Origin: a virus
Taxonomy: Duplodnaviria; Heunggongvirae; Uroviricota; Caudoviricetes
Reading direction: 5' to 3' (one strand)
Virus record (IMG/VR): IMGVR_UViG_2519899562_000018
Length of the DNA stretch: 32,756 bases
The translations under genes and the position numbers were made by a program. The notes beneath the pieces are model-generated. The model was not told where the DNA came from, searched no databases, and saw only the letters and a list, made by a program, of their open reading frames with translations. Of the stretch, positions 1 to 32,756 are shown one piece after another. Positions within the stretch are counted from its first letter, which is position 1; each line of letters begins with the position of its first letter.

Positions 1-19
1 GTAATCACGCGGCTACACC

Positions 20-55
20 CTCACCCCGGCCCTCTCCCTAAGGGAGAGGGAGAAA
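20..55. repeat. GC-rich palindromic element (CCCTCTCCC-TAA-GGGAGAGGG) in presumed host flank, REP-like
   Basis: Perfect inverted repeat read directly in the sequence; resembles enterobacterial intergenic palindromes; function not established. Confidence 0.3.
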
Positions 56-239
56 AACTCTCCCGCTTTCGTTTTTAAGATTTTGTTGACCGTCTCAATT
101 AAACGCGTGACCCGACGCGGGAAATGTCGGGGCGCTCTCCCAAGTGACACACTTTCGAGAGGATTCAGGATGGGGCAATCATCGCAACCACATGAGTTAG
201 GCGGCGGGCTGAAGTCACGCCACGTGTAACCAGGTGAAT

Positions 240-400
240 CATTTGATACCGACAAGGGTTTTAGTGAAAGGAGGTGAAATCACCTGTAAGATGCTGAAAT
301 AAAACAGGTGATGTATACTTCGGACGGAAAACTCTTTTTGATACCGACTGCTCAACAAATAGTCAAAAGATCAAAAAACGGCGACACATTTGATACTGCT
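240..400 (+). repeat. Putative left-end (attL-like) region with three direct TTTGATAC(C/T)G repeats at about 242, 337 and 389
   Basis: Three direct copies with about 95 and 52 bp spacing, similar to L1-L2-L3 spacing in Mu attL; CAGGTGA motif also recurs at about 231, 281 (inverted) and 305. Confidence 0.4.
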
Positions 401-591
401 AATTTACCCTTAAAATCTTCTTCAAAACATCTTCAAAACATCTTCAAACTGCCAAAATGCTCACATAATCGATCTAACTATAATCAGTATGATAATCATC
501 ATGAATTACTATTCAATAGCGTGATTATCTTGGGATGAGTCATATGATCTCTATATGTATTTACAGCACCACCTCATGATAGCGATGGCGC

Positions 592-1203
592 TTAACCAAC
601 AACATTTTTCTTTACTGTCACTGCCCCTGATTCCTGGGTGGCGTTATTGCTCGAGTTGTACTTCTCAATAACGCGCAAAATCTCTTTGTCTGTTTCTTCA
701 CTTCCCGCCATTCCTATCTTTATTGCATTTTTTAGTACGGGACGTAATGGCAAGGCATCAATGATGCTTTCTACCGCATCCTGGCTGATTGTAGATGTAT
801 TCATTGCTGCCAGCCTGACAAGGTTATTAGTACCTTCTCGCCTGATGAATGTAAGGATTAATTGCTTCTCTTGGGGGCTTAGAGAGCTAAGCGCCTGATC
901 AATACCCGAACCTGAATCGCAATTGTTTTCGATTTTTCCGCATTCATCTTCGTTCTTGCCTGTGGCCAACCATTCGAGTGAACAATTACAGGCTTTAGCT
1001 ATTAAGGCCAGTTTATCCAAAGGAGGGAAGTTTTTCCCCTTCCTGTAATTTCTTACTGTGGCTTCAGATAGTCCACAAAGGGTCGCCAGTTCGACGTTTG
1101 TCATGTTTCCCATAGCCATAGCTAAGCGTTCTGAAAATCGGTTTATTCCTTCCATATCAATAAACCGTTCCGCACTGGATACGGTTTTTTCTGCCTTATC
1201 CAT
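592..1203 (-). CDS. Prophage repressor, XRE/Cro-C1 family helix-turn-helix protein (functional analogue of Mu c)
   Basis: 203 aa; HTH segment NVELATLCGLSEATVRNYRKG; divergent from ner at the position Mu c occupies; no S24 peptidase motif seen. Confidence 0.8.
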   Translation of the reverse strand: MDKAEKTVSSAERFIDMEGINRFSERLAMAMGNMTNVELATLCGLSEATVRNYRKGKNFPPLDKLALIAKACNCSLEWLATGKNEDECGKIENNCDSGSGIDQALSSLSPQEKQLILTFIRREGTNNLVRLAAMNTSTISQDAVESIIDALPLRPVLKNAIKIGMAGSEETDKEILRVIEKYNSSNNATQESGAVTVKKNVVG

Positions 1204-1359
1204 ATAACCCCCTATAAAACAAAGAAATTATCGACATCGCATTTAATTTCGATATGCTCGCAAAAAACCGTTGATATCGAATTATTTTGCGATTATGATT
1301 TACCTAAATCGATAACCGGTTTTGATTATCGGTTCAGGTAAACATGAGAGGATCACACA
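1204..1359. promoter_or_regulatory. Divergent repressor/early promoter-operator region
   Basis: AT-rich 156 bp between divergent genes; repeated TCGATA/TATCGA half-sites (about 1229, 1249, 1273, 1309, 1326); candidate rightward -35 TTGATA (about 1271) and -10 TATGAT (about 1294); SD GAGAGGA before ner. Confidence 0.5.
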
Positions 1360-1626
1360 ATGAGGGTATCCAGACAAGCATCGAATAATTTGTTTGTTCG
1401 AGAGGGGTGTGACTGGTCTGCTAAAGCGGTATATGCAGCCCTTGAAAACAAAGGCACAGACCTCCCTGAACTGGAAAGGGAGTTAGGATTAAAAAGCGGA
1501 TCAATGCGCAATGTGTTTTACCGCCAGTGCCGTAAATACGAAGCCGCCATCGCCGAAAAAATAGGGGTTGAACCTGCTGTAATCTGGCCCAGCAGATACC
1601 AGGTGGACGCCAGAGAAGTGGCTTGA
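1360..1626 (+). CDS. ner: Ner-like DNA-binding protein (Ner/Nlp family)
   Basis: 88 aa; DW...IWPSRYQ C-terminal signature characteristic of Mu Ner / E. coli Nlp; immediately upstream of transposase. Confidence 0.85.
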   Translation: MRVSRQASNNLFVREGCDWSAKAVYAALENKGTDLPELERELGLKSGSMRNVFYRQCRKYEAAIAEKIGVEPAVIWPSRYQVDAREVA

Positions 1627-1636
1627 TGGGGGATGT

Positions 1637-3727
1637 ATGTGGGTAACAGCAAAAGAATGTGTTGGTCTTCCTGATTTACCAATGATGGAACATAACATTC
1701 GCCATCGACTCACAAAAGCAGCTGCGGGAAATGCAGCCATGTTACGCAAACGTAAGGGGACAAAAGCAATCGAATTTAATATCGATTGTTTGCCTTCTGG
1801 CGCGCAACAAGTATTGCGTGAACGTTATGCCCTTCAACTGATGACGCAAAAAGCTGATGAATCACCGGCTCCGGTGGTGACAAAGGCCAGACGCTCGCCT
1901 GCCGTGGTTGATGCGGTGGAGGCATATCGCGGATCACCACAACTGATGGTTGAACGCCTTAATGCCCTGACTGAAAACCAGCGCCAGGTGGCTGATGCAC
2001 GAATTGCGATCGTCAGCGAAGTGATGAAAGTCGCGCAACAACCCGGTTTCAGCTGTGCGAAAGCTATCCGGTTTATCGTTGACAACCTGGCACGTTCGCA
2101 ACTGGACGAGCGCATTGTGGCAATGGTTGAGACGGCGAACGCCAAAAAGGGAAACAGCCGTGCGTTGAGTGAAATAACGCTGAAACGCTGGATTGCGGCC
2201 TTTAACAAGGCGCAGAACGCCGCTGAACGCCTGCTTTTACTGGCACCGGGTAAGCGCCAGGAAATAAAAGCCGAAGATATTAACTGGCTGCCCGAATTTC
2301 TGGCGCAGTATCGCCAGTCAAACGGCCGACCAATGACCGAGGCTTACGAGGATTTTGTCGCTGAATGGCAGCACCGGCACGCTGATGAGCCTTATATGCT
2401 CGATATCATGCCGTCTTATGACACCATTCGCCGCGCAATGAAGAAACTGCCGGAAGTGGTGAAACAAAAAGGCCGGGTGACCGGCAGTGAATACCGCCAG
2501 CTTGAGGGATTCACGCGCCGCGACTGGTCCAGAATGCCGGTGAATTATGTCTGGATTGGTGACGGTCACGGCATGAAGCTGAAATGCGCACACCCGGTTC
2601 ACGGTCGGCCATTTGCACCGGAAGTGACCTTTGTTATCGACGGTGGCACGCGCTTTGTGGTGGGCTGGAGCCTTGACCTGGCTGAAAATGTTTTCGCCGT
2701 AGCCGGTGCCATACAGCACGGCATTCGCCATCACGGCAAACCGTTTCTGTATTACTCGGATAACGGCTCCGGGGAAACCGCCGACATCCTGGATAAGGAG
2801 GTTGTGGGGATACTGCCGCGACTGGGGATTAATCACCCGACCGGGATTGCCGGTAATCCGCAGGGACGAGGCATTATCGAACGGCTTAACCGCACATTAC
2901 CGATGCGCATAGCCCGTAAATACCGCACCTATTTCGGGAAAGGTGCAGATCGCGAGACGTTACGCAAAACCAACCGCGATTTACGCTCGGCATTTACTGC
3001 CCTGCAACAGGGCAAACGGCTGAACGCCCGGCAGCAGTCAGCGATGCGTGATTTACCGTCCTGGTCTGAACTGATTGATGCCATTCGTGACGGTGTTGAG
3101 TGGTACAACAACCGGCCGCACGATGAATTACCGGTGAAGCCGAACGGCAAGCATTACAGCCCGGCGGAGTTCAGAAAAAAACGCCTGGCGGAAGAGGACA
3201 CGGAAATTGAATGGCTGTCCGATGTTGAGCTGCGGGATATGTTCCGGCCGATGGTGGAACGCCCTGTAAGACGCTGTGAAATACGCTGGCTGAATAATAT
3301 TTACTACGCGCCCGAGCTGCGTGACGAGCATGGTCGTAAGGTGCTTATCAGCTATGACATTCATGATGCCGAACGAATTACCGTACGTCGCCTGGATGGC
3401 AGCGTGATTTGCGAGGCGGTATGGGACGGTAATAAACGCGAAGCCTTCCCGGTTAGCGCGGAATACTACAAACAGCAGCAACGCCTTAAAGGCATGCGTA
3501 AACGCGCAGAGGAAAAAATCCGTGATGCCGAGGATGAGGTTGTCAACGTGCTGGAGCACAAGCCGCAGGAGCCCTGGCTGGAAAACATATACCGCCCTGT
3601 GGGTAATACGGTGACCGTTCAGCAACCGGTCGCTGACGATGAACCTGATGAAGAATACGAGCGTAATTTCCAGCGGGGATTGCAGTTGCTGGAAGCGAAA
3701 TTAAAAGAAAATGACCCGCTGGCCTGA
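1637..3727 (+). CDS. Mu-type DDE transposase (MuA-like)
   Basis: 696 aa (Mu A is 663 aa); core region VWIGDGHGMKL...VIDGGTRFVVGW typical of DDE transposase/integrase fold; position after ner. Confidence 0.9.
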   Translation: MWVTAKECVGLPDLPMMEHNIRHRLTKAAAGNAAMLRKRKGTKAIEFNIDCLPSGAQQVLRERYALQLMTQKADESPAPVVTKARRSPAVVDAVEAYRGSPQLMVERLNALTENQRQVADARIAIVSEVMKVAQQPGFSCAKAIRFIVDNLARSQLDERIVAMVETANAKKGNSRALSEITLKRWIAAFNKAQNAAERLLLLAPGKRQEIKAEDINWLPEFLAQYRQSNGRPMTEAYEDFVAEWQHRHADEPYMLDIMPSYDTIRRAMKKLPEVVKQKGRVTGSEYRQLEGFTRRDWSRMPVNYVWIGDGHGMKLKCAHPVHGRPFAPEVTFVIDGGTRFVVGWSLDLAENVFAVAGAIQHGIRHHGKPFLYYSDNGSGETADILDKEVVGILPRLGINHPTGIAGNPQGRGIIERLNRTLPMRIARKYRTYFGKGADRETLRKTNRDLRSAFTALQQGKRLNARQQSAMRDLPSWSELIDAIRDGVEWYNNRPHDELPVKPNGKHYSPAEFRKKRLAEEDTEIEWLSDVELRDMFRPMVERPVRRCEIRWLNNIYYAPELRDEHGRKVLISYDIHDAERITVRRLDGSVICEAVWDGNKREAFPVSAEYYKQQQRLKGMRKRAEEKIRDAEDEVVNVLEHKPQEPWLENIYRPVGNTVTVQQPVADDEPDEEYERNFQRGLQLLEAKLKENDPLA

Positions 3728-3734
3728 AATAAAA

Positions 3735-3765
3735 AAATAACCCGAGCGGCGACTCAGGTTATTTG
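3735..3765 (+). terminator. Hairpin in the A-B intergenic spacer (possible attenuator or partial terminator)
   Basis: AAATAACCCGAG-cggcga-CTCAGGTTATTT, about 11 of 12 bp paired, A-tract 5' and T-tract 3'. Confidence 0.3.
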
Positions 3766-3798
3766 ATTAAACAAGGTATCAAATGAGAGGTTAATAAT

Positions 3799-4731
3799 AT
3801 GACTGATATTAACGATGTAATCAAGACCATTGATGAACTTATTGATGGCGGCGTACTGACGCAGTATGCCATCGCCAGAGAGGCGGGAATTTCCGACGGC
3901 ACATTATCGGCTTTCCGTAAGGGAAAATATAAAGGCGATAACGCTGCTGTGGCTGCTTCCCTGCGTTCCTGGTATGAGAACTGGAATAAACAAAGCGCAC
4001 TGCCGGAACCGCCGCAGTTTGTGGAAACGCAGACAGTCCAGGAGCTGCGCGCACTGTTTCAGGCGGTTCGTCTGATGGGCTGTATTAACGTTATTGTGGG
4101 CGTACCGGGTGTGGGTAAAACGGCCACTGCCCGTAATTACTGCCAGGAGCAACCAAACACCTGGATGATCACCCTGTCACCCGCGCACTCCAGCGTCACG
4201 GAGTGTCTGCTGGAGCTGGCCGATGCGCTGGGGATTGATTACACCCGCGCGAACAAAGGGGCATTATCCCGCGCCATCCGCCGTCGCCTGATGGGAACGC
4301 GTGGACTGGTGATTGTGGATGAGGCGGATCATCTTGGTATTGACGGTCTGGAGCAACTCCGGGCAATTCAGGACGCCACGGGGATCGGGATGGTGCTTAT
4401 TGGTAACCCGCGCGGATTGTTTAAAGGTGGACGCCGCGCCTTTGATGATTTATCGCGCCTGTTCAGCCGTCTTGCCCGTACAAAACAACTTCGCAAGGCC
4501 AAAAAGGCGGATGTGCTGGCCATTGCCAGGGCGTGGGGGATCAGTGGTGAGGCCGAGCTGGCCGTCATGCAGGCTATCGCTGAAAAGCCGGGAGCGTTAC
4601 GCGTTCTGACACATACGCTTAACCAGGCGTGGCTCACCGCCAGCGGTGAAGGCGCGGCGCTGACAGAAAAACATATTAATGCGGCCTTTAAAGAGGTTTA
4701 TACCAACCCTGAATTACTCTCACAGGTGTGA
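3799..4731 (+). CDS. MuB-like AAA+ ATPase, transposition target-DNA activator
   Basis: 310 aa (Mu B is 312 aa); Walker A GVPGVGKT, Walker B-like LVIVDEADHL; N-terminal HTH-like segment; directly after transposase. Confidence 0.85.
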   Translation: MTDINDVIKTIDELIDGGVLTQYAIAREAGISDGTLSAFRKGKYKGDNAAVAASLRSWYENWNKQSALPEPPQFVETQTVQELRALFQAVRLMGCINVIVGVPGVGKTATARNYCQEQPNTWMITLSPAHSSVTECLLELADALGIDYTRANKGALSRAIRRRLMGTRGLVIVDEADHLGIDGLEQLRAIQDATGIGMVLIGNPRGLFKGGRRAFDDLSRLFSRLARTKQLRKAKKADVLAIARAWGISGEAELAVMQAIAEKPGALRVLTHTLNQAWLTASGEGAALTEKHINAAFKEVYTNPELLSQV

Positions 4732-4955
4732 TTATGGCGGTATTTAATATTCCTGATATTTACGGACGCTTTTACCTGGTTAATTTCGATAACGTGAAGG
4801 TGATTTCACTGGCCGAAAATAAAGAATGTGGCGATTTTCTTTTTGAATTTAATGACCGCACACGAATGGTGATATCTGCCGGACTTGATCGCGAAGGTGC
4901 GACAGACGTTTACAGCGGAATATGCCGTTCTGTTGGTGCGAAACAAGTCAGCTAA
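4728..4955 (+). CDS. Small early protein (positional analogue of Mu kil), hypothetical
   Basis: 75 aa; ATGA overlap with B stop (translational coupling); function not recognisable from sequence. Confidence 0.5.
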   Translation: MIMAVFNIPDIYGRFYLVNFDNVKVISLAENKECGDFLFEFNDRTRMVISAGLDREGATDVYSGICRSVGAKQVS

Positions 4956-5222
4956 ATGAGGTGTTATATGAATATGCAATCCTGCGGTAACAAAATGAAT
5001 TTATTCGACTCCCTGAACAGCGCGCGCCGTCTGACCGAACTTGCCGGTGCGGTACTGGAACGCAGTAAGCGCTATCCGCAACGTTTTGCACTGAAAACCA
5101 CGCCGCCGGTAGGCAACGTGCAGGGAACCGGTGAAATTGAAATCACCATACAGACCAACGGCCTGCGCCGCCGTGTGAAGGCCACCCGCATCAGCGGCTG
5201 CACGGTTTACTGGGAGGTGTGA
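4956..5222 (+). CDS. Hypothetical early protein (true start may be ATG at 4968)
   Basis: 88 aa ORF in early operon; GAGGTG SD upstream of 4968. Confidence 0.45.
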   Translation: MRCYMNMQSCGNKMNLFDSLNSARRLTELAGAVLERSKRYPQRFALKTTPPVGNVQGTGEIEITIQTNGLRRRVKATRISGCTVYWEV

Positions 5223-5223
5223 G

Positions 5224-5505
5224 GTGAAAAAAAATCTCATTGCATGGGCGTGGTCGAGTGGTCTTATTGAGTTTGGTTACGTCCTGCCGGAAGGTGCATT
5301 GCCGATAGTTGCCGGAAAGCCTGCCACGGTACGGCATGTGATTGAGGTTATGGCGCGTCATGGACGTGATGAACAGGAGCAGTTACTGGTTCCGGGGATA
5401 CCGGAAGCGGTGACGGAGGAAGAAGCCTTTAATGCCATGATTCGGTTCTGCCGTGAGGTCAGACGCCGGGTCAGTTATCCAAACAGAACGAGGACCAGAG
5501 GATGA
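5224..5505 (+). CDS. Hypothetical early protein (GTG start)
   Basis: 93 aa; GGAGGTG SD six nt upstream; tight packing with neighbours. Confidence 0.45.
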   Translation: MKKNLIAWAWSSGLIEFGYVLPEGALPIVAGKPATVRHVIEVMARHGRDEQEQLLVPGIPEAVTEEEAFNAMIRFCREVRRRVSYPNRTRTRG

Positions 5506-5774
5506 GTAAAGTCGTACGCATTATTTTCGAATACAAGGAGCACGTTATCCATAAAAACGCTGATGGAACAGTGCGCATGGGGGTAAGTCTGGACATACGT
5601 TCAACCGGGATAAAGCAGAAAGGTGATGGACCCGCCATGATTTTTGGGGTGGTTATGCTCGCGGAAAGCAGAGACTTTGCTGAACTTGTGGCAATGAAAG
5701 CCAGTGCGCTCATGAAAGATATGAGCATGCGTTCCGGGGTTATTAAAGGTAATGAATTTAATCAGCAGGGGTAA
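5502..5774 (+). CDS. Hypothetical early protein, paralogue 1 (N-terminus MSKVVRIIFEYKEH)
   Basis: 90 aa; ATGA overlap with upstream gene; N-terminus and 5' nucleotide sequence similar to the next gene. Confidence 0.5.
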   Translation: MSKVVRIIFEYKEHVIHKNADGTVRMGVSLDIRSTGIKQKGDGPAMIFGVVMLAESRDFAELVAMKASALMKDMSMRSGVIKGNEFNQQG

Positions 5775-5778
5775 TTCC

Positions 5779-6072
5779 ATGAGCAAAGTACGCGTTATTT
5801 TTGAATTTAAGCATGTTTCGCATGACGAAAAACCGGCAGGCAATGACTGTGTTGAAGTGCATGAAAAGATTGGTGTGGATGTAAAAACAGAACGTGATAC
5901 GAATAACAGGCCGACGTCACTCTGTGACGTTTATGCAAGTATTCTCCAGTATCACAGTCCTGAAATTATTCAGTTTCTCTCAGCGGAATTTCAGGCATCT
6001 GTACAGGCTTTTGGGGCGGATGCCATCATTAAACGCCACCGCGTGCATAAAGCATCAGGCACACTGCAATAA
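5779..6072 (+). CDS. Hypothetical early protein, paralogue 2 (N-terminus MSKVRVIFEFKH)
   Basis: 98 aa from ATG 5779 (track frame opens at 5752, but 5779 has an SD and parallels paralogue 1). Confidence 0.5.
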   Translation: MSKVRVIFEFKHVSHDEKPAGNDCVEVHEKIGVDVKTERDTNNRPTSLCDVYASILQYHSPEIIQFLSAEFQASVQAFGADAIIKRHRVHKASGTLQ

Positions 6073-6083
6073 GGAAAAACAAA

Positions 6084-6614
6084 ATGGCTAAACGTGTTAC
6101 AAAATTAAAGGCCGCAGCCGAGGCTGCACCGCAGACCCGCGAAGAAGTCAGCCGCGATATCCGTACCCTGGGCGATATTCAGCGAGAGGCGCTGCGGCTG
6201 GAAACGGCGATGAATGATGAAGTGGCAGAAATCACCGCCCGTTATACGCCGCAGATTGAAAACCTTAAAAAAGAAATCAAAGTGCTTTTTAAGGGGATTC
6301 AGGACTGGTGCAAAACCAACCGCGATGAGCTGACGAACGGCGGCAAAACCAAAACAGCCAATCTGACCACCGGAACAGTATCATGGCGGCTGGGAAATCC
6401 ATCATGCAGCGTCAGCCGTGATGTGGAAGGTGTGATTGAAATGCTGCGCCGTATGGGGCTTGAGCGATTCATCCGCACGAAAGAGGAAGTGAACAAGGAA
6501 GCGGTCCTGGCGGAGCCGGATGCAGTGAAAGGCATTGCCGGTATTAAGGTGAATAAAGGCGCTGAAAGTTTTTATGTCGAGCCTTTTGAACAGGACGCCG
6601 GACTGAATAAATAA
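6084..6614 (+). CDS. gam: Gam host-nuclease inhibitor (Mu Gam / Ku-like DNA-end binding protein)
   Basis: 176 aa; strong resemblance to recalled Mu Gam (LETxMND..AEIT, NRDELTNGGKxKTANL, RFIRTK.E.NKEA, PFEQ.AG). Confidence 0.9.
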   Translation: MAKRVTKLKAAAEAAPQTREEVSRDIRTLGDIQREALRLETAMNDEVAEITARYTPQIENLKKEIKVLFKGIQDWCKTNRDELTNGGKTKTANLTTGTVSWRLGNPSCSVSRDVEGVIEMLRRMGLERFIRTKEEVNKEAVLAEPDAVKGIAGIKVNKGAESFYVEPFEQDAGLNK

Positions 6615-6711
6615 CACCGCATTAAATCTTTAAATATCACATCGTTTTAAGTATGGCGCTCGCGTCAGGGGACTGCCTGCGCCTGTAAACTGAAAATAAG
6701 GAACAGGATAT

Positions 6712-7254
6712 ATGGCATATTTTTATTTCAAATTAGACCGTGTGCAGACAAATAAATATTTCACCAAATATCAACAGACTGTTTTACCGCTACGCAACAG
6801 TATTCTTCGGGCATTACTGAAAAATACAGGCGCTGCCGGATTGCGCTTAAAGCCGTTTGCCATGGACGTAATCAGTGAGTTTTATTTTTCTGGTGCTCTG
6901 CCTGCGGGCTGGCGTAAGCGCGATGATGTGGCTTTTATCGGGGACGGACCGTGCTTTATTGCCAGACCTGATGAGTCATGCCCTGAAGGACCGGCGATTG
7001 CCGCAATGATTGAAGCCGCTGAACGCGAGTTAAGAAAGCGTCCTGATTTCCTTGTCTGGCTCTGTGAAAAGCTGGGGGTAATGAGAATCCCCTCCATGTT
7101 TAACATGGACTCCTGGTGGACCCCGTCGCTCTCCCGTGATGCCCTGTGCGTGGTGTTTAAAGTAGGCGCTTATGGCAGGGAAATAAAAGGGGGTATTCCT
7201 GAAGAATGCCAGGAGATTAAACATTCTGAATATGTGGCGCTGACGGAGGAATAA
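6712..7254 (+). CDS. Hypothetical early protein
   Basis: 180 aa; AGGAAC SD; no recognisable motif. Confidence 0.55.
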   Translation: MAYFYFKLDRVQTNKYFTKYQQTVLPLRNSILRALLKNTGAAGLRLKPFAMDVISEFYFSGALPAGWRKRDDVAFIGDGPCFIARPDESCPEGPAIAAMIEAAERELRKRPDFLVWLCEKLGVMRIPSMFNMDSWWTPSLSRDALCVVFKVGAYGREIKGGIPEECQEIKHSEYVALTEE

Positions 7255-7257
7255 TTC

Positions 7258-7791
7258 ATGATTGATGCAAAAGTGCTTGAAGGGGTTAAAAACTGGCTGA
7301 GTATTTACGGGCGTCTGACCTGCGGCATTCTGGCTGAAAAAATGAATATGCCGCCATCCTCGATGGTTTATTTTCTGCGTGATGCGGTCGATGCCGGGGT
7401 GCTGACGGAATGTAACGGTTTTTATGATATTCCGCGTCCCCGCCCGGTGCAGCCGGTTCGTCGCAAATGCAGCCAGGAAGGTGCGGCTGATGATGTTCAG
7501 TGGTGCAGCTTCAGAAAATCCCTGCCGTGGATTGAGGGGCATGATATTCCGTCAATGGCGTGGGAATTTGCTCAGGGCGTTCTGACCTGTGAAACCGTTT
7601 ATGTGGTGGCTGAAGTTGATGAGCAGGCCATGAAAGAAGGCGTGCCCCAGTTTGTGATGGCGTATATCGACATACGCCTGGGTGTCATTATCTGCGGTTT
7701 AAGCGGCTGGAATATCACCTCGCGCGTTCTGCGTTACCTGATTGTTGACCGGACGGCCGCGCCTGCCGGGATATCTGCGGAGGTGGCGTAA
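7258..7791 (+). CDS. Hypothetical early protein with possible N-terminal winged-helix segment
   Basis: 177 aa; N-terminal LTCGILAEKMNMPPSSMVYFLRDAVDAGVL resembles a MarR-like wHTH. Confidence 0.55.
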   Translation: MIDAKVLEGVKNWLSIYGRLTCGILAEKMNMPPSSMVYFLRDAVDAGVLTECNGFYDIPRPRPVQPVRRKCSQEGAADDVQWCSFRKSLPWIEGHDIPSMAWEFAQGVLTCETVYVVAEVDEQAMKEGVPQFVMAYIDIRLGVIICGLSGWNITSRVLRYLIVDRTAAPAGISAEVA

Positions 7792-8306
7792 TGTTCTTTA
7801 AAACATCAAACCCTTCCGCGCTGGCCGCGTGGCAAAAATATCAGCAGGACTGCCAGAAAGTTAAGGATGAGGCAAAACGCCTTGAGGCCGTGCTGAATGT
7901 TGCGTGCCGGTCGGTATTTGTATCCGGTATCAGTGGCTTTTGTTTTAAAGGGCTGCGCTTTATGGATGACAAATATCCTTTTCATCGCGACTTATGGCGA
8001 AAACCGACTGCGTCGAATGGCTGGAGCTGCACACCGCGCACATCACGTATTCCCAAAGCCCTGCGCGTTGCCTCTGACGAACTTAACAGTCTGTGGCGTG
8101 AATATTCGCCCGTCACGTATGCCAGAACCGATGCACTGTTGTTCTGGCTGGGTATTGATTTCTCGGCAATCATGTTTGGCCCTGTGAAGTGGTTCTGCGT
8201 TGACGATGTGATTTACCTTGAGTGCGGCGTAAAACCCGCAAATCAGAAAATGACCGAAATTCTGTCTGATGAGTTTTATGCTGCTGAAAAGCGAGTCAGG
8301 GGGTGA
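7791..8306 (+). CDS. Hypothetical early protein
   Basis: 171 aa; TAATG stop-start overlap with upstream gene. Confidence 0.55.
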   Translation: MFFKTSNPSALAAWQKYQQDCQKVKDEAKRLEAVLNVACRSVFVSGISGFCFKGLRFMDDKYPFHRDLWRKPTASNGWSCTPRTSRIPKALRVASDELNSLWREYSPVTYARTDALLFWLGIDFSAIMFGPVKWFCVDDVIYLECGVKPANQKMTEILSDEFYAAEKRVRG

Positions 8307-8309
8307 TGT

Positions 8310-16777: not shown

Positions 16778-18092
16778 TTTAGGTTATGCCGCCACGCTTC
16801 CCTCAAAAGAGGCGGTGGCATACTTCCGCGCCAAAGGGGCGCATATCAGCTGGAACTGGTTCGAAACAGACGCGGATGTTCATGCCCGTTCGTTCACGGC
16901 GGCAAAAGTGGCACGCCTGGACGTACTGACCACACTACAGGCGGAAGTGCAACGGGCCATTGATGAGGGGATTTCACAGAAAGCATTTATCCGCACACTG
17001 ACCCCCCGCCTGCAAAAGCTGGGATGGTGGGGAAAGCAGATTGTGGTGGACAGCGCCGGTAACGCAGAAGAAGTGCAGCTGGGCTGTCCCCGCCGTCTGG
17101 CGCTGATTTACAACGTGAACACCCGCGTGGCTTACAATGCCGGGCGTTACACGCAGATGATGAACAACACGGACACGCATCCGTTCTGGCAGTATGTGGC
17201 GGTGATGGACAGCCGCACCCGCCCGGCGCATTCCGCCCTTAACGGTCTGGTATTCCGCTATGACGATCCGTTCTGGAATACACACTACCCACCCAATGGC
17301 TGGAACTGCCGCTGCCGTGTCCGGCCATTGTCTCAGACCCGTCTGGATGCAATGGGGTTATCCGTTTCATCCGGTCAGGATCATCTTTCCACCCGCAATG
17401 TTGAGGCTGGCGTGGATAAGCAGACCGGAGAAGTCAGAGAAATGCCGGTGACCACATATTCAGATGGCACCAGAACCATGACACCGGATGTGGGCTGGTC
17501 ATATAACCCCGGTTCGGCGGCGTTCGGCACAGACCAGGCGCTGCTCCGCAAGTTGATCGAGGTGAAAAGCCCGGCGTTACGGGAAATGGTGGTTCAGGAG
17601 ATGAACAACAGCCCGGAGCGGCAGCTGGCGTTCCGCATCTGGGCAAAAAACATCATGAAAACCCGGCGAGGCGGTAACGATATCCGCACGCTGGGCTTTA
17701 TGACCGAAAGCATTGCGCAGGCGGTGGAAAGCCGGACGGGAACGCCACCGGCCCGCCTGCTGGCGATGAGCGGTAAAAATGTGCTCCATGCGGACAGCAT
17801 GAAACATCAGAATGACGGTATCGCCCTGACACCGGAGGATTTCGGGCGCTTACCGGCAATGCTGGCAAGGCCAAAAGCGGTACTGTGGGACAAACGGCAC
17901 AACAATCTGATGTATATCGTGGAAAATCAGGATGGCAGTGTGCAGATTGCCGTTAATGCACCGTACAGCCTGAAGCGTCAGCCGGATAAACTGGATGTGA
18001 TTGTTAATGCTTACCGGGTTATCAATATGGATAAGCTGAAATCGGATATCCGGGGCGGAATGCTTGAGGTACTGGAAGGAGATATTGATTAA
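16761..18092 (+). CDS. Head morphogenesis protein (Mu F / gp30-like)
   Basis: 443 aa; position after portal; size matches Mu F. Confidence 0.8.
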   Translation: MAQGIDLGYAATLPSKEAVAYFRAKGAHISWNWFETDADVHARSFTAAKVARLDVLTTLQAEVQRAIDEGISQKAFIRTLTPRLQKLGWWGKQIVVDSAGNAEEVQLGCPRRLALIYNVNTRVAYNAGRYTQMMNNTDTHPFWQYVAVMDSRTRPAHSALNGLVFRYDDPFWNTHYPPNGWNCRCRVRPLSQTRLDAMGLSVSSGQDHLSTRNVEAGVDKQTGEVREMPVTTYSDGTRTMTPDVGWSYNPGSAAFGTDQALLRKLIEVKSPALREMVVQEMNNSPERQLAFRIWAKNIMKTRRGGNDIRTLGFMTESIAQAVESRTGTPPARLLAMSGKNVLHADSMKHQNDGIALTPEDFGRLPAMLARPKAVLWDKRHNNLMYIVENQDGSVQIAVNAPYSLKRQPDKLDVIVNAYRVINMDKLKSDIRGGMLEVLEGDID

Positions 18093-18213
18093 CGGTCAGT
18101 GGCGGGGGTCGAACCCGCATACATGATCCACCCGGAGGCAGGCACCGACTTTACCAGTTAAGCGTACACTGACCGCCTGCTTATTTTATATTCATATTTT
18201 ATACGGAGGCAAT

Positions 18214-18687
18214 ATGTCATCCATTGATGCCGCCGTCGTTGTTGACGTTACGCGTCTCCAGCGGGTCTTTGCCCGGCTTCAGTTTGTGGGTGGCGGAAAA
18301 GACCTGGCCCGCAGTGTGGCGTCCAGCCTTCTGTCATCGTCAGAAATGGCGTTTGAACAGGAAAAAGAGCCGGACGGCGAACGCTGGCATGACTGGTCAG
18401 ATCCTTACCGCAAGTGGCGTACCCGTAAGGGATACATGCCCGGCAAAATCCTGACGCTGAACGGCGATCTGGCCCGACGCCTGACCACGGATTATGGCGA
18501 CACCTGGGCGCTGATTGGATCAAATGAGCCTTATGCGGCCATTCATCAGTGGGGTGGCCTGCCAGGTATGCCGCCGGGACCGGCGGCCATTGGTGCACGT
18601 CCGTATATGGGCTTTGATCAGGTGGCAGAGCAGGAGATCATGGACGAAATCAGAAAACGCTTTAAAAAGGCCACAGAAACGCCTTAA
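18214..18687 (+). CDS. Virion morphogenesis protein (Mu G / gp31-like)
   Basis: 157 aa; position and size as Mu G. Confidence 0.7.
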   Translation: MSSIDAAVVVDVTRLQRVFARLQFVGGGKDLARSVASSLLSSSEMAFEQEKEPDGERWHDWSDPYRKWRTRKGYMPGKILTLNGDLARRLTTDYGDTWALIGSNEPYAAIHQWGGLPGMPPGPAAIGARPYMGFDQVAEQEIMDEIRKRFKKATETP

Positions 18688-18863
18688 TTGTTTAAGGTAT
18701 GCAAATGCATTACCTTACCCCCTTCAGGCGCGTGTCGTGATTTTCTAACCTGTATTTAACGGGCTTTAAAATCTGCGTGAAGCGCCTTTGTATTTTTCCC
18801 CTGGAAGCACTTCCTGAAATCCCGCAAAACCCGCCCTGAAAATTCCCGGCCTATGCTGCCGGA

Positions 18864-19988
18864 ATGAAGACGAAAAACACGCCCAAACTTGCTTATGCCA
18901 TTCTGAATGCCATCAGCCTGTCCGCAGACGGGGACGGTGACTGGTGTCAGATCATGCCAGCCGGTCGGGTAAAGGCCCGTGACGGTCGCCCGGAAAAACC
19001 GGCCGAGGGCTGGCTGATCAACCATGCAGCCGTTGAGCGCATGGTCTCCCGTGTTGTGGCGCTCAATCAGCCGGTGAAAATTGACTACAACCACCAGACC
19101 CTGATTGAGGGACATCCGGCACCGGCTGCCGGTTTTGTGATGGCCTCACCGGAGAATTTTCGCTTCAGTGAAGAGCGAGGTTTCGAGGTGCGCCCAAAGT
19201 GGAACCCTCCGGCCCTTGAACATCTGCGTAATAACGAATTCCCCTGGTTTTCACCGGTGATTGGCTATGACGAGAGCACCGGCGAACCTGTCGAACTTCG
19301 GATGCTGGCTATTACCGGTGACCCCGGTCTGACCGGCATGAATCCTGTCGCCGCACTGTCGGCGGATGACCTTTATAACGCCTTAAACCCTCCTTTAAAG
19401 GATACCTCCATGAATGAGCAATTACGCCAGTTGCTGACGGCGCTCGGTCTGACCGTGGCTGACGGTGACGAATTTACGCCGGAGCTGGGCACGGCGGCGC
19501 TGTCTGCCCTCACCGGGATCAAAACCCGTGCGGATGCACACGACAACCTGAAAACACAGGTCGCCAGTCTGTCGGCAGAGCTGGAAACCGCAAAAGGCAC
19601 ACCGGCTGGCGGCAGTATTGATCTGACGAAATACGTGCCCGTTGAAACGTATAACGCCCTGCGTACCGAATACGTTGCGCTGTCGGCGCAGCACGGCAGC
19701 ACCACGCTGGAGCAGGTGCTGGACAAGGCTGAATCCGAAGGGCGCATCTTCAAAAGCGAACGCGGCTATCTGGAACAACTGGGCGGGCAGATTGGCGTTG
19801 CGGCACTTTCTGCACAGCTTGACGCCCGCCAGCCGGTTGCGGCCCTGACCGGCCTTCAGACCGACACCGTGACCGTGCCGGATAAAAAGACTGCCACCGC
19901 TGTGCTGTCGGCTGAAGATATCGCGGCCGCCAAACTGCTGGGTAAAACCGAAGCCGAGTTCCTGAAAATGAAAGAGGAAATGCAATAA
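18864..19988 (+). CDS. Head maturation protease/scaffold (Mu I / gp32-like)
   Basis: 374 aa; Ala-rich coiled-coil C-terminal half typical of scaffold; directly precedes major head gene. Confidence 0.75.
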   Translation: MKTKNTPKLAYAILNAISLSADGDGDWCQIMPAGRVKARDGRPEKPAEGWLINHAAVERMVSRVVALNQPVKIDYNHQTLIEGHPAPAAGFVMASPENFRFSEERGFEVRPKWNPPALEHLRNNEFPWFSPVIGYDESTGEPVELRMLAITGDPGLTGMNPVAALSADDLYNALNPPLKDTSMNEQLRQLLTALGLTVADGDEFTPELGTAALSALTGIKTRADAHDNLKTQVASLSAELETAKGTPAGGSIDLTKYVPVETYNALRTEYVALSAQHGSTTLEQVLDKAESEGRIFKSERGYLEQLGGQIGVAALSAQLDARQPVAALTGLQTDTVTVPDKKTATAVLSAEDIAAAKLLGKTEAEFLKMKEEMQ

Positions 19989-20935
19989 TGCCTACCCCGA
20001 TTACACCGGCGATGATCACCGCCCTGATGACGGGCTACCGTTCTGATTTTCAGGCCGGGATGTCCATGGCCCCGTCGCAGTACAAAAAAATTGCGATGAC
20101 CGTACCGTCCACGTCGAAATCCAACACCTACGGCTGGCTGGGGCAGTTCCCGCAGTTCCGTGAGTGGATCGGCTCCCGCGTCATCGAGAAGATGAAGGCC
20201 TATGGCTATGCCATCGTGAACAAAACCTTTGAAGGCACCGTCGCCATTAACCGCGATGACTTCGAAGACGATAACCTCGGTATTTATTCCCCGTTGTTCC
20301 AGGAGATGGGGCGCGCTGCTGCGGCACAACCGGATGAACTGGTCTTTGCTGCTCTTCGTGACGGGATTAATGCGGCCTGCTATGACGGCCAGAACTTCTT
20401 TGATACCGAACATCCTGTTTACCCCAAAGTGGATGGCTCCGGGGATGCGCAGATGGTCAGCAATATGTTTGTGGCAAAAACCGGCTCTGTCGGTGCACAA
20501 GCGGATTACAGCGGTCCTGCCTGGTATCTGCTCGACTGTTCACGCGCAATCAAACCGCTGATTTATCAGGATCGCCGTAAGGCTGAACTGGTTGCCCAGA
20601 CCAAAGTCGATGAAGGTCGCGCATTCACCGATAACGAATTTGTGTTTGGTGCATCCGCCCGTCGCAATGTGGGCTACGGCTTCTGGCAGATGGCCTACAT
20701 GATGCAGTCACCGCTGACGCTGGATGCACTGTGGCACGGCTGGTCAGCCATGCGCGAATTTACCGCTGACGGTGGCCGCAAACTCGGCATCAAACCCACC
20801 CATATTGTTGTCCCCACCTCGCTGGAAAAACAGGCGGTGCAGCTGCTGGAGCGTGAACTGTTCGCAGACGGAAACGCAACCGTCTCTAACGAGATGAAGG
20901 GCAAGCTGGAGCTGGTTGTCGCGGATTATCTGTAA
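19988..20935 (+). CDS. Major head (capsid) protein (Mu T / gp34-like)
   Basis: 315 aa; position after protease/scaffold; stem-loop immediately downstream. Confidence 0.85.
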   Translation: MPTPITPAMITALMTGYRSDFQAGMSMAPSQYKKIAMTVPSTSKSNTYGWLGQFPQFREWIGSRVIEKMKAYGYAIVNKTFEGTVAINRDDFEDDNLGIYSPLFQEMGRAAAAQPDELVFAALRDGINAACYDGQNFFDTEHPVYPKVDGSGDAQMVSNMFVAKTGSVGAQADYSGPAWYLLDCSRAIKPLIYQDRRKAELVAQTKVDEGRAFTDNEFVFGASARRNVGYGFWQMAYMMQSPLTLDALWHGWSAMREFTADGGRKLGIKPTHIVVPTSLEKQAVQLLERELFADGNATVSNEMKGKLELVVADYL

Positions 20936-20942
20936 ACGGTGA

Positions 20943-20961
20943 GCCGGGCTTACGGCCCGGC
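20943..20961 (+). other. GC-rich stem-loop downstream of major head gene (no U-tract)
   Basis: GCCGGGC-ttacg-GCCCGGC, 7-bp perfect stem. Confidence 0.35.
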
Positions 20962-20978
20962 CCCTGCGGAGGGCAAAT

Positions 20979-21332
20979 ATGAATGAACATCACACTGTGG
21001 CAGCAACAGATGATTCAGGTCTTCAGGTCAGTGGTGACAATTCTGTCACAGTGCTGGCAGAAGTGCGTTGCAGTCGTTCGGCGTTTCGTCGTGCGGGGTT
21101 CCTGTTCACGCGTGGACGTCAGCAGGTTGAGGTCTCCCCGGAGCAGCTTGCCCGACTGGAGGCGGAGCCATGCCTCACTGTGCGAATACTACAGACGCCT
21201 GCTGATGATGCGGGGAGCGTGGCGGGTGTGGTTCATGCAGTGGCCGGTACAGATTTAGCCGAAGCCGGACAGGATACTCCCCGGAAAAAGACCGGTAACA
21301 AAGCGAAACAGGCGAAAAAGGCCCGCGCATGA
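20979..21332 (+). CDS. Hypothetical head-region protein with basic C-terminus
   Basis: 117 aa; C-terminal KKTGNKAKQAKKARA. Confidence 0.5.
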   Translation: MNEHHTVAATDDSGLQVSGDNSVTVLAEVRCSRSAFRRAGFLFTRGRQQVEVSPEQLARLEAEPCLTVRILQTPADDAGSVAGVVHAVAGTDLAEAGQDTPRKKTGNKAKQAKKARA

Positions 21333-21748
21333 ATTACGCCACTGAAACCGATATGCGGGCGCGTTACCGCGAGGATTTGCTCAGGCCGTTACTGGCTGTG
21401 CCCCGTTCGGATGAGCCGGACACGCGCAAGCTGAACCGGGCGCTGACAGATGCGTCAGCCCTTATCGACAGCTATCTGTCCGCCCGTTACACGTTGCCGC
21501 TGGAGGTTATTCCGGCCGTTCTTGTTCAGCACTGTTGCGCGATTGCCTTTTATTACCTGTGCGATCAGCGAGCCTCCGATCAGGCGCGTGACCGTTACCG
21601 TGAAGCGCTGGCCTGGCTGAAAGATGTCATGAACGGCAATGTGCCGGTCGGTGTGGATACGAACGGTGCGGCCCCTGAATCCGGGGATTTACCACAGGTT
21701 CAGTCTGATGCAGCGGTATTCGGGCGCAACCAGAAGGGCTTCATATGA
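21329..21748 (+). CDS. Head-tail connector/completion protein (Mu gp36-like)
   Basis: 139 aa; ATGA overlap; position between capsid and sheath. Confidence 0.6.
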   Translation: MNYATETDMRARYREDLLRPLLAVPRSDEPDTRKLNRALTDASALIDSYLSARYTLPLEVIPAVLVQHCCAIAFYYLCDQRASDQARDRYREALAWLKDVMNGNVPVGVDTNGAAPESGDLPQVQSDAAVFGRNQKGFI

Positions 21749-22305
21749 TTACGGAAACCGAACAGGCATACATCGCCCGTATCCGTGAGTATTTCGGGAA
21801 TGAACTGGTGTCTGTTGACACGCATCCCGGCGACTGGAGCGACAGCGTACTGCGCACCATGCTGATTAACGCCCCGGCGATCTACGTTGCCTGGCTGGGT
21901 GCCGGTGAAGGCCGTACCCGTGGTCGCCTGGTCAGTCACTGGGTGTTCTACGTCATCGGCGACATGCTCAACGGGCGTGAGGCCAGCCGTCCCGGACTGT
22001 ATCAGATTGTGGCCCGGCTGATTGCCGTGCTTAACGGCTTCAGAACAGAAAAAACCTCACCGCTTTACTTTGAAAAGGCGGTCAACGGTTACACCGAAAC
22101 CCAGGCGGACAGTGGTGCGGTGATGTATGCGCTTTATTTCTCCTGCGAGGAAATGATCGCACCGCTGACCGATACCAGCTCGCTGGACGACTTCCTGCGT
22201 CATTACGAAACCTTTGTGGAGCCGCCCGGTACGCCGCCGTTTGAGGCACATATTGATTTGCCGGGGAACACGACAACGGCGGTCGAACCGCCGGAGGAAC
22301 TGTAA
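21745..22305 (+). CDS. Head-tail joining protein (Mu gp37-like)
   Basis: 186 aa; overlap-coupled. Confidence 0.6.
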   Translation: MITETEQAYIARIREYFGNELVSVDTHPGDWSDSVLRTMLINAPAIYVAWLGAGEGRTRGRLVSHWVFYVIGDMLNGREASRPGLYQIVARLIAVLNGFRTEKTSPLYFEKAVNGYTETQADSGAVMYALYFSCEEMIAPLTDTSSLDDFLRHYETFVEPPGTPPFEAHIDLPGNTTTAVEPPEEL

Positions 22306-22551
22306 ATGAAAACCATCTTTATCAAACCCGCGCCGGGACGCCTGATTCGTGATCCCGACACAATGCGCCCGCTGGCACAGGAGGGGGAGGAAAAGCCCTT
22401 TACGCCGTTCTGGTGTCGGCGTCTTGATGACGGCGATGTCATTCAGGCTGAAAAAGCCGCTGAAGAGGCTCCGGCTGTATCTGCGGATGCAACGACTGCG
22501 ACAGAAAAACCGGTCGCCCAACCGGCATCCGATAAGGAGAAACCGCAATGA
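22306..22551 (+). CDS. Small tail-region protein (Mu gp38-like)
   Basis: 81 aa; immediately upstream of sheath. Confidence 0.5.
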   Translation: MKTIFIKPAPGRLIRDPDTMRPLAQEGEEKPFTPFWCRRLDDGDVIQAEKAAEEAPAVSADATTATEKPVAQPASDKEKPQ

Positions 22552-24050
22552 TTAATTTTGACGGGATCGGTAATGACCGCCGTATACCGCTGATTGAGGT
22601 TGAGTTTAATAACTCCATGGCTGTCACCGGCACTCCGGCACAGCGTCAGTGTGTGCTGCTGTTTGGTCAGGCGAGAATGAAAGAGAATGCCGTGGACGGT
22701 GCCGGTGTTCTGGATGTTCCGGTCAGGATCACCCGTGCGTCTCAGGCAACAGAACTCTGGGGGCGCGGTTCCATGATTGCCCTGATGGTGGCGGAATTTA
22801 TCGCCATCAATCCTGATGCTGAACTGTATGCCATTGCTCAGGGGAACGGCACCGGACAGGCAACGGCTGCGGCCATGAATCTGACCGGAACGGTCACCCG
22901 TGACGGGATTGTTTATGCCTGCGTGGGGGGGCGGCGTTATACACTCCCGGCACCAAAAGGTAAGAAAGGCAAAGAACTGACCGACGAGCTGGCCGCGCTG
23001 ATCAATGCCGATCCTGACGCGCCCTTCACGGCCTCCTCTGGTGCAGGAAGTGGTGATAATGGCGCAGGTCTGAAAGGGTCTCTGGGGATCACCGCCCGCT
23101 TTACCGGTGAATGCTCCGTTCATGATGTGCGCCTGAACTATCACGACGGGGAAGCAACCCCGGAAGGAATACAGGTCGCTATAGCCTATCCGAAACAAAA
23201 AGCGGCTAACCCGGATATCACCCGAAGCGTGGCGGGGATGGGCGATCGCCAGTACAACTATGTCGTCATGCCCTATAAGGATGATGCAAACCTGAAAATC
23301 ATCAGTGATGAGCTTCTGAAACGCTGGGGACCGGCCAAAATGTCTGACGGCGTGCTGTGGCTGGCACATACCGGCACGTTTGGTGAGGTGCAGGCATTCG
23401 GGGCAAAACGCAATGATTTTCTGGCGACCTGCACATCCATTCCCAAAGCCCCTGAACCGGATTACCTCTGGGCAGCGGCGGTCTGTGCCACCTGTGCACC
23501 CTCTCTGGGAGCAGATCCTGCGCGTCCGCTTCAGACGCTGGCGCTTCCGTCACGCATGGCCCCGGCTCCGGCCGATCGTCTGACGCGTGAAGAGCGTAAC
23601 AGTCTGCTGTGGGGAGGGATTGCCACGGTCAGTGTGGCTGCCGGTGATGTGGTTCAGATCGAACGTCAGGTGACCATGTATCGCCAGAACGTGTACGGCG
23701 AAAGTGATCCCAGCTATCTGGATGTGGAAACCATCTACACCCTCTCCTGGCTGCGTTATTCCCTGCGTACTTTTATCACACAACGTTTTCCGCGCCATAA
23801 ACTGGCTGATGACGGGACGCCCGTTCGTGCCGGTCAGAATATCGTGACGCCGGAGATCATGAAGCTTCAGTTAATTTCGCTGGGTGAAGAGTGGGTGGAA
23901 CTCGGGCTGGTCGAAAATCTGGACACCTTTAAAAAGAATCTGCTTGTGGAGCGTAATGCGTCAGATCGAAACCGTCTTGACGTGTTATGCACGCCGGATC
24001 TGGTTAACCAGTTCCGCTTCCTGGCAGCACAGATCCGTTTCATTTTGTGA
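22548..24050 (+). CDS. Tail sheath protein (Mu L-like)
   Basis: 500 aa (Mu L about 495 aa); followed by tube gene. Confidence 0.85.
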   Translation: MINFDGIGNDRRIPLIEVEFNNSMAVTGTPAQRQCVLLFGQARMKENAVDGAGVLDVPVRITRASQATELWGRGSMIALMVAEFIAINPDAELYAIAQGNGTGQATAAAMNLTGTVTRDGIVYACVGGRRYTLPAPKGKKGKELTDELAALINADPDAPFTASSGAGSGDNGAGLKGSLGITARFTGECSVHDVRLNYHDGEATPEGIQVAIAYPKQKAANPDITRSVAGMGDRQYNYVVMPYKDDANLKIISDELLKRWGPAKMSDGVLWLAHTGTFGEVQAFGAKRNDFLATCTSIPKAPEPDYLWAAAVCATCAPSLGADPARPLQTLALPSRMAPAPADRLTREERNSLLWGGIATVSVAAGDVVQIERQVTMYRQNVYGESDPSYLDVETIYTLSWLRYSLRTFITQRFPRHKLADDGTPVRAGQNIVTPEIMKLQLISLGEEWVELGLVENLDTFKKNLLVERNASDRNRLDVLCTPDLVNQFRFLAAQIRFIL

Positions 24051-24058
24051 GGTAAGGC

Positions 24059-24424
24059 ATGAGCGGAAAACAGTATCAGGGCACGGCCACTATCCGTGTG
24101 AACGGTCAGGAATACGAGACGCTTGAGGGGGCTACATTTTCTCCGTCAGGTTTTGAACGTGAAGTGGTGAAAGGCGCGAAAGTCTATGGTTACCGCCAGA
24201 AACCACGTGAAGCGACGCTGGACTGCAAATTTCCGGCAGGCGGAGAAGGCTCACCAGCCGCTGATGAAATCAACAACTGGACTGCGGTCACTATCGAGTT
24301 TGTGGCGGATACCGGCGAAGTCCACATGATGACGAAGGCCTGGAGCAGTGAACCGGCCTCGCTTGACGGTGGCGGGGAGATCTCCGTGAAGTTCGCCAGC
24401 GCCACCAGTACCCGTGTTCAGTGA
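24059..24424 (+). CDS. Tail tube protein (Mu M-like)
   Basis: 121 aa; position after sheath. Confidence 0.75.
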   Translation: MSGKQYQGTATIRVNGQEYETLEGATFSPSGFEREVVKGAKVYGYRQKPREATLDCKFPAGGEGSPAADEINNWTAVTIEFVADTGEVHMMTKAWSSEPASLDGGGEISVKFASATSTRVQ

Positions 24425-24915
24425 TCAGGAAAAATAAAATGACCACACGTAAGAAAAAAACGGCAGTTTCCGAGGCAGCCGTGATGGAGGCAATCCGGGA
24501 AGCACTTGAGGGGGCTGATCCACGCACTGCCGGGCTGACAGAGCAACTGGCAAAGGGATATGTGGATCTGCTTGATGGTCTGCCGTTTGGTGAGACCCGT
24601 GAATATCGTGTCACGTTCCGGGAACTGACAGCGAAAGACAGTATTGACGCAGAAGCAGAAGCCGAGCGCGTGGTGGAGACAAACAATGGCCCGATGCTGA
24701 TAGCGTCTCCGTCGTTACGCGGTGTTGCACTGCTGCGCCGTCAGATTGCCGCAGTGGGAGACATTGAAGGTCCGTTGTCACCCCGTCAGATTGGACAGTT
24801 AAGCGAGCGCGATCTCTCCCGCCTGATGGCAGCGGTCAGCCTGCTGGATACCGCGCTTGCCGGAAAGCTGGCAGCTGACCGGGGGCGATCAGGCGCAGTG
24901 TCGGGATCAGATTGA
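24421..24915 (+). CDS. Tail assembly chaperone (Mu gp41-like)
   Basis: 164 aa between tube and tape measure. Confidence 0.6.
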   Translation: MIRKNKMTTRKKKTAVSEAAVMEAIREALEGADPRTAGLTEQLAKGYVDLLDGLPFGETREYRVTFRELTAKDSIDAEAEAERVVETNNGPMLIASPSLRGVALLRRQIAAVGDIEGPLSPRQIGQLSERDLSRLMAAVSLLDTALAGKLAADRGRSGAVSGSD

Positions 24916-25039
24916 AGAAGCGGCAATTATCCTGGGGATGGTGACAAAAAGCGGTCCGGAATGGGCGCTTAACCTCCCCCTGTCGCAACTTTACCGGCAC
25001 TGCCGACAGACAGAAAAAATCATCAGAACGAAGCAGTAA
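24857..25039 (+). CDS. Possible frameshift extension of the tail assembly chaperone (+1/-2 frame)
   Basis: Overlapping ORF in another frame ending 2 nt before the tape-measure start; GGGGG run (about 24880) in the overlap. Confidence 0.3.
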   Translation: MPESWQLTGGDQAQCRDQIEEAAIILGMVTKSGPEWALNLPLSQLYRHCRQTEKIIRTKQ

Positions 25040-25041
25040 GT

Positions 25042-27117
25042 ATGGCCCGAAATCTCAGAGCATCTCTGATAGTTGATTTGCTCGGCAATATCTCAGCCAA
25101 ATCCCGCCAGTGGTCACAGGAGCTGGGGGCATTCTCACGCTCCGGCCAGGCGGGGCTGGGTGGCCTGGGAAATGCTGCCCGCCGTGCCGGGCAGGAAACA
25201 GATGTACTCGGAAGCAGGATGCAGCGCACGCTGGCCGGGGTGCGGGGCAGTATCCGCCATGTCACTTCTGATTTTGACCGTCTTCAGGGCAGTATTACCG
25301 GCACCATCGGGCGGATCAGCAATCTTTACGGAATGCTGGCCGGTGGTGCTGCTGTATATGGCTTTAACCGGGGATTTATTCGCCCGGCAGCGGAGATGGA
25401 AACCTATATGATTCGCCTGAACTCCCTTTACAAAGGGGATCGGGCGAAAACGGATGATGTCCGCAGGTGGGCAATACAGAATGCGAAGGAAACCACCTGG
25501 GGGCTGGCTGGCGTCATGCAGGAATATACGTCCAGTCTGGGCTTTGGTATGAGTGACAGGGAGGCCCGAAATTTTGTCACCATGCTTCAGGATCAGGGGG
25601 CCGTGGGCGGCTGGTCACTGTCCGATGCACAGGGGGCATCCCTGCAACTGAAACAGATGTATGCAAGAGGCAGTATTCAGGCGGCGGATGCAAATATTCT
25701 TGCCACCTACGGCATTAATGCCTACCGCGTGCTGGCTGATCGTCTGGGTGTGGACCAGAAAGTGGTCAGAAAACTTGGTGAAAAAGGGCTGCTTGGGCCG
25801 GACAGTATTCGCCTGTTATTTCAGACGCTGGCGGAACAGGCCAGGGGAGCACAAAAGGACGCAATGAATTCCTGGAGTGGCCTGACGGCCATGATGGGTG
25901 ACGTCTGGGACCAGTTTGCCCGGGATGTGATGGACAGTGGGCCATTTGAAAAACTGAAGGGTAATCTCAGGGGATTTCTTTCATGGGTTGACAGTGCCAA
26001 ATCTGATGGCAGTTACCATTCCCTGGCGGAAAGCACGGCATCAGCCATGAACCAGGGCTTTGAGTATGCCCGTGATGCAGTGACAGGGTTTTATCAGGCG
26101 ATCAGAAAGGTACGCGACACGCTTCAGGCTCTGCGGGATGCGGGCTATGGTGATGCGCTGGATCGCATTGGTCAGGGGGCACAGACTGCCGCGAAATACC
26201 TGCTGTACATGTATCTCGCCACCCGTGCCCTGAAAATGGCGCGGGCTGTCGGAACGGGGATTATACGTCCGGGTGCTGCATTGCTGGGATACGGATTATC
26301 AGCGGCGGCCTTCCTGACTTCACCTTTCCGGCGCTCTCCTCCGGCCGGAACACCACCAGGCACATCTCAGGGACGAGGGCAACGTTTTATAAACTTTCTT
26401 ACCGGGGTAAATCCGGCAGCCGTTCAGCCAGTACTTGTAACAAACTGGCCCACAGGAGGACTGTCCGGCACCGGCGCGACCGATACATCCTCAGGCGGAC
26501 GTCAGGGGCGGGGCCGCAGGAAACGCGGACCGGGGCGCGGAAGACCGGTCACGCCTCCCCTGCCACCGTCCCCAGTGCCACCGTCTCCCTCTTCTGGTGG
26601 GGCAGGGTTCTGGGGGCGCATGATGGGGCGCGCCGGTGGGTTACTTTCGTCTGTCGGTAGCCGCATGGGGCTGGGGCGTTTCTCCGGCTTTTTCCGCAGT
26701 GCCGGTGGACTGGCCGGCCGGCTGGGTGGAGGTGCCCTGTGGGCTGGCGCGATGGCAGCCCCGGTTCTGCTGGATGGCAGCGCCAGTGCCACAGACAAGG
26801 GAGAAGCGGTCGGCTCTCTTGCAGGCAGTATTGCCGGTGGTGCGCTGGGGGCGGCAGCCGGACCTGTGGGGATTGCCATTGGTTCTACGGTGGGCAGCTA
26901 TCTCGGTAACTATCTGGGGGGATGGCTGACTGAAGCCTGGCAGAAATTACGGGGCAGTGATGATGAAAGCAGTGGACAGGCGGTACAAAAAGCCTCTGCC
27001 CGTGTGGAGCTGGTTGCCCCGGAAGGGTGGCAGGCTCGCAGTATTGATATTGATGACACGTCCGGTCACGGACTGGATGTGAATGTCTGGAACGGAGGGA
27101 ATTATGGCCTCTGGTGA
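25042..27117 (+). CDS. Tail tape measure protein
   Basis: 691 aa; Gly/Pro-rich low-complexity segment and C-terminal Gly-zipper hydrophobic region; position after chaperone. Confidence 0.85.
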   Translation: MARNLRASLIVDLLGNISAKSRQWSQELGAFSRSGQAGLGGLGNAARRAGQETDVLGSRMQRTLAGVRGSIRHVTSDFDRLQGSITGTIGRISNLYGMLAGGAAVYGFNRGFIRPAAEMETYMIRLNSLYKGDRAKTDDVRRWAIQNAKETTWGLAGVMQEYTSSLGFGMSDREARNFVTMLQDQGAVGGWSLSDAQGASLQLKQMYARGSIQAADANILATYGINAYRVLADRLGVDQKVVRKLGEKGLLGPDSIRLLFQTLAEQARGAQKDAMNSWSGLTAMMGDVWDQFARDVMDSGPFEKLKGNLRGFLSWVDSAKSDGSYHSLAESTASAMNQGFEYARDAVTGFYQAIRKVRDTLQALRDAGYGDALDRIGQGAQTAAKYLLYMYLATRALKMARAVGTGIIRPGAALLGYGLSAAAFLTSPFRRSPPAGTPPGTSQGRGQRFINFLTGVNPAAVQPVLVTNWPTGGLSGTGATDTSSGGRQGRGRRKRGPGRGRPVTPPLPPSPVPPSPSSGGAGFWGRMMGRAGGLLSSVGSRMGLGRFSGFFRSAGGLAGRLGGGALWAGAMAAPVLLDGSASATDKGEAVGSLAGSIAGGALGAAAGPVGIAIGSTVGSYLGNYLGGWLTEAWQKLRGSDDESSGQAVQKASARVELVAPEGWQARSIDIDDTSGHGLDVNVWNGGNYGLW

Positions 27118-28453
27118 CGGTCGTGGTGCGTTCCGTGGTGTGCCGTTCCTCGTCTGGCGTGAGCAGCGCGAACGTGGCGGGCGAAACATTGTCCGTCGGG
27201 AATATCCGTTACGGGAAACCGGTGGTGCAGACGATCTGGGACCTAAACTGGCTGAATTTACGTTCAGTGTACTTGTGATGGGGGATGATGTTCAGACACA
27301 GCGAAATCGTCTGCGTGATGCCCTTCGTGCACCCGGTGCCGGGGAGCTGCTTCACCCGGATTACGGCACGTTAAATGTGCTGATAAACAGCTTTGAAAGT
27401 CGTTATAACGCTGCTGAACAGGGCGTGGTTGAGTTCACCATTAATGTCACGCCGGTAAGTGATGATACCGCACCTGCTGTCACACAGGACACGGCCGCCA
27501 TTCTGGAGCAGAAGAGTACCACCGCGCTCGGGAAGGTTTTTGAAACCCTGGAAGCGGGCTGGACGGTGATTTCTGACGGAATGCACGATGTCCAGGCAAT
27601 GACCGAAACCATCAGCGATAAGGTGTCCGCCCTGGAAAATGCCGTTTCCGGCATGGGGATTGTACAGGATATCAGTGCCTTTACTGCCACGTTCACGGCG
27701 CTGAAAGGGAATGCCACGGCATTACTGACAGCACCTTCCCGCATGGCCTCATCTTTTGCGGGGCTTTTCAGTGCCCTGATCACCCTGCCATCGCTGCCGT
27801 CACTGTCTTCAGGAGGCCTGAATACCCGGCCCGGTGGCAGTATCGGCCGGACGACATCCGCCGTCTCTCAGGGAATGCCGCAACTGTACAGGACATTATC
27901 TTCCCTGCGTTACGTGCTGGATGAGCAGGATAATCCGCAGACTCTCATCGGTCTGACACCGGCAGCACAAAAGAATATTCGTCTGATACGGGCGGTAATG
28001 CAGAGTGCTGCCGTGGTGGCCCAGGCACAGACCGTGGGAAAACTGCTGGATCAGGTTCTCAGTCAGGAAACCCTGCCGGACAGTGACGCAGCCCACCGTA
28101 CCTGGCCTGTCTGGCTGGAAAGTTCAGTTGATCTTCAGCGCATTAACCGTGACTTAAGCGAAGCGCTCGAACGGCAGGTGATGACACTGTCCGGGCAGGG
28201 GTATACCGCCACGGCGCTGACGCTTCGTGATGCCAGACTGGCACTGACAGAGGATCTGAATACACGGGGAGTTCAGCTACCCGGTGCAACAGTAGTGACT
28301 GTACGTACCACCGAGCCTGCACTGGTGACCCTGTACCGTGCCACCGGGAACAGTACCGGCTGGCAACGTTTTGTGCGCCGTAACGGTATTGTTGATCCGC
28401 TGTTCATTCCCGGAGGCCATTCAGTGGAGGTGATTAGTGAGCAGCAGGGTTGA
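27104..28453 (+). CDS. DNA circulation protein (Mu N-like)
   Basis: About 449 aa from ATG 27104 (GGAGGG SD at about 27093); track frame opens at 27083. Confidence 0.75.
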   Translation: MASGDGRGAFRGVPFLVWREQRERGGRNIVRREYPLRETGGADDLGPKLAEFTFSVLVMGDDVQTQRNRLRDALRAPGAGELLHPDYGTLNVLINSFESRYNAAEQGVVEFTINVTPVSDDTAPAVTQDTAAILEQKSTTALGKVFETLEAGWTVISDGMHDVQAMTETISDKVSALENAVSGMGIVQDISAFTATFTALKGNATALLTAPSRMASSFAGLFSALITLPSLPSLSSGGLNTRPGGSIGRTTSAVSQGMPQLYRTLSSLRYVLDEQDNPQTLIGLTPAAQKNIRLIRAVMQSAAVVAQAQTVGKLLDQVLSQETLPDSDAAHRTWPVWLESSVDLQRINRDLSEALERQVMTLSGQGYTATALTLRDARLALTEDLNTRGVQLPGATVVTVRTTEPALVTLYRATGNSTGWQRFVRRNGIVDPLFIPGGHSVEVISEQQG

Positions 28454-29561
28454 ACTGTATCTGGGCGGTGAGATTTTTTCCGGCTGGCTGACGGTGAGTG
28501 TTCGTCGCTCTCTTGAACATCTGGCGGGCTCCTTTGAACTGGGGGTAATGATGCCCGGTGTACGCCTTCCGTCATCCGTCCGTGCCGGTCAGTCTCTGGA
28601 ATTGCGCATTGACGGTCAGCCTGTGATCACTGGCTGGCTGGATCAGGTCCGGCAGCGCATCAGCGCCACGCGTTTTCAGATCACGCTCAGCGGACGGGAT
28701 AAAACCGGTGACCTGGTGGACTGTTCAGCCATTCATCCGGGCAGCCAGTGGAGGAACCGCACGCTGGAGCACATTGCTTCAGATTTGTGTGCTCCGTTCG
28801 GGGTCACGGTGCGCTGGCAGGTAAATGATGCAACGGCAGCCCGGCCCTTTTCCACCTTCACACTGGAAAACTCAGAAACCGTGGCAGATGCGCTGACACG
28901 GGCCGCGAGACACAGAGGCGTCCTGGTAACCAGTAATGCCGCCGGTGAACTGGTTTTCACTCAGGCCGGCAGTCAGCGTGGCGACACGCTGACGCTGGGC
29001 GAAAATCTGCTGGATTTGGATCACAACGTGGATCACCGTCTGCGCTACAGTGAATACCGTGTACGGGGGCACGGGCGTGGTGGTGGTCATGCCGGGGATG
29101 CACTGACAGCCGGAACGCTGGCCGCACCCGTTGGTACGGTGACAGACAGTGCCATCCACCGTTACAGACCGAAAATTGTGCTGGCGGATCATGCTGTTGA
29201 TGCAGACGGTGCACGCCAGAGGGCTGTCCGGGAAATGCGCCGGGCGGTTGCCCGCTCTGTGCGCCTGACAGCCACCGTGCGGCACTGGTTTAGGGAGAAC
29301 GGCCAGTTGTGGGATATCAACCTGCTGACGGCTGTCACGGCTCCCCGCACCGGAGTGGAAGAGCGTGATCTTCTTGTCTGTCAGGTGGAGTTTTCGCTGG
29401 ATGCAAATCACGGCGAAACCACCCGTCTGATTCTGGCACCCCGTGACGGCTTTATTGTTCCGGCAGAGCCGGGAAACAGCGGAAGCGGAAATGCGGGTGA
29501 CGTGGACGCCTTCGTGCGGGCACAGATGAAAAAACAGGGGATTAAATTCAATGATGAATGA
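28437..29561 (+). CDS. Baseplate hub/tail protein (Mu P-like)
   Basis: 374 aa; GTG start with GGAGG SD. Confidence 0.7.
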   Translation: MSSRVELYLGGEIFSGWLTVSVRRSLEHLAGSFELGVMMPGVRLPSSVRAGQSLELRIDGQPVITGWLDQVRQRISATRFQITLSGRDKTGDLVDCSAIHPGSQWRNRTLEHIASDLCAPFGVTVRWQVNDATAARPFSTFTLENSETVADALTRAARHRGVLVTSNAAGELVFTQAGSQRGDTLTLGENLLDLDHNVDHRLRYSEYRVRGHGRGGGHAGDALTAGTLAAPVGTVTDSAIHRYRPKIVLADHAVDADGARQRAVREMRRAVARSVRLTATVRHWFRENGQLWDINLLTAVTAPRTGVEERDLLVCQVEFSLDANHGETTRLILAPRDGFIVPAEPGNSGSGNAGDVDAFVRAQMKKQGIKFNDE

Positions 29562-30165
29562 CGAAGTCATCAGCCGCCTTCTGGCCCCCGTAATGCGGGG
29601 TGTTCGTCTGCTGTTCGGGCGTGGTGTACTGACCGGCACAACGGACACGCTGAAAATCCAGAATGTGCAAATAACCGGTATGGATGGTGAAACCTTTGAT
29701 GACGTTGAACGCCCCCAGCAGTACGGGCAAATCAGCGTCCCCCTGCCTGGTGCGGAAGTTTTTCTGGCCTGTGCTGGCGGACAACGGGATCAGGCCGTGG
29801 TGCTTGTGGTGGAAGACCGCCGCAGTCGCCCGACCGGACTTACCGCCGGAGATACCGGCGTGTATCACCATGAGGGGCACCGTATACGTCTGACAAAGAA
29901 CGGCCGGATCATTGTGACCTGTAAGACGCTGGAGATTTACGCCGATGAAGGTGTTCAGGTGGATACACCGGAGGCTCACTTTACCGGTAATGTCACAGTG
30001 GATAAGAACCTGCATGTCAAAGGCAATGTGTCCATTGACGGCACCGGAAGATCACAGGGGACGTTCACGATGTCCGAAGCGGTTATTGCCGGGATCACCT
30101 ATTCAGGTCATGTGCATCACGATAACGGTGAAGGCAGCAAAACGGGAGGACCAGAGAATGGCTGA
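29551..30165 (+). CDS. Baseplate assembly protein (gpV-like / Mu gp45-like spike)
   Basis: 204 aa; position and size. Confidence 0.7.
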   Translation: MMNDEVISRLLAPVMRGVRLLFGRGVLTGTTDTLKIQNVQITGMDGETFDDVERPQQYGQISVPLPGAEVFLACAGGQRDQAVVLVVEDRRSRPTGLTAGDTGVYHHEGHRIRLTKNGRIIVTCKTLEIYADEGVQVDTPEAHFTGNVTVDKNLHVKGNVSIDGTGRSQGTFTMSEAVIAGITYSGHVHHDNGEGSKTGGPENG

Positions 30166-30595
30166 TATTGCTGTCGTCTGGGATCAGGGTTGCGGTTCCC
30201 TGCAACTGAACGGCGCAGATCTTCTGACGGATAACAGCCTGCTGACTGCGGTCATTATTTCACTGTTTACGGACAGGCGGGCGCTGGATTCCGATGAAAT
30301 CCCTGACGGCACCCGTGACCGTCGGGGATGGTGGGGAGACAGTTTCCGGGAGCGCCCCGTTGGCTCCCGTCTCTGGCTGTTAAGCCGTGAAAAGACGCTG
30401 TCCTCCGTGGTCAGCCGTGCACAGGCCTATGCTGATGAAGCGCTGGCGTGGCTGCATAAAAGCGGTGCTGCCACATCCGTGGTATGTCATGCCATGCGTG
30501 TGGGGCATGCTCGCCTTTCGCTTTCCGTGAAAATCACCCTGCCGGACGGAAGCAGACATCCGATGATTTTTTATGCTGATATGAAGGGGGAATGA
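30158..30595 (+). CDS. Baseplate protein (Mu gp46 / GPW-like)
   Basis: 145 aa from ATG 30158 (MADIAVVWDQ...); the longer track ORF from 29945 overlaps gp45 and is unlikely. Confidence 0.7.
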   Translation: MADIAVVWDQGCGSLQLNGADLLTDNSLLTAVIISLFTDRRALDSDEIPDGTRDRRGWWGDSFRERPVGSRLWLLSREKTLSSVVSRAQAYADEALAWLHKSGAATSVVCHAMRVGHARLSLSVKITLPDGSRHPMIFYADMKGE

Positions 30596-31677
30596 TGCCT
30601 TATCAGCCCTTACCACTGGCGCAACTGATCACACAGACACAACAGGATATCAGCCAGCGCCTGCCCGGTTCGCAGCCGGGCGTGAATGAAACCACCCTGA
30701 ATGCCATTGCGTATGCACTGGCGGGTCTGTCAGCACAGGAGCATGAACATCTGGCCTGGATCTCCCGGCAGATAATTCCGACAGAAGCTGATGAAGCCGA
30801 ACTCCTGAAACACTGCGCATTCTGGGGTGTCATCCGTAAACCGGCTTCCCGCGCTGACGGACCGGTACAACTGATGCTGACCACGGATGCAGGGATCACG
30901 GAAGGCGTACTCCTTCAGCGAAGCGATGGTGTTGTGTACCGCATCACCGGCTCTGCGACCGGAAAAGCCGGAACACTGAATGTTAATGTGGAGGCGGAAA
31001 GTGCGGGGCGCGCTGGAAATACCCCGACCGGAACCCGCCTGTCCTTTATCACGCCACAGGCGGGCATCAACCAGACAGCCACGGTCACCGGCACGGGACT
31101 CACCGGTGGTGCGGATGTGGAAACGGTGCCGGAGTTGCTGTCCAGGCTGGTATTCCGGGTACAGAACCCGCCATCAGGGGGAACACAGTATGATTTTGAA
31201 CGCTGGGCACGGGAAGTACCGGGCGTGACGCGGGCATGGTGTAAGCCTGAATGGCCTGAGGCGGGTAGTGTTGGTGTGACTTTTGTTCAGGATAATAACC
31301 CTGACATTTTCCCCGGAGAAGGTGATGTGAAGCGGGTGGCGGATTATATCCGCAGTCATGATGATCCGGCGACGGGCCAGCCCGTTGGTCAGCCACTTGG
31401 GCCGACAATCAGCGTGTTTAAGCTGACCAATAAGCCGGTGGCGTTTGAGATCAGGATTGTACCCAAAACGCCGGAAAATCAGGCTGCCGTAAAACAGGCA
31501 TTAACGGACCTGCTTTATAACGAATCGCGGCCGGGTGGACTTGTATTGCCTTCATCATTCTGGCGGGCTGTTGCAGGGGTGAAAGGACTGGAGGATTTTG
31601 AAGTTCGCAGCCCGCTGAAGTCCGTGATGGCCGGAGATACAGAGTTGCTGACCGTGGGGGAAATCACATGGCTGTAA
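30592..31677 (+). CDS. Baseplate J-like protein (Mu gp47-like)
   Basis: 361 aa; ATGA-coupled to gp46. Confidence 0.8.
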   Translation: MMPYQPLPLAQLITQTQQDISQRLPGSQPGVNETTLNAIAYALAGLSAQEHEHLAWISRQIIPTEADEAELLKHCAFWGVIRKPASRADGPVQLMLTTDAGITEGVLLQRSDGVVYRITGSATGKAGTLNVNVEAESAGRAGNTPTGTRLSFITPQAGINQTATVTGTGLTGGADVETVPELLSRLVFRVQNPPSGGTQYDFERWAREVPGVTRAWCKPEWPEAGSVGVTFVQDNNPDIFPGEGDVKRVADYIRSHDDPATGQPVGQPLGPTISVFKLTNKPVAFEIRIVPKTPENQAAVKQALTDLLYNESRPGGLVLPSSFWRAVAGVKGLEDFEVRSPLKSVMAGDTELLTVGEITWL

Positions 31678-32228
31678 CCCTGACCCCGCATCAGCGTGCC
31701 CTGTTGCAGTTGCTGCCTGACGGGCTGGCATGGGATAAGCGGCCGTCATCCGTTCTTGCGGCTTTGTGCCTGGGCCTCAGTCATTCCACGGAGCGTGTTT
31801 CCTGGACCGGTAACCAGATGCTGGCAGAACGTTTTCCTGATTCATCCCGTCTGCTGCTGGAAGACTGGGAGCGTTATCTGGGGTTACCGGAATGTGATAT
31901 GACCGGCGCAACCATTCAGGAGCGTCAGCGTTATGCCGGGAATAAATACCGGATGAAACCCTCTCTTAACCGTGAATTTTATATCCGGTTTGCGGCAGAG
32001 TTTGGTTATGAAATAGATATTCAGCCATCACCGGATTCACAGTGGGTCAGTATTGTCACGATTAACAGTGAAACCGGCTACCGGAATATGAATGTGCTGG
32101 ATGATATTCTCACGCCGCTGCGTATTTATGAAGGCGGTGCGCTGGAATGTATTCTGAACCGTTATAAGCCTGCATGGCAGACGTTTATTTACGTGTATGC
32201 AAACAGCCATGAAGAGGAGACTATTTAA
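31668..32228 (+). CDS. Tail protein (Mu gp48-like)
   Basis: 186 aa; precedes tail fibre gene. Confidence 0.7.
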   Translation: MAVTLTPHQRALLQLLPDGLAWDKRPSSVLAALCLGLSHSTERVSWTGNQMLAERFPDSSRLLLEDWERYLGLPECDMTGATIQERQRYAGNKYRMKPSLNREFYIRFAAEFGYEIDIQPSPDSQWVSIVTINSETGYRNMNVLDDILTPLRIYEGGALECILNRYKPAWQTFIYVYANSHEEETI

Positions 32229-32756
32229 TGTTTCATGTTGATAATAATTCCGGCGTGGCGAATATGCCTGCGCTGGCACCGGCGCAGAGTAATACCACCA
32301 CCTGGTTTACCGAAGGTGACGGACAAAAAGGTATCAGCTGGATTGGTCAGGACTGGCTGAATATTCTCCAGGCCGAACTGCTGAATATTCTGGCTGAAGC
32401 CAGTATTCAGCCGGATAAGGCGCAGTTAAACCAGCTTACGCTGTCCATTAAAGCCATTATCGCTGCGAATGCCTTTTCCCGGAAAAACAACCTGAAAGAA
32501 ATTGCTGATGCCGGTGCGGAAGCCCAGCGTCTTGCCCGTGGTTATCTTGGTCTTGGGGCGCTTGCCACAAAAAACAGTCTTGGTCCCGGTGACGTTAATG
32601 CTCTGGCGAAGGATCAGAACCTTGCCGACCTGGAGAATGCGGGAACCGCCCGTAATAATCTGGATGTTTACAGCAAAAGCGAAGGTGATAACCGTTACCT
32701 GCGCAGGGAGCAGAACGGCGCAGACATTCCGGATAAAGGCGCTTTTATCGATAACG
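32228..32756 (+). CDS. Tail fibre protein, N-terminal part (continues beyond window)
   Basis: Open frame from ATG at about 32228 to window end (MFHVDNNSGVANMPALAPAQ...); not in ORF track because no stop is reached. Confidence 0.7.
   Translation, partial: MFHVDNNSGVANMPALAPAQSNTTTWFTEGDGQKGISWIGQDWLNILQAELLNILAEASIQPDKAQLNQLTLSIKAIIAANAFSRKNNLKEIADAGAEAQRLARGYLGLGALATKNSLGPGDVNALAKDQNLADLENAGTARNNLDVYSKSEGDNRYLRREQNGADIPDKGAFIDN

What the first reader, a model, noticed from the sequence alone, without database searches (positions are those of the whole stretch)
225..410. Prophage left end: direct TTTGATAC(C/T)G repeats with Mu-like L1/L2/L3 spacing, and ambiguous terminus
Transposable phages end in 5'-TG and carry three transposase-binding sites at the left end. 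Here TTTGATACCGAC occurs at about 242 and 337 and TTTGATACTG at about 389, with spacing (about 95 and 52 bp) close to Mu's L1-L2-L3 layout. Candidate termini are TGTAAC at about 225 and TGTATAC at about 312 (Mu starts TGTATT). A CAGGTGA motif also recurs at about 231, 281 (inverted, within the palindrome GGTGAAATCACC) and 305. The exact host-phage junction cannot be fixed without the right end.
Basis: partly seen in the sequence, partly recalled or inferred. Interest (0 to 1): 0.5.

Follow-up and report, generated by a model that had tools for sequence, protein, structure and literature searches.

The report
Left end of Sp18-type Mu-like prophage
This is the left end of a known kind of Mu-like (Sp18-type) jumping prophage inserted in the E. 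coli gabP gene; the phage starts at base 225 and carries three likely transposase-docking repeats, and its one unusual trait is a 4-bp rather than 5-bp target duplication.

Summary
TTTGATACYG occurs at 242, 337 and 389, against 0.1 copies expected in the whole window. The window holds a Mu-like transposable prophage of the Sp18 group (E. coli O157 Sakai) inserted in codon 19 of gabP. More than 20 independent insertions and the uninterrupted gabP site fix the junction at base 225 (TGTAAC...), not 312. The right end lies about 6.3 kb beyond the window and was read from a near-identical genome. It carries three inverted copies of the motif, and site 1 sits at the same distance from the tip at both ends. 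Core offsets are 19/114/166 on the left and 19/41/76 on the right, which parallels Mu (22/127/167 and 22/44). The L2 and L3 cores are invariant islands in otherwise 49%-identical sequence. Two sister lineages keep the same geometry, one with a different motif and a diverged transposase DNA-binding region. Two details depart from Mu: the duplication is 4 bp (CACG here, 8 of 8 clean insertions), and the right tip is ...TA, not ...CA. Six putative transposase sites in Sp18 are already cited in the literature, so the finding is ordinary. The 4-bp stagger and an AGGTGA array between L1 and L2 are minor open points.

The parts
1..224 (+). Host flank: gabT-gabP intergenic region and gabP codons 1-18 (ATG at 170).
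   Evidence: Matches 5398 E. coli records. The uninterrupted gabP site reads ...GTCACGCCACGTCACCATG....
221..224 (.). Left copy of the 4-bp target-site duplication, CACG.
   Evidence: CACG occurs once in the empty site and flanks both prophage ends in the same-site genome NZ_CP077567.
225..399 (+). attL module of the prophage, from the tip 5'-TG at 225-226 through site L3.
   Evidence: Homology in independent insertions begins at 225. Homology to Sp18-type phages (81%) runs 225-399 and then stops.
233..252 (+). Site L1: outer half GGTGA (233-237) plus core TTTGATACCGA (242-252). The TTGATAC core starts 19 nt from the tip.
   Evidence: R1 sits at the same offset at the right end. GGYGA lies 9 nt outside the core in L1, L3 and R1.
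232..311 (.). Array of four AGGTGA half-sites (232, 272, 280 inverted, 306) in the L1-L2 spacer, including the inverted repeat GGTGA-AA-TCACC at 273-284.
   Evidence: 4 of 20 window copies fall in 80 bp. The array is conserved in Sp18 and is absent from the last 300 bp at the right end, where the three right-end sites lie. Its function is unknown.
328..347 (+). Site L2, core TTTGATACCGA at 337-347.
   Evidence: The core is 11/11 conserved against Sp18 while flanking sequence is 41-59% identical.
380..399 (+). Site L3: outer half GGCGA (380-384) plus core TTTGATACTGC (389-399).
   Evidence: The core is 11/11 conserved against Sp18. L2-L3 spacing of 52 bp is identical in sister lineage 2.
592..1203 (-). 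CI-type repressor gene (203 aa).
   Evidence: Pfam Phage_CI_repr and HTH_3.
1204..1359 (.). Repressor-ner intergenic region: probable operators and early promoter.
   Evidence: Best promoter-like site has -35 TTGATA at 1271 and -10 TATGAT. The position matches Mu Pe/operators. This is inferred.
1360..1626 (+). Ner-like regulator gene (88 aa).
   Evidence: Pfam HTH_35, E=1.7e-20.
1637..3727 (+). MuA-family DDE transposase gene (696 aa).
   Evidence: Pfam Mu-transpos_C and HTH_Tnp_Mu_1. 23% identity to MuA over the full length, E=1e-13.
3799..4731 (+). MuB-like AAA+ target-capture ATPase gene (310 aa).
   Evidence: Pfam Phage-MuB_C. 48% identity to MuB.

Best explanation
Bases 225-399 are the attL end of an Sp18-type, Mu-like transposable prophage of about 38.8 kb that transposed into codon 19 of E. 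coli gabP.

The three direct repeats L1, L2 and L3 are roughly 20-bp bipartite sites. Each has a core TTTGATACYG and a weaker outer half, GGYGA, 9 nt further out. The phage's MuA-family transposase (1637-3727) is inferred to bind them through its N-terminal DNA-binding domains. Three inverted copies (R1-R3) sit at the right end.

By analogy with Mu, the transposase synapses the two ends and nicks at the 3' end of the bottom strand at base 225 (...ACA-3') and at ...TATA-3' on the top strand of the right end. It then joins these ends to target DNA captured by the MuB-like ATPase. Here the stagger is 4 bp, which produced the CACG duplication.

What is shown: the junction position, the duplication, the site layout, its conservation, and the co-variation with the transposase. 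What is inferred from homology with Mu: the binding and the chemistry.
For: 1. **Gene content.** Mu-like synteny is present: repressor on the - strand, then ner, a MuA-like transposase and a MuB-like ATPase, with Gam, Mor, Mu-type head and tail genes and com-mom further on.
2. **Left junction.** More than 20 prophage copies in different genes (melA, betT, etk, a portal gene, siiEA, an IS66 element and others) all start homology at window 225.
3. **Empty site.** gabP is uninterrupted in 5394 genomes, with CACG present once.
4. **Right end.** It reads ...GGTATCAAATGAAATGCAAATCGGTATCAAAAAAATCGCCGCGCTATA and carries three inverted motif copies. TTGATAC offsets are 19/41/76 on the right against 19/114/166 on the left. 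The Mu core offsets are 22/44 on the right and 22/127/167 on the left.
5. **Chance is excluded.** The motif has 0.1 copies expected in the window.
6. **Footprint.** The L2 and L3 cores are 22/22 identical to Sp18, while the surrounding 94 columns are 49% identical.
7. **Sister lineages keep the geometry.** In E. coli VL40 the motif is TTCAAGATAA, at left offsets 20/91/143 and right offsets 20/42/77. Its transposase is 38-59% identical in the N-terminal 240 aa and 89% identical in the catalytic core. In Yersinia phage vB_YpM_5 the motif is TTTGATACT, with right offsets 18/40/75.
8. **Literature.** Sp18 is intact, is packaged and does not circularise (PMC2669165). Six putative transposase sites are cited for Sp18 (PMC2628397).
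Against: - No biochemical binding data exist for this transposase and none could be produced here.
- The site sequence does not resemble the MuA 22-bp consensus.
- The right tip is TA rather than CA, and the duplication is 4 bp rather than 5 bp, so mechanistic details cannot simply be copied from Mu.
- The outer half-site is weakly conserved, and L2 lacks it.
- The right end is outside the window and was read from a near-identical genome.
Confidence: 0.9

Rival explanations
1. The true phage terminus is TGTATAC at 312, and 225-311 is host DNA or the remnant of another element.
For: TGTATAC resembles Mu's TGTATT tip.
Against: Every independent insertion shares sequence from 225 onward with unrelated flanks. 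The empty gabP site joins base 224 directly to the right flank. With the tip at 225, L1 sits at the same distance from the tip as R1.
Confidence: 0.01
2. The TTTGATACYG repeats are operators for the phage repressor or Ner (regulatory sites), not transposase sites.
For: A related sequence, GTTGATATCGA, lies at 1270 in the repressor-ner intergenic region.
Against: Sp18-type phages share these repeats although their repressor, ner and operator module is non-homologous; homology is lost from 400 to about 1763. The repeats occur inverted at the far right end, at tip-matched offsets. The 1270 copy coincides with a -35 hexamer. When the motif changes, the transposase N-terminal region changes with it.
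Confidence: 0.04
3. The AGGTGA array (232-311) is a separate functional element in the L1-L2 spacer. It could be a binding array for an accessory protein or a transposase subdomain that bends or organises the left end. Mu, where HU bends this spacer (recalled, not checked here), carries different repeats at this position.
For: The clustering is non-random. The array is conserved in Sp18 across different immunity types. Mu, the Yersinia phage and lineage 2 carry a different repeated motif, CGGGA(G/A/T), at the same position. The 232 copy coincides with the L1 outer half-site, GGYGA.
Against: Columns 1-90 of attL are 97% identical between the only two lineages that have the array, so conservation there is uninformative. 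No candidate binding protein was identified. The array is absent from the last 300 bp at the right end.
Confidence: 0.3
4. The repeats are a chance or compositional feature of an AT-rich non-coding end.
For: The region is AT-rich and non-coding.
Against: Shuffles expect 0.10 copies and the left end alone has three. Three more copies lie at the right end, and the geometry is conserved in three lineages.
Confidence: 0.01

Closest known systems
Prophage Sp18 of E. coli O157:H7 Sakai (Mu-like) and the Mu-like phages inserted in STEC Stx phages (e.g. Mu_JNE122137 in LC727895)
   Same: - The tips are the same (TGTAAC...GCGCTATA).
- The six TTTGATAC sites are at the same positions.
- The AGGTGA array is the same.
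- The duplication is 4 bp (TAAA in sorM, AGAG in the Stx phage).
- The transposase gene is 97% identical in DNA from about codon 43 onward.
   Different: - The immunity module differs. Window 400 to about 1763, covering the repressor, ner, the operators and the first ~42 transposase codons, is non-homologous.
- The spacers around L2 and L3 are only about 49% identical.
Bacteriophage Mu attL/attR (MuA sites L1-L3 and R1-R3)
   Same: - There are three sites per end. L1 lies at the tip, and L2 and L3 lie about 100-170 bp inside. R1 and R2 are 22 bp apart.
- The left tip is 5'-TG.
- MuA- and MuB-type proteins are encoded just inside the left end.
- Insertion is not site-specific.
   Different: - The site sequence is unrelated: TTTGATACYG here against ...CGAAA(A/G) in Mu.
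- R3 is direct here and inverted in Mu.
- The right tip is TA rather than CA.
- The duplication is 4 bp rather than 5 bp.
- The transposase is only 23% identical to MuA.
- The repressor is CI-type.
Yersinia phage vB_YpM_5 (MT374853) and an E. coli/Shigella sister lineage (VL40, ECMA0423, SFBU1023)
   Same: - Right-end geometry is the same (22 and 35 bp).
- There are three direct sites at the left end.
- The lineage-2 transposase is 74% identical in protein; the Yersinia phage transposase region is about 77% identical in DNA.
- The duplication is 4 bp (TTCA in VL40).
   Different: - Both tips are TA.
- In lineage 2 the motif is TTCAAGATAA.
- The L1-L2 spacing is 71 or 104 bp instead of 95 bp.
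- The spacer carries Mu-like CGGGA repeats instead of AGGTGA.
Pseudomonas phage B3 (a transposable phage with a non-5-bp duplication)
   Same: It shows that duplication length varies among Mu-like phages; B3 makes 6 bp (PMC8705779).
   Different: B3 makes 6 bp and this clade makes 4 bp. No sequence comparison was done here.

Membership tests
Mu-type transposable phage end (attL) | A MuA-family DDE transposase and a MuB-type ATPase are encoded next to the left end, behind a repressor/ner switch. | tested here: met
   Pfam Mu-transpos_C (1.5e-17), HTH_Tnp_Mu_1 and Phage-MuB_C (2.5e-25). BLASTP gives 23% identity to MuA (E=1e-13) and 48% to MuB (E=4e-97).
Mu-type transposable phage end (attL) | Insertion at many unrelated sites, with no site-specific attachment site. 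| tested here: met
   Copies lie in gabP, melA, betT, etk, sorM, prophage portal and terminase genes, siiEA and others.
Mu-type transposable phage end (attL) | Three repeated transposase sites at each end, inverted between the ends, with L1 and R1 at the tips. | tested here: met
   Core offsets are 19/114/166 on the left and 19/41/76 on the right. The Mu layout is 22/127/167 and 22/44. Actual protein binding could not be tested with these tools.
Mu-type transposable phage end (attL) | Terminal dinucleotides 5'-TG...CA-3'. | tested here: not met
   The left tip TG is met. The right tip is ...GCGCTATA-3' in all 8 Sp18-type copies examined. The sister lineages have TA at both tips.
Mu-type transposable phage end (attL) | 5-bp target-site duplication. 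| tested here: not met
   The duplication is 4 bp in 8 of 8 clean insertions: CACG, CGTT, CAAC, CATA, CCAG, AGAG, TAAA and TTCA. The fifth base matches in only one of them. GenBank record LC727895 annotates 4-bp repeats.
Mu-type transposable phage end (attL) | Sites match the MuA 22-bp consensus (...CGAAA(A/G)). | tested here: not met
   Side-by-side comparison of the sites shows an unrelated core, with only a loose TCAyTTGA resemblance in L1.
Sp18 group of E. coli Mu-like prophages | Shared attL and attR sequences and a shared transposition module. | tested here: met
   attL is 81% identical over 175 bp with all three cores intact. attR is shared. The transposase and B region is 97% identical in DNA.
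Mu/D108-type enhancer arrangement (the transposase N-terminal domain binds the operator region) | The transposase N-terminus co-varies with the immunity and operator module. | tested here: inconclusive
   The mosaic boundary falls about 42 codons into the transposase gene, as it would for a co-varying module. The N-terminal WVxxKEC...KAIE(F/Y)N motif is shared with MuA.

The most novel reading that the evidence does not exclude
The Sp18 clade of 'Mu-like' phages (Sp18-type, the VL40 lineage, and for tip sequence only the Yersinia vB_YpM phages) is a natural variant of the Mu transpososome. It joins its ends to the target with a 4-bp stagger and uses ...TA-3' tips in place of the canonical CA. 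I found no paper in the searched library that describes this; it appears only as a GenBank feature. In addition, the Sp18-type L1-L2 spacer carries an array of four AGGTGA half-sites that may be a lineage-specific accessory or architectural element. The probability given is that both the 4-bp/TA trait is genuinely undescribed and it reflects a real difference in transpososome geometry.
Probability: 0.35. Interest if true: 0.4.

Novelty: already known. Interest (0 to 1): 0.2.

Why it matters
For annotation, this fixes the prophage boundary at base 225 and shows that gabP is disrupted at codon 19. It also supplies a reusable end signature for finding Sp18-type prophages: TGTAAC-N12-TTTGATACCGA on the left and TCGGTATCAAAAAAATCGCCGCGCTATA on the right, flanked by a 4-bp duplication. 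These prophages move within STEC genomes and interrupt Stx phages and other genes.

For transposition biology, the clade offers a natural comparison with Mu. The site architecture and MuB are the same, but the stagger is 4 bp and the tips are TA. That could help define what sets target-cut spacing and end recognition in DDE transpososomes. Beyond that, the element is an ordinary member of a well-known kind.

Tried and rejected
- **Terminus at 312.** Rejected by the junction comparisons.
- **5-bp duplication, or other tip definitions.** I tried shifting T225 or the final A into the duplication, a 6-bp A-N4-T model, and treating the C after GCTATA as phage sequence. Each fails on at least two insertions.
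- **sRNA or other RNA in 1-1700.** No Rfam match at E<=1.
- **ORFs 308-538 (+) and 13-255 (-).** No Pfam hit; treated as non-genes.
- **Operator role for the repeats.** Rejected, as set out under the rival explanations.
- **PDB sequence search with the transposase.** It found only retroviral integrase cores at E about 1e-4 and not MuA. Direct BLASTP was needed to show the 23% full-length relationship.
- **Literature on a 4-bp duplication in Mu-like phages.** Nothing was found. Morgan et al. 2002, apparently the source cited in PMC2628397 for the Sp18 sites, is not held.
- **NZ_CP178302.** Not in the E. coli collection, so VL40 was used instead.
- **IHF consensus in the L1-L2 spacer.** Checked by eye only; no convincing match.

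Full report
**Observation**

- TTTGATACYG matches at 242-251, 337-346 and 389-398, all on the + strand, plus one internal copy at 20399. The window has 4 matches against 0.10 expected, and no shuffle out of 100 reached 4.
- TGTAAC begins at 225 and TGTATAC at 312.
- CAGGTGA lies at 231 (+), 280-286 (-) and 305 (+). Window-wide this heptamer is not enriched (6 against 3.75 expected). The hexamer AGGTGA, however, has 4 of its 20 window copies within 80 bp (232, 272, 280 inverted, 306), where about 0.05 are expected.
- The 'palindrome' is the interrupted inverted repeat GGTGA-AA-TCACC at 273-284.

**What the element is**

The ORF map and Pfam give the canonical left arm of a Mu-like phage:
- a CI-type repressor on the minus strand (592-1203);
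- a Ner-like HTH_35 protein (1360-1626);
- a 696-aa protein with Mu-transpos_C and the Mu DNA-binding domain (1637-3727);
- a 310-aa AAA+ protein with the MuB C-terminal domain (3799-4731).

Direct BLASTP gives 23% identity to MuA over the full length (E=1e-13) and 48% to MuB.

The same prophage at the same site occurs in two E. coli O111:H11 genomes at 99.9% identity. The annotated copy is 38,840 bp and carries Gam, Mor, lysis genes, Mu-type head and tail genes, an invertase and com-mom.

The literature calls this group Sp18-like, after the Mu-like prophage of O157 Sakai. Sp18 is intact, is packaged and is not circularised (PMC2669165). Similar phages sit at variable loci in STEC, including inside Stx phages (PMC10132054, PMC7430833).

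**The junction**

- Against 5426 complete E. coli genomes, bases 1-224 are ubiquitous host DNA: the gabT-gabP spacer and the first 18 codons of gabP.
- Copies of the phage in unrelated genes (melA, betT, etk, a portal gene, siiEA, an IS66 element and others) all begin homology at 225.
- The junction sequences show the conserved TGTAACCAGG preceded by unrelated flanks.
- A reconstructed empty site, made of the left flank plus the right flank minus one CACG, matches 5394 genomes end to end.
- A fetched example reads ...GTCACGCCACGTCACCATG....

The host-phage junction is therefore 224|225. The alternative at 312 is excluded.

**The right end**

The right end lies about 6.3 kb beyond the window. 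In the same-site genome it reads ...GGTATCAAATGAAATGCAAATCGGTATCAAAAAAATCGCCGCGCTATA|CACGTCACC. Read inward from the tip, TTGATAC cores lie at offsets 19, 41 and 76. At the left end they lie at 19, 114 and 166. Site 1 is therefore at the same distance from the tip at both ends, and all six sites point inward.

For comparison, Mu's CGAAA cores lie at 22, 127 and 167 on the left, and at 22 and 44 on the right, with R3 inverted. The overall architecture is shared: L1 alone at the tip, L2 and L3 100-170 bp inside, and R1 and R2 22 bp apart. The site sequence is not shared.

A weaker outer half-site, GGYGA, lies 9 nt outside the core in L1, L3 and R1 (R2 and R3 have GCA there). This gives a bipartite site of about 20 bp.

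**Evidence that the repeats are functional**

1. Against Sp18 and Mu_JNE122137, attL columns 1-90 are 97% identical. The next 116 columns are 49% identical outside the cores, yet the L2 and L3 11-mers are 22/22 identical. Roughly, 0.49^22 is about 1e-7.
2. Homology with Sp18-type phages ends just after L3 (399) and resumes only at about 1763. So 225-399 behaves as a discrete module.
3. A sister lineage (E. coli VL40, ECMA0423 and Shigella SFBU1023) has a different motif, TTCAAGATAA(C/A), in the same arrangement: left 20/91/143, right 20/42/77. Its transposase is 38-59% identical in the N-terminal 240 aa, which in MuA hold the DNA-binding domains, and 89% identical in the catalytic core. The motif and the DNA-binding region change together.
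4. Yersinia phage vB_YpM_5 has TTTGATACT sites at right offsets 18/40/75, and at left offsets 18/122/164, which give Mu-like spacings of 104 and 42.
5. A 2008 paper already refers to six putative transposase-binding sites in Sp18 (PMC2628397). The primary source could not be read.

**Departures from Mu**

- In eight clean insertions the duplicated host sequence is 4 bp: CACG (gabP, checked against the empty site), CGTT (melA), CAAC (betT), CATA (etk), CCAG (portal), AGAG (Stx phage), TAAA (Sakai sorM) and TTCA (VL40).
- The fifth base agrees in only one case.
- No alternative placement of the tips rescues 5 bp.
- GenBank record LC727895 annotates 4-bp repeats.
- The right tip is ...TATA-3' in every Sp18-type copy. 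The two sister lineages have TA at both tips. These copies sit at many different sites, so TA tips are evidently functional.
- Published duplication lengths for transposable phages are 5 bp (Mu) and 6 bp (B3) (PMC8705779). I found no paper describing 4 bp.

**Most likely mechanism**

Shown: the position of the ends, the duplication, the six-site layout, its conservation, and its co-variation with the transposase.

Inferred from Mu:
- The transposase binds the six sites and pairs the ends.
- It nicks at the 3' ends (...ACA-3' on the bottom strand at 225, ...TATA-3' on the top strand at the right end).
- It transfers them to target DNA selected by the MuB-like ATPase, here with a 4-bp stagger.

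The immunity-module boundary falls about 42 codons into the transposase gene, and the N-terminal motif is shared with MuA. This suggests a Mu/D108-like arrangement in which the extreme N-terminus recognises the operator region as a transposition enhancer. That was not tested.

**Open sub-feature**

The AGGTGA array in the L1-L2 spacer is non-random and is shared by the two immunity types. It lies in the 97%-identical block, so its conservation is uninformative. Mu, the Yersinia phage and lineage 2 carry a different repeat, CGGGA(G/A/T), at this position, and the Yersinia spacer is visibly homologous to Mu's. A lineage-specific architectural or accessory site is possible, at about 0.3.

**Verdict**

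The finding is correct, and it identifies an ordinary, already known element. The terminus ambiguity is resolved to base 225. The only modestly unusual points are the 4-bp stagger and TA tips of this clade, and the AGGTGA array.

Noticed in passing
window 20399-20409: An exact internal copy of the 11-mer TTTGATACCGA lies inside the major head gene (19988-20935), about 52% along the prophage. About 0.02 copies are expected by chance. Lineage 2 has no internal copy of its own motif, so this is probably coincidence.
   Followed up: partly
window 400-1763: There is an immunity-module mosaic. Homology to Sp18-type phages stops after L3 (399) and resumes about 42 codons into the transposase gene. 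The repressor, ner, the operators and the transposase N-terminus are therefore exchanged as one block, reminiscent of what I recall for Mu versus D108 (from memory, not checked here).
   Followed up: partly
window 1270-1299: GTTGATATCGA, which resembles the end motif, coincides with the best sigma-70-like promoter (-35 TTGATA, 17-bp spacer, -10 TATGAT) facing ner. This is the probable early promoter.
   Followed up: partly
window 417-447: A short tandem repeat, CTTCAAAACAT x ~2.7, lies just inside L3. It is not conserved in Sp18, and its function is unknown.
   Followed up: no
window 480-535: An AT-rich stretch downstream of the repressor gene contains GATAATCA and GTGATTATC motifs similar to those in the repressor-ner intergenic region (GATTATGA, TGATTATCGG). 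It may be an extra operator-like site.
   Followed up: no
L006/L007 (NZ_CP028609) and L012/L013 (plasmid p8479-1, NZ_CP074995): Two of seven prophage copies have unrelated left and right flanks with no duplication. This indicates rearrangements between copies or products of replicative transposition. The 167-kb 'plasmid' carries the chromosomal genes ydhX and yeaW next to the prophage.
   Followed up: no
L025 1334-1433 (Yersinia phage vB_YpM_5, MT374853): The deposited 'circular' genome joins the right end to the left end through about 79 bp of non-phage DNA. These are probably packaged host flanks or an assembly artefact. The phage's L1-L2 spacer is clearly homologous to Mu's (CCGGGAGGA...CGGGAT.TGATGGGAT).
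   Followed up: partly
L018/L019 (NC_002695 Sakai): The RefSeq feature for Sp18 (5040971..5079729) starts one base inside the true tip (at G of TGTAAC). It also runs 5 bp past the right tip into the duplicated host sequence.
   Followed up: yes
window 48-64: The window has one more A (GAGAAAAACTC) than the same-site genome NZ_CP077567 in the gabT-gabP spacer. This is the only difference seen across the first 1400 bases.
   Followed up: no

What the first reader, a model, noticed from the sequence alone, without database searches (positions are those of the whole stretch)
6712..8306. Three tightly coupled uncharacterised ~170-180 aa early proteins between gam and the low-GC island
These three ORFs overlap or abut (TAATG, 3-nt gaps) and lie in the semi-essential early region. 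One has an N-terminal winged-helix-like segment. I could not assign any of them to a known Mu function from the sequence alone; early-region proteins of transposable phages often manipulate host replication, repair or defence.
Basis: inference. Interest (0 to 1): 0.45.

Follow-up and report, generated by a model that had tools for sequence, protein, structure and literature searches.

The report
Mu gp11/gp12 plus an EaC-like paralogue
The three genes are real, uncharacterised early genes of a Mu-like E. coli prophage: counterparts of Mu gp11 and gp12 plus an extra relative of phage P22 EaC. They are ordinary swappable accessory genes, but the first and third turn out to be distant relatives sharing a fold with no close solved structure.

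Summary
Three same-strand ORFs lie at exactly the stated coordinates (180, 177 and 171 aa). Each has a Shine-Dalgarno sequence, and the junctions are TAA-TTC-ATG and TAATG. All three are under purifying selection.

**Identity**
- **ORF2** is Mu gp11 (67% identity; Pfam Gp11_C).
- **ORF3** is Mu gp12 (55%; phrog_2314).
- **ORF1** is absent from Mu. It is a divergent member of the P22 EaC/DUF5420 family (phrog_2260).

**New here**
- With deep profiles, the EaC/DUF5420 and gp12 families are homologous (hhalign 92%, E 5.6e-7, full length), and their AF2 models have matching secondary structure. ORF1 and ORF3 are therefore distant paralogues flanking gp11.

**Not a fixed trio**
- In gp11-anchored loci all four partner combinations occur (34, 24, 6 and 14).
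- Close relatives have lost ORF1 by deletion.
- gp12-like genes stand alone in unrelated phages.

**Function**
- It remains unknown. No catalytic motif is conserved, and dN/dS is 2-7 times higher than in core genes.
- My best guess, at low confidence, is that these are non-enzymatic lytic-phase factors that bind host or defence proteins.
- The rival is the unassigned classical Mu 'arm' replication function.

The finding is ordinary and of modest interest.

The parts
6615..6711 (+). gam-ORF1 spacer carrying the ORF1 ribosome-binding site. It is conserved as far as phage Mu, where it directly precedes gp11.
   Evidence: Window 6582-6693 is about 75% identical to Mu 6299-6406. The RNA fold is no more stable than shuffled sequence (z -0.32). 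No promoter or terminator signal exceeds chance.
6712..7254 (+). ORF1, 180 aa. A divergent member of the P22 EaC / DUF5420 family (phrog_2260). It is an accessory gene absent from Mu and a distant paralogue of ORF3.
   Evidence: phrog_2260 at 1.1e-74; the same PHROG matches P22 EaC at 3.8e-71. It is 40% identical to SfMu gp11, annotated 'DUF5420 family protein'. An exhaustive HMMER search reaches core DUF5420 proteins at E 8e-10 to 3e-4. The Pfam DUF5420 model itself does not detect the window copy. AF2 model: pLDDT 88.6, pTM 0.80. dN/dS 0.35. Deleted in close relatives.
7258..7791 (+). ORF2, 177 aa. Orthologue of Mu gp11 (Mup11). It has a conserved acidic N-terminal domain (aa 1-58, possibly winged-helix), a variable Pro/Arg-rich linker, and a Gp11_C domain (aa 90-167).
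   Evidence: Pfam PF25754 Gp11_C at 7.9e-40 (135.5 bits against a cut-off of 27). phrog_1949 at 2.2e-105. 67% identity to Mu gp11 over 177 aa. Domain layout from alignment A4. Weak HTH hints only. pI 5.0. dN/dS 0.19.
7791..8306 (+). ORF3, 171 aa. Orthologue of Mu gp12 (Mup12). Its family (phrog_2314; homologues tagged PF26885) also occurs alone in early regions of phages that are not Mu-like. Distant paralogue of ORF1.
   Evidence: phrog_2314 at 1.4e-85. 55% identity to Mu gp12. Homologues carry PF26885. 26-30% identity to Klebsiella, Vibrio, Acinetobacter and Pseudomonas phage proteins. hhalign against the EaC/DUF5420 profile: 92.3%, E 5.6e-7. AF2 model pLDDT 70.3. dN/dS 0.19.
8310..8861 (+). 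Context only: ORF4, 183 aa. A basic HTH protein translationally coupled to ORF3 (3-nt gap), at the start of the lower-GC stretch.
   Evidence: phrog_323 'transcriptional regulator, D5-like' at 6.3e-59. Sub-threshold HTH and Myb Pfam hits. pI 9.9. RefSeq names it 'DNA-binding protein'. It follows gp12 in many relatives.

Best explanation
Shown: these are three real, co-transcribed and translationally coupled genes of the early lytic operon of a Mu-like E. coli prophage. ORF2 and ORF3 are orthologues of Mu gp11 and gp12. ORF1 is an extra, divergent member of the P22 EaC/DUF5420 family. ORF1 and ORF3 are distant paralogues in one alpha+beta superfamily (EaC/DUF5420 plus gp12) whose fold has no close solved relative. 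The three are independently gained and lost, so they are not an obligate system.

Inferred: because they lie in the repressor-controlled early operon, they are made only during lytic growth. They most likely act as small non-enzymatic binding proteins that each engage a host or host-defence component (host takeover or counter-defence). Divergent paralogues in one phage would then address different targets or target variants. gp11 probably uses its small N-terminal helical domain and its Gp11_C domain for protein or nucleic-acid contacts of its own.

The identities are secure (about 0.9). The stated mechanism is a low-confidence inference, and the confidence figure given refers to it.
For: Identity.

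Paralogy of ORF1 and ORF3:
- hhalign of deep profiles gives 92.3% probability, E 5.6e-7, over 154 collinear columns. Negative controls against gp11 give E 0.6 over 17-21 columns.
- The AF2 models have the same order of secondary-structure elements.
- Under that alignment, secondary structure agrees at 69% of positions, against 32% mean and 50% maximum for shifted controls. 81 of 87 positions structured in both have the same type.
- Motifs are shared: N-terminal [YF][YF]K and C-terminal EI..SE[YF]..A.

Accessory character:
- All four partner combinations occur around gp11: 34, 24, 6 and 14 loci.
- ORF1 is cleanly deleted in relatives that are more than 88% identical, and in Mu.
- Some phages carry three copies of the superfamily (L039/L100).
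- gp12-like genes stand alone in early operons of unrelated phages, often just downstream of CI/LexA-type repressors.
- P22 eaC lies in the ea region, which I recall as non-essential (position).

Faster protein evolution: dN/dS of 0.19-0.35 against 0.05-0.11 for MuB, Gam, Mor and GemA.

Not an enzyme: almost no polar residue is invariant across the families. The E/S/E of the C-terminal motif is replaced by K/G/Q in the EaC branch. There is no match to any enzyme family.

Precedent: another gene of the same Mu early region, E6/Mup07, is a 'gnarl' accessory gene acting on the host O-antigen barrier (bioRxiv 10.1101/2023.04.06.535777).

Lytic-only expression follows from established knowledge that the Mu early operon is repressed by the c repressor in lysogens.
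Against: - No direct evidence of any host or defence target exists, and no similarity to any known anti-defence protein was found. No anti-defence library was available, and PADLOC covers defence proteins only.
- Raised dN/dS and presence/absence variation fit relaxed constraint on any dispensable gene as well as an arms race.
- The locus counts are not phylogenetically independent.
- One study reported that a P22 eaC-eaE deletion gave no viable particles (PMC11016777). If that is not a polar effect, it argues against pure dispensability.
- pI varies from 5.5 to 9.5 within each family, so no common binding chemistry can be read from composition.
- The ORF3 model is only moderate (pLDDT 70).
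- The ORF1 and ORF3 models could not be superposed directly.
Confidence: 0.4

Rival explanations
1. The genes encode auxiliary factors for phage DNA replication, transposition or recombination. For example, they could be the classical but never assigned Mu 'arm' (amplified replication of Mu) function, acting on phage DNA or on the transposition machinery alongside Gam.
For: - They lie directly downstream of gam, in the interval where classical early functions remain unassigned. [quoted passage not shown]
- My recollection of the classical map places arm between gam/sot and lig/gem. That is memory, not a test.
- Relatives in other phages sit among DNA-metabolism genes: P22 eaC is downstream of erf and abc1/abc2, a Vibrio homologue is near a DNA ligase, and an Acinetobacter homologue is upstream of Bet.
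- gp11 may carry a small HTH-like domain.
- gp11 is the most constant of the three in position and sequence.
Against: - No similarity to any replication, recombination or DNA-binding family.
- The gp11 N-terminal domain is acidic, and family pI is inconsistent.
- The genes are freely lost between near-identical phages, which is unexpected for a factor tuned to the phage's own replication.
- The same family serves phages with quite different replication modes (transposable, lambdoid, and a Lastavirus-genus phage).
Confidence: 0.2
2. gp11 is a DNA-binding transcription regulator of the early-to-middle switch or of host genes. The EaC/gp12-type proteins would be co-regulators.
For: - There are sub-threshold matches of the N-terminal 60 residues to three winged-helix-type families.
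- This segment is the most conserved part of gp11.
- The neighbouring genes ORF4, GemA and Mor are regulators.
Against: - The HTH hits are all far below Pfam thresholds (12-13.5 bits against cut-offs of 22-27).
- The domain has pI 5.0.
- PDB profile searches find no HTH protein.
- gp11 exists without either partner in 14 loci, and the partners exist without gp11 in many phages, so a fixed regulator/co-regulator pair is not supported.
Confidence: 0.1
3. The three genes form one obligate three-component (or gp11 plus partner) complex or system.
For: They show tight translational coupling. In the loci fetched through the partners, gp11 always had at least one EaC/gp12-type neighbour.
Against: When loci were fetched through gp11 itself, 14 of 80 had neither partner. 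The slot after gp11 was then filled by unrelated small genes. gp12- and EaC-type genes occur without gp11 in Mannheimia, P22-like, Klebsiella, Vibrio, Acinetobacter and Pseudomonas phages.
Confidence: 0.03

Closest known systems
Phage Mu gp11 (Mup11; Pfam PF25754 Gp11_C; phrog_1949)
   Same: ORF2 is collinear with it and 67% identical over its full length. It has the same domain layout, follows gam in the same way, and has the same 1-nt overlap with the next gene.
   Different: Only sequence divergence. In this prophage an extra gene (ORF1) lies between gam and gp11. Mu gp11 itself has no known function.
Phage Mu gp12 (Mup12; UniProt GP12_BPMU; phrog_2314; PF26885 tag on homologues)
   Same: ORF3 is 55% identical over its full length, has the same position after gp11, and belongs to the same PHROG.
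   Different: It diverges faster than gp11. The genes downstream of it differ: ORF4 and a low-GC block here, against gp13-gp15 in Mu. No function is known.
Salmonella phage P22 EaC (gene eaC) and the DUF5420 family (PF17457; phrog_2260)
   Same: ORF1 and P22 EaC both match phrog_2260 over their full length (1.1e-74 and 3.8e-71). Both are of similar size (about 180-210 aa). ORF1 shares the N-terminal aromatic-rich strand with the family as a whole, and the C-terminal EIKxSE[FY][IV]ALTEE motif with the DUF5420 core; the EaC branch instead ends in ITYG.FYD. Both lie in an early operon downstream of an anti-RecBCD gene (gam here, abc1/abc2 in P22).
   Different: The window copy is not detected by Pfam's DUF5420 model. 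It is about 20-25% identical to core members. Its central motif PDRRYKEGK is degraded to PDESCPEGP. It lies in a transposable phage, next to gp11 and not next to xis/int. EaC has no known function.
Mu E6/Mup07 'gnarl2' and other phage accessory genes (Silas et al., bioRxiv 10.1101/2023.04.06.535777)
   Same: A small, non-enzymatic-looking, variable gene in the same Mu early region, shown there to modify a host barrier. This is a functional analogy only.
   Different: There is no sequence relationship. The window has no detectable Mup05-Mup08 homologues: the five small window ORFs of the B-gam interval (4728-6072) have no match in Mu.

Membership tests
Mu gp11 / Pfam PF25754 (Gp11_C) | Match to the Gp11_C model above Pfam's gathering score | tested here: met
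   135.5 bits against a cut-off of 27, covering profile positions 1-78 of 78; 137.6 bits for the C-terminal fragment alone.
Mu gp11 / Pfam PF25754 (Gp11_C) | Full-length collinear similarity to Mu gp11, and a position after gam | tested here: met
   67% identity over aa 1-177 to Mu 6424-6951. The order gam-(ORF1)-gp11-gp12 appears.
Mu gp12 / phrog_2314 / PF26885 | Full-length similarity to Mu gp12 and a match to phrog_2314 | tested here: met
   55% identity over aa 1-168; phrog_2314 at 1.4e-85 over profile positions 2-169 of 173.
Mu gp12 / phrog_2314 / PF26885 | Match to the Pfam PF26885 model | not testable with these tools
   The model is not in the local Pfam copy (no hit). Homologues down to 47% identity carry the precomputed PF26885 tag.
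EaC / DUF5420 (phrog_2260, Pfam PF17457) | Match to Pfam PF17457 above its gathering score (26 bits) | tested here: not met
   No hit at E up to 1 for the window protein. Close relatives P0004 and P0014 score only 15-16 bits, and P22 EaC and SfMu gp11 score nothing. ORF1 is therefore filed under the wider EaC/phrog_2260 family and not as a Pfam-defined DUF5420 member.
EaC / DUF5420 (phrog_2260, Pfam PF17457) | Full-length match to the PHROG that contains P22 EaC and annotated DUF5420 proteins | tested here: met
   phrog_2260: ORF1 1.1e-74; P22 EaC 3.8e-71; Mannheimia 'DUF5420 family protein' 1.5e-61; core members 1e-26 to 2e-31.
EaC / DUF5420 (phrog_2260, Pfam PF17457) | Significant profile link to core DUF5420 proteins in an unbiased search | tested here: met
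   The ORF1-lineage profile finds P0185-P0202 at E 8e-10 to 3e-4 among 1.84 billion proteins. 23 of 24 proteins in alignment A5 hit PF17457 at E up to 1, best 9.3e-28.
EaC / DUF5420 (phrog_2260, Pfam PF17457) | Family motifs: N-terminal YFK strand, central PDRRYKEGK, C-terminal EIKxSE[FY][IV]ALTEE | tested here: inconclusive
   The N-terminal YFYFK and the C-terminal EIKHSEYVALTEE are present. The central motif is degraded to PDESCPEGP.
EaC/DUF5420 + gp12 superfamily (proposed here) | Significant profile-profile similarity over the full length, with controls | tested here: met
   hhalign A5 against A3: 92.3%, E 5.6e-7, 154 columns. Shallow profiles were not significant (E 0.54 and 0.11). Controls against gp11 gave E 0.6.
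EaC/DUF5420 + gp12 superfamily (proposed here) | Same three-dimensional fold | tested here: inconclusive
Winged-helix DNA-binding domain (gp11 N-terminus) | Significant match to an HTH or winged-helix profile or structure | tested here: inconclusive
   Only HTH_10, HTH_20 and PCI at E 0.09-0.18 (12-13.5 bits, below cut-offs). No HTH protein appears in PDB searches.
Winged-helix DNA-binding domain (gp11 N-terminus) | Basic, DNA-contacting surface | tested here: not met
   Residues 1-60 have pI 5.0 and net charge -1.5. The gp11 family median pI is 5.4.
Known anti-phage defence systems (PADLOC) | Match to any defence-protein model | tested here: not met
   No hit at E up to 1 for ORF1-3.
Known anti-defence proteins | Sequence or structure match to a characterised anti-defence protein | not testable with these tools

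The most novel reading that the evidence does not exclude
The EaC/DUF5420 + gp12 superfamily could be a widespread and so far unrecognised class of early phage inhibitors of host immunity or host takeover, built on a fold with no solved relative. It is present in the model phages Mu and P22 and in Klebsiella, Vibrio, Acinetobacter, Pseudomonas and Pasteurellaceae phages. Phages that carry two or three divergent copies, as this one does, would use them against different host targets.
Probability: 0.25. Interest if true: 0.6.

Novelty: new member of a known kind. Interest (0 to 1): 0.3.

Why it matters
On its own this is routine. It places three 'hypothetical' EHEC prophage genes into catalogued phage families of unknown function.

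Two points have wider use.
- Mu gp12 and P22 EaC are decades-old unassigned genes of two model phages. They appear to belong to one superfamily spread over many phage types, so a single functional study in Mu or P22 would annotate a large set of early genes.
- The interval downstream of gam behaves as a swap site where genes are exchanged or deleted between near-identical phages. That is the signature used to find counter-defence and host-takeover genes, and another gene of the same Mu region has already proved to be one.

The block is present in about 4% of complete E. coli genomes, mostly Shiga-toxin-producing lineages.

Tried and rejected
1. BLASTP and shallow profile comparison of ORF1 with ORF3 were not significant. 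The link appeared only after both families were deepened.
2. The idea that gp11 always needs an adjacent EaC/gp12-type partner came from partner-anchored loci. gp11-anchored loci rejected it: 14 had neither partner, and relaxed searches found no hidden divergent copy there.
3. No solved relatives were found by PDB sequence or profile searches for any of the three families. Only chance-level MIF matches turned up.
5. AFDB50 was unavailable. BFVD gave full-length matches to unnamed phage proteins (TM up to 0.75), but these could not be identified.
6. NCBIfam and PADLOC gave nothing.
7. A regulatory RNA or terminator in the gam-ORF1 spacer is not supported.
8. Fusions of the DUF5420 domain with informative domains were not found. 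The single long hit (P0203, 2,505 aa) is a repeat protein and likely spurious.
9. Literature searches for DUF5420, gp11/gp12, Mup11/12 and EaC returned no functional data. Some hits were false: 'phage mutant' and mouse Mup genes.
10. A genome-contig scan for gp11 found one extra locus only, in Citrobacter.
Full report
**1. The observation**

The window carries three consecutive + strand ORFs at 6712-7254 (180 aa), 7258-7791 (177 aa) and 7791-8306 (171 aa), which are the finding's exact limits.
- The junctions are TAA-TTC-ATG, TAATG (one shared base) and TGA-TGT-ATG to a fourth ORF at 8310.
- Each start has a Shine-Dalgarno sequence.
- Promoter- and terminator-like sites in 6000-9200 do not exceed chance, so the genes lie inside one transcription unit.
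- Upstream is gam (6084-6614; Pfam Phage_Mu_Gam 1.5e-41). Further upstream are MuA and MuB, and downstream are GemA, Mor and lysozyme.
- GC falls to 0.41-0.43 at 8501-9500.
- The window is 100% identical over this block to a Mu-like prophage of E. coli O157:H7 strain Show KS 470-1, which interrupts betT. It is 96% identical to Mu-like inserts in Stx-converting phages. The block is in 233 of 5,426 complete E. coli genomes.
- Among distinct alleles, dN/dS is 0.35 (ORF1), 0.19 (ORF2) and 0.19 (ORF3). All three are therefore under purifying selection and are real genes.

**2. Identities**

ORF2 matches Pfam PF25754, 'Phage Mu Gp11 C-terminal domain', at 135.5 bits (cut-off 27) on residues 90-167, and phrog_1949 at 2.2e-105. 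It is 67% identical over its whole length to Mu gp11/Mup11. In Mu numbering gam is gp10. The family alignment shows three parts:
- a very conserved N-terminal segment (1-58);
- a variable Pro/Arg-rich linker;
- the C-terminal domain.

ORF3 matches phrog_2314 at 1.4e-85 and is 55% identical to Mu gp12/Mup12, UniProt GP12_BPMU. Its homologues carry a precomputed tag, PF26885, that is not in the local Pfam copy.

ORF1 has no counterpart in Mu, where gam and gp11 are about 100 nt apart.
- It is 37-40% identical to a gene in the same slot in SfMu and in Yersinia Mu-like phages. RefSeq names the SfMu gene 'DUF5420 family protein'.
- An exhaustive HMMER search with the ORF1-lineage profile found only 26 cluster representatives among 1.84 billion proteins at E up to 0.001. 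Most of these are core DUF5420 proteins.
- One of them, P0198, is 31-33% identical to EaC of Salmonella phages P22, ST64T and L.
- PHROGs independently puts ORF1 (1.1e-74), P22 EaC (3.8e-71) and a Mannheimia Mu-like phage 'DUF5420 family protein' (1.5e-61) in phrog_2260.
- Pfam's own DUF5420 model does not detect the window protein, SfMu gp11 or P22 EaC, and scores their relatives below threshold.
- ORF1 is therefore best described as a divergent member of the wider EaC/DUF5420 family.

**3. ORF1 and ORF3 are distant paralogues**

The two proteins share N-terminal ([YF][YF]K...KYQQ) and C-terminal (EI..SE[YF]..A) features.
- BLASTP and shallow profile comparisons were not significant (E 0.52, 0.54 and 0.11).
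- I then deepened the ORF1 family with the exhaustive search (alignment A5) and the gp12 family with Klebsiella, Vibrio, Acinetobacter and Pseudomonas phage homologues (alignment A3).
- hhalign then gave 92.3% probability and E 5.6e-7 over 154 collinear columns spanning nearly both proteins.
- Both families compared with the unrelated gp11 alignment gave E 0.6 over 17-21 columns.
- AF2 models were obtained for ORF1 (pLDDT 88.6, pTM 0.80) and ORF3 (pLDDT 70.3, pTM 0.61). They show the same order of elements: strand, long helix or helices, hairpin(s), two helices, hairpin, strand, helix.
- Under the hhalign alignment the two DSSP strings agree at 69% of 151 positions, against 32% mean and 50% maximum for shifted controls. 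81 of 87 positions structured in both have the same type.
- The models could not be superposed directly, so the shared fold is strongly suggested and not proven.

Fold searches:
- Foldseek against BFVD found full-length matches to unnamed phage proteins of 178-196 aa (TM up to 0.75, E down to 6e-9) at 16-18% identity.

**4. Not an obligate trio**

In loci fetched through ORF1 or gp12 homology, gp11 always had a partner, but that sample is biased.

| Arrangement around gp11 (loci fetched through gp11) | Loci |
|---|---|
| EaC-type upstream and gp12 downstream | 34 |
| gp12 only | 24 |
| EaC-type only | 6 |
| Neither | 14 |

- In the 'neither' loci the slot after gp11 holds unrelated small genes, and relaxed searches find no hidden copy.
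- Some phages have two tandem EaC-type genes plus gp11 and gp12 (L039/L100).
- gp12-type genes occur without gp11 in Klebsiella Lastavirus, 83-kb Vibrio phages, and Acinetobacter and Pseudomonas phages. They also occur in many uncultivated phages, usually early in the operon next to a CI/LexA-type repressor.
- EaC-type genes occur without gp11 in Mannheimia Mu-like phage and in P22-like phages.
- Close relatives of this prophage that lack ORF1 keep its first 18 nt and last 5 nt, leaving a 14-codon remnant. Mu shows the same junctions. ORF1 was therefore lost by deletion in those lineages.
- gp11 itself is narrowly distributed: one further species (Citrobacter) among one genome per species.

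**5. What they might do**

No function is reported for Mu gp11 or gp12, for DUF5420 or for EaC in the searchable literature.

The indirect evidence is as follows.
- The genes lie in the early operon. By established knowledge of Mu, the c repressor silences this operon in lysogens, so the proteins are made in lytic growth.
- They are dispensable and swappable (section 4). Their proteins evolve 2-7 times faster than MuB, Gam, Mor and GemA, whose dN/dS is 0.05-0.11.
- There is no conserved catalytic constellation. Almost no polar residue is invariant, and the E/S/E of the C-terminal motif becomes K/G/Q in the EaC branch.
- pI ranges from 5.5 to 9.5 within each family, which argues against a uniform DNA-mimic or nucleic-acid-binding role.
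- One phage can carry several divergent paralogues.
- Another gene of the same Mu region, E6/Mup07, is a 'gnarl' accessory gene acting on the O-antigen barrier (bioRxiv 10.1101/2023.04.06.535777).

Together these favour small non-enzymatic binders of host or defence components, at low confidence (about 0.4).

The main rival (about 0.2) is an auxiliary role in phage DNA replication or transposition.
- The classical 'arm', 'cim' and 'sot' functions of the 4.3-10 kb region were never tied to ORFs (PMC4553209).
- From memory, arm maps between gam and gem.
- Relatives in other phages often sit among recombination genes.

A regulatory role for gp11 (about 0.1) rests on sub-threshold winged-helix hints and is weakened by the acidity of that domain (pI 5.0). 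One report that a P22 eaC-eaE deletion was inviable (PMC11016777) may reflect polarity.

**6. Verdict**

Novelty is 'new member of a known kind'. The modest new insight is the superfamily link between EaC/DUF5420 and gp12, together with the mix-and-match behaviour of the slot downstream of gam. Interest is 0.3.

Noticed in passing
window 8310-8861 (ORF4) and 8858-9890: A basic (pI 9.9) 183-aa HTH protein (phrog_323 'transcriptional regulator, D5-like'; weak Myb and sigma-70 region 4 hints) is translationally coupled to ORF3. It opens the lower-GC block (GC 0.41-0.47), which holds four small ORFs (8858-9043, 9040-9414, 9407-9604, 9594-9890). Mu's much shorter gp9 (E8) matches the same profile but lies upstream of gam. 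This block replaces Mu gp13-gp15.
   Followed up: partly
window 4728-6072: The five small ORFs between MuB and gam (4728-4955, 4956-5222, 5224-5505, 5502-5774, 5752-6072) have no detectable counterparts in Mu's gp5-gp9 (kil...E8) at E below 1e-4. This interval is therefore also mosaic. The 93-aa ORF at 5224-5505 matches phrog_1518, labelled 'host nuclease inhibitor', which suggests a second nuclease-inhibitor-like gene ahead of gam.
   Followed up: partly
L063 4438-4459, L067, L070 (relatives more than 88% identical); Mu (L001) 6406-6409: Phages lacking ORF1 retain its RBS, start codon, first 18 nt and last 5 nt, giving a 14-codon remnant ORF (MKYVYIVINNVVGK). This indicates a clean internal deletion of about 520-550 nt and not an insertion in the window.
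   Followed up: yes
window 6615-6711: The gam-ORF1 spacer is conserved as far as Mu (about 75%) and contains a GC-rich inverted repeat (GGCGC...GCGCC). Its predicted RNA fold is no more stable than shuffled sequence (z -0.32), and no terminator or promoter is called.
   Followed up: yes
L006 (NZ_CP038309.1), locus positions 954-1145: In E. coli O157:H7 strain Show KS 470-1 the identical prophage is inserted in the choline transporter gene betT. That gene is annotated as a truncated pseudogene next to betI/betB, consistent with Mu-type random transposition into a host gene.
   Followed up: no
L039 / L100 (IMGVR_UViG_2663762818_000004): One Mu-like contig carries two tandem EaC/DUF5420-type genes ahead of gp11 and gp12. 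That makes three members of the superfamily in a row around gp11.
   Followed up: no
L196 (P22 BK000583.1), locus 3964-4486: In P22 the eaC coding region overlaps, on the opposite strand, the annotated aI antisense RNA, its C1-activated promoter and a C1 binding site. Constraints on eaC sequence in P22-like phages are therefore partly regulatory.
   Followed up: no
protein cluster of P0001: Many database copies of ORF1 are annotated as 177 aa and not 180 aa. This suggests either a 3-codon indel or an alternative start call among near-identical alleles.
   Followed up: no

What the first reader, a model, noticed from the sequence alone, without database searches (positions are those of the whole stretch)
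18093..18180. tRNA-like structured element in the F-G intergenic region (minus-strand orientation)
The roughly 120-bp gap between head genes F and G contains a 9-bp inverted repeat (CGGTCAGTG at about 18093 and CACTGACCG at about 18167) flanking a GC hairpin. On the minus strand this reads as an acceptor-like 7-bp stem plus a T-arm-like hairpin GCGGG-TTCGACC-CCCGC. I could not fold canonical D or anticodon arms, so it is not a standard tRNA. It could be a degenerate tRNA, a tRNA-like small RNA or processing signal, or a remnant integration target inside the phage.
Basis: seen in the sequence. Interest (0 to 1): 0.45.

Follow-up and report, generated by a model that had tools for sequence, protein, structure and literature searches.

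The report
Anticodon-less tRNA mimic paired with phage RNase
The gap between head genes F and G holds a real, conserved small RNA gene shaped like a tRNA with no anticodon loop, and it occurs only in Mu-like phages whose F protein keeps an intact RNase-type C-terminal domain, so it is most likely that domain's RNA partner, probably its immunity factor.

Summary
The 9-bp inverted repeat (18093-18101 / 18167-18175) and the GC hairpin are the acceptor stem and T arm of an ~83-nt tRNA-like RNA on the minus strand. It scores 31 bits against Rfam tRNA (threshold 29), ARAGORN does not call it, and RefSeq labels it 'tRNA-OTHER'.

It is not a decaying tRNA. More than 40 distinct variants lie in the same F-G slot of diverse Mu-like prophages. 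Each has its own promoter-like -10 hexamer and some have a terminator. The acceptor, D and T helices covary strongly, and a variable capped hairpin replaces the anticodon arm.

Among 86 distinct F proteins:
- 56 with the RNA keep a colicin-D-like K-H motif (HxDSxKH) in the MuF-C (BECR RNase-fold) domain.
- 29 without the RNA have lost that motif, and F and G abut. Phage Mu is one of these.
- One has the motif and an undetected but structured RNA in the slot.

In near-identical E. coli prophages, the end of F and the RNA swap together as one block. A small integrative island carries three 'orphan' copies, one per E. coli subtype.

Best model: a non-cleavable tRNA mimic acting as RNA immunity or antitoxin for the F RNase. 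This mechanism is inferred, not shown.

The parts
18093..18175 (-). tRNA-like small RNA gene of ~83 nt, an anticodon-loop-less tRNA mimic. RefSeq annotates the identical locus as 'tRNA-OTHER'.
   Evidence: Rfam tRNA hit at 18094-18173, 31 bits. Family model R1 scores 89.6 bits at 18093-18175. PGAP annotation. Covariation.
18167..18175 (-). 5' strand of the extended acceptor stem: positions -2 to 7, CGGUCAGUG.
   Evidence: Read from the sequence. Pairs 1:72 to 7:66 and -1:73 covary across 44 sequences.
18148..18164 (-). D arm: C + GCUU / AACUGGUA / AAGU, preceded by U8 A9 at 18166-18165. It carries the A14, G18 and G19 equivalents.
   Evidence: Rfam alignment. Four of the five D-stem pairs show changes on both sides. 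Invariant columns.
18119..18147 (-). Substitute for the anticodon arm: the hairpin CUGCC-UCCG-GGUGG (18141-18128), with flanking GUG/CAU pairs, then a UGUAU 'variable loop'. There is no 7-nt anticodon loop.
   Evidence: Fold. Every family member has a hairpin of different sequence, length and loop here. L002c shows compensatory changes relative to the window.
18102..18118 (-). T arm: GCGGG-UUCGACC-CCCGC.
   Evidence: The stem covaries GCGGG/CCCGC <-> GCAGG/CCUGC <-> GUGGG/CCCAC.
18093..18101 (-). 3' strand of the acceptor stem plus paired positions 73-74 (CACUGACCG). It abuts the antisense of F's stop codon. There is no encoded CCA and no free single-stranded 3' end.
18183..18212 (-). Sigma-70-type promoter-like site for the RNA: -35 TTGCCT (18212-18207, overlapping G's ribosome-binding site), an 18-nt spacer, and -10 TAAAAT (18188-18183). 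The -10 ends 7 nt before the base of the stem.
   Evidence: Promoter scan. A -10 hexamer with at least 5 of 6 matches lies 3-12 nt upstream of the stem in 36 of 41 variants, despite divergent spacers.
16761..18092 (+). Gene F, the Mu gp30 homologue (443 aa): a Phage_Mu_F domain (aa 58-187) plus a MuF_C domain (aa 347-429, nt 17799-18047). MuF_C is a predicted BECR-fold RNase domain.
17787..17807 (+). Codons for H343-A-D-S346-M-K348-H349 of F, the candidate catalytic K-H motif. It is present whenever the RNA is present.
   Evidence: Alignments A3 and A4. Association table.
17840..18213 (.). Mosaic module: the last ~80 codons of F, the RNA gene and its promoter. This block is 53-78% identical to three E. 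coli prophages whose flanks on both sides are 93-100% identical.
18214..18687 (+). Gene G, the Mu gp31 homologue. It is the downstream neighbour, and its ribosome-binding site overlaps the RNA promoter's -35 element.

Best explanation
The element is an independently transcribed small RNA gene of about 83 nt on the minus strand. The RNA has the L-shaped core of a tRNA: an acceptor stem, a D arm, a T arm and the nucleotides that form the tRNA elbow. Two things differ from a tRNA. The anticodon stem-loop is replaced by a variable hairpin that is often capped by a tetraloop. The acceptor stem is extended so that positions -1:73 and -2:74 are paired, which leaves no free NCCA end.

The RNA is the dedicated partner of the C-terminal MuF-C domain of the adjacent head and ejection protein F. 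MuF-C has the RNase fold of colicin D, colicin E5 and RelE (the BECR fold) and here retains a colicin-D-like Lys-His motif.

The most likely mechanism is that the RNA acts as a non-cleavable tRNA mimic. It would bind and neutralise the F RNase domain, as an RNA immunity factor or antitoxin. That would protect the lysogen and the virus-producing cell, and also cells that receive F from a superinfecting relative.

What is shown and what is inferred:
- Shown: the RNA's structure conservation, its own promoter-like site, its strict co-occurrence with the motif-bearing MuF-C domain, and its exchange together with that domain.
- Inferred: that the RNA is transcribed, that MuF-C is an active tRNase, and that the RNA inhibits it.
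For: Structure and family:
- Rfam tRNA match of 31 bits, with the anticodon arm skipped.
- More than 40 distinct variants, none called a tRNA by ARAGORN.
- 96.3% of 792 pair cells are paired, against 34-57% when the partners are slid. 13 of 18 pairs carry compensatory changes, and 0 of 500 shuffles reach the observed covariation score.
- 37 G-U cells against 7 A-C cells, so the minus strand is the RNA sense strand.
- Positions equivalent to U8, A14, G18, G19, U54, U55, C56 and A58 are invariant or nearly so.
- Every member has a capped hairpin instead of an anticodon loop.

Own transcription unit:
- A conserved -10 hexamer lies 3-12 nt upstream of the stem.
- A GC hairpin followed by a T run, terminator-like by eye, directly follows the RNA in several lineages.

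Link to F:
- F carries MuF_C. That domain was assigned to the BECR RNases, and Mu's own copy was predicted to be inactive (PMC5512222).
- Fold search hits BrnT, CdiA-CT toxins, colicin D and RelE.
- Of 86 distinct F proteins, 56 are RNA+/motif+ and 29 are RNA-/motif-, the latter mostly with an F-G spacer of -14 to +11 nt.
- At least 13 concordant state changes are needed on a tree of the N-terminal part of F. Some RNA-less F proteins are 99.5% identical in that part to RNA-bearing ones.
- Phage Mu lacks both the RNA and the motif.

Module behaviour:
- The block of F's C-terminus plus the RNA is 53-78% identical inside flanks that are 93-100% identical.
- In distant phages the RNA region is better conserved than the flanking genes.
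- An integrative island that has no F gene carries three copies. Each is closest to a different E. coli phage subtype, at 88, 83 and 86% identity. This resembles the orphan immunity genes of polymorphic toxin systems.
Against: - No transcript data were available, so expression is inferred from promoter-like sites only.
- The co-occurrence shows functional coupling but not its direction. The RNA could be cargo, cofactor or substrate rather than inhibitor.
- The gene is antisense to the late operon, so late transcription might suppress it just when F is made.
- Many E. coli copies carry T-loop point mutations (G57A or A58C) while F keeps the motif. Either these changes are tolerated or constraint is relaxed in those copies.
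- Part of the family was collected with a sequence pattern that fixes several 'invariant' positions. The protein-anchored samples do not have this bias.
- Physical adjacency alone would make the RNA and the end of F be inherited together.
Confidence: 0.55

Rival explanations
1. RNA cargo or cofactor. The MuF-C domain binds the tRNA-like RNA as a partner rather than an inhibitor. It might carry the RNA into the capsid and inject it with F, or use it as a specificity or activating subunit, or process it into an active product.
For: The same co-occurrence and module-swapping data fit this reading. F-family proteins are head components thought to be delivered with the DNA (PMC5512222). That paper predicts an RNA-binding role even for Mu's inactive domain.
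Against: - The RNA is lost exactly where the putative catalytic K-H motif is lost, which fits neutralising a harmful activity.
- Orphan copies in an island that has no F gene are easier to explain as protection than as a cofactor.
- The hairpin that replaces the anticodon loop is hypervariable and often tetraloop-capped, which argues against a guide function.
Confidence: 0.2
2. Cis-antisense regulator, comparable to lambda OOP or to a type I antitoxin. The transcript pairs with the late F-G mRNA, to which it is fully complementary. It would then trigger cleavage of that mRNA or block expression of the toxic end of F. In this reading the tRNA shape only stabilises the RNA.
For: The gene is antisense to the late operon. 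In the window no terminator follows the RNA, so transcripts could run into the MuF-C coding region. The next terminator-like site lies ~290 nt downstream, at 17806-17782. This would also explain the link to an active F.
Against: - In several lineages a GC hairpin plus T run, terminator-like by eye, directly follows the RNA, so overlap with the F coding sequence is not conserved.
- Conservation of the tertiary-core nucleotides and helix covariation go beyond what antisense pairing needs.
- The island copies are not antisense to any F gene.
Confidence: 0.1
3. F-independent decoy. The RNA is a tRNA mimic that titrates a host tRNA-targeting defence nuclease or another tRNA-binding factor, and it sits next to F by historical accident.
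For: Phage-encoded tRNAs that counter tRNA-cleaving defences are known (my own knowledge, not tested here). The RNA has its own promoter-like site, like a moron, meaning a self-contained extra gene inserted in a phage late operon.
Against: Apart from L539, where F keeps the motif and the slot holds a structured RNA that the model does not detect, no discordant case was found with the F catalytic-type motif across at least 13 state changes. The RNA also swaps together with the C-terminus of F.
Confidence: 0.07
4. A degenerate tRNA pseudogene, or a remnant tRNA-type integration site with no function of its own.
For: ARAGORN makes no call. The Rfam score is barely above threshold. Some E. coli copies have T-loop mutations and lose the PGAP call.
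Against: - The same anticodon-less architecture is kept in more than 40 diverged variants with compensatory changes.
- The RNA region is more conserved than the flanking genes in distant phages.
- The promoter-like site is conserved.
- G-U asymmetry points to selection on one RNA strand.
Confidence: 0.03

Closest known systems
Canonical tRNA (Rfam RF00005)
   Same: Acceptor stem, U8-A9, a D arm with G18 and G19, a UUCGA T loop, a 5-bp T stem and an A15/U48-type Levitt pair (a tRNA tertiary pair between positions 15 and 48). The Rfam score is above threshold.
   Different: - No 7-nt anticodon loop in any member.
- The acceptor stem is extended through -1:73 and -2:74, so the discriminator base is not unpaired and there is no CCA.
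- An extra C follows A9.
- Not called by ARAGORN.
Type III toxin-antitoxin systems (e.g. ToxIN), in which an RNA antitoxin neutralises an endoribonuclease
   Same: On the proposed model, a structured non-coding RNA encoded next to an RNase gene directly neutralises it. Tandem RNA copies occur in some loci (L520 and the island array).
   Different: - The RNA is a tRNA mimic, not a pseudoknot repeat.
- It is usually a single copy, on the opposite strand, with its own promoter.
- The 'toxin' is a domain of a virion protein with a BECR fold, not a ToxN-type protein.
- Inhibition has not been demonstrated.
Colicin D with ImmD, and colicin E5 with ImmE5: tRNases with tRNA-mimicking immunity proteins
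   Different: Here the proposed mimic is an actual RNA. The substrate of MuF-C is unknown.
MuF polymorphic toxins and polyvalent proteins of temperate phages (Jamet 2017, PMC5576092; Iyer 2017, PMC5512222)
   Same: An N-terminal MuF domain, a variable C-terminal effector domain, a protective gene expected directly downstream, mosaic exchange, and orphan immunity genes.
   Different: Described immunity factors are proteins. These papers do not mention an RNA gene after Mu-type F. Here the effector is the ancestral MuF-C domain itself, not an added toxin.
YrlA / bacterial Y RNA-like RNAs and the tmRNA tRNA-like domain
   Same: Non-decoding RNAs that imitate the acceptor, T and D part of a tRNA.
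   Different: YrlA is circularly permuted relative to a tRNA and binds Rsr. tmRNA has G3:U70 and a tag reading frame. Neither model matched.

Membership tests
tRNA (RF00005) | Cloverleaf with acceptor, D and T arms and the tertiary-core nucleotides | tested here: met
   Rfam alignment at 31 bits against a gathering score of 29. Covariation in all three helices. Invariant equivalents of U8, A14, G18, G19, U54, U55, C56 and A58.
tRNA (RF00005) | Anticodon arm: a 5-bp stem and a 7-nt loop with U33 and an anticodon | tested here: not met
   Rfam skips this region. The window has a UCCG tetraloop hairpin. Across roughly 40 variants folded, loops range from 3 to 14 nt with no conserved loop sequence. 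ARAGORN makes no call.
tRNA (RF00005) | An unpaired discriminator base and a 3' CCA, encoded or added | tested here: not met
   There is no CCA. Positions -1:73 form a covarying base pair (GC 18, AU 12, UA 6). Post-transcriptional CCA addition cannot be tested here.
tmRNA | A tRNA-like domain with G3:U70 plus a tag-peptide reading frame | tested here: not met
   ARAGORN finds no tmRNA. Pair 3:70 is C:G.
Phage antisense RNAs of the C4 / P4 CI type, and YrlA (Rfam families) | A match to the family covariance model | tested here: not met
   The permissive cmscan (E up to 10) of 17800-18500 returns only tRNA plus three chance-level hits.
MuF_C / PBECR RNase domain (PF18819), for the partner protein F | Sequence match to the Pfam model above its cut-off | tested here: met
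   29.5 bits for the whole protein and 32.3 bits for the C-terminal fragment, against a cut-off of 27.6.
MuF_C / PBECR RNase domain (PF18819), for the partner protein F | BECR fold: an N-terminal helix followed by a 4-5-stranded sheet | tested here: met
MuF_C / PBECR RNase domain (PF18819), for the partner protein F | [quoted passage not shown] | tested here: met
   K348-H349 lies within HADSMKH and is invariant in alignments A4 and A5. It is absent in Mu gp30 and in all 29 RNA-less F proteins. Enzymatic activity cannot be tested here.
Polymorphic toxin-immunity module (MuF family) | A protective gene immediately downstream of the variable C-terminal domain, exchanged together with it | tested here: met
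   The RNA gene starts 0-2 nt after the F stop codon. The mosaic block at 17840-18213 has this layout. The gene is an RNA, not a protein, and protection itself is untested.
Polymorphic toxin-immunity module (MuF family) | Orphan immunity genes found without the toxin | tested here: met
   An 8-kb integrative island in mdtP carries three RNA genes of three subtypes and has no F gene.
Type III toxin-antitoxin | The RNA binds and inhibits the RNase protein directly | not testable with these tools
   Needs binding and toxicity-rescue experiments. Only genomic coupling is shown.
Type III toxin-antitoxin | A tandem array of antitoxin repeats upstream of the toxin gene, in the same operon | tested here: not met
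   The window has a single copy, downstream of F, on the opposite strand, with its own promoter-like site. Tandem copies occur only in L520 and in the island.

The most novel reading that the evidence does not exclude
This would be the first RNA immunity factor for a phage-delivered, polymorphic-toxin-like RNase. A genuine RNA mimic of tRNA lacks both the anticodon loop and the free 3' end. It plugs the tRNase-type MuF-C domain of the Mu-family ejection protein F. Cognate RNA-domain specificities are exchanged as cassettes between prophages, and 'orphan' immunity RNAs are stockpiled by a satellite-like island to disarm incoming phages.
Probability: 0.4. Interest if true: 0.9.

Novelty: new variant of a known kind. 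Interest (0 to 1): 0.8.

Why it matters
Mu's F protein (gp30) and its MuF-C domain are still poorly understood. The domain was predicted in 2017 to be an RNase that is active in relatives of Mu and dead in Mu itself. This RNA gives that prediction a concrete and testable partner, and it explains why Mu, the laboratory model, shows neither feature.

If the RNA is an inhibitor, the repertoire of RNA antitoxins would extend to tRNA mimicry, and the immunity genes of polymorphic toxins would extend to non-coding RNA. It would also reveal a hidden layer of phage-phage and phage-satellite conflict in pathogenic E. coli and Salmonella.

There is a practical consequence as well. Some 'tRNA-OTHER' calls in annotated genomes may be functional non-decoding RNAs rather than junk. 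In 173 of 5,426 complete E. coli genomes, this is what that slot contains.

Tried and rejected
- **ARAGORN** on the window and on related loci found no tRNA or tmRNA.
- **Whole-window Rfam search at gathering thresholds** found nothing, whereas the permissive 700-nt scan finds the tRNA match.
- **Single-sequence folding** gave weak z-scores of -1.8 on the minus strand and -0.9 on the plus strand, so it is not decisive.
The pattern is shared with genuine tRNA-Leu genes of Clostridia.
- **The metagenome scan** added few new members and many genuine tRNA-Ser genes.
- **BLAST of diverged members against cultured phage genomes** found only two Stx-phage records carrying an inserted Mu-like phage.
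- **Literature searches**, by keywords and by the exact sequence, found no description of this RNA. An Sp18 paper and an AcrIIIA1 paper proved irrelevant.
- **A HisRS-type G-1:C73 identity element** was considered and rejected. The pair covaries as G:C, A:U or U:A, so it is a stem extension and not an identity element.
- **AlaRS G3:U70** is absent.
- **The 'tRNA-Tyr' call by PGAP** on one island copy reflects a GUA triplet in a 6-nt hairpin loop. I regard it as coincidental.
- **No PDB sequence homologue** of MuF-C was found.
- **The full-length F model** was of low confidence (pLDDT 62), so the domain was modelled alone.

Full report
**1. The observation**

The window is a Mu-like prophage of the E. 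coli STEC Sp18 type. Gene F (16761-18092) and gene G (18214-18687) lie on the plus strand, 121 nt apart.

Read on the minus strand, the gap contains, in order:
- an acceptor stem;
- U8 and A9;
- a hairpin, CUGCC-UCCG-GGUGG, in place of the anticodon arm;
- UGUAU;
- a T arm, GCGGG-UUCGACC-CCCGC;
- the 3' acceptor strand, which ends against the antisense of F's stop codon.

A permissive Rfam scan gives tRNA at 31.0 bits (gathering score 29, E=1.9e-4), with the anticodon arm skipped. ARAGORN calls nothing. The whole-window search at gathering thresholds lists nothing, whereas the permissive 700-nt scan does find the match. RefSeq's pipeline annotates the identical locus as 'tRNA-OTHER'. Similar sequence occurs in 173 of 5,426 complete E. 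coli genomes.

**2. It is a gene family, not a relic**

In phage Mu itself F and G overlap by 4 nt, so there is no such element. In relatives the element is an insertion.

I built a covariance model from 11 sequences. It finds the element immediately upstream of G, antisense, in 32 of 37 sources searched: 35 loci fetched through the G protein, plus Mu and the window itself. Pattern scans added many diverged members. None of the roughly 40 distinct variants is called a tRNA by ARAGORN, while genuine tRNAs caught by the same pattern are called.

On 44 distinct sequences:
- 96.3% of pair cells are paired, against 34-57% when the partners are slid.
- 13 of 18 pairs show changes on both sides.
- No shuffle out of 500 reaches the observed covariation score.
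- G-U pairs (37 cells) far outnumber A-C (7 cells), so the minus strand is the functional RNA strand.
- The nucleotides that build the tRNA elbow are invariant or nearly so. The caveat is that the scan pattern fixed some of them. Members found through proteins are unbiased and keep the same features.

Every member has a hairpin of different sequence, length and loop where the anticodon arm should be. These loops are often UUCG or UCCG tetraloops. The acceptor helix extends through -1:73, which covaries as G:C, A:U or U:A, so there is no free NCCA end.

A -10 hexamer with at least 5 of 6 matches lies 3-12 nt upstream of the stem in 36 of 41 variants, although the spacers differ. In several lineages a GC hairpin followed by a T run, terminator-like by eye, directly follows the RNA, still between F and G. 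The element is therefore a self-contained small-RNA gene inserted in the late operon, in the opposite orientation.

**3. The link to gene F**

Three E. coli prophages have flanks 93-100% identical to the window. Compared with them, a block from about 17840 to 18213 drops to 53-78% identity. The block comprises the last ~80 codons of F, the RNA gene and its promoter. Conversely, in phages whose flanking genes are only 70-79% identical, the RNA region is 82-88% identical.

F carries a Phage_Mu_F domain and a MuF_C domain (PF18819). Iyer et al. [quoted passage not shown] They predicted that Mu gp30's own copy is inactive and that the copies in its orthologues are active (PMC5512222).

All F proteins next to the RNA share EKxLxHxDSx(K/R)H and K(R/K)Q...LDxVINx(Y/F). 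Mu gp30 and another RNA-less phage have lost these motifs. The Lys-His pair matches the colicin-D-type active-site arrangement described for this fold (bioRxiv 10.64898/2026.08.28.747851).

**4. The association test**

I fetched F homologues from viral contigs with two differently centred queries. I scored RNA presence with the model and read the motif and the F-G spacer from the sequence.

Among 86 distinct F proteins:

| RNA detected | K-H motif | Count | F-G spacer |
|---|---|---|---|
| yes | yes | 56 | 49-340 nt where a G start could be placed |
| no | no | 29 | -14 to +11 nt in 27; one outlier at 290 nt and one undetermined, both probably G starts the script misplaced or missed |
| no | yes | 1 (L539) | 108 nt |

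L539's spacer contains a TATAAT hexamer and a structured RNA flanked by a long stem. It is probably a diverged relative that the model cannot detect.

On a tree built only from the N-terminal two thirds of F, the joint state changes at least 13 times. Some RNA-less proteins are 99.5% identical there to RNA-bearing ones. The motif-less versions carry at least a dozen different replacement sequences. The two features lie about 300 nt apart with conserved coding sequence between them, so a single deletion cannot remove both.

**5. Orphan copies**

An 8-kb integrative island in mdtP of strain STEC17-183 encodes an integrase, HTH, Ash-like and Icd-like proteins, a DUF4222 protein, a RepA helicase, SSB, PerC and a Mor-family activator. 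It has no F gene. It ends with three tandem tRNA-like genes. Their cores are closest to three different E. coli phage subtypes, at 88%, 83% and 86% identity. About 14 genomes hold such arrays. One phage (L520) has three diverged copies after an F protein with a HANRPKH motif.

**6. Mechanism**

The data show an obligatory partnership between a tRNA-shaped RNA and a motif-bearing RNase-fold domain of a virion protein. I favour RNA immunity, for four reasons:
- the position directly downstream of a variable effector domain;
- cassette exchange of the two together;
- orphan copies without the toxin;
- loss of the RNA exactly where the putative catalytic residues are lost.

All four are hallmarks of toxin-immunity pairs. 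The RNA also lacks the two parts of a tRNA that known BECR tRNases cut, the anticodon loop and the 3' acceptor end. That last point rests on my own knowledge of colicins D and E5 and of CdiA-CT toxins. Colicin immunity proteins mimic tRNA; here the mimic would be RNA itself.

Not shown: transcription, RNase activity, binding and inhibition. The rivals are cargo or cofactor, cis-antisense control, an F-independent decoy, and a pseudogene. They are weighed in their own section.

**7. Novelty**

The locus is auto-annotated as 'tRNA-OTHER'. I found no paper describing the RNA, its family or its link to MuF-C. The two MuF papers do not mention it. I file it as a new variant of known kinds, namely tRNA-like RNAs, RNA antitoxins and polymorphic-toxin immunity. 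It is not a member of the tRNA family in the functional sense, because the anticodon-arm and 3'-end criteria were tested and not met.

Noticed in passing
L002 3760-4600 / L221 33646-41640 (NZ_CP075652.1, E. coli STEC17-183): An 8-kb integrase-bearing, satellite-like island inserted in mdtP. It ends in three tandem tRNA-like genes downstream of a Mor-family activator. A run of GTGAAA-type repeats lies just upstream of the array. PGAP calls one copy tRNA-Tyr, one tRNA-OTHER, and misses the third.
   Followed up: partly
L190, L191, L194, L196 and others (loci equivalent to window 18107-18113): Many E. coli copies carry a single T-loop change, UUCAACC or UUCGCCC. These correspond to the 96.2%-identity class that RefSeq leaves unannotated, although their F proteins keep the K-H motif. 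Either the changes are tolerated or constraint is relaxed in those copies.
   Followed up: partly
L520 2517-2825: Three tandem, strongly diverged tRNA-like copies (19-37 bits) follow an F gene whose motif reads HANRPKH. The F-G spacer is 340 nt.
   Followed up: partly
L539, ~108 nt after the F stop codon: F keeps the HADSFKH motif, but the slot holds a different structured RNA: a TATAAT hexamer, then a long terminal stem CCAUGAUG/CAUCAUGG, with no UUCGA T loop. It may be a replaced or highly diverged partner RNA.
   Followed up: partly
L320 1-1116: A short metagenomic contig with two different family members, separated by a fragment of an F C-terminus and truncated G starts. It looks like a decayed or recombined pair of Mu-like prophages.
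   Followed up: yes
window 17782-17806 (minus strand): A terminator-like hairpin plus T run ~290 nt downstream of the RNA's 3' end, inside F (antisense). It could end read-through transcripts from the RNA promoter.
   Followed up: no
L274, L275, L325, L327, L337, L340 (metagenome loci): The genuine tRNAs that score best with the family model are class II tRNA-Ser genes with a similar 'GUAC...UAAUGGUAA' D region. This hints at the ancestry of the mimic.
   Followed up: no
L267 1-2000 and 38900-40131 (NZ_AP018796.1): In strain E2855 the identical Mu-like prophage is flanked by lambdoid-phage genes (DUF1367, DUF1378, DUF826). Together with the Stx-phage records that carry an 'inserted Mu-like phage', this shows that the element often sits inside another prophage.
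   Followed up: no
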